Below, piece by piece: positions 1 to 53,760 of a stretch of DNA of 53,760 bases. This stretch comes from Candidatus Omnitrophota bacterium. Lineage in GTDB: Bacteria; Omnitrophota; Gorgyraeia; Zapsychrales; Fredricksoniimonadaceae. The translations under genes were made by a program, and so were the position numbers. Every line of letters begins with the position of its first letter. Within the stretch, counting starts at the first letter, position 1. The stretch is from contig JAKFXC010000042.1 in NCBI GenBank assembly GCA_021731625.1, forward strand, positions 640-54,399. Reading direction: 5' to 3'. The notes beneath the pieces were generated by a model that did not search any database, had not been told where the DNA came from, and saw nothing but the letters and a program-made list of their open reading frames with translations.

Positions 1-480
1 TTTGTTCTGGTCCGCCGGCACATAGCCGCGGCCCCGGGAGATTTCCAGTTCCATATTGAACGGAATGTCCTGGGTGAGCGTGGCCAAATGATGCTCGGGA
101 TTTAAAACTTCAATGACCTCATCGGCAATGATGTCCTTGGCCGTGAGGGTGCCTTTTTTATTGGCTTTAAGATACACGGTCTTGGGGGCCTTGGAATGCG
201 AACGCACAATCAAGCCCTTGACGTTTAGAACAATTTCCGTCACCGATTCCAGAATGCCGCTCAAGGTGGCAAACTCATGCGACACGCCTTCGATGCGAAC
301 GGACGTGACCGCGCTGCCCTCGATGGATGAGAGTAGGATGCGGCGCAGGGAATTGCCCAGGGTCACGCCGTAGCCGCGCTCAAAAGGTTCGGCGATGAAT
401 TTGCCAAACGTGGCGGTGTAATTGGATTCGTCGCAATCTAAACGTTTTGGCATTTGAAAATCGCGCCATTTTACTCCCAT
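1..480 (-). CDS. rpoA: RNA polymerase alpha subunit (5' part; runs off window start)
   Basis: Hand translation from ATG at 480: MGVKWRDFQMPKRL...FIAEPFERGYGVTLGNSLRRILLSSIEGSAVTSVRIEGVSHEF; AGGAGG RBS; follows rpsD. Not in ORF track. Confidence 0.97.
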   Translation of the reverse strand, partial: MGVKWRDFQMPKRLDCDESNYTATFGKFIAEPFERGYGVTLGNSLRRILLSSIEGSAVTSVRIEGVSHEFATLSGILESVTEIVLNVKGLIVRSHSKAPKTVYLKANKKGTLTAKDIIADEVIEVLNPEHHLATLTQDIPFNMELEISRGRGYVPADQNK

Positions 481-533
481 GTTCGTATCCTCCTAATGCG
501 ACCACAAAATTGTGTCGCTTGTTTAAATCCGTA

Positions 534-700
534 TTGAAATAATGTTGTTGCCTTCGACACGGAACATTTTTGGCGTTGGCTTCGGTTTACGTCTCGAGAA
601 TTTTATAGTAAAATTTTTTATATGAATTCTCGCGACGTAATCCCTCGCAAACCTTGCCAAAAAGTTCCTGATTGTGTCGAAGACAACAACATTATTTCAA
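534..700. repeat. 167-bp imperfect palindromic element, family A copy 1
   Basis: Terminal arms ttgaaataatgttgttgccttcgacac / gtgtcgaagacaacaacattatttcaa (1 mismatch), inner stems, AT-rich loop; core homologous in reverse orientation to 37696-37862. Confidence 0.9.
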
Positions 701-701
701 A

Positions 702-1328
702 TTACCTAGAATATAGCTCTACAATCAATTGCTCGTTAACGCCGAAGCTGACGTCCTCGCGCATTGGTAGACGCACGACTTTAATTTTTAAATTCCCTGG
801 TTCGACCGCTAGCCACGCTGGGATTTTGCGTTCTTTGGTGACTTCCACGTTGTTTTTGATCGCATTGGTGGTCTTGGCGTCGGTCTTGATTTCAATGACG
901 TCGTTGGGTTTGACCAGGCAGGAGCTGATATTTACCCGGCGGCCATTGATCGACACATGGTTGTGGCTGGCGATTTGCCGTCCGTCATCGCGGGATTTGG
1001 CAAATCCGGCATTAAAAAGCACACTGTCCAAACGGCGCTCCAAATATTGCAGCAGCAAATGCCCGGTGACACCCTTGGTGCCCGCCGCCTTCAAGAAATA
1101 ATTGCGGAACTGGCGTTCCAGCATGCCGTAAATGCGCTTCACTTTTTGTTTCTCGCGCAGCTGGATGCCGAAGTTGGAGAGTTTCGCCTTCTTTAAGCCG
1201 TGCTGGCCCGGGGCATATTCCCGACGGGCAACAGCGCATTTGTGCGAATAGCAGCGCAGGCCTTTAAGAAAAAGTTTCTCGCCTTCGCGGCGGCACATCC
1301 GGCAGTCCGGTCCTAGATCACGGCCCAT
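702..1328 (-). CDS. rpsD: 30S ribosomal protein S4 (Zn-binding type)
   Basis: MGRDLGPDCRMCRREG, QLREKQK, LERRLD motifs; start moved to second Met. Confidence 0.97.
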   Translation of the reverse strand: MGRDLGPDCRMCRREGEKLFLKGLRCYSHKCAVARREYAPGQHGLKKAKLSNFGIQLREKQKVKRIYGMLERQFRNYFLKAAGTKGVTGHLLLQYLERRLDSVLFNAGFAKSRDDGRQIASHNHVSINGRRVNISSCLVKPNDVIEIKTDAKTTNAIKNNVEVTKERKIPAWLAVEPGNLKIKVVRLPMREDVSFGVNEQLIVELYSR

Positions 1329-1333
1329 ATAAT

Positions 1334-1756
1334 TTACACCCTTCTTTTCTTGCGTGAACGGCACCCGTTGTGCGGGATCGGCGTCACGTCTTTAATGGAA
1401 GTCACATTCAAACCTGCAGCCACCAGCGCGCGGATGGCCGATTCCCGACCAGAACCCGGCCCTTTGACCAACACATCGACGCTGAGCAATCCCATTTCCT
1501 TGGCCCGGCGGGCGGCGTCTGTGGCTGCCACTTGGGCGGCAAACGGGGTGGATTTTTTGGACCCGTGAAAACCCACCAGACCCGGCGTGGCCCACACAAT
1601 GCAGGCACCCTGGCGGTCGGCAATGGTGATGATGGTATTATTAAAAGAGGCCTGGATGGTGACAATCCCTGAGGTGATGCCTTTGAGTGACTTCTTCTTG
1701 GCTTTCACCGCTTTCTTGACGACCTGTTGTTGTGATGGTTCAGGTTTTGTGGCCAT
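1334..1756 (-). CDS. rpsK: 30S ribosomal protein S11
   Basis: [29 protein letters not shown] motifs. Confidence 0.98.
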
Positions 1757-1770
1757 GGCCGTTCACATCC

Positions 1771-2157
1771 TTACTTTTTAGGTTCTTCTTTTTTAATGAT
1801 ATGCCCCACCACCGGTTTTTTCCCTTTGCGGGTGCGGGCATTGGTTTTGGTCCGTTGGCCGCGCACCGGCAAACCTTTGCGGTGGCGAAGCCCGCGGTAG
1901 GAACCCATTTCCATATGGCGACGGATGTTGTCATTGGTTTCCCGGCGCAAATCCCCTTCGGTGACATAGCTTTTCTGCAAAATGCTGGTGATGCGCGAAA
2001 TCTCTTCCTCGGTCAAATCTTTAGCGCGCTTGTTCACACTAATCTGCGCCTGGGCCAAAATCAGGCGCGAACGGGTCAGGCCGACCCCATATATATAGGG
2101 AAGCGCGGCCTCGATGCGCTTGTCTTTGGGTAAATCGATACCTAAAATTCTGGGCAT
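1771..2157 (-). CDS. rpsM: 30S ribosomal protein S13
   Basis: [26 protein letters not shown] motif. Confidence 0.98.
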
Positions 2158-2159
2158 AA

Positions 2160-2273
2160 TTATCCTTGCCTTTGTTTATGTTTGGGATTGGTGCAAATGA
2201 CCCGCACCACCCGCTTGCGGCGGATGACCTTGCAGTTGCCGCAAATTCTCTTGACCGACGATTTGACTTTCAT
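2160..2273 (-). CDS. rpmJ: 50S ribosomal protein L36
   Basis: Hand translation [37 protein letters not shown] (37 aa); canonical infA-rpmJ-rpsM position. Confidence 0.97.
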
Positions 2274-2291
2274 GACATGGACACCTTTGTG

Positions 2292-2510
2292 TTATTTCAG
2301 CCGGAACGTGATCCTGCCGCGGCTTAAGTCGTAGGGCGACAATTCAACTTTGACTTTATCGCCCGGCAAAATGCGGATGAAATTCATTCGGATTTTGCCG
2401 GACACATGCGCTAATACCTTATGGTTGTTCTCCAACACCACCCTAAACATCGCATTGGGCAATGCTTCCTCGACGGTCCCTTCGACTTCAATTAAGTCCT
2501 CTTTAGCCAT
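2292..2510 (-). CDS. infA: translation initiation factor IF-1
   Basis: [11 protein letters not shown]...[21 protein letters not shown]. Confidence 0.98.
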
Positions 2511-2511
2511 A

Positions 2512-2666
2512 TCAATGAGGCCACAACTTACGGAGCCCGTTTTGACAACCCATTTGCGTCATTATGCCTAGAAGTGGCATAAAGCAAATTGATCGTCAGG
2601 GCGAACGTCACGTTGTCCGGCCGAATGTACGTCGAACTTTCAGCGGCCTCGCTGAAAACTTGACGC
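2512..2666 (-). repeat. structured intergenic element, family B copy 1 (candidate cis-regulatory RNA or mobile palindromic repeat)
   Basis: Fills the map-infA spacer; hairpins and conserved blocks align with 49056-49230, with covarying stems. Confidence 0.7.
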
Positions 2667-2669
2667 TCG

Positions 2670-3428
2670 TTACCCAGTTAAAATTTCCGGTCCATTTTGG
2701 GTGACCACCACGCAATGCTCGAAATGGGCCGAGGGTTTACCGTCTTCGGTGACCACGGTCCACCCGTCGCTTAAAACTTTGGTGCGGTGCGAACCCATAT
2801 TCACCATCGGCTCAATCGCAAACACCATGCCCACCTCCAGCACCGGACCCTGCCCCGGAACCCCATAGTTGGGAATTTCAGGGTCTTCGTGCAATTGCCT
2901 GCCGATGCCGTGACCCACAAAATCCCGCACCACCGAAAACCCATGCAGCTCGACGTAACTTTGCACCGCGTACGAAATATCGGAAAGATGGTTGCCGGGC
3001 TTGGCCTGTGCAATGCCTTTGTGCAGTGAAGCTTCCCCCACCTGCAGCAACCGCTTTACTTCCGGAGCCACCTCGCCCACCGGCACCGTCACGGCGGTGT
3101 CGGAATAATAATCATCGTAGATGATCCCGACGTCTAGACTCACAATGTCGCCGGCCTTGATCCGGCGCCCATTGCCGATGCCATGCACCACCCCTTCATT
3201 GACGGAGATGCAGGCATTGCCGGGAAAACCGCGGTACCCTTTAAAGGCCGAGAGCACATGGTGTTTCTTGATGATGGCCTCGGCTTTGAGGTCAACGTCT
3301 TTCGTGGTCATTCCAATTGTTAAAGAGCTCTTTAATTCCGAAATTATGGAAGACAGAATCTTACCAGCTTTGCGCAAAATGTCAACTTCGGCCAGGCTTT
3401 TGATCCTGATTTGGTTTCTTGGCGTCAT
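2670..3428 (-). CDS. map: methionine aminopeptidase type I
   Basis: VVHGI, DIVSLD, GHGIG..LHEDP, AIEPM, SAHFEH motifs. Confidence 0.97.
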   Translation of the reverse strand: MTPRNQIRIKSLAEVDILRKAGKILSSIISELKSSLTIGMTTKDVDLKAEAIIKKHHVLSAFKGYRGFPGNACISVNEGVVHGIGNGRRIKAGDIVSLDVGIIYDDYYSDTAVTVPVGEVAPEVKRLLQVGEASLHKGIAQAKPGNHLSDISYAVQSYVELHGFSVVRDFVGHGIGRQLHEDPEIPNYGVPGQGPVLEVGMVFAIEPMVNMGSHRTKVLSDGWTVVTEDGKPSAHFEHCVVVTQNGPEILTG

Positions 3429-4068
3429 TGAGAATCTTCACCAGCTCATCCCGGACATCTTCTGTTTCTTTATCGCCGCTGATTGCCTTCAGCCGTCCGC
3501 TGCGCGCGTAATACTCCACAATCGGCTGGGTGCTCTCCCGATAAATTGCCATGCGCTTGCGGATGGTCTCTTCGTTGTCATCCGTCCGCTGAAACAGCGG
3601 CCCGCGGCACACGTCGCATACGCCCGGGGCCTTGGGCGGTTTACTGTCCACGTGGTAAAGTGCCCCGCATTTCTTGCACACCCGGCGTCCAGCCAAACGT
3701 TTGAGGATGGTGGCCAGCTGGGTTTCCATATTCAGCGCGAAATCGAGCGGCTGCCCGGCTTTCTTGAGAATAAGATCCAAGTCCCGCGCCTGCTGCACGG
3801 TGCGCGGAAAACCATCCAGCATGTACCCTTGGACGAGCTGGGGATCAGTTTTGACCCTCTGTTCGACCAAGCGGGTGACCACCTCGTCGGGAACTAGGGC
3901 CCCTTTGTCAATCAGGCCTTTGATTTCCTGGCCCAGCGGTGTGCCCTTTTTCATTTCTTCCCGCAGCATGTCTCCGGTGGACACATGCGCAATGCTTTGC
4001 ATTTCTTTAATCAACCCTGCCAGAGAACCTTTGCCCGCCCCCGGCGGTCCCAGCAAAACAATCCTCAT
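3382..4068 (-). CDS. adk: adenylate kinase (Zn-lid type)
   Basis: GPPGAGKG P-loop, STGDMLR, LDGFPRT, CxxC...CxxC lid. Confidence 0.97.
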   Translation of the reverse strand: MRIVLLGPPGAGKGSLAGLIKEMQSIAHVSTGDMLREEMKKGTPLGQEIKGLIDKGALVPDEVVTRLVEQRVKTDPQLVQGYMLDGFPRTVQQARDLDLILKKAGQPLDFALNMETQLATILKRLAGRRVCKKCGALYHVDSKPPKAPGVCDVCRGPLFQRTDDNEETIRKRMAIYRESTQPIVEYYARSGRLKAISGDKETEDVRDELVKILNDAKKPNQDQKPGRS

Positions 4069-5426
4069 GCCCGCCGGCCTCGCAAATGCCCCGTCTTCAT
4101 GAAGCCTTCGTAATGGTGCATTTGCAGGTGCGACTCGACTTGCTTCATGGTGTCGAGCATGACCCCGACGGTAATCAGCACCCCGGTGCCGCCAAAAAAC
4201 GAAGCCACGAGGTACGGCACTTTAAACGAGGCCATGATCCAATCCGGCATGACCGCAATGGTACAAATAAATAAAGAACCAACCAAAGTGATGCGGGTCA
4301 AAACAAAATCCAAATAATCGGCGGTTTCTTTGCCTGGGCGTATTCCCGGAACAAACCCGTCATGCTTCTTTAAATTATCGGCAACATCCGTGGGGTTAAA
4401 CACAATCGCCGTATAAAAATAGCAGAAAAACACAATCAAAAAAGCGTAGACAACGTAATACGAAATGTGCCCGCGGGTGATCCAACTCAGAGAATGGTGC
4501 AAGGGGTTGTCCGGCGGCAAAAAACTGGCGATCGTCACCGGAAACAAAATGATGGATTGCGCAAAAATAATGGCAATGATCCCGGCCGTGTCCACTTTCA
4601 GCGGAATGAATGCCGACTGCCCGCCCACCGGATTGCCAGTGACCCGCCGCGCATATTGCACCGGAATACGGCGCTGACCTTGCGAAATCAGGGTGGTCCC
4701 CAAAATCACCGAAATGAGAAAGAACGTCATGAGCACCAGGGCAATGGGCTGCAACTGCCCTGCCCCGCTCTGGGGGTTTAGCAACAGCTGCAAATAATGA
4801 AATGCCGTCGGTGCCGATGATAAAATGCCGGCGGTGATAATCAGCGATACGCCGTTGCCGATGCCGCGCTCCTGAATGCGCTCACCCAGCCACATCAAAA
4901 ATATGGTGCCGGCCGTGAGCGTCACCATGGTGGTCAAACGAAAACCCCAGCCAGGGTCATTAACAATTTGCAAGCCACCAAAAGTCGAAGGGCTTTCCAG
5001 CCACAGGGCGATGAAAAAACCCTGGATGGCGGCCAGAAGCACCGTGCCGTAGCGGGTGAACTGGTTGATCTTTTTATGACCCGCCTGCCCCTCTTTGGAC
5101 AATTTTTCCAGCGCCGGAATGACCGCGGTCAACAGCTGCATGATGATCGAGCTGGAAATGTAGGGCATGACGCCCAGCGACATGATGGTCAACTTGCCTA
5201 AGGCCCCGCCGGAGAACATATTCATGATGCTAAACACATTGCCTCCACCGGTGGTGGCATCCATTCTCTGAAAGAACTCATTTAAAGCTGCGCCGTTGAT
5301 GCCTGGCGTGGGGATATAACAGCCCAGGCGGTACACCGCCAAAATCCCCAAGGTGAACAAAATTTTATTGCGCAACTCTAAAATCTTAAAGCAATTCGTC
5401 AAACCTTTGATGAATTGGGAAATCAT
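4065..5426 (-). CDS. secY: preprotein translocase subunit SecY
   Basis: LGVMPYISSSII, WLGERI..RGIGNGVS, FVPGIRPG, FGGTG motifs. Confidence 0.98.
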   Translation of the reverse strand: MISQFIKGLTNCFKILELRNKILFTLGILAVYRLGCYIPTPGINGAALNEFFQRMDATTGGGNVFSIMNMFSGGALGKLTIMSLGVMPYISSSIIMQLLTAVIPALEKLSKEGQAGHKKINQFTRYGTVLLAAIQGFFIALWLESPSTFGGLQIVNDPGWGFRLTTMVTLTAGTIFLMWLGERIQERGIGNGVSLIITAGILSSAPTAFHYLQLLLNPQSGAGQLQPIALVLMTFFLISVILGTTLISQGQRRIPVQYARRVTGNPVGGQSAFIPLKVDTAGIIAIIFAQSIILFPVTIASFLPPDNPLHHSLSWITRGHISYYVVYAFLIVFFCYFYTAIVFNPTDVADNLKKHDGFVPGIRPGKETADYLDFVLTRITLVGSLFICTIAVMPDWIMASFKVPYLVASFFGGTGVLITVGVMLDTMKQVESHLQMHHYEGFMKTGHLRGRRA

Positions 5427-5863
5427 ATCACCTGGGCTTTGCCGCCCGCTTTAACAATTTTCTCCTGGGCGGTCTTGGAAAAGCGGTGCGCCTGCACGGT
5501 CAACTTTTTCTTGATGTCACCGTCGCTTAAAATTTTTACCGGCCGTTGGGCGCTTTGAATAAGATGAGCAGCTTTTAAGGACTGCGGATTCACCGTGTCC
5601 CCGTCTTTAAACGCCCCCAGCGCGGCAATGCAAACGAGTTGAAAATTCTTGGGCCATTTGCTGTTAAAACCCACTTTGGGCAAACGGCGGATCAAGGACG
5701 CCTGCCCGCCCTCGTACCCTAAGAGCACCCCGCGCCCGGAACGGGAATTCTGGCCGGTTTGGCCACGCCCGCTGCGCTTGCCGTGACCGGTGCCGCGGCC
5801 CCGTCCCACGATCTTCTTGCGTTTATGAGAGCCTTCAGGCGATGGTATTTGATGGATTTGCAT
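5423..5863 (-). CDS. rplO: 50S ribosomal protein L15
   Basis: [29 protein letters not shown]. Confidence 0.97.
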
Positions 5864-6569
5864 ATTGATTCTCTCTCGCCACTTTTAAACGGGACAATCC
5901 ATCGAACGTGGCCTTGACCACATTGATGGGATTGTTGGAACGGTGGCATTTGGTCAAAATGTTAGAAATGCCGGCTCCGTCACAGACTGCCCGCACCGCG
6001 CCCGCGGCGATGACGCCGGTACCTTCCGAGGCGGGTTTTAGCAAGACCGCGGCCGAACCGCATTGCCCTAAAATCTCATGCGTGATGGTGGTGCCCTTGC
6101 GAGGGATCACGATCATGCCTTTCTTGGCCGCATTGAGCCCTTTTTTAATGGCGGTGGCCACTTCGCCGGCCTTGCCTAAGCCATAACCCACTTTACCTTT
6201 GCCGTCACCAACGACAACCAGGGCTGAAAACGCCAGGCGGGTCCCGCCTTTGGTGGTTTTGGCAACGCGATTGATGGCCACTACTTTTTCAATTAAACCG
6301 CTGTCAGTCAGCGACGATTTTTTAAAAGAAGGGCGTCGTTCACCTTTAGGGCCACGCCGTCTTTGGTCTCGATGAGGCGCTCCTCCGGTAGCTGCTGGAG
6401 CTGCACCAGGAGCTGGCGCAGGCACCCCGGCGGACGGTGCCTCAGCAGCCGCAACAGGTTCCTCCGGCGCCGGCACGGGAGCTAATTCCTCTTCAAGGAT
6501 TTGCTCGGCCTGGGCCGCGTTTTTGACTACCTTTTCCTCTTCCTCTTCGTTTTTTTTCGGGTCTTTCAT
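5835..6569 (-). CDS. rpsE: 30S ribosomal protein S5 with long N-terminal extension
   Basis: [31 protein letters not shown]; about 90 aa acidic, Pro/Ala-rich N-terminus. Confidence 0.96.
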
Positions 6570-6577
6570 GATCTCCT

Positions 6578-6940
6578 TTAAAACTCCAGTCCGGCTTTAC
6601 GCGCGGCATCCGCGAAGGCTTTGATCCGGCCGTGGTACAAATACCCGCCGCGGTCAAAACACACTTTCAAGATTCCTTTTTTCTTGGCCTCGGAAGCAAC
6701 GGCCTCTCCCAAGATCGCCGCGGCCTGGACATTGCCGCCGGTTTTGATTTTGGCACGAACATCTTTGGCCAAGGTCGACTTGCCTAAAATGATCTTTCCG
6801 GAAACATCGTCGATGATTTGAGCATTCAAATTATTTATACTGCGGTGCAGGCACAAACGAGGACGCTCTGCATTACCCGCCATGCCCTTACGGATGCGTT
6901 GATGACGAAAAGACCTTCTATGTTCTTTGATGGAAATCAT
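6578..6940 (-). CDS. rplR: 50S ribosomal protein L18
   Basis: [20 protein letters not shown]. Confidence 0.97.
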
Positions 6941-7476
6941 TTGGTCACCTGCTTGCCCTGTTTGCGTCGAACGATTTCGCCGACGTAACGGATGCCTTTG
7001 CCTTTGTAAGGTTCCGGTGGTTTGAAGTCCCGAATTTTAGCGGCCACCAATCCCACCAAGGACTTGTCCACCCCTTCGATGGCAATTTCGGTGGGTTTGG
7101 CCGCAGTGACTTTAACATCCTTGGGGAACTCATATTCCACCGGATGCGAATAACCCAAATTGATGACCAATTTGGTCCCTTGCACCGCGGCCCGGAAACC
7201 AACCCCCTGGATTTCCAAGTCCCGGCGGTGACCGTTGGTAACACCCTCGCACATATTCACAATCAGGCGTTTGGTGGTGCCGTGGTTGGACCTGGCTTGC
7301 TTGGAGTCATTTAAACGGTTGATGAAAATCTTACCATCCTTATGGTCCAGGGCAATGTGGGCCGGCAAATTTAAGAACAATTTACCTTTGGGGCCCTCGA
7401 CGTTGATTCTGCTTTTCTCGATGGCAATCTTGACGTTTTTAGGAACTTCGACCGGTGTTTTGGCAATACGTGACAT
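6937..7476 (-). CDS. rplF: 50S ribosomal protein L6
   Basis: MSRIAK, LGYSHP, PPEPYKGKGIRY. Confidence 0.98.
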   Translation of the reverse strand: MSRIAKTPVEVPKNVKIAIEKSRINVEGPKGKLFLNLPAHIALDHKDGKIFINRLNDSKQARSNHGTTKRLIVNMCEGVTNGHRRDLEIQGVGFRAAVQGTKLVINLGYSHPVEYEFPKDVKVTAAKPTEIAIEGVDKSLVGLVAAKIRDFKPPEPYKGKGIRYVGEIVRRKQGKQVTK

Positions 7477-7500
7477 GTTCTTATCCCGATTATTCTAGGT

Positions 7501-7896
7501 TTACCAAATGTAACAGAGAACCTCGCCGCCGATTTTAAGTTTTCGGGCTTCGCGGTTGTCGATGATGCCTTTGGATGTCGATAAAACCGCTGTCCCCAGC
7601 CCGTTTAAAACTCTGGGGATGTGACGATTATCTGCGTATACCCGCAATCCGGGACGGGAGATGCGCTTGATGCCCATGATGGCGGGTTTATTGTTCTCAT
7701 ATCTTAAATACACTTTCAAAATGCCCTGCTTCTCATTTTTGAGCAGCCGACAATCCTCCACATACCCATCGTTCTTAAAAATATTGACCATACGCTCCAA
7801 AAGTTTGGACGCAGGAAATTCCACCGTTTCCTTGCGGGCCTGCATGGCATTACGGATAACGGTCAATGTGTCGGCAATTGGATCGGAAACAGACAT
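7501..7896 (-). CDS. rpsH: 30S ribosomal protein S8
   Basis: [40 protein letters not shown]; start adjusted to 7896. Confidence 0.97.
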   Translation of the reverse strand: MSVSDPIADTLTVIRNAMQARKETVEFPASKLLERMVNIFKNDGYVEDCRLLKNEKQGILKVYLRYENNKPAIMGIKRISRPGLRVYADNRHIPRVLNGLGTAVLSTSKGIIDNREARKLKIGGEVLCYIW

Positions 7897-8081
7897 TACC
7901 AGCTCGCTTTCTTGATTCCCGGGACTTCGCCCTTCCAGGCCAATTCCCTGAAACAAATCCGGCAAATCCCGAACCGGCGCAAATACCCGCGCGGCCGGCC
8001 GCATAAACCACAGCGGTTGTGCTGACGCACGCTAAACTTCGGGATTTCTTTTGATTTATTGACTAAGGCTTTTTTGGCCAT
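7896..8081 (-). CDS. rpsN: 30S ribosomal protein S14 (type Z)
   Basis: 61 aa, [10 protein letters not shown]...ICRICFRE. Confidence 0.97.
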
Positions 8082-8087
8082 ACGTGT

Positions 8088-8648
8088 TTAATTTCCTTTT
8101 GTAAACGGCATCCCTAAGAGCCGCAATAACTCTAAATTTCTTTCCTGGTTGCCGCCGCGGATGACAAAAGTGATGTCCATGCCCTGGATGCGGTGGTCGC
8201 GGGCGCTGGCATCGATTTCCGGAAAAATACCCTGGTCGGTAATGCCTAAGGTATAGTTGCCTTCGCGGTCAAACGCCTTGACGGAAACCCCGTTAAAGTC
8301 ACGGATGCGGGGCAAAGTGACATTGACCAGACGGTCAATGAACTCATACATGCGGGTACGGCGTAACGTCACTTTGCAGCCGACCGGCAGATTTTCGCGC
8401 AACTTGAAATTTGAGATGGCCTTCTTGGCCCGGCGCACCGTTGGTTTTTGGCCGGTGATCGTGGCCAGGTCCTGGGCCGCCCGGTCGAGAATCTTGACAT
8501 CTGAAATGGCTTCCCCCACCCCCATGTTGACCACCACCTTCTCGATATGGGGCACAGCCATGGGGTTGTTGATCCCGAACTTCTTTGTCATCTCAGGGAC
8601 CACTTCTTTACGGTATCGTTCCAGTAAACGCGCGTTCTCTGCTTTCAC
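8088..8648 (-). CDS. rplE: 50S ribosomal protein L5
   Basis: KVVVNMGVGEA, ITGQKP, LPRIRDF. Confidence 0.98.
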   Translation of the reverse strand: MKAENARLLERYRKEVVPEMTKKFGINNPMAVPHIEKVVVNMGVGEAISDVKILDRAAQDLATITGQKPTVRRAKKAISNFKLRENLPVGCKVTLRRTRMYEFIDRLVNVTLPRIRDFNGVSVKAFDREGNYTLGITDQGIFPEIDASARDHRIQGMDITFVIRGGNQERNLELLRLLGMPFTKGN

Positions 8649-8663
8649 AGCTCATATCCTCGC

Positions 8664-8975
8664 TTATAAAGTTTCCTCTGATTTTTTGGAAATGCGGACC
8701 TTGCCGCCGTCTTTCAAGAGCCGGGTCAAAAACCGGGTGGGTTTGTTGCTCTTTTTATCCACCAGCATCAAGTTGGACAACGAAATGGGTTTTTCCAATT
8801 CCACGTATCCCCCCTGGGGGTACGTGTCGCTTTTTTTGACCGATTTTTTGACCACATTGATATTTTCAATCACGGCCTTGGCCAGTTTAGGCATGACCCG
8901 GACCACTTTACCGGTCTTGCCTTTGTCTTTGCCGACCATGACCATGACCTGGTCATCTTTGCGTATGCGTAACAT
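8664..8975 (-). CDS. rplX: 50S ribosomal protein L24
   Basis: KOW motif GKDKGKTGKV; position in spc operon. Confidence 0.96.
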   Translation of the reverse strand: MLRIRKDDQVMVMVGKDKGKTGKVVRVMPKLAKAVIENINVVKKSVKKSDTYPQGGYVELEKPISLSNLMLVDKKSNKPTRFLTRLLKDGGKVRISKKSEETL

Positions 8976-8977
8976 AC

Positions 8978-9346
8978 CTACACAACCTCCGGGGCCAACG
9001 AAATGATTTTCATATACTCCATATTGCGCAGCTCGCGGGCCACTGGTCCAAAGACACGGGTGCCTTTGGGGTTGCCGGCATCGTCGATGATGACCACCGC
9101 GTTGGAATCAAAACGCACATAGGTGCCGTCCGGGCGGCGGATCGATTTTTTGGTGCGCACAATAATGCCTTTGGCCATGCTGCCTTTTTTGATGGCGGCG
9201 TCGGGAGCGCTTTCTTTGACGTTGACTTTCACCAAGTCGCCGATCTTGGCCCACATCTTGCCTTTGGCTTTTAAGACCCCGATGAGCGAAGCCTTGCGGG
9301 CGCCGGTATTGTCTGCCACATCTAAAATTGTTTTTAACTGGATCAT
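8978..9346 (-). CDS. rplN: 50S ribosomal protein L14
   Basis: VADNTGA, GTRVFGPVARELR, KIISLAPEV. Confidence 0.98.
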   Translation of the reverse strand: MIQLKTILDVADNTGARKASLIGVLKAKGKMWAKIGDLVKVNVKESAPDAAIKKGSMAKGIIVRTKKSIRRPDGTYVRFDSNAVVIIDDAGNPKGTRVFGPVARELRNMEYMKIISLAPEVV

Positions 9347-9355
9347 AGCCGATTC

Positions 9356-9631
9356 CTAACCTTTGGATTCCACGATTTCGCGGATGATCCAGCGTTTGTC
9401 CTTGGATAAAGGACGGGTTTCCATGATCCGCACCACATCTCCAGACTTGGCGGCGTTTTGCTCATCATGCGCTTTGTATTTGACGATATGGCGCACCGCC
9501 TTATGGTATTTATGGTGTTTGTTGACTATGACCACCTGCACCACGCGGGTCTTGTCCATTTTGTCGCTGACGACGGTCGCCGTCATGAAACGGCGGCGGT
9601 TATTTCGCTTGGGTGCTTCGTTTGTTTCCAT
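9356..9631 (-). CDS. rpsQ: 30S ribosomal protein S17
   Basis: VVSDKMDKT, ETRPLSKDKRW. Confidence 0.97.
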   Translation of the reverse strand: METNEAPKRNNRRRFMTATVVSDKMDKTRVVQVVIVNKHHKYHKAVRHIVKYKAHDEQNAAKSGDVVRIMETRPLSKDKRWIIREIVESKG

Positions 9632-9818
9632 CAGACTTTCTTTCGTTTAAGAGCGTTAAAATTCGGGCAATGTCCCGTCGGAAATTGCGCAGACTGGCCG
9701 GCTTTTCAACCCGCCCCATGTGGCGCTGGTTATTCAAGTCATACAAATCTTTCTTGAGTTGCTTTTCCTTGGCGGCCAATTCTTCATCAGACATAGTTTG
9801 AAATTCTTTGATCTTCAT
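9600..9818 (-). CDS. rpmC: 50S ribosomal protein L29
   Basis: RRDIARILTLLNE; GAGG RBS before ATG at 9818. Confidence 0.93.
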   Translation of the reverse strand: MKIKEFQTMSDEELAAKEKQLKKDLYDLNNQRHMGRVEKPASLRNFRRDIARILTLLNERKSDGNKRSTQAK

Positions 9819-9829
9819 AGCAACCTCAC

Positions 9830-10246
9830 TCAATGGCTCCCGCGGGTGATGAATTTGGTTTTGATGGACAATTTAAAAGCCACCAAACGCAAAATCTGTT
9901 TGGCGAAATCCTCCGGGACACCGCCCAGTTCAAAAATGACTTTGCCGCGCCGGACCACCGCCACCCAATGGTCCAAATCCCCTTTGCCTTTGCCCATGCG
10001 GGTTTCCGCCGGTTTTTTGGTGATGGATTTATGCGGGAAGGCATTGATCCATAATTTTCCAGTGCCGCGCAGTTTGCGGGCGACCACCACGCGGGACGCT
10101 TCCAGTTGCCGGGCCGGTAAGAATCCATTGGCAATGGCTTTCAATCCGTATTCGCCAAAATGCATCTGGCTCCCGGAAACGGCAATGCCGCGGGACTTTC
10201 CTTTTTGGCTTTTGCGGTACTTGACTCTTTTGGGCATGAGCAACAT
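9830..10246 (-). CDS. rplP: 50S ribosomal protein L16
   Basis: MLLMPKRVKYRK, KPAETRMGKGKG. Confidence 0.98.
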   Translation of the reverse strand: MLLMPKRVKYRKSQKGKSRGIAVSGSQMHFGEYGLKAIANGFLPARQLEASRVVVARKLRGTGKLWINAFPHKSITKKPAETRMGKGKGDLDHWVAVVRRGKVIFELGGVPEDFAKQILRLVAFKLSIKTKFITRGSH

Positions 10247-10250
10247 ACAA

Positions 10251-10991
10251 TTACCTCAAATTTTCTGGCGGAGCCGCCGGCACGGTCTGGCTGTTGCCCG
10301 TTGCCGCTGCTTCCGCTTGCGCGGCCAAGGCCTGGGCCTCTATTTCTTCCTGATCTTTAATGACATCGCCCTTATAAATCCAGACTTTGACGCCCAGCAA
10401 ACCGTAGGTGGTGTGGGCCTCGGCAAATCCAAAATCAATGTCGGCGCGCAAGGTTTGCAGCGGGATTTTGCCTTCATAATATTTTTCGGACCGGGCCATG
10501 TCTGCGCCGCCTAAACGTCCGGCGCAACGGATCTTGATGCCCTTGGCTCCGGAAGCGCGGGACTGCTCAATGGCGCGCTTCATGGCGCGGCGAAAGGCCA
10601 CGCGTTTCTCAAGCTGAAAAGCCACGCCTTGGGCCACCAACTGGGCATCGAGATTAGGGTTCTTGATCTCCTGGATGTCGACGACGATCTTGTCCATATC
10701 TTTCTTGCTGATGTCTTTAAGCTCAGCCCGTAAGCGGTCAATGTCCGCGCCCCGGCGTCCGATGATGACACCTGGCCGGGCGGTATGGATACGGACTTTG
10801 ATTTGTTCGGCCAATCGCTCGATGACGATCATGGACACCGCGGCCTGCACGAATTTCTTGCGGATGTACTGGCGGATCCGATTGTCCTCCTGCACGTTCT
10901 TCGCATACTCTTTGCGTTCGGCAAACCACAAGCTGCGCCAGTTTTTAGTGTATCCGAGCCTTAAAACCAATGGATGAACTTTCTGTCCCAC
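10251..10991 (-). CDS. rpsC: 30S ribosomal protein S3
   Basis: GQKVHP, RPGVIIGRRG, GRLGGA, PLQTLRADID; GTG start. Confidence 0.98.
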   Translation of the reverse strand: MGQKVHPLVLRLGYTKNWRSLWFAERKEYAKNVQEDNRIRQYIRKKFVQAAVSMIVIERLAEQIKVRIHTARPGVIIGRRGADIDRLRAELKDISKKDMDKIVVDIQEIKNPNLDAQLVAQGVAFQLEKRVAFRRAMKRAIEQSRASGAKGIKIRCAGRLGGADMARSEKYYEGKIPLQTLRADIDFGFAEAHTTYGLLGVKVWIYKGDVIKDQEEIEAQALAAQAEAAATGNSQTVPAAPPENLR

Positions 10992-11030
10992 GCGTCCCCC
11001 CGTTTATTCTATTGCATATGTGATAACGGT

Positions 11031-11053
11031 GCCTGCCGCCGAGAGCGGCAGGC
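11031..11053. repeat. GC-rich hairpin (REP-like) between rplV and rpsC
   Basis: gcctgccgc-cgaga-gcggcaggc, perfect 9-bp stem, no U-tract. Confidence 0.55.
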
Positions 11054-11055
11054 GT

Positions 11056-11400
11056 TTACACTTTCTTGTTTGTCTTGGTGTCCAATTCAATGATCAAATG
11101 TGTTGTGCGTCGCAAAATCGGTGTGGCTCGTCCGAATGACGCCGCCCGGAACCGCTTCCAGGACCCGCCGTGGTTGGCCGTGATGCGGGAAATATACAGC
11201 TGGTCCTCGGCCAGGCCTTTTTGTTTGGCGTTCTGGACGGCTGAATCAAAAACTTTTTTGACGTGGTCCACGCTACCTTTGCGCAATTGGGCCAGAATGG
11301 CGGATGAGGTCGGCACGTCCTTGCCGCGCAACACGTCAATCACCTGACGCATTTTCATCGATGATACCCGCAAATATTTTCCCGAAGCTTTGGCAATCAT
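11056..11400 (-). CDS. rplV: 50S ribosomal protein L22
   Basis: KMRQVIDVLRGK, SAVQNA, GRATPILRRTTH. Confidence 0.95.
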   Translation of the reverse strand: MIAKASGKYLRVSSMKMRQVIDVLRGKDVPTSSAILAQLRKGSVDHVKKVFDSAVQNAKQKGLAEDQLYISRITANHGGSWKRFRAASFGRATPILRRTTHLIIELDTKTNKKV

Positions 11401-11406
11401 AGGTCC

Positions 11407-11694
11407 CTATTTCTTCTGCATGGCTTTCTTGGCTTTTACCCCGCCGTGGGCTTTAAACGTGCGGGTGGACACAAAGTCCCCTAATTTGAGTCCCACCATG
11501 TTCTCGGTAACAAACACCGGCACATGCTTGCGTCCGTCATAAACGGCAAATGTGTATCCCACGAAATTGGGGATGATGGTGGAACGCCGCGACCAGGTTT
11601 TGATCGGCTGGCGCTGGGCCACCGCAGCGGCTTTGTCAAACCGGCGCATCAATGAATCTTCAACATACGCACCTTTTTTAATGGAACGCGGCAT
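11407..11694 (-). CDS. rpsS: 30S ribosomal protein S19
   Basis: [23 protein letters not shown]. Confidence 0.97.
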
Positions 11695-11696
11695 GT

Positions 11697-12536
11697 TTAT
11701 TTTCCTCTTCTTCGAACAATCAGGTGATCAGAATATTTTCGCTTCTTACGGGTCTTAAATCCTTTGGTCGGTTTACCCCAGGGCGTCACCGGATGCGGGT
11801 TGCCCTGCGGTGCTTTGCCTTCCCCGCCGCCGTGCGGATGGTCCACCGGGTTCATGACCACGCCGCGCGATTGGGGTTTACGCCCCAGCCAGCGGTTGCG
11901 TCCGGCCTTGCCGATTTGGACGGTTTCATTTTCCACATTGCTCAGTTGTCCTATGGTGGCACGGCAATCGACGGAAACTTTACGCACCTCGGAAGACGGC
12001 AGGCGCACATGCGCCACTTCGCCTTCGCGGGCAATGAGCTGCGCAGAAGCACCGGCGGAACGGACCATTTGCCCCCCTTTGCCAGGCTTAATTTCAATGT
12101 TGTGAACAGCGGTGCCGAGCGGAATCTTCAGCAACGGCATGCAGTTGCCGGCTTTGATCTCGACATCCCCGTTATTGGTGCTGATGATGCTCTCCCCCAC
12201 TTTTAAATCCAGCGGGGCTAAAATGTAGGATTTGTTTTGATTGCTCGTGTATTGGATTAACGCAATGCGGCAGGTGCGATTCGGGTCATATTCGATGGCT
12301 AAGACAGTGGCCGGATCATCAATGTGGTCGCGCTTAAAATCAATCAATCTGTACATGCGTTTATGGCCCGCGCCGCGATGGCGCGCGGTTTTGCGGCCAT
12401 AGTTATTGCGTCCGCCTGATCCTTTCAGAGGGACCAGCAAAGCTTTTTCAGGTTTGCCTTTGGTGATTTCGGCAAAATCCGGCAAAGCTGCATGTCGAAG
12501 ACCGCCGGTGATTGGTTTAAAACGTTTTATACCCAT
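11697..12536 (-). CDS. rplB: 50S ribosomal protein L2
   Basis: [20 protein letters not shown]. Confidence 0.99.
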
Positions 12537-12550
12537 AAGTGTTCGCTAAA

Positions 12551-12829
12551 CTAGCGCCCCTCGATCTTTTGTCCCTCGTTGAGAGTGACGATGGCCTTTT
12601 TCCAACCGGTCGTGTATCCGGCCTTGAAACGGACGCGTTTTAATTTTCCTTGCACGGCCGTGGTGTTGACGTCCTGGACTTTGACTTTATAAATTTCTTC
12701 GACCGCGCGTTTGATGTCGATTTTGGTGGCGTCCTCGGAAACGCGGAAGGTGTATTTGCGCTGGGATTCCAGGGAAGTCCCTTTTTCGGTACGCACCAAA
12801 GCTTTTAAAATGTCGTAACAGGTAATCAT
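12551..12829 (-). CDS. rplW: 50S ribosomal protein L23
   Basis: [22 protein letters not shown]. Confidence 0.97.
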
Positions 12830-13449
12830 TGGATTCTCTTCAGTAAATGCTGCAAAGCAGGTTTAGTCACTAAGATGTTCTTATTGCTCAAAATGTCCCT
12901 GGCATTGACATCCGAGGCGCGGCCGAGGGTGAGCAACCGGATGTTGCGGCTGGCCAACATCACTTTGTTGTCCGCGCCCTCGAGCACGACTAAGATGCGA
13001 CCTTGCAATTTCAACCCCGCCAGCATGGCAGCGAAGTCTTTGGTTTTCCCCGACGCGACATCGAATTTTTCAACACACACCAACTCATTGCTTAAAAATT
13101 TGGCATTCAAGGACTCGCGCAAGGCAGCGATTTTGACTTTGCGCGGCACGTCATAGGAAAAATCCCGCGGCCTCGGTCCAAACGCGATGCCGCCTTTTTT
13201 CCATAACGGTGAACGGGAGGAGCCGGCCCGGGCCCGCCCGGTGCCTTTTTGACGCCATGGCTTCTTGCCCCCGCCGGAAACCTCCGAACGGTCTTTGGTG
13301 GAGGCGTTCCCCTGACGCTCATTGGCGTTGTACATGACCAGAGCTTGGTGAATAACCGCACCCTGCACATGCACCCCGAACTGCTCGTTGGGCAGGTTGA
13401 TGCTATCGGCTTTTTTCCCTTGACTGTCGAGCACTGTTAATTCAGGCAT
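12826..13449 (-). CDS. rplD: 50S ribosomal protein L4
   Basis: [27 protein letters not shown]. Confidence 0.98.
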
Positions 13450-14159
13450 TACTTTTTAGCTCCCACTTTGGCTTTGCTTTGCTTCATAGGATTGCGTTTG
13501 ACAGCCACCAGCTCTTTTTTCTCATCCAGAGAACGGTGCGCCTTCTTCTTGGACTTGTTAATATAGAGAAGGCCGTTTTTATGCCCGGGCACGCAGCCCT
13601 TGACTAAAATCAAATTATTGTCCATGTCCACGCGCATGACCCGCAGGCTCTGCACCGTGGTGGTCTGATGCCCCATGTGGCCCGGCATGTGCTGGCCCTT
13701 GTACACACGCGAAGGGTCGGAGCTGGAACCGATGGAACCCACCCGGCGGTGATGCATGGACCCGTGCGCCGCCGGACCCCCGCTCCAATTCCAGCGCACC
13801 ATGCCGCCTTGGAAACCTTTGCCGATCGAGGTCCCGGTGACGTCGACAAAATCGCCCGGCTGAAAAAAATCGGCCTTGATTTCCTGGCCTATCTTATAAT
13901 CTTTATTGTCCGAAGAAGCAAACTCCTTAATGTGCTTAACTGGGCCTGCGCCGCTTTTCTTCAAAAACCCTAAGACCGGTTTTTGCAAACGGCTTTCCTT
14001 GACCGGCAAATATCCCAACACCACCTTGGTCTTAGGCTTGTCCTTCAGGCTCAAAATCGTGCACGGGCCCGCCTCAACCAACGTGACCGGGATGGTATTG
14101 CCCTCATTATCGAAAATTTGGGTCATACCCAATTTTTTTCCCATTAAACCGAGAATCAT
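13449..14159 (-). CDS. rplC: 50S ribosomal protein L3
   Basis: GKKLGMTQIF, GKGFQG, HGSMHHRRVGSIG, MPGHMG. Confidence 0.98.
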   Translation of the reverse strand: MILGLMGKKLGMTQIFDNEGNTIPVTLVEAGPCTILSLKDKPKTKVVLGYLPVKESRLQKPVLGFLKKSGAGPVKHIKEFASSDNKDYKIGQEIKADFFQPGDFVDVTGTSIGKGFQGGMVRWNWSGGPAAHGSMHHRRVGSIGSSSDPSRVYKGQHMPGHMGHQTTTVQSLRVMRVDMDNNLILVKGCVPGHKNGLLYINKSKKKAHRSLDEKKELVAVKRNPMKQSKAKVGAKK

Positions 14160-14174
14160 GTGACCTCTCCCGTA

Positions 14175-14477
14175 CTACTGTTTAATCTCGACATCCACGC
14201 CGGCAGGCAAATTGAGTTTGCGCAGGGCTTCCACGGTCTTGGACGTTGGGTTCACCAGATCAATCAGCCGTTTATGCGTCGCCAACTGGAATTGCTCACG
14301 GCTCTTCTTGTCGATGACCGGCGAACGCAGCACTGTGTAAAGTTCTTTTTTCGTCGGTAGCGGGACCGGCCCCAGGACCTGGGCGCCGGTGCGTATGGCC
14401 GTGTCCACAATCTCCTGGGTTGATTGGTCAATCAACCGGTGGTCGAACGCTTTGAGTTTTATACGAATTTTTTGCAC
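14175..14477 (-). CDS. rpsJ: 30S ribosomal protein S10
   Basis: [23 protein letters not shown]; probable GTG start at 14477. Confidence 0.97.
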
Positions 14478-14493
14478 GTTGTCTCTACGTCCT

Positions 14494-15690
14494 TTATTTG
14501 AGAACTTCTGAGATAACACCGGCACCCACGGTGCGGCCGCCTTCGCGGATGGCGAACCGCAATTCCTTCTCCATGGCGACGGGGGTGATGAGTTCCACGG
14601 TCAGCTGCACGTTGTCACCGGGCATGCACATCTCCACCCCGGCCGGTAACTCTGCTGCCCCGGTCACGTCGGTGGTGCGGAAATAAAACTGCGGACGGTA
14701 GCCCTTAAAAAACGGGGTATGACGTCCGCCCTCTTCCTTGGTCAAAATGTACACGCTGGCTTTAAATTTAGTGTGCGGGGTGATGGATCCTTTGGCCGCC
14801 AGCACCATGCCGCGTTCGATGTCTTCTTTATTAATGCCGCGCAGCAGCAGCCCCACGTTGTCGCCGGCCTGGCCGTCTTCCAACTCTTTACGGAACATTT
14901 CCACACCGGTGACTACCACAGCCTTGATGTCCGGGCGCAGGCCAATGAGGTGGACCTCGTCGTTGACCTTCACTTTGCCGCGTTCGATGCGTCCGGTGGC
15001 AACCGTGCCGCGTCCGGAAATCGAAAACACGTCTTCCACCGCCATGATAAAGGGTTTGTCCAACTCCCGCACAGGCTGGGGGATAAAGGCGTCCACCGCT
15101 GCCATTAATTCCAAAATCGGTTTGGCTTTGCCTTCGAAATCTTTGGGGTTATTTAAAGCATCCAGCGCGCTTCCCTTAATGATGGGGGTCTTTTCGCCGT
15201 CGAATTTGTATTTGGTGAGTAAGTCGCGGACTTCCAATTCCACTAAATCCAGCAATTCCGCGTCCTGCACCTGGTCGCATTTGTTCAAGAACACCACGAT
15301 CCGGGGCACGTTCACTTGGCGGGCCAGCAAAATGTGCTCGCGGGTCTGCGGCATGGGACCGTCGGTGGCGGAGACAACTAAAATGGCGCCGTCCATTTGT
15401 GCGGCGCCGGTGATCATGTTTTTGATATAGTCCGCGTGACCGGGACAGTCAATGTGCGCGTAGTGGCGGGCCTCAGTCTCGTACTCGATGTGCGAAATGT
15501 TGATGGTAACGCCGCGTTCCTTTTCTTCCGGTGCATTGTCGATGGTGTCATAGGCGCGGGCCTGGGCCAGACCTTTTTGGGACAAAACGGTGGTGATGGC
15601 CGCGGACAGGGTTGTCTTACCATGGTCGACGTGGCCGATGGTGCCAATGTTTAAATGCGGTTTATTACGATTAAATTTTTCTTTAGCCAT
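14494..15690 (-). CDS. tuf: elongation factor Tu
   Basis: [28 protein letters not shown]. Confidence 0.99.
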
Positions 15691-15746
15691 TGCGAAACCC
15701 TCCGTTCAGTGAGTTGTATAATATGTGTCAAATTAAAATAGATCTA

Positions 15747-17873
15747 TCAGACTTTAGCAACAGACCCACCGCCTTCTGGGTCTTGCCGATCACCGATGAT
15801 CTTTTGGGCAATACTGTTAGGAACCTGCGCGTAGTATGACGGCTCCATAGTGAATGTTGCGCGCCCTTGAGAAAGGGACCGCAGCGCATTCGCGTAGCTG
15901 AACATTTCGGCCAAAGGAACATCAGCGCGGGCGGTCTTCAATTTCCCCCGGTTGCCGAGTTCAGTGATTTTGGCCCGTCGGGTGTTCAGGTCCCCGATGA
16001 CTGAGCCCATGTAATCTTCCGGCACCACGATTTCCAACGACATGATCGGCTCCATAAACACCGAACCGGCCTTGTGCAGGGCTTCTTTTATAGCATATTT
16101 TCCTGCTAAATGGAAAGAAATTTCGTCCGAGTCCACATCATGATAAGAGCCATCGACTAAGGTCACAATAAAATCCGAGACTGGGTAACCGGCCTTGACG
16201 CCGTTTTGGGCGCCGACTTCAATGCCTTCCTTGGCGGGTTTGATAAATTCCCTGGGGATGGCCCCGCCTTTGATTTTGTCGACGAAGACCAAACCGGAAC
16301 CGGGCTCCCCCGGTTCAACATCAATGACGACGTGGCCGTACTTGCCGCGGCCGCCGCTCTGCTGCACATATTTTCCAACCACGCCGGTGACTTTCTTGGT
16401 GATGGCTTCTTTATAGGCGACTTCCGGGCGGCCCACGCTGACATCCAAATTATTTTCGCGCTTCATGCGGTCCACAATGATTTCCAAATGCAATTCGCCC
16501 ATACCAGAAATAATGGTCTGGGAGGTCTCATGATCAAATTTTACGCGCAGCGAGGGATCTTCGTCAAGGAAGCGGCGCAACACCGTTCCCATCTTGTCCT
16601 GGTCGGCTTTGGATTTCGGTTCAATGGCCAAGGACACCACAGCTTCCGGGGGTTTTAAACCTTCCAACACCGCGGGTTTTTCTTCAGAACACAGGGTCTC
16701 TCCGCTTTTGCTTTCTTTGAGGCCCACAAAAGCCACGATCTCACCGGCGGATGCCGAAGTGATGATTTCCTGTTTGTTGGAATGCATGATCACAATCTTG
16801 GCGATCTTCTCCAACTTGCCGTTGGAAGAATTCAAGTAATTCTTACCGGGGATAAATTTTCCGGAATAGATACGGGTGAAGAAAATTTTGCCGACATATT
16901 TATCGGAAGCAATTTTAAAAACCAGCCCCATGGGAGGTTCATTGTCATCGGCTTTCAGCTGAATGGTCTCTTCTTTATTGTCGGGGTTGTAGGCCTTCAT
17001 CGGTGGAATGTCCAATGGGGAAGGCAGAAAATCGATGATGGCATCCAGCAACAGCTGCACGCCTCTGTTGCGCAGCGACGTGCCGGTCAAAACGGGAATA
17101 AATTTGGAATCAATGACGGTGCGGCGGATCGCCGCCATCAGCTGTTCCTTGCTCGGCTGCTTGCCATTGATAAAAAGCTCCATCAATTCATCGTCCACTT
17201 CCGACAATCGCTCGATCAGCTCATGGCGGTATTCGTCAGTCTTTGCTTGAAATTCTGGCGGCAAGGGCAGGCGCTCAAATTCCATTCCATCCTTGTCGTG
17301 GTATTGAATGTACTGGTTGTTGATGATGTCTATCAAACCCTTGAAATTGTCTTCCGCCCCGTCGTTGTAAACAATGGCAGCGGCATTCGAACCGAAACGG
17401 TCACGCATCTCACCGATGACGCGGTCGAAATCCGCCCCTAACCGGTCGATTTTATTAACGAAAGCAATGCGGGGAACATGGTATTTATCGGCTTGGCGGT
17501 ACACGGTCTCGGTTTGCGGTTGCACGCCGGAGCAGGCACACAGAACAATGACTGCACCGTCGAGCACCTTTAATGAACGCTCCACTTCAATGGTGAAATC
17601 CACGTGCCCAGGGGTGTCGATGATATTGATGCGGTGGTCTCTCCAAAAACAGGTGGTGGCGGCGGCGGTGATGGTGATGCCGCGCTCTTGCTCCTGGGGC
17701 ATCCAGTCCATGGTGGTGTTGCCGTCGTCGATGTTGCCCATTTTATGGATGGTGCCGGTGTAATATAAAATGCGTTCCGTGGTGGTGGTCTTTCCGGCAT
17801 CGATGTGCGCGATGATGCCAATGTTCCGAAACATGCTAAGGGTGATTGTATTGGAAGAAGACATAGTTACCAT
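15747..17873 (-). CDS. fusA: elongation factor G
   Basis: AHIDAGKTT, RGITI, DTPGHVDF, GMGELHL; start may be 17864. Confidence 0.97.
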   Translation of the reverse strand: MVTMSSSNTITLSMFRNIGIIAHIDAGKTTTTERILYYTGTIHKMGNIDDGNTTMDWMPQEQERGITITAAATTCFWRDHRINIIDTPGHVDFTIEVERSLKVLDGAVIVLCACSGVQPQTETVYRQADKYHVPRIAFVNKIDRLGADFDRVIGEMRDRFGSNAAAIVYNDGAEDNFKGLIDIINNQYIQYHDKDGMEFERLPLPPEFQAKTDEYRHELIERLSEVDDELMELFINGKQPSKEQLMAAIRRTVIDSKFIPVLTGTSLRNRGVQLLLDAIIDFLPSPLDIPPMKAYNPDNKEETIQLKADDNEPPMGLVFKIASDKYVGKIFFTRIYSGKFIPGKNYLNSSNGKLEKIAKIVIMHSNKQEIITSASAGEIVAFVGLKESKSGETLCSEEKPAVLEGLKPPEAVVSLAIEPKSKADQDKMGTVLRRFLDEDPSLRVKFDHETSQTIISGMGELHLEIIVDRMKRENNLDVSVGRPEVAYKEAITKKVTGVVGKYVQQSGGRGKYGHVVIDVEPGEPGSGLVFVDKIKGGAIPREFIKPAKEGIEVGAQNGVKAGYPVSDFIVTLVDGSYHDVDSDEISFHLAGKYAIKEALHKAGSVFMEPIMSLEIVVPEDYMGSVIGDLNTRRAKITELGNRGKLKTARADVPLAEMFSYANALRSLSQGRATFTMEPSYYAQVPNSIAQKIIGDRQDPEGGGSVAKV

Positions 17874-18337
17874 CTAAGGTGGGAAAAGGCGCGGTTGGCT
17901 TCGGCCATCTTGTGCGTCTCATCACGTTTCTTGATTGCTTGCCCTTCACTTTTGTAGGCGGCGACGAGCTCCTCGCCCAATTTCACTTCCATCGGTTTGC
18001 CCTTTTTATTGCGGGCGTAATCCCTGATCCAGCGCATGGCCAAGGAAACCCCGCGGGCCGGGACCACATCGGTAGGGACCTGATAGGTCGCACCGCCAAC
18101 CCGGCGGCTTTTGACTTCCAACCGCGGCCGCACATTGTCGATGGCCTTGCTCAAGGCCTTGGCTGGATTTTCTTCACTGGTTTTTTCCTTCAAAATATCC
18201 AGGGCGCGGTACACAATATTTTCGGCAACGGTCTTCTTGCCTTCGATCATGACAATCGACACAAAGCGGGAAACCAAATCACTGTTGAATTTTGGATCGG
18301 GAACGATCTTTCTTTTTTCTGCCCTGCGACGTCTCAT
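17867..18337 (-). CDS. rpsG: 30S ribosomal protein S7
   Basis: [25 protein letters not shown]. Confidence 0.99.
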
Positions 18338-18649
18338 TTTTTTCCTCTTTTGGCCCCATACTTGGAACGGGATTTTTTTCTGTTGGCGACCCCGGAGGTG
18401 TCTAGGGTGCCGCGCACGATGTGGTAACGCACACCGGGCAAATCCTTCACGCGCCCGCCGCGCACCAGAACAATCGAGTGCTCTTGCAAATTGTGTCCCT
18501 CTCCCGGAATGTAGGAAGTAACTTCAATCTTATTCGACAAACGCACGCGGGAAATCTTCCGCAAGGCCGAATTCGGTTTTTTGGGCGTCATGGTTTTGAC
18601 TTGCAGGCAAACCCCCCGACGCTGCGGACATCCGGTTAAGGCCGGCGAT

Positions 18650-22759
<4,110 letters not shown>

Positions 22760-22777
22760 TGGTTCTCCGAGTTTATA

Positions 22778-26242
<3,465 letters not shown>

Positions 26243-26253
26243 AATGCTCCGCT

Positions 26254-26296
26254 AAATAGGCCTGGGGATGGCAAGCCCATCCCTTTAGCTATTTTT
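26254..26296 (-). promoter_or_regulatory. stem-loop in rplL-rpoB spacer (possible attenuator/processing site)
   Basis: gggatgg-caagc-ccatccc stem with aaatag/ctattt outer pairing. Confidence 0.4.
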
Positions 26297-26319
26297 GAAG
26301 GTTATTGACGCGAAAAGAT

Positions 26320-26727
26320 TTACTTGAGCTCAACTTTTGCCCCGGCCGCTTCAAGTTTCTTCTTGAGTTCTTCGGCTTCGGCTTTGGGAACAGTCTCTTT
26401 TACGGTCTTAGGCGCAGATTCTACCAAGGCCTTGGCTTCTGCTAGACCGAGGTTGGTGGCGGCGCGGACTTCCTTGATGACCCCGATCTTTCTGGCGGCA
26501 TCGACTTCCTTGAGAATGACATCAAAGGAGGTCTTTTCCTCCGCAGGTGCTGCGGCTGCGGCAGGTGCCCCACCAGCGGCCATGGCAACGGGAGCAGCGG
26601 CCTGGATTCCCAGTCTGTTTTCCATCGCCTTGACGAGTTCAGCGAGTTCCAAGACAGTCAAGGTGGTCACTTCCTTGTAAATCCCCTCTAATTTAGGAGA
26701 AAGTTCTTTAACGGCTGTTTCAGACAT
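26320..26727 (-). CDS. rplL: 50S ribosomal protein L7/L12
   Basis: [29 protein letters not shown]; start MSETAV after GGAGGG. Confidence 0.97.
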
Positions 26728-26731
26728 TGCA

Positions 26732-27253
26732 CTACCCTCCCTTTTCACTTTTCTGTTGTAAAATTGACATGAAGTCCCGAGTTTTGGCACTTAAAGCACC
26801 GGCGAAACGGGTGGCCGGCGCCGAAATAGTCCCTAAAAATTTGGTCAATAGCACGGTCCTGGACGGCAAATCGGACAAGGTTTGGATTTGGTCACGGGTC
26901 AAGATGCTGCCGTCTAAGACTCCACCCTGGACAATAAAGCCTTCAAACTCCTTGGCGAATTTGACCAAGATTTTAGAAATTTCCGAGGCATCGGCATTGC
27001 TTAAGACCAATGCGGTCTGGCCCTGCATCAGATCAGCCAGCGATTCCAAGTTGGCTTGCTTAAAGGCCACCCGCGACACCGAGGTCTTGGAAACCATGAC
27101 ATCGGCCTGCTTACGTTTTAAATCCTTGCGCAGGGTATTCATTTTGGCGGAGGAGACCCCGCGGAAACTCACGACAAAGGTATTGCTTTTGGTGCTGACG
27201 CCTTCCTTGATGGAAGAGGCCATTTTTTTGCGGTATTGTTCTCCGACTTTCAT
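26732..27253 (-). CDS. rplJ: 50S ribosomal protein L10
   Basis: Position between rplA and rplL; LRKDL, LSDLPSR. Confidence 0.93.
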
Positions 27254-27933
27254 ATCGCCACCTTTATGCCTGGCCCCATAGTGGATGCCACCGATAAACT
27301 TTTGATGAGATTGCCTTTGACCGCCGCTGGTTTGGCGTGGTTGATGGCTTCGATGACTTGCTGGGCATTTTCGAGGAGGTTGTTTTCTGTGAACGAACGT
27401 TTGCCGATGCCTAAATGGATGCCGCCCTGTTTATCGGATTTAAATTCCACCCGTCCGGCTTTCACTTCCCTTATGGTACGCTCAACATCCGTGGTGACGG
27501 TGCCGGCTTTGGGAGTGGGCATGAGGCCCCGCGGACCTAACACTTTACCAAGTTTGCTTAAATCGCGCATCATGTCCGGGGTGGCGATGACCACATCAAA
27601 ATTCATAAACCCGCCGCTGACTTTTTCAATCAAGTCAGTGCCGCCCACATGCTCAGCTCCGGCGGCTTGGGCCTTGGCCACGGCATCGCCTTTGCAGAAC
27701 ACCGCAACTTTGACCGCTTTGCCTGAACCATGCGGCAATGCCACGGTGCCGCGCACGCCCTGGTCAGACGACTTTAAATCCAGGTTCAAATGGAAATGCA
27801 GCTCCACGGTTTCATCGAATTTCACTTTGGGGGCCTTGGACAGCCGGTTGATGGCGTCCGGGAGAGGCAGCGGACTGAGCACCTCGCCCACCGCTTTTTG
27901 GACTTCCTTCATGCGTTTGCTTAAATGTGGCAT
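27250..27933 (-). CDS. rplA: 50S ribosomal protein L1
   Basis: KFDETVE, LPHGSGK, LGPRGLMP.PK.GTV, STMGPG. Confidence 0.98.
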   Translation of the reverse strand: MPHLSKRMKEVQKAVGEVLSPLPLPDAINRLSKAPKVKFDETVELHFHLNLDLKSSDQGVRGTVALPHGSGKAVKVAVFCKGDAVAKAQAAGAEHVGGTDLIEKVSGGFMNFDVVIATPDMMRDLSKLGKVLGPRGLMPTPKAGTVTTDVERTIREVKAGRVEFKSDKQGGIHLGIGKRSFTENNLLENAQQVIEAINHAKPAAVKGNLIKSLSVASTMGPGIKVAI

Positions 27934-27936
27934 ATG

Positions 27937-28362
27937 TTATCCTTTGACTTCAATCCCCATGGACCGGGCAGTGCCGGCGATGGTAATGATCGCTTGTTTA
28001 AGATCGACGGTGTTCAAATCGTCCATCTTCATTTTGGCGATCTCCTCCACCTGTTTGGCGGTCAGGCTGCCGATGGTTTCCTTGCCGGCGGTGCCGGAGG
28101 CCTTGGCCAACTTGGCCGTCTTTTTGATCAGCGCTGACGTGGGTGGAGTCTTAATGATAAAATCAAATGATTTATCTTTGTAAACGGTGATGATGACCGG
28201 CAAAGGCAACGGGTCTTTGCCCTTGGTCTTGTCGTTAAAACTCTTGCAAAACATCATGATGTTGACGCCGTGCTGGCCTAACGCGGGGCCGATCGGCGGC
28301 GCCGGGTTGGCCTGTCCAGCTGGAACATACAATCTGATTTGGGCTATTGCTTCTTTTGCCAT
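27937..28362 (-). CDS. rplK: 50S ribosomal protein L11
   Basis: [22 protein letters not shown]. Confidence 0.98.
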
Positions 28363-28372
28363 ACGGCCTTCC

Positions 28373-28903
28373 TTATATTTTCTCTACCTGCCAATATTCC
28401 AGTTCCACCAATGTCGAACGTCCAAAAATCGATACACTCACTTTTAATTTGCCGCGGTCGGGATATACTTCCATGACCGATCCGTTGAAATTCGCAAACG
28501 GCCCTTGGGCAATGCGCACCGCCTCGCCAACTTCAAAAACAATCTTCGGGGAAGGTTTACTCTCGGTTTCCTGCGTGCGTTTTAAAATATTATCCACTTC
28601 CGTGTCGGTGAGCGGCTGCGGCTGGCGGCCAGGCCCTATAAAGCCGGTGATTCCCGGCGTGGTCTTGACCAAATACCAGCTTTCTTTGTTCATGTCCATC
28701 TTGATGAGCAAATACCCCGGAAAAAACTTGCGGGTGGTGATGCGCTTTTTACCGCCCCGGACCTCGGAGACCTGTTCGGTGGGGACGACCACTTCACCCA
28801 CGAATTGCTTCAAAGGCGTGGTGGCCATGCGGCTTTCCAAGCCCGCCCTGGCCCTCTCTTCCGCACCGGTCTGCGTATGGACAACATACCACTTCATGCT
28901 CAT
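28373..28903 (-). CDS. nusG: transcription elongation factor NusG
   Basis: [26 protein letters not shown]. Confidence 0.98.
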
Positions 28904-29094
28904 TTGAATATGATGGTTACCCCTCTAGAGTATACGAAATCGATGGCGCTGACAAAAGCCCCCAACATGAGGGAAGCAAAAACGACAATCAGCGTTGAGT
29001 CCACCAATTCGCGGCGGGTGGGCCAGGAGACTTTTCTCATCTCGGCGATCACTTCGCTGATAAATGTACGGATTTTGGTAATCATAGCAATCAT
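28900..29094 (-). CDS. secE: preprotein translocase subunit SecE
   Basis: EMRKVSWPTR motif plus one TM helix; start 29094 or 29085. Confidence 0.93.
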   Translation of the reverse strand: MIAMITKIRTFISEVIAEMRKVSWPTRRELVDSTLIVVFASLMLGAFVSAIDFVYSRGVTIIFK

Positions 29095-29096
29095 GA

Positions 29097-29327
29097 GTTC
29101 TCGCCCTGCCCAACTCAAACCAGGCCTGGCAGGACTCCGCTCGGCCTACGGCCTCGCTAGAACCTGTCGCTCCTTGCCTTCGGCAATTCGCTCCCCATAG
29201 GGGCGAAGCCCCTATGGCGCTCCTCACTGCGGTGGTCGCTGTCACCCCAAAAACGTGGGGAAAATTTTTCCCCACACCCCTTTTAGGTTCTCGCCCTGCC
29301 CAATTTAAAACAGGCCTGGCAGGACTC
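29097..29327. repeat. 41-bp direct repeat (tRNA-Trp 3' end plus flank) with 190-bp period, enclosing a hairpin array
   Basis: gttctcgccctgcccaa(ctc/ttt)aaa(c/a)caggcctggcaggactc at 29097-29137 and 29287-29327. Confidence 0.85.
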
Positions 29328-29384
29328 GAACCTGCAACGCACGGTTTTGGAGACCGTCGCTCTACCAATTGGAGCTACAGGCCT
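29311..29384 (-). tRNA. tRNA-Trp (CCA)
   Basis: AGGCCTGTAGCTCCAATTGGTAGAGCGACGGTCT-CCA-AAACCGTGCGTTGCAGGTTCGAGTCCTGCCAGGCCTG; 3' CCA not encoded. Confidence 0.97.
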
Positions 29385-29420
29385 ATGGCGTCAGGTTTAA
29401 TTGCCGTACAAGACGGCAAC

Positions 29421-29573
29421 CTACTTCTTGGTTTCCTTATGCGCGACGTGTTTTCGGCAAAAAGGACAAAATTTCTTAAGCTCCAGGCGCTCTGGCTTTT
29501 TGCGTTTGTCCTTGGTGCTGTTGTAGTTGATTCGATTGCACTCGGTGCACTGAAAATGAATTGTCTCGCGCAT
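29421..29573 (-). CDS. rpmG: 50S ribosomal protein L33 (Zn-binding type)
   Basis: Hand translation [50 protein letters not shown] (50 aa). Confidence 0.97.
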
Positions 29574-29642
29574 ATCCTAATTTCTTTTGTGCGCTCCTCC
29601 GGCAACGCCGGAGTCACAGAAGATGATTGATGTTGGGTGCTA

Positions 29643-29715
29643 AGCCCCCGAGCGGGATTGAACCGCTGGCCTCGTCCTTACCAAGGACGTGCTCTACCAA
29701 CTGAGCTACAGGGGC
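29643..29715 (-). tRNA. tRNA-Thr (GGT)
   Basis: GCCCCTGTAGCTCAGTTGGTAGAGCACGTCCTT-GGT-AAGGACGAGGCCAGCGGTTCAATCCCGCTCGGGGGCT. Confidence 0.97.
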
Positions 29716-29745
29716 AAACTTCCAAAGACGACCAAAATTTACTTC

Positions 29746-29894
29746 AGAGAAGTTTGCCCCAGTCCTGACTCCCTTAAAAATTGTTCCTAGAAAAGTCAGG
29801 GCAGGGGCCCATTACTTAACTAAAAAATCTGAGAGAAACTTGCCCCCGCCCTTGTTTCCTTAACATCTTGTGTATACAAACAAGGGCAGGCGCA
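29746..29894 (-). repeat. two tandem diverged ~62-bp stem-loop units in the tRNA-Thr leader
   Basis: Units at 29746-29808 and 29832-29893 share agagaa..ttgcccc...ccttaa...agggcagg.gc, with covarying stems. Confidence 0.65.
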
Positions 29895-29969
29895 TCCAAA
29901 CCTTGGCAATTCCAAAAGAGCTGTCGCATTTAAAAGCAGCTGCAGCGACTTCAAAATAAAGGAACGTAA

Positions 29970-29998
29970 AGTATATCGGTATCTATACATATTGTCAA
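29970..29998 (-). promoter_or_regulatory. sigma70 promoter for the tRNA-Thr/rpmG/secE supercluster
   Basis: TTGACA-17 bp-TATACT on the minus strand. Confidence 0.8.
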
Positions 29999-30006
29999 AC
30001 ATTTTT

Positions 30007-31146
30007 TTAGAATTGCCGCAACCGCAGGAAGCGGCGCTTGCCGATTTTTAAAACCCCCTGACGAGGGACCCAATGCTCATCGCAAATGACTGCCCCTTCA
30101 TGGGTCACAGCCCCCTCCTGCAGCAGGCGGCGGCCTTCATTCTTCGAAGAAATAATTTTCGCAACACTAAGAATATCCAAGAGTTTCTCTCCAGATGAAA
30201 TTATAACTTCCGGCACACTGTCGGGGACTTCGTGTTGGCTGAAGGTGCGCTCAAAATCCTGACGGGCCCTCAATCCCGCTCCCGGAGCGCAAAACATATC
30301 CACCATGGTCTGGGCAAGCTGCAATTTTGCCTCTTTCGGATGCATGGCCTTGACCTTTGCCAAATCCGCATCCGTCAACAGTTCAAAGTAGCGCAGCATC
30401 AACTCATCGGAAATCGACATCACTTTGCCAAATATATCGCCCGGTTTCTCATTGATGCCAATGGTATTGCCGACCGACTTGCTCATTTTCTGGATGCCGT
30501 CCGTGCCTTCCAGCAACGGGGTCATCAAGACCACCTGCGGCGACTGCCCATAACTCTCCTGCATTTGCCGCCCCATGAGCAGATTGAATTTCTGGTCGGT
30601 GCCACCCAATTCCACGTCTGCTTTTAAATGCACGGAGTCATAACCTTGCAGCAGCGGATAAATAAATTCCAGCAAGCTGATTTCCCGGCCGGATTCAAAA
30701 CGTTTCTTGAAATCGGCGCGGGCCAGCATTTGCGCCACACTCGAATGTGCGGTCAGCTGCAATAAATCCGCCGGTGTCAATTGATTAAGCCATTGGCTGT
30801 TAAACACGATTTCCGTTTTTTTAGGGTCCAAAATTTTAAAAACTTGGGCTTTATAAGTTTGCGCGTTGACGGAAATTTCCTGGGGCGACATTTTTTTGCG
30901 CAGTTCGTTGCGGCCGGTGGGATCGCCGATCTGGGCGGTGAAATCGCCGATTAAAAAGAAAATCCTGTGCCCTAGGTCTTGGAATTGTTTGAGTTTGCGC
31001 AGCAACACCACGTGGCCCAGATGCAAATCCGGTGCCGTGGGATCAAAACCGGCTTTCACAGACAAAGGCCGACCCTCGGCCAATTTCTTGGCCAGGTCCG
31101 CACGGCTAATGATCTCCGTGGTGCCGCGTTCAATTGTTTGGAGCAT
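30007..31146 (-). CDS. tyrS: tyrosine--tRNA ligase
   Basis: [35 protein letters not shown]-terminal S4-like domain. Confidence 0.98.
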
Positions 31147-31147
31147 T

Positions 31148-32719
31148 TTACAGACGAGCGCTGACGCCGATTTTCATACCTTCGACATCAACTTTGATGA
31201 TTTTGACCTGCAGGCGGTCGCCGGGTTTTAAAGCCGCCGCCTGGGTCTTGTCGATTTCGGAAGAGTACACCAATGCCTCAATCTCTTCTTCCAATTTGAC
31301 GAACACGCCAAAGTTGGAATTCATCACCACCTGGGCCTGCACGATACAGCCGACTGGAAATCTGGCGGCGATGTCGCTCCAAGGGTTGGGTTGCAGTTGT
31401 TTCAAGCCCAAGGTAATCTTGCGGGCCTCGGCATCCACTCCCAGGACAGACACTTCCACTTCCTGACCCTTGTGCAGCACTTCCTGCGGATGGTTGATTT
31501 TCTTGGTCCAGGACATATCGGAGACGTGGATCATGCCCTCCAAGCCGCCTTCGAGTTCCACAAAGGCACCATAATCGGTGAAGCCGCGCACGGCGCCTTT
31601 GACAACGCCACCGACGGTGAATTTGGCTGCGGCACTGACCCAAGGATTTTCTTCCAGCTGTTTCATGCTCAGGGAAATCCGCTTGGCGTCCTTGTCCACA
31701 TTGATGATTTGCACTTCAATGGTGTCCCCTAATTTAAACATTTCCTGAGGATTGACCATTTTTTTCTGCCAGGTGATTTCAGAGGAATGCAAAAGTCCTT
31801 CGATCCCTTTGTCGATTTCCACAAACACACCATAAGGCATGATGTTGACAATCTTGCCCTTGATGCGGGAGCCGGCCGGGAATTTGGCCACGGCATCGTC
31901 CCAGGGGTTGCTAGCAATTTGCTTTAAACCTAACGAAACCTTGGAATTGTCTTTGTCGAAATCCAGAATGAGCACTTCAATCTTTTGGCCGACCGCCACA
32001 ACTTCGGAAGGATGATTGATGCGGCTCCAGCTCATGTCCGTGATGTGCAAGAGGCCGTCAACGCCGCCTAAGTCGATGAAAGCGCCAAAATCAGTGATGC
32101 CCTTAACAACGCCCCGGCGTTTCTGCCCTTTTTTAAGTTCGCCCCAAAGTTTGGCACGCACTTCTTCGCGCTCTTTCTGCACCATTTCCCGGCGGGAAAG
32201 AATGAGATTGCGGCGCTGTTTGTTCATCTTAGCGACGACGAATTTATAAGTGTGGGTGGTGATGTCATGGTTGGAAAGGCCTTTAAACGCGGACAAGGAC
32301 ATGGGCAAAAATGCTTCCACGCCAAAAACGTCCACGATGTATCCGCCCTTGACCGCCCGGACCACGCGGCCTTCGACCACGTCGCCCTCGTTTAAATCAT
32401 CGGCAATTTTCTGCCAGCCCTTCAAACGCTCAGCCTTGGAATAGGACAAAATCAAACGGCCATTGTCGTCTTCAATATTTTCAATCAAAACTTCCAGCTG
32501 CTGGCCGACGGTAAGCTCGGATGGATTGCGGAACTCTTCGATGGGAACAAAGCCTTCGGACTTAAAACCGATATCGACGATCACCTCTTTCTGATTGATC
32601 GCCGCGACGGTGCCTTTGACAACCTCGCCTTCCTTAATGTCCTTTAAGGTGCTGGCGTAAAGCTCCTCCATTAATGATCGTTCATCGTTCATTGCTTTAA
32701 CGTCCTCTTTTCTATCCAT
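31148..32719 (-). CDS. rpsA: 30S ribosomal protein S1
   Basis: Six S1 repeats ([21 protein letters not shown] and similar). Confidence 0.96.
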
Positions 32720-32773
32720 GGAATTCTTTGAAGGTTCGCGCGGGATTAAAATGCGGATTTCAAAGTAAAAAGA

Positions 32774-32801
32774 ATTATCCCAAAAACTTCAGAAAAGTCA
32801 A
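32774..32801 (-). promoter_or_regulatory. putative sigma70 promoter for rpsA-tyrS
   Basis: TTGACT-16 bp-GATAAT with TGn extension. Confidence 0.5.
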
Positions 32802-32802
32802 A

Positions 32803-35607
32803 TTAAATCTGCGGTAATCCTATCAAAGGCCAAATGCTGGCGGGGGTGATGCGGTAAATCACCGGCCGAAGTTCGTGAATGCCTTCGCGTTTGAAACGGG
32901 CCACCATGGCAGGATCAACATTCATTTGGACACCTTGTCCGACCTTACGCAGGTTCGTGCTCATGCCCTTGGTGGTTAGGTCAATGCCGCCCTGCACGGC
33001 TATGGCCGTATCGGGATAGAGCGCCTTTAAGATAGTCATTTGCTGCTCGATGGTGGTGATCAATCCCGCCGTGGCTGGTGTGAACAATGATGCCTGTTTT
33101 CTGATATCGAGGAAGGCTTGAGCCTGAGCTAAAATTTCAGCGATCTTCTGCTTGGACCGGGCCTTATCCTCATCTTGGGGACCACGCGTAACGGTTGCAC
33201 GCATATCCATCCACGGCTCATTCATGGCCTGGGTGGTTTTCACGGGCAACGCAATGTCCCCATCCATGGGGAACTGGGCTATGGTAGAGATCATTTTTTG
33301 TATTGCTGACACGGCCAAACCGGCGGGGTAGGGTTGAACATCCTTCAAAAACATTAGACCGTCTACGACTTGCAGAGCCACGACAGCATCTCGGCCAATG
33401 GGTTGGCGAGACTTGATCCCCTGCATGTGATCTATGTATTCCTTCGGGATCAATGCCACTGCCTTCACCCCATATTGAGACTCCAGTTCTTCAGGCGTGA
33501 GCGTATTCTTCAACCGCACGAACACAAAATTATCTGCCTCATTGACAAAGAGAATGTCAAAGTCCTTGCCAAAATACAGCGGCCCGGGTAAATCGAAAAA
33601 AGCCCGACGAAAACCAGTATCCAAAGTACTCAATAAGGGGTCTTCCGAAAGCAGTTGCAGGCGGCGCATTGCTTCGGGAGAGCTCGATATCCGTCGGGCC
33701 GTATCCCTTGCCCAGCTAGTCATGGCGGAGTCTAACGGTCTGGGAGACATCCCATCTAGGGTTTGGGGGCGTCCGGCATCCTTATCTCTGTGTAACGCGT
33801 TTCTCAAGTCCAAATTGGAAAATATAGACTCAATCTCGCTTAACCAAACTTGAATCCGACGTAACATGGCTCGGTCAGAAAACTCCAAAGCATGTGCATT
33901 GATTTTCCAGGCATTGTTACTCAGTTGTTTTAAATTGCTCCACCACCCATCCATTTTCAGTAAGCTGACGGATTGACGTTTCTTTAGGGTTGCCGCAAAT
34001 GGACCTATATCCCTGCGCAAATCATTCAATTGACGTGTGGCCTTCAAATAAGTCAGAGAAACGGTGGCTGGTCGCGTTGAGGAAACAAGCGAGTCCACAA
34101 GTGTATCTATGCGGCGCGTTTGGCCACCCACTGAGTCTGTCATATCCAAACCGTCAAATAAAAGCGTTAGCTCCTGCAGCGCGGCCTTAAGCTGTTGTAC
34201 ATCTGTTTTATCCGCAGGAAATAAAGGCCACTCCTTGATCCCATTCGCCTCTCTCAACAATTGTTTAAGCTCGAGTGTTACCTGACTAACCGCGGCAAAC
34301 GTTGGCTTGACATATTCTGTCGTCAGGAAACTGCGTATTTTGCCATAAAGAATTTTCATTTTTCTCATGGGTCTTACCATCGAGCGCGGGAAATCTGCTT
34401 TTTGGGATATGGTTTTAAGCGTTTCCAATTGTTGCTGGATAGCTTCAAAAACCGTCATAGCGGCATCGGCAGTAGGATTAAACCAAGCATGCATGCGGAC
34501 CACGCCATTCTTTTCCATGCCTTTCCCAAAAGCGCGTCCTAACATGGCGAAATTCTGTGGCGTCATCTGATGCAGGGGCAGATCGTGGGCAATAGTGATG
34601 CCACCGGAGAAATATTTGCGCGGCACCGATTGGCCGGCTACGCGATCGTCCTTAATCAAGTTAAAAACACCCCTTTTGTACGCGTCTAAATAGCGTTTAT
34701 AGATCTGTTCCTTGAGGGTCTTATCTGCAATCGTTATGCCTTTGACATGCGCCTGGTCTGCATACGCCTGGTTGAGCAATGCTTCCTTGAGATTTCTCTT
34801 GTACCAGCTGGCCAAAATCAAGGAATTAAAAATCTGGCGGAGATTGGCGAAATTTTTACCGGTATTGACCTCTTTTTCAATGACCGGGAGGATGATCTCT
34901 CGCACAATGTTCTTTACCGACGAGGATTGAGGGTTTAGCCTGAATCCGGCCCCCTTGCTGTTTTTACTCAGCGCCTGGTAATCGTCCTCAAGCATGACTT
35001 TCAGATGCTTGTCCACCACAAATACGGTCTGACCGCGTTCAAAGATTTCCGCTTTATCCGCCACGATCCAAACTTTATTGAAGGTATTGACCGGCAGCTG
35101 GGTGGCCCCGGCCACCTGTTGGGCTTGGGCGTAGACCTTGTCCCAAAAGTTCTTGCCGATTTCCTTTTCAGGATATATTAGGGAAGCGGTGATTTGTTTA
35201 AGGAGATAGTCCTGGGCCAAAAGATCCCGACCCATTTCGGTTTGACTTAAAGCCTGCGGCATGGTGCGGTCTTTTTCATAAGGGGAGAGATTAACCCATA
35301 GGTCACGCTCAGGGATGGCCAAACTCGCCAAAAAGTATTTGATGAGCTTCTCGCCTTCGGTTTTAAGGGCATTCCCAGCCACTCTGTCCTGGCCCATATC
35401 GACGATAAAATCAAATAGAAAAGGATTATCTTTGTGAATCGTCAGGCCTTTGATGAGCGGAGGTTCAAAAGCAGAACTTAAAGGCACCATCACCCCCGGT
35501 TTCGGGAGCGATTCGATGTACGGCTGGGAGTGGCCAATTGGAATAGGCGTTAGGACCGTCGATAAGAAACAAACAAGGACACCCGGACACAGTGTCCTTT
35601 TAAGCAT
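32803..35607 (-). CDS. 934-aa secreted modular hypothetical protein (conserved-looking N-domain, DxAM-delimited modules, C-terminal GGIDL domain)
   Basis: Long ORF with hydrophobic N-terminal signal-like segment and recurring D/T-x-A-M motifs; resemblance to an Omnitrophota protein family is from recall, not a search. Confidence 0.85.
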   Translation of the reverse strand: MLKRTLCPGVLVCFLSTVLTPIPIGHSQPYIESLPKPGVMVPLSSAFEPPLIKGLTIHKDNPFLFDFIVDMGQDRVAGNALKTEGEKLIKYFLASLAIPERDLWVNLSPYEKDRTMPQALSQTEMGRDLLAQDYLLKQITASLIYPEKEIGKNFWDKVYAQAQQVAGATQLPVNTFNKVWIVADKAEIFERGQTVFVVDKHLKVMLEDDYQALSKNSKGAGFRLNPQSSSVKNIVREIILPVIEKEVNTGKNFANLRQIFNSLILASWYKRNLKEALLNQAYADQAHVKGITIADKTLKEQIYKRYLDAYKRGVFNLIKDDRVAGQSVPRKYFSGGITIAHDLPLHQMTPQNFAMLGRAFGKGMEKNGVVRMHAWFNPTADAAMTVFEAIQQQLETLKTISQKADFPRSMVRPMRKMKILYGKIRSFLTTEYVKPTFAAVSQVTLELKQLLREANGIKEWPLFPADKTDVQQLKAALQELTLLFDGLDMTDSVGGQTRRIDTLVDSLVSSTRPATVSLTYLKATRQLNDLRRDIGPFAATLKKRQSVSLLKMDGWWSNLKQLSNNAWKINAHALEFSDRAMLRRIQVWLSEIESIFSNLDLRNALHRDKDAGRPQTLDGMSPRPLDSAMTSWARDTARRISSSPEAMRRLQLLSEDPLLSTLDTGFRRAFFDLPGPLYFGKDFDILFVNEADNFVFVRLKNTLTPEELESQYGVKAVALIPKEYIDHMQGIKSRQPIGRDAVVALQVVDGLMFLKDVQPYPAGLAVSAIQKMISTIAQFPMDGDIALPVKTTQAMNEPWMDMRATVTRGPQDEDKARSKQKIAEILAQAQAFLDIRKQASLFTPATAGLITTIEQQMTILKALYPDTAIAVQGGIDLTTKGMSTNLRKVGQGVQMNVDPAMVARFKREGIHELRPVIYRITPASIWPLIGLPQI

Positions 35608-35684
35608 GCGAAAGGCTCTAGAGGGAGGCGTGGGGTTGATGAAATAAGCTTAGCATACTCTTATCAAAATGCAACTTTGGGGGG

Positions 35685-36269
35685 CTAGCGACTTGCGTAA
35701 ATGCTCTTAAGAATTGCATCCGCAGTGCTCTGATATGAGCTGTTCGCATCATAGGACACGGCAGGTCCGAAGCGCACGGTTACCGGGTGGCGGTTAAAAA
35801 ATTTGCTACCCGGAGGCATCACCTTCTGGGTGCCCTTGACAAAAACCGGGATCACCGGGACATTGGTTTTCATAGCCAGGAATCCCACCCCGGCCTGGGC
35901 CTTGGCAGGCGTGTCGCCGATGCGGCGGGTGCCCTCCACAAAAATCAACACTGGTTTCCCCTTGCGTAAGCGTTTGACCGCCTCCCTGAGGGCCCCGAAA
36001 TCCGCTTCATTGCGTTTGACCGGGAATGCCCCCAGCTTAGTCAAAAAAAAGCCCAGCGGCTGTTTTTGGAACAGCTCGAACTTTGCCATAAAATTAATGC
36101 GGCGACCGCAAGAAATCCCTAAAACCACGGGGTCCAGGTTGCTGACATGGTTGCTGGCGATGATACACCCCCCTTGAGGAGGAATGTGATCAATACCATA
36201 AACGGTGCGGGGAAAATAAAGAGCGCTTAAGACAAATTTCGTAAGAAAATATGTAAAGTAGTAAATCAT
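35685..36269 (-). CDS. plsC: 1-acyl-sn-glycerol-3-phosphate acyltransferase
   Basis: NHVSNLD (HxxxxD) and FVEGTR motifs. Confidence 0.9.
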   Translation of the reverse strand: MIYYFTYFLTKFVLSALYFPRTVYGIDHIPPQGGCIIASNHVSNLDPVVLGISCGRRINFMAKFELFQKQPLGFFLTKLGAFPVKRNEADFGALREAVKRLRKGKPVLIFVEGTRRIGDTPAKAQAGVGFLAMKTNVPVIPVFVKGTQKVMPPGSKFFNRHPVTVRFGPAVSYDANSSYQSTADAILKSIYASR

Positions 36270-37669
36270 CCGTTTGAATTGGGATCGATAAATTTGCGGC
36301 CAAACTCAATCAGGGACCTGGCGCGTTTGAGTGATTTTGCCTCGGCGTAAATGCGCACCAGCGGCTCGGTGCCCGAGGGACGGAACATCAACCAATCTTC
36401 GTTGGCGCAAATCAATTTGACCCCGTCGAAATCTTTGGCAGCCACCACCTGTGTGCCCAATATGTCCTTGAGGGTCTTAAGGTGATCCAAATTGACTTTC
36501 TTGGCGTCCATGGTGTAGTCCAGCCGCAGATAATAGTAGCGGCCGAATTCTTTTTCCATGTCATCAATGAGCTGTTTGAAATTGCGTTTGTTGTAGACCA
36601 TCATTTCCAAAAGCAGGAGCCCGGCCAAGGTGCCGTCGCGCTCGGGGATGTAATTGGGAAGCCCCATGCCGCCGGCCTCTTCCCCCCCAGCCACAATTTT
36701 CTTGGTGAGCATCAAATCCGAGATGTACTTAAAGCCCACGGGGGTCTCGTACAGAGGGCGACCCAATTTTTGGGCAATGTGATCATAGAGGGTGGACCCG
36801 CACAAGGTCTTGACAATGCCGCCTTCAATGTTGCGGTTGCGGGCCAAATGTAGAATGAGCAAGCCGAGGATCTTTTGCGGCGAAACAAACTCGCCCCCGG
36901 GGGCCACGGCAGCCACGCGGTCCGCATCACCATCGAGCACGTGCCCGAAATCGAATTTCTCCTTTTTCATGCGCCCGATGAGGACGGCCAAACATTCGGG
37001 GATGGGTTCCGGCTTGCTACCGTCAAATCCGGGATTGTAATCGGCCCGCATCAGCTCCAGGCGCACCTTGGTGCCTTTGAGGATCTGTACCATCAAATCG
37101 CGGCCGGACCCGTGCATAATGTCGGCCAGCACGCGGTATTTGGCGTTTTTGATTTTTTTCATGTCCAAATACTTGCGGATAAACTGAACGTAGGCGACCT
37201 TGTAGTCGTGCATGAGAATAGGCTGGGCAGCGGTCTTGATTGCGGCCTGGCCAATATACGATTCAATTTTGCCGGTGATGTCTTTGGAAGCGGCCCCACC
37301 CTGCGCGGTCTTGATTTTAATACCGTTGAACTTTGCCGGGTTGTGGCTGGCCGTGATCATGATGCCGCAGGCAGCTTTCAGCAAGGTGACGCCGTAGCTT
37401 AATGCTGGGGTCGGTACCGAGGAGTCGGACAAATACACCGTGAGGCCGTTGCCCGCCAATACTTCCGCAAAAGTGCGGGCATATTCCTGGGACAGAAAGC
37501 GATTGTCATACCCCACCGCCGCCTTTTTCGGCGCTCCTGGATTGTCCTTTATAACCCAATCCGCCGTAGCCTGAGCCACAATACGGACATTCTTAAAGGT
37601 AAAGGTATCAGAAATAACAGCCCGCCAACCATCGGTACCGAACCTTATTTCACTCTTTGGGTCGTCCAT
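36266..37669 (-). CDS. phosphoglucomutase/phosphomannomutase family protein
   Basis: FGTDGWR, TASHNP, DGDADR, GGEEAGG, RPSGTEP. Confidence 0.93.
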   Translation of the reverse strand: MDDPKSEIRFGTDGWRAVISDTFTFKNVRIVAQATADWVIKDNPGAPKKAAVGYDNRFLSQEYARTFAEVLAGNGLTVYLSDSSVPTPALSYGVTLLKAACGIMITASHNPAKFNGIKIKTAQGGAASKDITGKIESYIGQAAIKTAAQPILMHDYKVAYVQFIRKYLDMKKIKNAKYRVLADIMHGSGRDLMVQILKGTKVRLELMRADYNPGFDGSKPEPIPECLAVLIGRMKKEKFDFGHVLDGDADRVAAVAPGGEFVSPQKILGLLILHLARNRNIEGGIVKTLCGSTLYDHIAQKLGRPLYETPVGFKYISDLMLTKKIVAGGEEAGGMGLPNYIPERDGTLAGLLLLEMMVYNKRNFKQLIDDMEKEFGRYYYLRLDYTMDAKKVNLDHLKTLKDILGTQVVAAKDFDGVKLICANEDWLMFRPSGTEPLVRIYAEAKSLKRARSLIEFGRKFIDPNSNG

Positions 37670-37695
37670 ACTATATTTCCTCGTTTCGATTGTAT

Positions 37696-37862
37696 TTTAG
37701 GATCAGTTATGATGTTCGGCACAATAAGGAACTTTTTGCCAGTGTTTGCGAGGCTTTACGTCGAGAAAATTAATATAATAAATTCTACTATAAAATTTTC
37801 GAGACGTAAACCGAAGCAAACGGCAAAAATGTTCCGTGCCGAACATCATAACTGATCCTAAA
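37696..37862. repeat. 167-bp imperfect palindromic element, family A copy 2
   Basis: Perfect 27-bp terminal inverted repeat tttaggatcagttatgatgttcggcac / gtgccgaacatcataactgatcctaaa; core matches the reverse complement of 534-700. Confidence 0.9.
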
Positions 37863-38373
37863 CATATAGTCGGTACCGCCTAATATATCCAATAACCCGA
37901 TCCGGAGTCAAATAACGGATGGATTTCCCGCTCTTGACGAGCCGGCGGATCTCTGACGACGAAATATTAAACCATGAGCGACTGACCGCAATGAAACAGG
38001 CCAAGCGCACAATCTCGGAAAAATACTTCCAGGACTCCAAGCGGTCGATGTTGTCTTCCCCCACAATCCAAAACAACTGCGCCTTAGGGTGCTGGGCCCG
38101 GTAGACCCGCAGGGTGTCCACGGTGTAGGATATCCCGCCGCGTTTTAGCTCCTCGTCGCCCACCGCAAAAAACGGATTGCCCTGGATGGCCAGCTTGGCC
38201 ATATTCAACCGATGTGCCCCGCTTTGCACCGAGGCACTTGATTTATACGGCGAGCAATGTGCCGGCATGAAAATAACCTTGTCCAACTGCATTTTCTGGC
38301 GGGCCAGTTCCGCCATCAGCAAATGCCCGTTGTGGATGGGATCAAAAGACCCGCCTAAAATACCGATGCGCAA
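37858..38373 (-). CDS. nadD: nicotinate-nucleotide adenylyltransferase
   Basis: GGSFDPIHNGH, SYTVDTL, ISSSEIR; TTG start at 38373 after AAGGA. Confidence 0.93.
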   Translation of the reverse strand: MRIGILGGSFDPIHNGHLLMAELARQKMQLDKVIFMPAHCSPYKSSASVQSGAHRLNMAKLAIQGNPFFAVGDEELKRGGISYTVDTLRVYRAQHPKAQLFWIVGEDNIDRLESWKYFSEIVRLACFIAVSRSWFNISSSEIRRLVKSGKSIRYLTPDRVIGYIRRYRLYV

Positions 38374-38389
38374 ATTGTCCTTGTCTGCT

Positions 38390-39649
38390 TTAGGTGCGGA
38401 CCTGGCCGCTGCCGTAAACTTCGTATTTATAGGTGGTGAGGCCGTCCAAGGCCATGGGCCCGCGCACATGCAGTTTGTCCGTGCTGATGCCCACCTCCGC
38501 TCCGAACCCAAACTCAAACCCGTCGGTGAAACGGGTCGAGGCGTTGACGTACACACACGCCGAGTCGACCTGGTCCAAAAAAGCCTGGGCCTCTTTTTGA
38601 TCCCGGGTCACAATGGCATCCGAGTGATGCGAACCATAGTTATTGATGTGCGCCACGGCTTCTTGAAGGCCGTTGACCACCTTGACAGATAAAATTAAAT
38701 CCAAATATTCGGTGTGCCAATCTTTGGGTGTAGCTTTCTTGATCCCCACTTTGATCAGGGAACGCACCGCCTGGTCCCCCCGAATTTCACAGCCGGCATT
38801 CTTTAAATCGGCAATCGCCGCCGGTAAAAACTTTTTGGCCACCGCCTGATCGACCAGCAAAGTCTCCATGGCATTGCACACGCCGGGCTTCTGCGTTTTG
38901 GCATTCATGGTGATGTTGCGGGCCATGTCCAAATCAGCCTTCTTGCTCACATACACATGACAGATCCCCTGGAAATGCTTAACCACCGGGATGCGGGTGT
39001 TCTCCGCCACGAAACGGATCAAATCTTCACCGCCGCGGGGAACAATCATATCCAAGAGATGTTCCAATCTCAATAATTCATGCACGGCCTGGCGGTCCAC
39101 CGATTCAATCAATTGCAGGGCCTCGACGGGTATTTTAGTTTTTGCCAGGGCCCTTTTTAAAACTTTAAAAATGGCTTTATTGGAATGAATGGCCTCACGT
39201 CCGCCTTTTAAAATGGCGGCATTGGCCGATTTGATGCACAGAGCAGCGCAGTCGCTGGTCACATTAGGACGCGATTCATAAATGATCCCCACCACGCCCA
39301 GCGGCACCCGAATTTTTTTGATCAACAGACCATTGGGCCTTTTGATGGTTTCCAGGAGTTGCCCCACCGGATCTTTGAGTCCCGCGGTTGCCCTCACCCC
39401 GTCGGCCATGTCTTTGATACGTTTGGGATCAAGCGTCAAGCGATCGACCAATGCCGGGGCGTAGCGGAGCCGGCGGGCTTCGGCCAAATCTTTGGCATTC
39501 TCGGCCATGATATATCCGCTGTCCGCCTCCAGCGCTTTGGCCATGAGCAGCAAGGCGCGATTTCTCTCCGCGGTTGGTGTCAGCGCCAACTTTAAAGAGG
39601 ATTGCTTAGCGGCCCGCGCGATTTTGGAAATGTGAGCGGATAAATTCAT
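38390..39649 (-). CDS. proA: gamma-glutamyl phosphate reductase
   Basis: IYESRPNVT, CNAMETLL, NASTRFTDG, GISTDKLHVRGP. Confidence 0.97.
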   Translation of the reverse strand: MNLSAHISKIARAAKQSSLKLALTPTAERNRALLLMAKALEADSGYIMAENAKDLAEARRLRYAPALVDRLTLDPKRIKDMADGVRATAGLKDPVGQLLETIKRPNGLLIKKIRVPLGVVGIIYESRPNVTSDCAALCIKSANAAILKGGREAIHSNKAIFKVLKRALAKTKIPVEALQLIESVDRQAVHELLRLEHLLDMIVPRGGEDLIRFVAENTRIPVVKHFQGICHVYVSKKADLDMARNITMNAKTQKPGVCNAMETLLVDQAVAKKFLPAAIADLKNAGCEIRGDQAVRSLIKVGIKKATPKDWHTEYLDLILSVKVVNGLQEAVAHINNYGSHHSDAIVTRDQKEAQAFLDQVDSACVYVNASTRFTDGFEFGFGAEVGISTDKLHVRGPMALDGLTTYKYEVYGSGQVRT

Positions 39650-40451
39650 GCTCGGAGTCCCCGTCTAAAAGTTTTTCCTTCTTTTCTATAAAGTACGTGC
39701 CCAGGCGTTCGCCCTTGACCAAGCGCGACAACACATTGTCGGTCTTCCCCGCGGTGATGATGCAAGGGATGCGGGCATGGGTGGCGATTTTGACTGCGTC
39801 GATTTTGGCTTTCATCCCGCCGCGGGCCAGGCGCGCATTCTTGGTGCCCCCGGCCGCCCCTTCAATTTCAGCGGTGATTTCGGCAATTTCCTCAAAAACT
39901 TTCTGGTTCGCATCATAAAGGCCCTCGACATCGGACAATATCACCAGCAAGTCCGCATGCAACAACGCCGCCACCAGTGCGGACAGTTTGTCATTGTCCC
40001 CAAACTTGATTTCTTCCGTGGACGTGGTGTCATTTTCATTGATGATCGGCACCACCCGTTTTTTCAAAATCGCTTCCAGGGTGTGGCGGGCATTCAAAAA
40101 ACGGGCCCGATTGCCAAAATCATCCCAAGTCAGCAGCACTTGGGCGCATTTTAAACTTACTTTTTTAAACAGTTCGCAATACAGGCGCATCAGCAGGGCC
40201 TGTCCGATGGCGGCCCGGGCTTGCAACGCGGCCATGTCCGTCGGGCGTTTTTTTTCATTGAGCTCTCCCATGCCCAGACCAATCGCCCCAGAAGACACCA
40301 AAATGACCTCGATGCCGCGGGCGCGCAATTGGGCCACCTGCGCTGCCAAACGCCGCAGTTCCGTTGTTTTGGCGCGCAAGCGATTGTCCACAATTTGGCT
40401 GGTGCCTAATTTGACCACAATGCGTTTGATGGGACGTTCAAATGTTCTCAT
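39606..40451 (-). CDS. proB: glutamate 5-kinase (no PUA domain)
   Basis: VVKLGT, VSSGAI, INEND, FGDNDKL, GGMKAKI. Confidence 0.95.
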   Translation of the reverse strand: MRTFERPIKRIVVKLGTSQIVDNRLRAKTTELRRLAAQVAQLRARGIEVILVSSGAIGLGMGELNEKKRPTDMAALQARAAIGQALLMRLYCELFKKVSLKCAQVLLTWDDFGNRARFLNARHTLEAILKKRVVPIINENDTTSTEEIKFGDNDKLSALVAALLHADLLVILSDVEGLYDANQKVFEEIAEITAEIEGAAGGTKNARLARGGMKAKIDAVKIATHARIPCIITAGKTDNVLSRLVKGERLGTYFIEKKEKLLDGDSEHEFIRSHFQNRAGR

Positions 40452-41440
40452 GCCAATAGCTCCCGTATCGCCGCCAGCAATTTCTCAAGCCCCTCTTTAT
40501 CTTTGGCAGACACCGAAAAAATATCCTTAGTGACTTTCCTCTTAAAACGGGTTAAATTTTTTTTTGCGTCAGGCAAATCCATTTTATTGGCCACCAGAAG
40601 TGTAGGTTTATGGAAAAGCCCTTCGCCGGCCCCGCCCGGGGCGGCCTCAGCGTAAAGGTTGAGCTCTTCGGTAATTTTATGATAATCCTCGACCGGGTCG
40701 CGGCCTTCAGTGCCGGCCATGTCAATGACATGCACGAGGATTTTAGTCCGCTCGGCATGTTTGAGAAATTGATGCCCCAGGCCTTTGCCTTCGTGCGCGC
40801 CTTCGATCAGGCCTGGTAGGTCCGCCATGACAAAATCCTCGGCCTCACCGCGCTCATCCTTAACGATTCCCAAAATCGGGGCCTTGGTCGTGAACGGGTA
40901 GCTCGCAATCTTAGATTTTACCTTACTGACCGCACATATCAAAGTAGATTTGCCTGCGTTTGGAAAACCGATCAAACCTACATCCGCGATGATTTTAAGC
41001 TCCAGGCGGATGGTGCGCACCTCACCTGGATGCGGCAAGGTGACGGTGCGGTTATGATTATTGCCATGCCCACCTGCCCCGCCTTTGGCCACGATGACCT
41101 GGTCTTGGTCGGTCACTAAATCGCGCATTAAAAGGCCGGTGTCGTAATCCCAAATCATGGTCCCTGTAGGCACGTGCAGGATGCAGTCTTCCCCACTGCG
41201 GCCGGTTTTGTTGTTGCTGCTGGCATGGCCGCCCCTTTTGGCCACATAATGTTGCCGGAACCGGTAATCTAAGAGGGTGTGCAGGTTGCGGTCCGCCACA
41301 AATATCACGTCGCCGCCTTTGCCGCCGTCTCCGCCGTCAGGACGAGGGTAGCGCATGTATTTATCGCGGTAGTGACTCTCGCAGCCCTTGCCTCCGCCGC
41401 CGGCCTGGACTTCTATGCGGGCTTGATCAACAAAAGGCAT
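40448..41440 (-). CDS. obgE: GTPase ObgE/CgtA
   Basis: Gly-rich OBG fold, GFPNAGKST, YPFTT, DLPGLIEGA, NKMD; start MPFVD. Confidence 0.97.
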   Translation of the reverse strand: MPFVDQARIEVQAGGGGKGCESHYRDKYMRYPRPDGGDGGKGGDVIFVADRNLHTLLDYRFRQHYVAKRGGHASSNNKTGRSGEDCILHVPTGTMIWDYDTGLLMRDLVTDQDQVIVAKGGAGGHGNNHNRTVTLPHPGEVRTIRLELKIIADVGLIGFPNAGKSTLICAVSKVKSKIASYPFTTKAPILGIVKDERGEAEDFVMADLPGLIEGAHEGKGLGHQFLKHAERTKILVHVIDMAGTEGRDPVEDYHKITEELNLYAEAAPGGAGEGLFHKPTLLVANKMDLPDAKKNLTRFKRKVTKDIFSVSAKDKEGLEKLLAAIRELLA

Positions 41441-41472
41441 AACGCTCCTAAAATAGGGGGCTGGCCCCAATT

Positions 41473-41509
41473 AAAAATCCCAGTCCCGGATCACCGAGAC
41501 TGGGATTTT
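41473..41509 (-). terminator. intrinsic terminator-like hairpin after rplU
   Basis: Minus strand AAAATCCCAGTCTCGG-TGAT-CCGGGACTGGGATTTTT. Confidence 0.7.
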
Positions 41510-41526
41510 CCAACACCATTATACAA

Positions 41527-41838
41527 TTACAGAGAAATCTTTTCAATCTTAACGCTGGTCAGGTCCTGGCGGTGACCATGGGTGCGGGCGGAATCCTTGC
41601 GTTTCCGGTATTTGAACGCAATGACCTTGGCGCCCCGGGGGTGGTCGATGACTTGTGCGCTCACCGTGGCGGCTTTGATAAAGGGCTGGCCAACAGTGAT
41701 TTTGTCACCGTCGGAGATCAATAAGACTTTGTCCAAGGTGATTTTTTCGCCGACTTTAAGGTCCAAACGGTTGGCGGTGATGGTATCGCCTTCGACGACT
41801 TTGAACTGGCTGTTTCCTAGCGAAACGACTGCAAACAT
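41527..41838 (-). CDS. rplU: 50S ribosomal protein L21
   Basis: MFAVV...QFKV.EGD, VGQPF, KVIAFKY, GHRQ. Confidence 0.96.
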   Translation of the reverse strand: MFAVVSLGNSQFKVVEGDTITANRLDLKVGEKITLDKVLLISDGDKITVGQPFIKAATVSAQVIDHPRGAKVIAFKYRKRKDSARTHGHRQDLTSVKIEKISL

Positions 41839-41867
41839 GAGGTCCTCTCTTTCATTGGAAAGGGCAA

Positions 41868-41896
41868 ATTATACACAGGAAACTTGAAAAGGTCAA
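41868..41896 (-). promoter_or_regulatory. sigma70 promoter for rplU
   Basis: TTGACC-17 bp-TATAAT. Confidence 0.75.
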
Positions 41897-41994
41897 TGCA
41901 AATGCTTCTTGGCACGATTGGCATTGCGGTGGTCGATCCACATCAATACTAATACAAAAGCGAGGACACCTACTGGAACCATTAACATTTCCAT
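41893..41994 (-). CDS. putative 33-aa single-TM small protein
   Basis: AAAGGAG RBS 7 nt before ATG; MEMLMVPVGVLAFVLVLMWIDHRNANRAKKHLH. Confidence 0.6.
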   Translation of the reverse strand: MEMLMVPVGVLAFVLVLMWIDHRNANRAKKHLH

Positions 41995-42052
41995 ATTTAG
42001 GCTCCTTTCTTTATTTGATTCTGCGTTGAACTAATTGTGTGATTTGCTAAAT

Positions 42053-42988
42053 TTACAAACAAAATTGATATTTTGATGCCGCATTTTCGGACAGCCTCAT
42101 CGCTTTTATTTGAGACGCAATACCCCCTGCTTCAAAAATGGCACTGCCCCCGGCATGATGCTGGATTTTCTCTGCCATTGCTTTGCCGGCCAAGGTTTCG
42201 GCAAATGTTCGCAGTTTCATATATTCCTCTCGAGAGTCAATGATGAGGCGGTCAACGTCAGATTTAAGCAAATCGCGCACAACCCTCCAAATAAAATCAT
42301 ATTCCTGATAAACCAGGACCGGACCTTGCTTTTGCTTTGACAAATTTTGGATTTTCTCCCAGATAGCGGTTAAGAACTTAGCATCGCGGATTATCTCTGT
42401 CTCGGTCGCACCAACGGACGCGGTGCGTACAATAAAGCCTCCGCTGTGCGCAAAATTAAATGACTTCAATATTTCTCGAAATCGATGGCGCTCCCGCAAA
42501 TCCTTAGTCTTTTTGGGAATGCCGTCGTGGCGATGCCAAGGCATATAAACAACAAAGCGACCAGGCAAACTGATCTTCGTGCTGAGTTCTGCGTTTTTTG
42601 TACCAATGAGGTCCTTGATCACCTGCACCAGGACCTCCTCACCCTTCTCAACAGGCAGTTCTTTTTTATTCGTCACCGGTGTGCTGTCCGCCAGCTGTCT
42701 TTTATTGAAAATATTTGAGATTTTATTACCTATACTCACGCTGCGTTCGATTTTTCCATAGTCAACGTCACTCAAGAAAGGGTTTTCTTCATCGGCTAAA
42801 TTCAAAAATCCTTTTGTGTCCGGTTCGATATTAATGAAGCCATAGTCTTGTGCCTTGCCCTTATAAATATTACCCACCCTGGAAGGGTGAAGGTCTCGCT
42901 CGATATAAAGGTGGTCCGCCTTGCCATCCACCACAACCGCAACATGCTTCTCGCCGTTGGCCACGTGAATCAAAATTTCCTTAGACAC
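42053..42988 (-). CDS. truncated RNase E/G paralog (S1 plus 5'-sensor only)
   Basis: Colinear with the first two-thirds of the upstream gene (GNIYKGK, SLPGRFVV, GGFIVRTAS); lacks DVN, IDFID and the CxxC Zn-link. Confidence 0.85.
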   Translation of the reverse strand: MSKEILIHVANGEKHVAVVVDGKADHLYIERDLHPSRVGNIYKGKAQDYGFINIEPDTKGFLNLADEENPFLSDVDYGKIERSVSIGNKISNIFNKRQLADSTPVTNKKELPVEKGEEVLVQVIKDLIGTKNAELSTKISLPGRFVVYMPWHRHDGIPKKTKDLRERHRFREILKSFNFAHSGGFIVRTASVGATETEIIRDAKFLTAIWEKIQNLSKQKQGPVLVYQEYDFIWRVVRDLLKSDVDRLIIDSREEYMKLRTFAETLAGKAMAEKIQHHAGGSAIFEAGGIASQIKAMRLSENAASKYQFCL

Positions 42989-43016
42989 GTTCGCTCCGCT
43001 TTGACTTTGGGAAAAT

Positions 43017-44417
43017 TTAATCGATCTTGACTTTGCCCCGCCCCTCGCAATACGGGCAGCTGTGGAACTTCAACGATTCAATGGCTTTGCCGGTGCGGGC
43101 CCGGGTCATTTCGACCAAACCTAGCTGGGATATGCGATTGACTTCGGTTTTCGCATGGTCTTTGACCAATTCATCCCGCAGGCAATGCAACACCTTACGC
43201 TTATGGTCTTCCCGGTTCATGTCGATAAAATCAATGACGATGATCCCGCCTAAGTCGCGCAAGCGCAATTGCCGGGCGATTTCGGGCGCTGCTTCCATGT
43301 TGACCGCAAAGGCCGCATCCTCCGGCGAGCCTTTGGTCTTAAACCGCCCGCTGTTGACATCGACGACGGTCAGGCCCTCGGTGGGTTCAATGACCACGTA
43401 GGCGCCGGATTTTAAATAAATTTTGGGCTCATAAATTTTTTCCAGCTCACGGGCAATCCCCCGCGCCTCAAACACCGACTGCCCGGCGGAGTGGTACTGA
43501 ATTTTGCCAACCAACTCCTTGCCCGCCAGGGTCTCGGCAAACTTGCGCAGTTTGATATATTCTTCCTGCGAGTCAATGGTCAACTTTTCGACCTCATCTT
43601 TGAGCAAATCCCGTACCACCTTCCAAATCAGGTCATATTCCTTATAGATCAAGGCCGGCGCCTGCTTCTGTTTGCCTAAGTTGCGGATCCTCTCCCACAT
43701 GGCGGTTAAAAATTTGGCGTCGCGGGTGATTTCGCGTTCGCCTATATCCACCGAGGCGGTGCGCACGATGAACCCGCCGCTGCGGACAAAATTAAGAGAT
43801 TTGAGAATGTCCCGCAGGCGGTGCCGTTCTTCCGGCTTTTCTATTTTTTTGGAAATGCCGTTGTGGCGGTCAACCGGCATATACACCACAAACCGGCCGG
43901 CCAAACTGATGTGCGTGGTCAACCTTGCCCCTTTGGTGCCAAACGGGTCTTTGACAACCTGCACCAGCACCTCCTGGTCTTTTTTGAGCGGCAGGTCATT
44001 CTTGCCTTTCTGTGGATGCTGCTGGTGCCGCGGGTGGGGTGGCGGCGGTGGTGGCGTCGGATTGGCCTGGGCAGGCTTCTCCGACTCTGTGGCGGCGGCG
44101 CCGGGTTTGGGCATAAACATATTCAACAACTTTTGCCCCACCGTCGGCGGTGCCGGTTCGTCTTCGATCTTTTCGATGTCGTTTAAAAAAGGATTGTCCG
44201 CGTCGGTCAAGTATAAGAATCCGTTTTTCTCCTGCCCGATATTGATGAAGGCACCATTGATCGACGGCAAAATGGACTCCACTTTGCCTTTGTAAATGTT
44301 TCCCAGCATCGACTGATGCCGGTCCAGTTCAATGTAAAAATCATCCAGCTTACCGTCGACCAAAACGGCAACCCGGCGTTCTCCTTCGGCCACATGTATT
44401 AAAATTTCTTTGGACAC
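43017..44417 (-). CDS. rng: ribonuclease E/G family (RNase G-sized)
   Basis: GNIYKGKV, GARLTT, IVRTAS, VDVNSG, LRDLGGIIVIDFIDM, CPYC. Confidence 0.93.
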   Translation of the reverse strand: MSKEILIHVAEGERRVAVLVDGKLDDFYIELDRHQSMLGNIYKGKVESILPSINGAFINIGQEKNGFLYLTDADNPFLNDIEKIEDEPAPPTVGQKLLNMFMPKPGAAATESEKPAQANPTPPPPPPHPRHQQHPQKGKNDLPLKKDQEVLVQVVKDPFGTKGARLTTHISLAGRFVVYMPVDRHNGISKKIEKPEERHRLRDILKSLNFVRSGGFIVRTASVDIGEREITRDAKFLTAMWERIRNLGKQKQAPALIYKEYDLIWKVVRDLLKDEVEKLTIDSQEEYIKLRKFAETLAGKELVGKIQYHSAGQSVFEARGIARELEKIYEPKIYLKSGAYVVIEPTEGLTVVDVNSGRFKTKGSPEDAAFAVNMEAAPEIARQLRLRDLGGIIVIDFIDMNREDHKRKVLHCLRDELVKDHAKTEVNRISQLGLVEMTRARTGKAIESLKFHSCPYCEGRGKVKID

Positions 44418-44466
44418 AGTTTTCCTCCTGTAATCATTGTTGAGTTCATGTGGGCAGGCCGGTGTT

Positions 44467-45858
44467 CTATTTTCCGCCGGAAGCGGCGGGAACTGCAGGA
44501 GGATTGCCGGAGGTCCCTTGCGGGATCTTGGCGGTGATGATGTGCGGCGTCAAGAAAATCAACAATTCCGTTTTGGATTTTGTGCTGATCTTATTCTTGA
44601 ACACCTGACCAAGGATCGGCACATCACCCAAGAAAGGGATTTTCTTGTGGACGATGTCGGTCTGGTCTTTAATAAGTCCTGCGATCACCAAAGTCTGCCC
44701 GTTTTCAATCATAACCTTCGTGGTTGCTTCCTCCACACTTAGTTGAGGTAACGTGGTGTTCTCCACCGTCGCTGAACCGCTGATGCTGGTGATGGTCGGA
44801 TGCAGTTCCAGCGTCACCATGTCCGCATTATTGACATGCGGGGTCACCTCAAAAATTATTCCGATATCTTTGTATTCCCAACCAGAAACCTGCAATTTTG
44901 CCTGCTCGGCATTGTACGTGTACTGCGGAATGGGGTATTGCGTGCCGACCACAATCCTGGCGGATTGATTGTCCAGGGTGACAATCCTGGGATTGGATAA
45001 AATATTGGTGTCGGTGCGGGTCTTAAGCATATTCAACACCGCTTGGAAGGCAGAAAAATCTAACGTACCGTAAGTAAAAGCGGAACTGGCCGGGGCCCCA
45101 AAATTCCCGGGCAGCAATGAACTCGACTCATCGGGCCTAAACGGGAATGCCAGCGGCCTTTTGTTAAACGACAGCGTCCCGCCGGTTGTCCACTCAATGC
45201 CCAACTTGTCGCTCGAGTCCAATTTGGTTTCCACCACTTTGGCCTCGATCAAAACTTGCGGGGTCACCGTATCCAAGGTCTTGACCACCCCGTCGATCAA
45301 GTCCAGGGCGCTTTGCACGTCCCGGATGATCAACGTGTTGGTGCGCTGATCAAAGTTGATGGTGCCGCGGTTGGTCTTGACCTTTCCGATGGCATCCACG
45401 ATGTCGCCGGCCTTCGCGTAGCTTAACATATATGTTTTGGTGACCAGCGGTTCTTGTTCCTGCAACACCAGGTTGTCCTCCCGGCGCTTTTTCAAATTCT
45501 CGATGGACATCACGGTGATGATATTGCCCTGCCGCTCATAACCAAAACCATACGTGGATAAAATCACCTGCAACGCCTTTTGCCAGGGGACATCGGCCAA
45601 TTGGATGGTCACAGCTCCGGACACTTCCGGGCTGGTGACGATGTTGACCGAGCTCTTGTAAGCCAACACTTTCAGGACATTGCGGATGTCGGCGTCCTGG
45701 AAATCCAAAGACACCAGTCCATCTTCGGCCAACGGGACCGCAACCTTTTCAATAACCATAGGGGCGGCCATCGCGTCCTCAATCGGCTGGGCCAAAGCAA
45801 CCATTGGCGCCAGGAGCACGAAACTAAACATGACCATCACTAAGCCGCATGGAATCAT
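44467..45858 (-). CDS. pilQ: type IV pilus secretin PilQ-like
   Basis: VSLDFQDADIR (STN), QVLIEAKVVE, IPFLGDVPILGQVF, ELLIFLTPHI; follows pilMNOP. Confidence 0.88.
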   Translation of the reverse strand: MIPCGLVMVMFSFVLLAPMVALAQPIEDAMAAPMVIEKVAVPLAEDGLVSLDFQDADIRNVLKVLAYKSSVNIVTSPEVSGAVTIQLADVPWQKALQVILSTYGFGYERQGNIITVMSIENLKKRREDNLVLQEQEPLVTKTYMLSYAKAGDIVDAIGKVKTNRGTINFDQRTNTLIIRDVQSALDLIDGVVKTLDTVTPQVLIEAKVVETKLDSSDKLGIEWTTGGTLSFNKRPLAFPFRPDESSSLLPGNFGAPASSAFTYGTLDFSAFQAVLNMLKTRTDTNILSNPRIVTLDNQSARIVVGTQYPIPQYTYNAEQAKLQVSGWEYKDIGIIFEVTPHVNNADMVTLELHPTITSISGSATVENTTLPQLSVEEATTKVMIENGQTLVIAGLIKDQTDIVHKKIPFLGDVPILGQVFKNKISTKSKTELLIFLTPHIITAKIPQGTSGNPPAVPAASGGK

Positions 45859-46208
45859 CGCCCGCCTCGCTTGATTTGTAGGGTAAACCGCTCGCCGTCT
45901 TTGACCAAAACCACATGGTCTCCGGAAATGGCTTCCACTTGATAAGGCCCGATTTGTTGTGCCATTTTGACTATTTTTCCGTTGATGATGGCGGCGCTCT
46001 CACCCTTGGGGTCCTGCACAATGCCTTCCAAATTTAACTCCGCCAATGATAAGTCCGAATCATAACTGACCACTGCCCCGCCGGCCGTCACCAAAGGGCT
46101 GAAGGGGTCCTGTTTGCCATGGTCATTGTACACAAACTTTTTCTCGGCATCGGCGGCACAACAGGGGGTAAAGATAAACAGCATGAGGGTAAAAACAAGT
46201 GTGTGCAC
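45855..46208 (-). CDS. PilP-like pilus assembly protein
   Basis: Signal peptide, DPF motif, L.LEGIV, AAIING; positioned between pilO and the secretin. Confidence 0.7.
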   Translation of the reverse strand: MHTLVFTLMLFIFTPCCAADAEKKFVYNDHGKQDPFSPLVTAGGAVVSYDSDLSLAELNLEGIVQDPKGESAAIINGKIVKMAQQIGPYQVEAISGDHVVLVKDGERFTLQIKRGGR

Positions 46209-46209
46209 G

Positions 46210-46833
46210 TTACCCCCCGCCTGCCTTGTCCACCAGCAGTACTTTCAGGGTGGCCCCAATGGCAAGGTTAACACTGCCTTCCTTGCCGCTGTTGTCCATA
46301 CGTAAATCTTTGATGATAAACAATAGGTTGGCAGACTCCAGCTCATTAAGAAACTTTCCAAACATATGATAACCCGAATGCGCATTGATCACAACAGGCA
46401 AAAAATAATATTTGGCTTCGCCAATGGTAAACGCATGTTCCTGTCCTTCCTTCGACGGATTAAGCACATCTAACGTGACCCGGCTCGCCGTGGCCACGGT
46501 GGAAATTTCTTCCAACACCATGGGCACATCCGCAAGCGAGCGGATCTTGTCTGCCACGGCTTTGAATTGGGTGCGGGTGCCTTCCAATCCCTGCTTGATT
46601 TGGGTGATCCGCTGCTTGTCGGCCTTCACCCGTTCAATGTCCTCGCCCAGCTGTTTGATTTCGCCATTCATCTTGTCCATGGCCCGGATCTGAAACTGCA
46701 TGATCAGCGCATAATCCAGAATCACGAAGCTTAAGATGCCGATGCCCATGATGCCAAAACGCACCTTGAGGTCCAGGCCATTGAACACGTCGATGATGGT
46801 TTGAACGTTGATCGCCTTCAGGTTGAATTTCAT
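46210..46833 (-). CDS. pilO: type IV pilus assembly protein PilO
   Basis: TM plus coiled coil, YY.LPV, GYHMFGKFLNELE. Confidence 0.8.
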   Translation of the reverse strand: MKFNLKAINVQTIIDVFNGLDLKVRFGIMGIGILSFVILDYALIMQFQIRAMDKMNGEIKQLGEDIERVKADKQRITQIKQGLEGTRTQFKAVADKIRSLADVPMVLEEISTVATASRVTLDVLNPSKEGQEHAFTIGEAKYYFLPVVINAHSGYHMFGKFLNELESANLLFIIKDLRMDNSGKEGSVNLAIGATLKVLLVDKAGGG

Positions 46834-47411
46834 TTTAATTTACCCACGATGGTAAAATTGCTCACGTCCAGGTTTCCCTTTTTTTCCTTCTGCACGCTGT
46901 TAATTTCAATGGCCGAAAAATCCTCCATAAAAACAGCATCTTTTTTCAGGTTTCCCACAAAGGTGCTGATCGTCACCATGTCGGTTTGAGAACGGGTAAA
47001 GACGGTGCCCTCAAGAGTCAAGGCCGTGGCATCCACGGTCAATCGGCGCAACCACATTCCTTTGACTAGGCTATCGCTGATGGTATTCAATTTGCGCGAG
47101 TAGTCCTTGGATTTTGAGACGGCGCTGCCCATGCTGTTCATCTTCTTTTTGATCTCCATCATTTCACTGGAAAGTCCCTCGATCGCGGTCTTGTCCGGCA
47201 AAATTTTCTGCCATTCGACTCTTTGAGTGGCCAGCATCGCCGCCTTAAACCCCATGGCAAGTAACAGCAGAACATGCCCGACAATCAACAGGCCCGCACA
47301 ACCACCGACGACCGGCAGGACCACTTCGCGGGGCAAATCCAATTGCAAGATGGCCCCCCCTGCGGTGGTCTTCCTGCGGGTGCTGAGCGGGACCAAGTTA
47401 ATGTTAATCAT
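46830..47411 (-). CDS. pilN: type IV pilus assembly protein PilN
   Basis: N-terminal ININLVP PilM-binding motif, TM, WLRRL. Confidence 0.82.
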   Translation of the reverse strand: MININLVPLSTRRKTTAGGAILQLDLPREVVLPVVGGCAGLLIVGHVLLLLAMGFKAAMLATQRVEWQKILPDKTAIEGLSSEMMEIKKKMNSMGSAVSKSKDYSRKLNTISDSLVKGMWLRRLTVDATALTLEGTVFTRSQTDMVTISTFVGNLKKDAVFMEDFSAIEINSVQKEKKGNLDVSNFTIVGKLK

Positions 47412-48466
47412 ACTTTCGAAACCCCCAAGCCGATGGCGACCCCCAACTGCGAAGAGAACGTACGCACATCCGATGCCGTGGCTGAGGCGCCCAGCTGCAC
47501 CAAGGCCAGCGGGTCCCAGCGCCGCACCGACATCCCCAACTGCTTTTCAAAAATATGTTCCATCCCCTTGGTCAAAGAGCCGCCGCCAAGCAAATACATC
47601 TCGTCGACCTGGATGTTTTTCTCCGTCATGAAATAATCCAGCGACAAACGGACTTCCCCAACGAGATTGCTCACCGCGGCCCCAAATGCTTCCAAGACCT
47701 CGCTGGTTTGCTGCCCGATGGTCCGGTTGAGCTCCTCAGGCTTCGAGGCCTCGACCCCCAAGATGTTGGCGGCTTGCAGGGTGATGTCCTGATTACCGAT
47801 AAAAATGTCGCGGGTAAAAAGCGGAGAGGCGTCCTTGATCATGGAAATATTGCTGACCGCCCCGCCGATGTCTAAGACTGCCTTGGCATTGGCTGAGGAG
47901 ACCACCGTCGGTCCGACGCTGCTAAAGGCATTGGCCAAGGCAATGGAATTGACGGTGATGTGGCCCAACTCCAGGCCGGCCTCTTTAAAGAGCTTGATAC
48001 GCTCATCGATGATTTCTTTCTTAACTGCCACCACCAGTACCGACATTTTCTTTTCTTTGGGTTTTTGGTCTAAGATGGCGCAATCAGTGTAAATGCTCTG
48101 CGGGTCAAAAGGAAAATATTTGTCCAAATCAAACGTCAGCGACTTGCGCAGGTCCTCCAAGGGCATTTGCGGCATATCCATGTAACGGATCAAAGTCCCC
48201 TTGCCTGACACCGACGTTACCGGCACCTTCTCGGAACTAAAGTCCACCCCTGCCAGGAGCTTCCTTAACGCTTCCGGAGCATTGCCGCCTTCGATCCGTT
48301 CGATCCCCCACGCATCCAGCACAAACGCATTGCCGGGCTTGGTGATCTGCACCGCTTTGACGTAACTGGTTCCAATGTCAATGCCAACGACGGGGACCTG
48401 GGTGTGCTTGGGAATAAGCCGATTGACAAATCCGAGGTACGTATTAAATATTTGTTTAAAATCCAT
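47408..48466 (-). CDS. pilM: type IV pilus assembly protein PilM (actin-like)
   Basis: VGIDIGTSYVKAV, VLDIGGA, LLGGGS, VAIGLG. Confidence 0.9.
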   Translation of the reverse strand: MDFKQIFNTYLGFVNRLIPKHTQVPVVGIDIGTSYVKAVQITKPGNAFVLDAWGIERIEGGNAPEALRKLLAGVDFSSEKVPVTSVSGKGTLIRYMDMPQMPLEDLRKSLTFDLDKYFPFDPQSIYTDCAILDQKPKEKKMSVLVVAVKKEIIDERIKLFKEAGLELGHITVNSIALANAFSSVGPTVVSSANAKAVLDIGGAVSNISMIKDASPLFTRDIFIGNQDITLQAANILGVEASKPEELNRTIGQQTSEVLEAFGAAVSNLVGEVRLSLDYFMTEKNIQVDEMYLLGGGSLTKGMEHIFEKQLGMSVRRWDPLALVQLGASATASDVRTFSSQLGVAIGLGVSKV

Positions 48467-48469
48467 AAA

Positions 48470-49045
48470 TTACTTTTTGGTCGGAATGGGGGCCAGGGTC
48501 AGTTCCACGACCACGGCCTTGCGTTTCCAGTAAAAAAAACACAACTCATGCTTGGTGGTTTGATCAGGGCTAAATTCCACTCCGCCCATGGCAGAATTCT
48601 TGTAGTTGCGGGGCGGGGACATCACCAGGTCCGCGTAACCTAAGCTCGTCAGAGCATTTTTAAAGTCGGTACCAATGAGCGTGCACAGCTCACCGCAGGC
48701 AGCGATCATGGAAATGTCATCCTCATCGTCGGGCACTTTGATCCCCAATTGATGGAGCATTTTGCCGGCGTTTTCAAAATCCATATACAGCACCATAGCC
48801 CCCCGGGCTTTGTGACGCTCCAAATCCGCCGCGTTTAGATAAAAATTGACCGACGAAATATAGGCGGGTGAGTTGAGTTTCTCCATGCTGTTGACCCGCA
48901 TGCGGCCTTCGTACTGGGCAATGTCGAGGTCTTTGGCCTGGGGGGGCTCACTGGGTGGTATACCGCTCATGGTCGCCAGCCTCTGCTCGATGCAGGTCTG
49001 CATAGCTTTGGTCACCTGGGGATCGATCCCCTTGGTTACGGCCAT
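48470..49045 (-). CDS. CheX/CheC-like protein (degenerate)
   Basis: AACGELCTLIGTDFKNALTSLG..LVMSPP resembles the CheX GE-x2-N..G..K..L..S.P segment; AGGAG RBS before ATG at 49045. Confidence 0.6.
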   Translation of the reverse strand: MAVTKGIDPQVTKAMQTCIEQRLATMSGIPPSEPPQAKDLDIAQYEGRMRVNSMEKLNSPAYISSVNFYLNAADLERHKARGAMVLYMDFENAGKMLHQLGIKVPDDEDDISMIAACGELCTLIGTDFKNALTSLGYADLVMSPPRNYKNSAMGGVEFSPDQTTKHELCFFYWKRKAVVVELTLAPIPTKK

Positions 49046-49055
49046 ATTGTCTCCT

Positions 49056-49230
49056 TCAATGAGCCCCTGACTTGCACAGCTTTGTTTAGACAAAATATTT
49101 GCGGCATGGACCCTGAAAAGCTTAGCGAGCAAATATTCTGTCTAAGCGAACGCCAAGTCAGCCGGGCGAACGTGGCCCACATTGGGCCACGTACAGATTT
49201 TTCGGCGGCCCAGCCGAGAAATCTGTAGAC
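49056..49230 (-). repeat. structured intergenic element, family B copy 2
   Basis: Hairpins tacagatttctcggc/gccgaaaaatctgta, acgtggccca/tgggccacgt and ttagacagaatatttgc/gcaaatattttgtctaa; homologous to 2512-2666. Confidence 0.7.
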
Positions 49231-49250
49231 CCACTTCATATTCTTGATAA

Positions 49251-49279
49251 ATCATAATGCCATTTTATAGTTTTTTCAA
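49251..49279 (-). promoter_or_regulatory. putative sigma70 promoter for the cheX-like/pilMNOPQ operon
   Basis: TTGAAA-17 bp-TATGAT. Confidence 0.6.
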
Positions 49280-49295
49280 CAGCTTCCTGGCATTA

Positions 49296-49676
49296 TTAAC
49301 CAAGTACCGGCAGGATTGCAGCTTTCAATTGGTCAGGGGTAAATGGTTTGGCCACGGAGCCAGCTACATTGGCACGGCCGGCCAAAGGGGCTGGGATTTC
49401 TTCTTCCTCACCTTCCGTTGTCATGAGAACAATGGGGACCTTAGACAGCGCTTTGGCCTTGGCAATACCCTTGATAAAATGCAATCCTGACTTCCCTGGC
49501 ATATCCCAATCGCACAACACCAGGACCACGTCGGGGGCATGGCTCGCCAAGACCGTAACTCCCTCCTCGCCGTTGCTGGCCTCCAAGATCTCATGCTTCA
49601 ACCCGGCCTTTTGGATAATACTAATGAGCATCTTGCGCTGTATTGCGGAATCATCGATGACCAAAATTTTTTTCAT
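49296..49676 (-). CDS. single-domain response regulator (CheY-like)
   Basis: KILVIDDS, LCDWDMPGKSG, MTT, AKPFT; start MKKIL after GGAG. Confidence 0.9.
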   Translation of the reverse strand: MKKILVIDDSAIQRKMLISIIQKAGLKHEILEASNGEEGVTVLASHAPDVVLVLCDWDMPGKSGLHFIKGIAKAKALSKVPIVLMTTEGEEEEIPAPLAGRANVAGSVAKPFTPDQLKAAILPVLG

Positions 49677-49693
49677 CCCGTTTCTCCAAAATT

Positions 49694-50152
49694 TTAAAAC
49701 GGCTTCGACGGGACAACCTTGTGGGCCGCCACGGAAATCATGCTGGCGGTGGCCAGGGCCGGCCGCCGGGTCGCGAGCCATTCCAGAGATTTGTTGGCCC
49801 GGAGTTCATTCTCCGATGTAGGACAGTTAAACGGCGCCACGGCACCGATTTCCTGCACTAGGCTCGCCATCATTTCCGGAACGGTATTGTATTCCGGATA
49901 CGCGTGACTCAACAGAATATATTCCGCATCGCGCACAATGACGGCACTGGCGACAAACCCCTCCAGTCCGCCCTGCCTCAGACGCCCTTCCTGTGCCAGC
50001 AGGCGCAAATGCCTGGCCATCTCCTCCATGCCATTGTGCATCAAAAAAGCCGCTGCCATTGTGACCGCGTCATGGTCCAAAGGCAAGACTTTAAAAGCGC
50101 CCACTTCGTGGCGGCTGATTTCTTGCCAAACATGGTCCGGAAGCGGCATCAT
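49694..50152 (-). CDS. hypothetical protein (152 aa)
   Basis: Fills the gap; ATGA overlap with the upstream gene. Confidence 0.7.
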   Translation of the reverse strand: MMPLPDHVWQEISRHEVGAFKVLPLDHDAVTMAAAFLMHNGMEEMARHLRLLAQEGRLRQGGLEGFVASAVIVRDAEYILLSHAYPEYNTVPEMMASLVQEIGAVAPFNCPTSENELRANKSLEWLATRRPALATASMISVAAHKVVPSKPF

Positions 50153-51471
50153 ATTTTTTTAGCCACAGCTGCGTCGGCCTCCATAGTAATTTCATTTGCC
50201 AAATCGCTGTGCACGGCCTTGTCCAGCTGTTGCTTCGAAGACAATAACTGTTCAATCCCCGTAAACAAGCGGGCGGCCTCGGATTCTACGCTGGCATACT
50301 CTGCCGCGCGGCCGGTCAAAGTGCTCAAAGGCGCATAACGCTCATCCAAAAGAGTGTCCAAGGCGTCGTATTTGGTTTGCAAAAAAATAAAACGGATGAC
50401 CAGGTTCGCAGCTTTGGGATCAGGATTTCTGGCGCTAAAATATTTATTGACCAATTGAGCCAGCTGGGCCTTGACGACATTTAAGCCGCCCTCATACGCT
50501 GGCAGATCTGAAGACGCCGCCAAAAATTTTTTAAATTCTAAATTCGTCAATCGGTCCTTGAGAGCCCTCAATGCCAGACTGTCGAACCCGGGTTTGGGCG
50601 CCATCGGCGGCATAAAAGAATTCTGGAGCTTTTCCCGTAAGGAAATAAATCCTTCTTCCACCTGTGCCGCCTGCTCCGATTTCATGCGGTCTAAAATTAT
50701 CTTCGCCGAGGGGCTGACCACTGTGTAACGTTCCGGCTGCCGATAACCGTCTAATTTTTGATGCAATTTCTCTAGACGATCACGGGCTTGGCCTAATTGG
50801 GTATCAACGCTGTTAAAAGCCCTCACCAGGGTTTCGTAACGCCTGGCCACGTACATGTCTTGATAAACTTCCTGCACCGCCCGTAAATAATTTTTGGCAT
50901 TCCGGGGCGTCATGGCGCGCACCTCCACGAAAAGCTCGTCCGGTGCCTGCGTGGGTCTGACCAACATCCGTTCGTGGAACAAGCTGGCGAACGGGGCCAG
51001 CAACCAACCTTGGTCCTTCAAAAATTCCGGCCAATGCAGGGTCTTCTGCAAGGCGCGAATCCGCAATTCCGAAGAATTGAGCATTTCCATCCGTTCTTTC
51101 AAGCCGAGACTTGGATTTATGCCGCGAATGTTTAACGTTTGCGGGTTATGATGCACGACTAAAGACGCTGCAAACGCAGGCTGAGCAAATTGCCACCCAA
51201 CATAAATGGCCAGAGGGACGGCGGCCAACCCCCAAACAACCCAGCCATATTTTTGCCAATTCCGCGTGGGGCGGGGCGGCGGTGCTTCATTTTGTTGAAT
51301 GTCCCCTAGCTTTTTCTCCAACGCCTCGATCTTAGCCACCAATAGTGTAAGGGTAACCTGATCCGAAGATTCCCTGGACGCAGCCTTGGGCCGATGAATC
51401 TGCTCGATGATCGGAGTGACCGGTGCCGGGTCAAGGATGGCTTGCTGGGACTTCTTCGGGTAACGGACCAT
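50149..51471 (-). CDS. membrane-anchored coiled-coil protein with Wzz/Wzc(GumC)-like segment
   Basis: One TM near aa 75-95; LFVEVRAMTPRNAKNYLRAVQEVY...QLGQARDRLE resembles polysaccharide co-polymerase periplasmic domains. Confidence 0.65.
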   Translation of the reverse strand: MVRYPKKSQQAILDPAPVTPIIEQIHRPKAASRESSDQVTLTLLVAKIEALEKKLGDIQQNEAPPPRPTRNWQKYGWVVWGLAAVPLAIYVGWQFAQPAFAASLVVHHNPQTLNIRGINPSLGLKERMEMLNSSELRIRALQKTLHWPEFLKDQGWLLAPFASLFHERMLVRPTQAPDELFVEVRAMTPRNAKNYLRAVQEVYQDMYVARRYETLVRAFNSVDTQLGQARDRLEKLHQKLDGYRQPERYTVVSPSAKIILDRMKSEQAAQVEEGFISLREKLQNSFMPPMAPKPGFDSLALRALKDRLTNLEFKKFLAASSDLPAYEGGLNVVKAQLAQLVNKYFSARNPDPKAANLVIRFIFLQTKYDALDTLLDERYAPLSTLTGRAAEYASVESEAARLFTGIEQLLSSKQQLDKAVHSDLANEITMEADAAVAKKI

Positions 51472-51475
51472 GATT

Positions 51476-53760
51476 TTACGGCGAATTCATCAATTCGCGG
51501 GTTTTTTCCAATTCTGCTTTGATGGCCCGGAGCTTGTCTTGATTTGGCGTCGCCGGGCTGGCGTTCATATGCTTGAGCAATCCCTCATTCTCCTGCTGTA
51601 AAGCTTTTTTCTCTTCCAGCTCTTTCTTGATCTGGCGGTTCAAAGCGTCGGTCTTTTCTAACACCGAAATATACAATTGCTGTTTCTCATTCAACAGATC
51701 CGTGAACGAACGGGCCTGATTTTCCAAAACGGTGATTCGATCTTGCTGCGCTTTGCTGCTTTGGCCACGTTGGTTTTCTTTGACTTGGGCCGCCAACTGG
51801 GCTTCATATTTATTTTGCATCTCTTGCAAAGATCTTTTGCTCTGCGCTAGCTCATTCAGGCTTTGCTGCAATTGGGCATTGAGATCCTTGATCCTTTGTT
51901 CAAAATTCCCGCTGCCTTGCTGTAGCTCCATCGTCAACCGCTTGTTTTCCTGCAGAGCTCTCTGGCTTTCCGACAGTTGACCAATGAGCTTTTCTTTGTT
52001 CTTCTGGAGTTCCTCGGCCCTCGCATCCACAGCCTCCTTGGCGCGCAAGATTTCCTGCAATTGATTCTGGCCTTGGGTGTTCTTTTCCTGAAGACGGGCC
52101 TGCGCCGCCGCGGCGGCCTCGTTGGCCTTCATGTTTTCTTGCAATTGACTATGCATCTGCCGCAACTGGGCAGTGAGCTGGTCGACCTGGGTCTGGTTTT
52201 GGGTTGCCAAAGCTAAAAGCTTATTTTTATGCTCTTGCTCTGCTTTTAAAATCTGCTGGGTCTCCTGCAGCAATTTTTGTGTTTCTGCCGCCTGCCATTC
52301 AAATTTGCTCAAACCTTGGCTTTTAGCTTCGGCGGCGTCCCTGGCCTGGCTAAGTTCATTGATTTTGCCATTTAAAAGGGCCACGGTGCGTTCCCCTTCG
52401 GCCTGAGCCGCCTGGGCGGCCTGCAGATTCTGTTTATACCGGGCCAATTCCTGATTGTACGCCCCTACCCTGACCTCAGCACTCTCCTTGCTCTTTTGAA
52501 TTTCCTGGACTTCCTTCTTAAGGGCATTTAACTCTTCCGTGCGGGCATTGAGTTGCTGGGCAGTAGCCTCGTGATTCTTACTCAGTTCCTGCAACTGGCC
52601 TTGGGCTTGCCTGAGCTGGCCGTCGGCTTGTTCGGCCAGTTTGGTCGCTTGGTCGAATTTCGTTTGCGCTTGTGCATTGGTGTAGTTTAAGTCATTGATT
52701 TTTCCATTTAATACAGCCACGTTTTCCTGCAAATTAATTTGCGCTTTTTTCGCTTCCGCCAACTCTGCCTGCGTTTGCTTAAGCTGTTGGACGTCTTGCT
52801 CGTGGCTGGCTTGCTCTTGCAGAAATTTATTGTTGGTGGACTCCAGGGCAGAGGCCTGCTCCTTGAGTTGTCTATCGACAGACTCTCTGTTTTTCTTTAA
52901 TTCTTGCAGTTCCTTTTGGACCTGGATGCTGCGGATCTCTTCCTGTTTGGATTTTTGCATCGCCTCCTCGAGGGCGGTGGTCTTGGCACGGAGCTCGTTT
53001 TCGGCAGAGGTTTTGCTTCTTTGAAGCTCTTGTATTTCTTTCAACTGGGTTTGGCCCTTCTGCGTTTGCTTCTCCAGTTGTTCTGTTTGCTTGAGCACCG
53101 AAGCTTTGGATTCTTCAACTTGTTTGGTGAGCTGCGCGATTTTACCTTCTGCCTCGTCTTTGGCCTTATGCAAGAATTGCAGGTCTTTTTGGGTCTGCTT
53201 CAATTGCCCATTAAGTTGCTCAGTTTGTTTCTGGGCTTGAGTGTTGGTCTGATTCAAGCCATTGATTCTGCCATTGAGGACCGCTTCATTGTCATGCAAC
53301 TCGGTTTGGACTTTTTGCCCTTGCTTGATTTGCTCTTGCTGTTCCTTAATGCGGGCTTCGGCTTGATTAAGCTGATTGTTTAACTGCCCGTTTTTATCTT
53401 GGTGCTCCTTTACACTTGCTTCGGCACTGTCCTTAGCTTTGCGTAGGTCTTGGAGTTCCTGTTCTTTTTGGCTTAACTGGTCACTTAATTGCTCGCCTTT
53501 TTTATTGAGCTGATCGATCCTACCCATCTGCTCTTTGGCCTTGGCCTCAGCCACCTCTTGGGACTTCTGTAACTCTGCCACTTCTTTTTGCTTCTGGTTT
53601 AGCTGATTGCTCCATTGCTCGGCTTGTTTGAGCGACGAGGTCTTAAGGTCCTCCATCTGCTTGCTTAATTGCCCGACTCTTTCTTGCTGGTCTTTGGTAG
53701 CGGATTCGGCAGTGTCTTTGGCTTTTTGCAGGTCTTGTAGTTCTTTCTGCTTCTGGTTTA
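51476..53760 (-). CDS. large Q/K/E-rich repetitive coiled-coil protein (5' end outside window)
   Basis: Frame stays open to the window end (NQKQKELQDLQKAKDTAE...); heptad-rich, with internal repeats. Confidence 0.85.
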   Translation of the reverse strand, partial: NQKQKELQDLQKAKDTAESATKDQQERVGQLSKQMEDLKTSSLKQAEQWSNQLNQKQKEVAELQKSQEVAEAKAKEQMGRIDQLNKKGEQLSDQLSQKEQELQDLRKAKDSAEASVKEHQDKNGQLNNQLNQAEARIKEQQEQIKQGQKVQTELHDNEAVLNGRINGLNQTNTQAQKQTEQLNGQLKQTQKDLQFLHKAKDEAEGKIAQLTKQVEESKASVLKQTEQLEKQTQKGQTQLKEIQELQRSKTSAENELRAKTTALEEAMQKSKQEEIRSIQVQKELQELKKNRESVDRQLKEQASALESTNNKFLQEQASHEQDVQQLKQTQAELAEAKKAQINLQENVAVLNGKINDLNYTNAQAQTKFDQATKLAEQADGQLRQAQGQLQELSKNHEATAQQLNARTEELNALKKEVQEIQKSKESAEVRVGAYNQELARYKQNLQAAQAAQAEGERTVALLNGKINELSQARDAAEAKSQGLSKFEWQAAETQKLLQETQQILKAEQEHKNKLLALATQNQTQVDQLTAQLRQMHSQLQENMKANEAAAAAQARLQEKNTQGQNQLQEILRAKEAVDARAEELQKNKEKLIGQLSESQRALQENKRLTMELQQGSGNFEQRIKDLNAQLQQSLNELAQSKRSLQEMQNKYEAQLAAQVKENQRGQSSKAQQDRITVLENQARSFTDLLNEKQQLYISVLEKTDALNRQIKKELEEKKALQQENEGLLKHMNASPATPNQDKLRAIKAELEKTRELMNSP

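Follow-up and report, generated by a model that had tools for sequence, protein, structure and literature searches.

A dispersed long-hairpin repeat with a conserved asymmetric centre in a family-level clade of Candidatus Omnitrophota

Introduction

Repeats such as REP, ERIC and the Correia elements have been known for decades, and for most of them both the way in which they move and the reason why their hairpins are retained are open questions. The ERIC (or IRU) sequences of enterobacteria and the related YPAL of Yersinia, which is approximately 168 bp long, are imperfect palindromes over their whole length of 127–170 bp that lie in transcribed intergenic spacers in either orientation, differ in copy number between relatives and are conserved in sequence along the whole element. 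To our knowledge no transposase is known for ERIC, IRU or YPAL, and no conserved lopsided centre between paired stems that vary freely has been reported for these families. The Correia elements (CREE or NEMIS) of Neisseria are gene-less sequences of 100–155 bp that are co-transcribed with their neighbours, fold as hairpins and carry conserved 26-bp terminal inverted repeats with a TA duplication; here too we know of no transposase that has been identified. The attC sites of integrons are recombination sites read as a folded single DNA strand, in which structure is conserved over sequence, extrahelical bases are fixed on one strand and the apical part varies; they are placed right after the stop codon of a gene. 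Elements derived from IS200/IS605 (PATE-like) have two different ends, left and right, both with a short subterminal hairpin on one and the same strand, and are not palindromes over their whole length. The REPINs, which go with RAYT transposases, are presented by Bertels and Rainey (2011; PMC3116915) as short, gene-less, extragenic and multi-copy sequences that persist in lineages, that are made of conserved REP palindromes at the ends with a variable spacer between them, and for which a hairpin is predicted in single-stranded DNA or mRNA.

In this work we analyse a long hairpin in a 53,760-nucleotide stretch of DNA from a Candidatus Omnitrophota bacterium (GenBank assembly GCA_021731625.1, contig JAKFXC010000042.1; hereafter the window), where it occupies the spacer between rpsD and rpoA of the alpha operon. 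A first-pass annotation, made from the letters of the window, had offered two readings of this hairpin, a non-autonomous mobile palindrome or a structured RNA tolerated within operons. The reading that we prefer, and that we hold to be probable without regarding it as secure, is that window positions 534–700 are an insertion of a gene-less, non-autonomous dispersed repeat of approximately 170 nt which is read as a folded single strand, probably of DNA. A search of open-access full text and preprints returned no description of such palindromic or hairpin repeats in Omnitrophota (Omnitrophica), and the repeat appears to be undescribed, though of a familiar kind.

Results

The hairpin in the alpha operon and its second copy

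The surroundings of the hairpin are those that the first-pass annotation had given: Pfam matches place the genes for ribosomal proteins S13, S11 and S4, then the hairpin (copy 1), then the N-terminal part of RpoA, all genes on the minus strand, and the near-full-length palindrome in the rpsD-rpoA spacer was found at exactly the positions reported for it (Table 1). Copy 1 lies 1 nt past the S4 stop codon and 53 nt ahead of the rpoA start, and the C-terminus encoded by rpsD is intact in comparison with relatives. When the minus strand of window positions 525–710 is folded, a single long hairpin results with a minimum free energy (MFE) of −83.5 kcal/mol, as against a mean of −34.9 kcal/mol for shuffled sequences (z = −12.1), and none of 200 shuffles is as stable.

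A second copy of identical length and opposite orientation had also been proposed, and it is indeed present. The upstream gene, cytidylyltransferase-like (nadD-type) by Pfam, takes its last codon and its TAG stop from the first bases of copy 2, which ends 27 nt ahead of the start of a phosphoglucomutase/phosphomannomutase (PGM/PMM) gene. The minus strand of positions 37687–37872 folds with an MFE of −89.6 kcal/mol (z = −16.6, 0/200 shuffles as stable), so that both copies are near-perfect hairpins of approximately 167 nt. A repeat search pairs the arms 553–690 and 37706–37843 over 138 nt with 86% complementarity, and BLAST aligns cores of 129 nt at 87.6% identity with 16 differences, in agreement with the earlier hand count of about 16 differences over some 129 bp; the three compensatory pairs of changes named between the two copies can be read directly from the sequences. 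Scored with a covariance model built from 32 copies (R1), copy 1 reaches 142.4 bits on the plus strand and 58.0 bits on the minus strand, and copy 2 reaches 153.6 bits on the minus strand and 60.5 bits on the plus strand; the higher-scoring strand is hereafter called canonical.

Table 1. Coordinates of copy 1, its parts and neighbours, and of copy 2 (positions in the window).
Feature	Position	Strand	Remarks
Copy 1, hairpin repeat	534..700	+	Canonical strand (higher R1 score) is +, antisense to the operon
Copy 1, basal stem, left arm	534..560	+	Pairs with 674–700; 27 bp, 1 mismatch
Copy 1, conserved core, left half	561..590	+	Terminal hexamer invariant in 32/32 aligned copies
Copy 1, apical stem-loop, AT-rich	591..636	+	Sequence varies between subfamilies, always paired; ~100 nt longer in one relative
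Copy 1, conserved core, right half	637..673	+	Fixed one-sided irregularities: 3–4-nt bulge, and 5-nt bulge at 669–673
Copy 1, basal stem, right arm	674..700	+	Direct reading and fold
rpsD (ribosomal protein S4), upstream of copy 1	702..1364	-	Pfam Ribosomal_S4 and S4 domains
rpoA, 5' part, downstream of copy 1	1..480	-	Pfam RNA_pol_A_bac and RNA_pol_L
21-nt hairpin between copy 1 and the rpoA ribosome-binding site	498..518	.	Direct reading
Copy 2	37696..37862	-	Canonical strand is -, sense to the flanking genes

The short hairpin between copy 1 and rpoA has an arm that resembles the inner end of the basal stem of the element. Since derivatives with internal deletions occur elsewhere, this likeness in sequence suggests that the short hairpin may be what remains of an older copy after internal deletion.

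Copies, architecture and coding content

The assembly to which the window belongs comprises 2.28 Mb in 101 contigs and is 95% complete. A count of the copies in this genome, a check that had been proposed, gives approximately 10 of them, namely 8 full copies, 1 copy reduced to the core with its outer stem lost, and 1 half copy. Six copies share one outer stem, and copy 1 and the copies C23 and C39 have outer stems of unrelated sequence that are nevertheless each self-complementary; in the alignment the basal stem of copy 1 is unlike those of the other copies in the genome. By BLAST the copies are only 80–91% identical to one another, and for this reason none of those in this genome need be recently active.

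The element is one continuous hairpin of approximately 80 bp. A conserved middle of approximately 75 bases has three irregularities that lie on one side, bulges of 5 nt and of 3–4 nt and a small internal loop, and this holds in the relatives too. The middle is flanked by a basal stem of 19–45 bp and an apical stem-loop whose sequence varies freely while their pairing is constant, and in one relative basal and apical stem length is variable as well. In the alignments it is thus the ends, formed by the basal stem, that are the most variable part of the element and the middle that is conserved. Under R1 the canonical strand scores 125–172 bits and the reverse strand 36–72 bits, which means that the core keeps its asymmetry from copy to copy and does so on one DNA strand.

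We found no conserved open reading frame: among the 8 full copies the longest frames differ in length and in frame, and on this ground an encoded peptide was rejected. Within the window no Rfam family reaches its gathering score except for 2 tRNAs, and the 9 copy-bearing loci gave only 5 sub-threshold matches to eukaryotic microRNA precursors, at 23–42 bits against gathering scores of 60–211, which are matches by chance. The comparison with Rfam, which could have taken away the novelty of the element, therefore assigned it to no family.

Distribution among genomes

Searching with a covariance model, as the first-pass annotation had advised, extends the family well beyond the two copies from which it was recognised. 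R1 matches occur in 37 of the 63 genomes of the window's GTDB family, including 12 of its 17 genera other than the window's own, and in a sample taken at the level of the order they occur in 24 of 45 genomes of the same family as against 2 of 105 genomes of other families. The number of R1 matches per genome ranges from 0 to 47, which is not to be equated with copy number because either strand of a palindrome can give a match and no more than 48 candidates per genome were scored; copy number itself goes from 0 to more than 20 among genomes of the family. When 185,579 species, represented by one genome each, were scanned for an exact pattern, 110 stretches came up, and among the matches listed 79 of 80 are labelled Candidatus Omnitrophota or uncultured Planctomycetales. 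The one other match among these 80, in Marinobacter, was set aside as it has no hairpin, and the exact pattern had 0 matches in viral contigs. The element is essentially confined to one family-level clade of Candidatus Omnitrophota.

Insertion and turnover

Comparison with orthologous spacers gives a direct view of sites with and without the element. The rpsD-rpoA spacer measures 18, 19, 32 and 37 nt in the four closest relatives (74–80% S4 identity) as against 221 nt in the window, and the C-terminus and stop codon of S4 do not change between the short spacers and the long one. The spacer between dnaK and dnaJ was followed in one genus, where it is 0–17 nt long in three genomes, holds the element at one junction in two genomes, holds another subfamily further downstream in two others and retains a deletion remnant at this latter place in one more; in the window's genome the same spacer contains a third insertion, in opposite orientation, which begins at the stop codon. 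The element is thus multi-copy, orthologous sites occur with and without it, independent insertions have hit the same spacers, and copies decay by internal deletion. The first-pass annotation had advised a search for empty sites in relatives, which are found at both rpsD-rpoA and dnaK-dnaJ, and had held that only two copies with no empty sites would speak against mobility; what we find is approximately 10 copies together with empty orthologous sites. From this distribution we infer that the element is mobile.

Turnover differs in pace between genomes. One high-copy relative contains approximately 40 copies, of which 11 are 94–100% identical, plus internally deleted derivatives, and the close identity of these 11 points to a recent burst. 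In this young subfamily the repeated unit extends past the hairpin on both sides by a short extra sequence that includes a direct repeat of approximately 13 nt, and the hairpin may therefore be just the centre of something larger. For the element as a whole we could define neither a clear target-site duplication nor a fixed terminus, and no shared target duplication is evident in the 11 young copies, the unit boundaries of which are themselves indistinct. In a fragmented relative the matches are located at contig ends. Short, low-depth contigs assembled from 4 DNA runs of one study contain no empty-site variant of copy 1 (window 1–2200); both junctions of copy 1 are covered in them, other copies join at the core, and no joint skips the element.

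The possibility that the basal stem is copied from the target was raised by a 7-mer in common with the empty rpsD-rpoA spacer of one relative. It was ruled out, as 6 copies here and 11 in the high-copy relative share a basal stem at unrelated sites.

Some spacers of these genomes also hold hairpins of other kinds. A genome from another family of the order (L159) has an rpsD-rpoA spacer of 154 nt, in which a strong hairpin unrelated to the element folds with an MFE of −58.6 kcal/mol; spacers of 96–124 nt with weaker folds stand at this place in other relatives, and the spacer after rpsD seems to collect different hairpin insertions. In the high-copy relative a second, unrelated long hairpin of approximately 190 nt stands directly behind the element between dnaK and dnaJ (L204:1690-1860), short motifs recur beside many copies, and several repeat families pile up in the same spacers.

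Conservation of pairing

To put numbers on the covariation, pairing was counted in two alignments. In the first (A1, 13 sequences), 95.4% of 759 pair cells are paired as against 76.3% in shuffles, none of 500 of which reaches the observed value, and when partners are slid along the alignment at most 45.2% are paired; double changes are seen at 46 of 60 pairs. In the second (A2, 32 sequences from approximately 20 genomes), 94.8% of 1716 cells are paired as against 75.5% in shuffles (0/500), with 362 double-change cells as against 112 in shuffles and only 16 cells changed on one side through a wobble. The proposal of the first-pass annotation that the hairpin is under selection or is copied as a hairpin is strongly supported by these formal counts.

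The kind of pairing that is kept is also informative. When 72 hairpins were folded with G-U forbidden, 5070 Watson-Crick pairs stood beside 173 single mismatches, which on the canonical strand are 46 G.T, 62 A.C and 65 others. What is conserved is pairing of the Watson-Crick type; the wobble intermediates that typify RNA helices under selection are lacking, and on the canonical strand the G-U test for RNA selection was discarded as neutral (46 vs. 62). Read on the sense strand, the mismatches lean to wobble (33 G.T vs. 19 A.C), and this leaves some room for RNA-level selection. The sense-strand test is only weakly positive and is confounded, since a mutation bias between the strands is present at unpaired sites as well: in the young copies (L190-L200), substitutions of the types T>C and G>A on the canonical strand outnumber the reverse types by 18 to 4 at paired sites and by 6 to 0 at unpaired sites.

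The 11 young copies further show how quickly pairing is restored. Their 803 pair cells contain 20 single changes and 3 private double changes that restore a Watson-Crick pair, whereas independent change at each site would by our arithmetic give approximately 0.2 doubles, whatever their kind; compensation is therefore fast. Its source could be selection among replicating lineages, conversion between copies, or arm-to-arm templated correction, and DNA repair or template switching could produce the strict complementarity without a folded transposition intermediate.

Gene context and orientation

All measured copies of this genome lie between co-directional genes, and the 7 full copies that could be measured all begin between −5 and +4 nt from the upstream stop codon, with 6–200 nt still left before the next start. 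In an independent set of 40 regions from six other genomes, in which 27 elements were resolved, 23 elements lie between tandem genes, 2 between convergent and 2 between divergent ones, at a median of 21 nt from the upstream stop and 37 nt from the downstream start. Because the hairpin is nearer to the stop than to the start in 16 of the 23, placement at the stop codon is a tendency and not a rule.

The canonical strand is oriented at random to the flanking genes. Sense and antisense copies number 4 and 5 in this genome; the high-copy relative has 9 and 12 of them and the independent set 12 and 11, which sums to 25 sense vs. 28 antisense. A strand asymmetry that is conserved while orientation is random argues that the agent preserving the core does not act via the host mRNA. 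The GC skew of the 3-kb flanks, which mostly reflects gene direction and so says little on how copies are oriented to replication, is positive on the canonical strand at 33 loci and negative at 29. By this flank skew, 10 of the 11 young copies share one orientation to their neighbouring genes, and in the same high-copy genome copies of other subfamilies have the opposite direction more often (8 of 12, by gene calls).

Search for a mobilising enzyme

No candidate for the mobilising enzyme stands out among the families searched. The first-pass annotation had seen no transposase in the window, and this agrees with genome-wide searches for Y1_Tnp, DDE_3, DDE_Tnp_1 and Phage_integrase, which have no match on the window's contig. 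Elsewhere in this genome there are 4 Y1_Tnp genes, for which the best model is that of the REP-associated tyrosine transposases (E 7e-26 to 6e-15, one over the cut-off), and 7 tyrosine-recombinase matches. Of the tyrosine recombinases 6 were scanned, and only XerC and XerD are over the cut-off; no integron integrase is among these 6, their scores with the integrase model being 57–137 bits vs. a cut-off of 265.

The neighbours of incomplete copies were also inspected. A possible autonomous copy on contig C59 was rejected when the pair of partial copies there proved to bracket cysS and not a transposase, and a right-half copy in the high-copy relative was likewise set aside since an ABC transporter gene precedes it; what stands next to the half copies that were examined is cysS, tmk or a gene for an ABC transporter, and no transposase. 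The search for an autonomous partner flanked by the same arms, which the first-pass annotation had suggested, thus came out empty among Y1 and RAYT-like genes, DDE transposases and the neighbours of half copies.

Discussion

The element shares traits with each of the systems described in the Introduction and departs from each of them. It can be set beside ERIC and YPAL by description only, and on that footing it is like them in the size of its palindrome, in its place in transcribed spacers, in occurring in either orientation and in its varying copy number; it differs in its host phylum, which is not theirs, and in having variable stems where those families are conserved over their full length. 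With the Correia elements, as they are generally described, it has in common that its copies are gene-less co-transcribed hairpins, but its termini are unconserved and no consistent duplication was seen. The parallels with attC sites as these are commonly described are the folded strand, the fixed bases on one side, the variable apex and the placement after a stop codon. Against them, the element has neither terminal consensus boxes nor any other conserved terminal motif, and it stands as single copies between core housekeeping genes and not in cassette arrays, in a genome where none of the 6 tyrosine recombinases scanned is an integron integrase over the cut-off. One continuous hairpin is also not the end architecture of IS200/605-derived elements, which tells against the MITE origin from IS200/605 suggested by the first-pass annotation, and from classical MITEs the element is set apart by termini that differ between subfamilies within one genome and by the lack of a parent insertion sequence in this assembly. 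REPINs (PMC3116915) are similar in being short, gene-less, extragenic, multi-copy and persistent in lineages and in keeping their hairpin by compensatory changes, as the Omnitrophota element does; in architecture the two are reversed, with conserved ends in the one and a conserved middle in the other, and REPINs flank a single-copy RAYT gene. By their defining tests the element is not a REPIN, a classical MITE, an IS200/605-derived element or an attC site, and it is best read as a non-autonomous dispersed DNA repeat of the REP/ERIC/Correia/REPIN kind.

Between the two readings offered by the first-pass annotation, the mobile palindrome is the better supported one, since this genome has approximately 10 copies and relatives have between 0 and more than 20, with empty sites, independent insertions and internal deletions. 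We propose that the element spreads, or has spread, via a form in which one strand is folded on itself, most likely as single-stranded DNA, and that the mobilising machinery would recognise the conserved asymmetric middle with its three fixed one-sided irregularities. The basal and apical stems would then need only to pair, whatever their sequence, and correction of one arm of the palindrome on the template of the other may contribute to the strictness of the Watson-Crick complementarity. Copy 1 in the alpha operon would be a mere passenger that is transcribed through. A more specific version of this proposal, by analogy with the reading of attC by integron integrases, is a structure-guided hairpin transposon in which the base of the stem sets the boundaries and a chromosomal enzyme reads the three bulges on the folded strand. 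We consider this version a speculative one that is unlikely as it stands; if true, it would explain the matched drift of the stems, the unchanging lopsided centre and the insertions at gene ends in either orientation.

An alternative that dispenses with mobility is that the hairpin is a cis-acting RNA selected by the host, be it an intercistronic stabiliser, a processing site for RNase III or a barrier that uncouples the translation of neighbouring genes. The placement of copies in transcribed spacers between co-directional genes and close to stop codons, in all 7 measured here and to a lesser degree in the independent set, is what such a function would lead one to expect; either strand folds as RNA, and there is the mild excess of G.U-compatible mismatches on the sense strand. 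This excess loses weight since the strand bias is also found at unpaired positions, and the random orientation of copies whose asymmetric core is yet conserved on one DNA strand, as well as the near absence of wobble from the covariation (16 of 1716 cells), is hard to reconcile with a function in the transcript. Moreover, close relatives do without the element in the essential rpsD-rpoA and dnaK-dnaJ spacers, its copy number goes from none to more than 20 within one family, and deletion stumps are tolerated. The structured RNA of the first-pass annotation is accordingly weakened, and we judge a host-selected RNA to be improbable.

The remaining alternatives accept mobility and name an enzyme. 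Movement of a REPIN-type element by the REP-associated tyrosine (Y1/HUH) transposase of this genome would fit the presence of 4 such genes here, of at least one Y1-like frame in each of the five high-copy genomes examined, and of compensated hairpins in REPINs too (PMC3116915). Element and Y1 gene are found together in 26 of the 63 family genomes, with the element only in 11, Y1 only in 10 and neither in 16, although these genomes are kin and do not make a clean test; in one genus the element is present in 4 of 5 genomes and a Y1 gene in 0 of 5, and the element does not follow the distribution of any one Y1 orthologue. Around 19 RAYT-like loci, 4 in this genome and 15 in relatives, R1 has 0 matches at E up to 1 within approximately 3 kb, and two of the RAYT-like genes in this genome are flanked by 24-nt REP families of their own, with 27 and 12 exact 18-mer copies. 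These findings count against the RAYT mobilisation that had been suggested, as does the reversed architecture, and we give it a slim chance. An ordinary MITE, cut and pasted by a DDE transposase via its terminal inverted repeats, for example one of the IS630/Tc1-like kind with a TA target duplication, appears to us very improbable. It is true that every copy ends in inverted repeats, that TA stands at both junctions in 4 of the 6 copies with preserved ends in the commonest subfamily of this genome, and that some DDE genes occur in relatives. The termini are, however, the least conserved part, with several unrelated basal stems in one genome, no target duplication common to the young copies is evident, and self-BLAST of the assembly finds no dispersed repeat of 250 bp or more and hence no parent element. 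Nor does any DDE family track the element: this genome has neither DDE_3 nor DDE_Tnp_1, the five high-copy genomes have DDE_3 in 0/5, DDE_Tnp_1 in 3/5, rve in 4/5 and IS110 in 1/5, and one genome with 30 R1 matches has none of these four families.

Whichever enzyme is involved, the repeats provide a clean natural data set for the two questions raised at the outset, how such repeats move and why they retain their hairpins. Copies number in the hundreds over dozens of related genomes, several old subfamilies exist side by side, one genome has had a recent burst, and a frozen asymmetric centre can be compared with freely co-varying stems. They also matter for practical reasons, as they break assemblies of Omnitrophota genomes, inflate spacers inside essential operons and could easily be mistaken for regulatory RNAs in a covariation screen.

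Other repeats in the window and its genome

Several repeats of other types were observed in the course of this analysis. A short GC-rich palindrome right after a stop codon at window positions 41450–41473 is a member of the 27-copy 24-nt REP family, which flanks a RAYT-like gene on contig C31 and forms with it a classical REP/RAYT system apart from the long hairpins. The RAYT-like gene on contig C30 is bracketed by a 56-nt direct repeat with 98% identity (L183:1309-1364 and approximately 2580–2640) and also by short inverted repeats found nowhere else in the assembly. Within the window, a 41-nt direct repeat with 93% identity lies at 29097–29137 and 29287–29327; its second copy overlaps the 3' end of a tRNA gene (29311–29384, minus strand), so that the tRNA end recurs 190 nt away, in the manner of the scar left by an integrated element. 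A further direct repeat of 158 nt, with 71% identity, is found at 42510–42667 and 43846–44003, 1336 nt apart.

Follow-up and report, generated by a model that had tools for sequence, protein, structure and literature searches.

A family of small structured repeats without genes, dispersed across Omnitrophota, as the probable identity of the map–infA spacer element

Two structured intergenic elements in a 53,760-nucleotide stretch of Candidatus Omnitrophota DNA (the whole stretch analysed, hereafter the window) probably represent a REP/BIME/MITE-like family of small repeats, dispersed and without genes, that occurs across Omnitrophota as selfish or recycled DNA and does not act as a switch for adjacent genes. 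The family is multi-copy, its members are present at some orthologous sites and absent from others, the copies are mosaic, and they have one sharp end, the terminus of a rod-shaped hairpin. Elements of this kind are commonplace, and the repeat does not amount to a new class of regulatory RNA. The original prediction had proposed a riboswitch- or ribozyme-like RNA, with an old mobile element as its fallback; it is the fallback that fits a multi-copy, dispersed repeat.

The two elements (positions 2511–2669 and 49056–49227, both on the minus strand, as are all their parts given below) are homologous over 198 columns with 76% mean column identity. They thus resemble each other in the same orientation, as had been predicted. 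The blocks named at that time are all there: ttcgSccgg, tgRcgttcgc, ctcattga, the long hairpin atttgc/gcaaat and the 5' hairpin whose loop contains GGCC. Their folding z-scores are −3.4 and −5.1, with 0 of 200 shuffles folding equally well, and the similarity goes beyond chance, since the same genome holds 8 more copies.

Copy 1 (66.4 bits with R2, a short-form covariance model) occupies the entire 159 nt from the map stop codon (2670–2672) to the infA ATG (2508–2510). It consists of a 4-nt leader, a hairpin, P1, which RNAalifold placed at 2630–2665 (15 bp, loop gaggcc at 2645–2650), and the rod (2512–2629). Within the rod are a weakened closing helix P0 (tacat/attga), a tc/tc loop (2623–2624 with 2517–2518), ggcc/ggcc (2619–2622 with 2519–2522), an acaac/gttgt helix and a long apical hairpin (2535–2602). 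Copy 2 (49056–49227, 45.7 bits with R2) stands before a gene of 191 aa; its end at 49056 is followed by GAAGGAG and then by the ATG at 49043–49045. Its P1 (49192–49227, loop tgggcc at 49207–49212) and its rod (49056–49170; gccc/gggc, ctgacttg/caagtcag, a long apical hairpin and the tail tc-attga) are separated by an optional extra hairpin, gtggccc..gggccac (49171–49191), which is found in 4 of 9 aligned copies of this genome (3 of 8 full copies). Pfam matches confirmed the identities of Map, IF-1 and the response regulator. The 191-aa product had no Pfam match at E ≤ 0.001, so the “CheX-like” label once given to it was dropped. A promoter-like site, TTGAAA-17-TATGAT (49251–49279, minus strand), lies upstream of copy 2 and outside the repeat; with it, copy 2 would be a 5' UTR.

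The repeat lies outside the known Rfam classes, as anticipated. A search against Rfam 15 returned no family at or above its gathering threshold except tRNAs, the best other matches scoring 15–38 bits against thresholds of 75–100; in the window, the only families were two tRNAs located elsewhere, and the E-value mode yielded noise. Full-text literature searches found no description of this repeat family.

BLAST, nhmmer and R1, a covariance model built from the 8 full copies of the source genome, identified 10 loci in this 2.28-Mb, 101-contig assembly, two of them partial. Contigs break inside the repeat, and an extra motif scan of the same genome found no copies beyond the 10.

RNAalifold on 8 copies of this genome predicted 49 pairs, with compensatory changes in 30. 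In 34 matches drawn from 28 loci in related genomes, pairing holds in 94.5% of 1023 cells and double changes occur at 39 of the 49 pairs; this alignment was fitted to the model and therefore favours the modelled structure. None of 500 shuffles reached the observed level of pairing, and when the partners were slid by 1–3 columns it fell to 31–41%. Covariation also marks an extra closing helix that was spotted by eye and is outside the model, in which UNAAU after P1 pairs with AUUNA at the extreme 3' end; its second pair is AU in 18, UA in 7 and CG in 3 cases. The conserved, covarying structure seen by the original prediction is therefore real. The constant unit is a rod hairpin of ∼60 nt, usually preceded by P1, a freely varying hairpin. 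The closing helix YNAAT/ATTNR forms the foot of the rod; above it come a conserved 2×2 TC/TC loop, a GC helix of 4 bp, a bulge and then the conserved ACTTAYG/CRTAAGT helix, which leads to a variable tip. In the source genome the tip bears an additional ∼60-nt hairpin, a lineage-specific feature found also in genome G029; most copies outside these two genomes are 85–120 nt long and have no such apical hairpin.

The paired cells comprise 945 Watson-Crick, 22 G-U, 14 A-C and 42 other combinations. G-U pairs are as rare as A-C pairs, so neither strand shows a wobble signature. The basal 2×2 loop is TC/TC in 52/60 and 31/34 copies, and the opposite strand reads tandem GA/GA. Because of these conserved tandem GA mismatches, the opposite strand folds better: the complement is the more stable one in 51/57 and 29/32 copies, by 3.4–4 kcal/mol on average. 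Thus, there is no sign of a selected RNA strand. The lack of G-U enrichment and the better folding of the other strand argue against a riboswitch, as does the rod itself, which is a plain helix with small loops and has no conserved junction resembling a ligand pocket.

R1 matched 26 of 61 relatives, and R2, with up to 25 candidates per genome scored, matched at least 94 of 151 genomes sampled across Omnitrophota; the closed genome G208 carries 60 copies. A pattern scan of species representatives found at least 124 loci, and among the 80 matches listed 53 are titled Candidatus Omnitrophota or Omnitrophica. When 30 pattern loci were checked with R2, all of those labelled Planctomycetes (10/10) or Omnitrophota (3/3) and both unlabelled ones (2/2) were real. 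Of the 15 labelled outside the PVC group, 2 were real (a Ratteibacteria MAG and a Thermodesulfovibrionia-labelled MAG) and 13 were chance matches. Viral contigs gave 58 pattern matches, none of which was real among the 46 checked with the model, 12 near-duplicate loci being left out. The family thus appears restricted to Omnitrophota and a small number of MAGs labelled otherwise.

Comparison of orthologous sites points to insertion. Of 30 map–infA junctions from the same taxonomic family, 28 have a spacer free of the repeat: it measures 1–5 nt at 17 loci and 8–63 nt, without the motifs, at 11, as against 159 nt in the source genome. The 72-nt spacer of G021 holds an independent, different short copy in the same orientation, and the spacer of its congener G006 is 3 nt. 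The map–infA copy is thus an insertion and not ancestral. Similarly, in genus g3, G027 carries two copies that G002, G062 and G033 lack at the orthologous sites. Between G208 and G165, whose flanks are 85–91% identical, some copies are common to both; others are absent or are replaced by an unrelated spacer, often over the whole stop-to-start distance.

The anatomy of the copies in G208 is asymmetric. Similarity between them stops 1–6 nt past the rod in every case and starts at the rod, at P1 or 85–100 nt farther upstream. Paired copies are arranged head-to-head in 9 cases (five with a single common P1) and in tandem in 4, with no tail-to-tail pair. Terminal inverted repeats are absent from the P1-rod units, and no signal of target duplication was found in 93 copies (longest shared word, 4.13 observed versus 4.20 permuted). 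A recurrent module of ∼200 nt adjoins inverted rods in this genome, and positions 3746–3892 of its locus L144 belong to a further repeat family, matched at least 5 times in G165.

Orientation relative to genes is inconsistent across genomes. The original prediction held that random orientation would speak against it, and this was found in part. In the source genome, where genes were called, as elsewhere in the analysis, by longest-ORF heuristics, 6 of the 10 copies are sense to both neighbours (one directly before metK), 1 is mixed and 3 are antisense to both, these three lying between co-directional genes (one before uppS, one between an ABC ATPase and an Mce-like gene, and one on contig C20). 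The order sample (n = 32) has 20 sense and 5 antisense copies, a 4:1 sense bias. The 60 copies of G208, in contrast, divide into 18 sense, 24 antisense, 11 convergent and 7 divergent. Relative to replication, with origin and terminus placed by GC skew, 37 of these point one way and 23 the other, a weak bias. The sense bias of the order sample and the weakness of this replication-strand bias both count against the dispersed-repeat reading.

REP/BIME sequences and REPINs are moved by RAYT (Y1 HUH) transposases, and two reports (PMC3116915, PMC3337134) describe them as short, extragenic, gene-less imperfect palindromes in many copies that occur as singlets, inverted doublets and mosaics and are predicted to form hairpins in single-stranded DNA or mRNA; the Omnitrophota repeat has all of these features in common with them. 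Its 60 extragenic copies and 9 head-to-head pairs in G208 are what a REP/REPIN family would be expected to display. It differs in its ∼60-nt unit, its conserved internal TC/TC loops, its covarying closing helix, the excess of singlets over doublets and the lack both of an adjoining Y1 gene and of a correlation with Y1 genes. The GTAG-type 5' motif, a feature of REPs, was not seen in the Omnitrophota repeat. The ends of IS200/IS605 elements and of gene-less PATEs have subterminal hairpins, with neither inverted ends nor target duplication, and in the IS200/IS605 right end a guide pairs with the cleavage site. The Omnitrophota repeat likewise has hairpin ends without inverted ends or target duplication, and the short helix at its hairpin foot is reminiscent of this guide pairing. 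Unlike in IS200/IS605, its P1 and rod are dissimilar, none of the copies flanks tnpA, TnpB did not turn up in the genomes searched and the 5' side lacks a fixed target word. ERIC/IRU, Correia (NEMIS), RPE and bcr1 are folded intergenic repeats of 100–160 nt that are co-transcribed, show insertion polymorphism and sometimes provide stop codons or ribosome binding sites. They carry terminal inverted repeats, with a TA duplication in the case of Correia; both features are missing from the Omnitrophota repeat.

No mobilizing gene was found, and this counts against a mobile repeat. Pfam Y1_Tnp occurs in 18 of 26 repeat-bearing genomes and in 23 of 35 without the repeat, showing no correlation, and across 151 genomes the Y1-like protein of the source genome was not associated with the repeat (77/17/42/15, odds ratio 1.6, p = 0.30). 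No copy adjoins a Y1 gene at the Y1 loci examined, and no RAYT (Y1) gene was found flanked by the repeats or correlated with them in occurrence; an 18-bit match near one Y1 gene proved to be a plain terminator-like hairpin. The TnpB zinc ribbon was found neither in the source genome nor in 5 high-copy genomes, and the idea of a TnpB omega-RNA was rejected on this ground. Likewise, no full-length parent carrying tnpA and/or tnpB within the same ends came to light in these genomes or at 15 Y1 loci, and a candidate autonomous element between two inverted G208 rods consisted of nusG and adjacent genes. Because a linked transposase is lacking, we assign the family to neither REP/REPIN nor IS200/IS605. 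Positions 1198–1872 of locus L013 (contig C31 of the source genome) encode a 225-aa Y1/IS200-like protein between rsmI-like and glmS-like genes; 119 of the 151 Omnitrophota genomes contain relatives, often more than one, and the protein may serve other repeat families.

HUH/Y1 enzymes use a hairpin-dependent route for REP/REPIN and IS200/IS605 ends. We suggest that the Omnitrophota repeat spread, in the past or at present, as DNA by a route of this hairpin-dependent type, without inverted ends or target duplication. The rod would be the recognised end and the closing helix would be a guide paired to the cleavage site. That an enzyme acting on the hairpin takes part in the spread is a tentative proposal, with somewhat less than an even chance. 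Copies within operons would be tolerated because two tight hairpins hold the stop codon, the Shine-Dalgarno (SD)-like leader and the start codon close to one another.

Many copies fit closely between genes. The rod end falls −17 to +8 nt from a gene boundary in 32 of 60 G208 copies, 12 being sense at a start codon and 20 antisense at the stop codon of a converging gene. An AAGGA-like leader is present in 8–9 of 14 copies directly abutting a start, and the rod terminus directly abuts a tRNA 5' end in two genomes (L114, 1501–1690; L048, 3' flank). Such placement, together with the frequent replacement of whole stop-to-start spacers and the retention of orthologous copies between species, would suit an RNA module recruited by the host as operon punctuation, serving mRNA stabilization or processing or translational coupling, possibly alongside a mobile origin. 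Both orientations occur, however, and where ∼89% of a genome is coding, by longest-ORF calls, copies would be expected to lie close against gene ends anyway; we therefore consider this explanation rather unlikely. The ∼93% identity of orthologous G208/G165 copies, estimated by eye against 85–91% for their flanks, and the exact stop-to-start fit could nonetheless reflect selection for a host function. A more specific variant, which we regard as distinctly improbable, is that the rod, whether it is the recognised end of a hitherto undescribed hairpin-guided element or has been recruited as an RNA module, homes in on the boundaries of genes (start and stop codons and tRNA 5' ends) and replaces whole spacers, leaving operon translation intact, with the closing helix as a programmable guide.

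It is very doubtful that the repeat is a classical MITE, mobilized by a DDE transposase and leaving a short target duplication. A 410-nt composite (an unknown module, an inverted rod, P1 and a rod) is present in G208, absent in G165 and flanked by the 5-bp duplication CCTTT, and head-to-head rods could serve as long inverted ends. Paired rods differ in sequence, however, and apart from this one possible exception the P1-rod units and the 93 copies analysed have neither the inverted repeats nor the duplications of DDE-type MITEs. The CCTTT duplication hints at a different mechanism for the composite.

Least probable of all is the riboswitch- or ribozyme-like RNA controlling the translation start of the downstream gene. 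Like riboswitches and leader RNAs, the repeat has a strongly covarying structure that can end at a start codon, and it matches no known family. A start codon or SD directly follows the rod in about 20 of the 32 order-sample matches listed, and the base pairing of the rod takes in the A of the ATG and a GGGG/GGSC stretch 7–9 nt upstream. But the repeat is multi-copy, it precedes unrelated genes (infA, metK, rplK and tRNAs among them), its antisense and convergent copies stay intact, it is absent upstream of infA in 28 of 30 relatives, and it has no conserved sense placement before orthologous or functionally related genes.

Taken together with the dispersed-repeat reading, these data remove a tempting false riboswitch candidate from the list, and the two covariance models define a phylum-wide repeat family that could otherwise be mistaken for regulatory RNA in Omnitrophota annotation. 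The stop-to-start fit, the tandem mismatches and the missing transposase bear on how streamlined genomes tolerate and spread such inserts.

The window contains other repeats. A second, unrelated hairpin-rich repeat of ∼138 nt is present at 553–690 and, inverted, at 37706–37843 (86–89% identical); one copy occupies the rpsD–rpoA spacer. It does not match R2 and is probably the “family A” of the original prediction. In addition, a 158-nt direct repeat with 71% identity lies at 42510–42667 and 43846–44003, 1336 nt apart.
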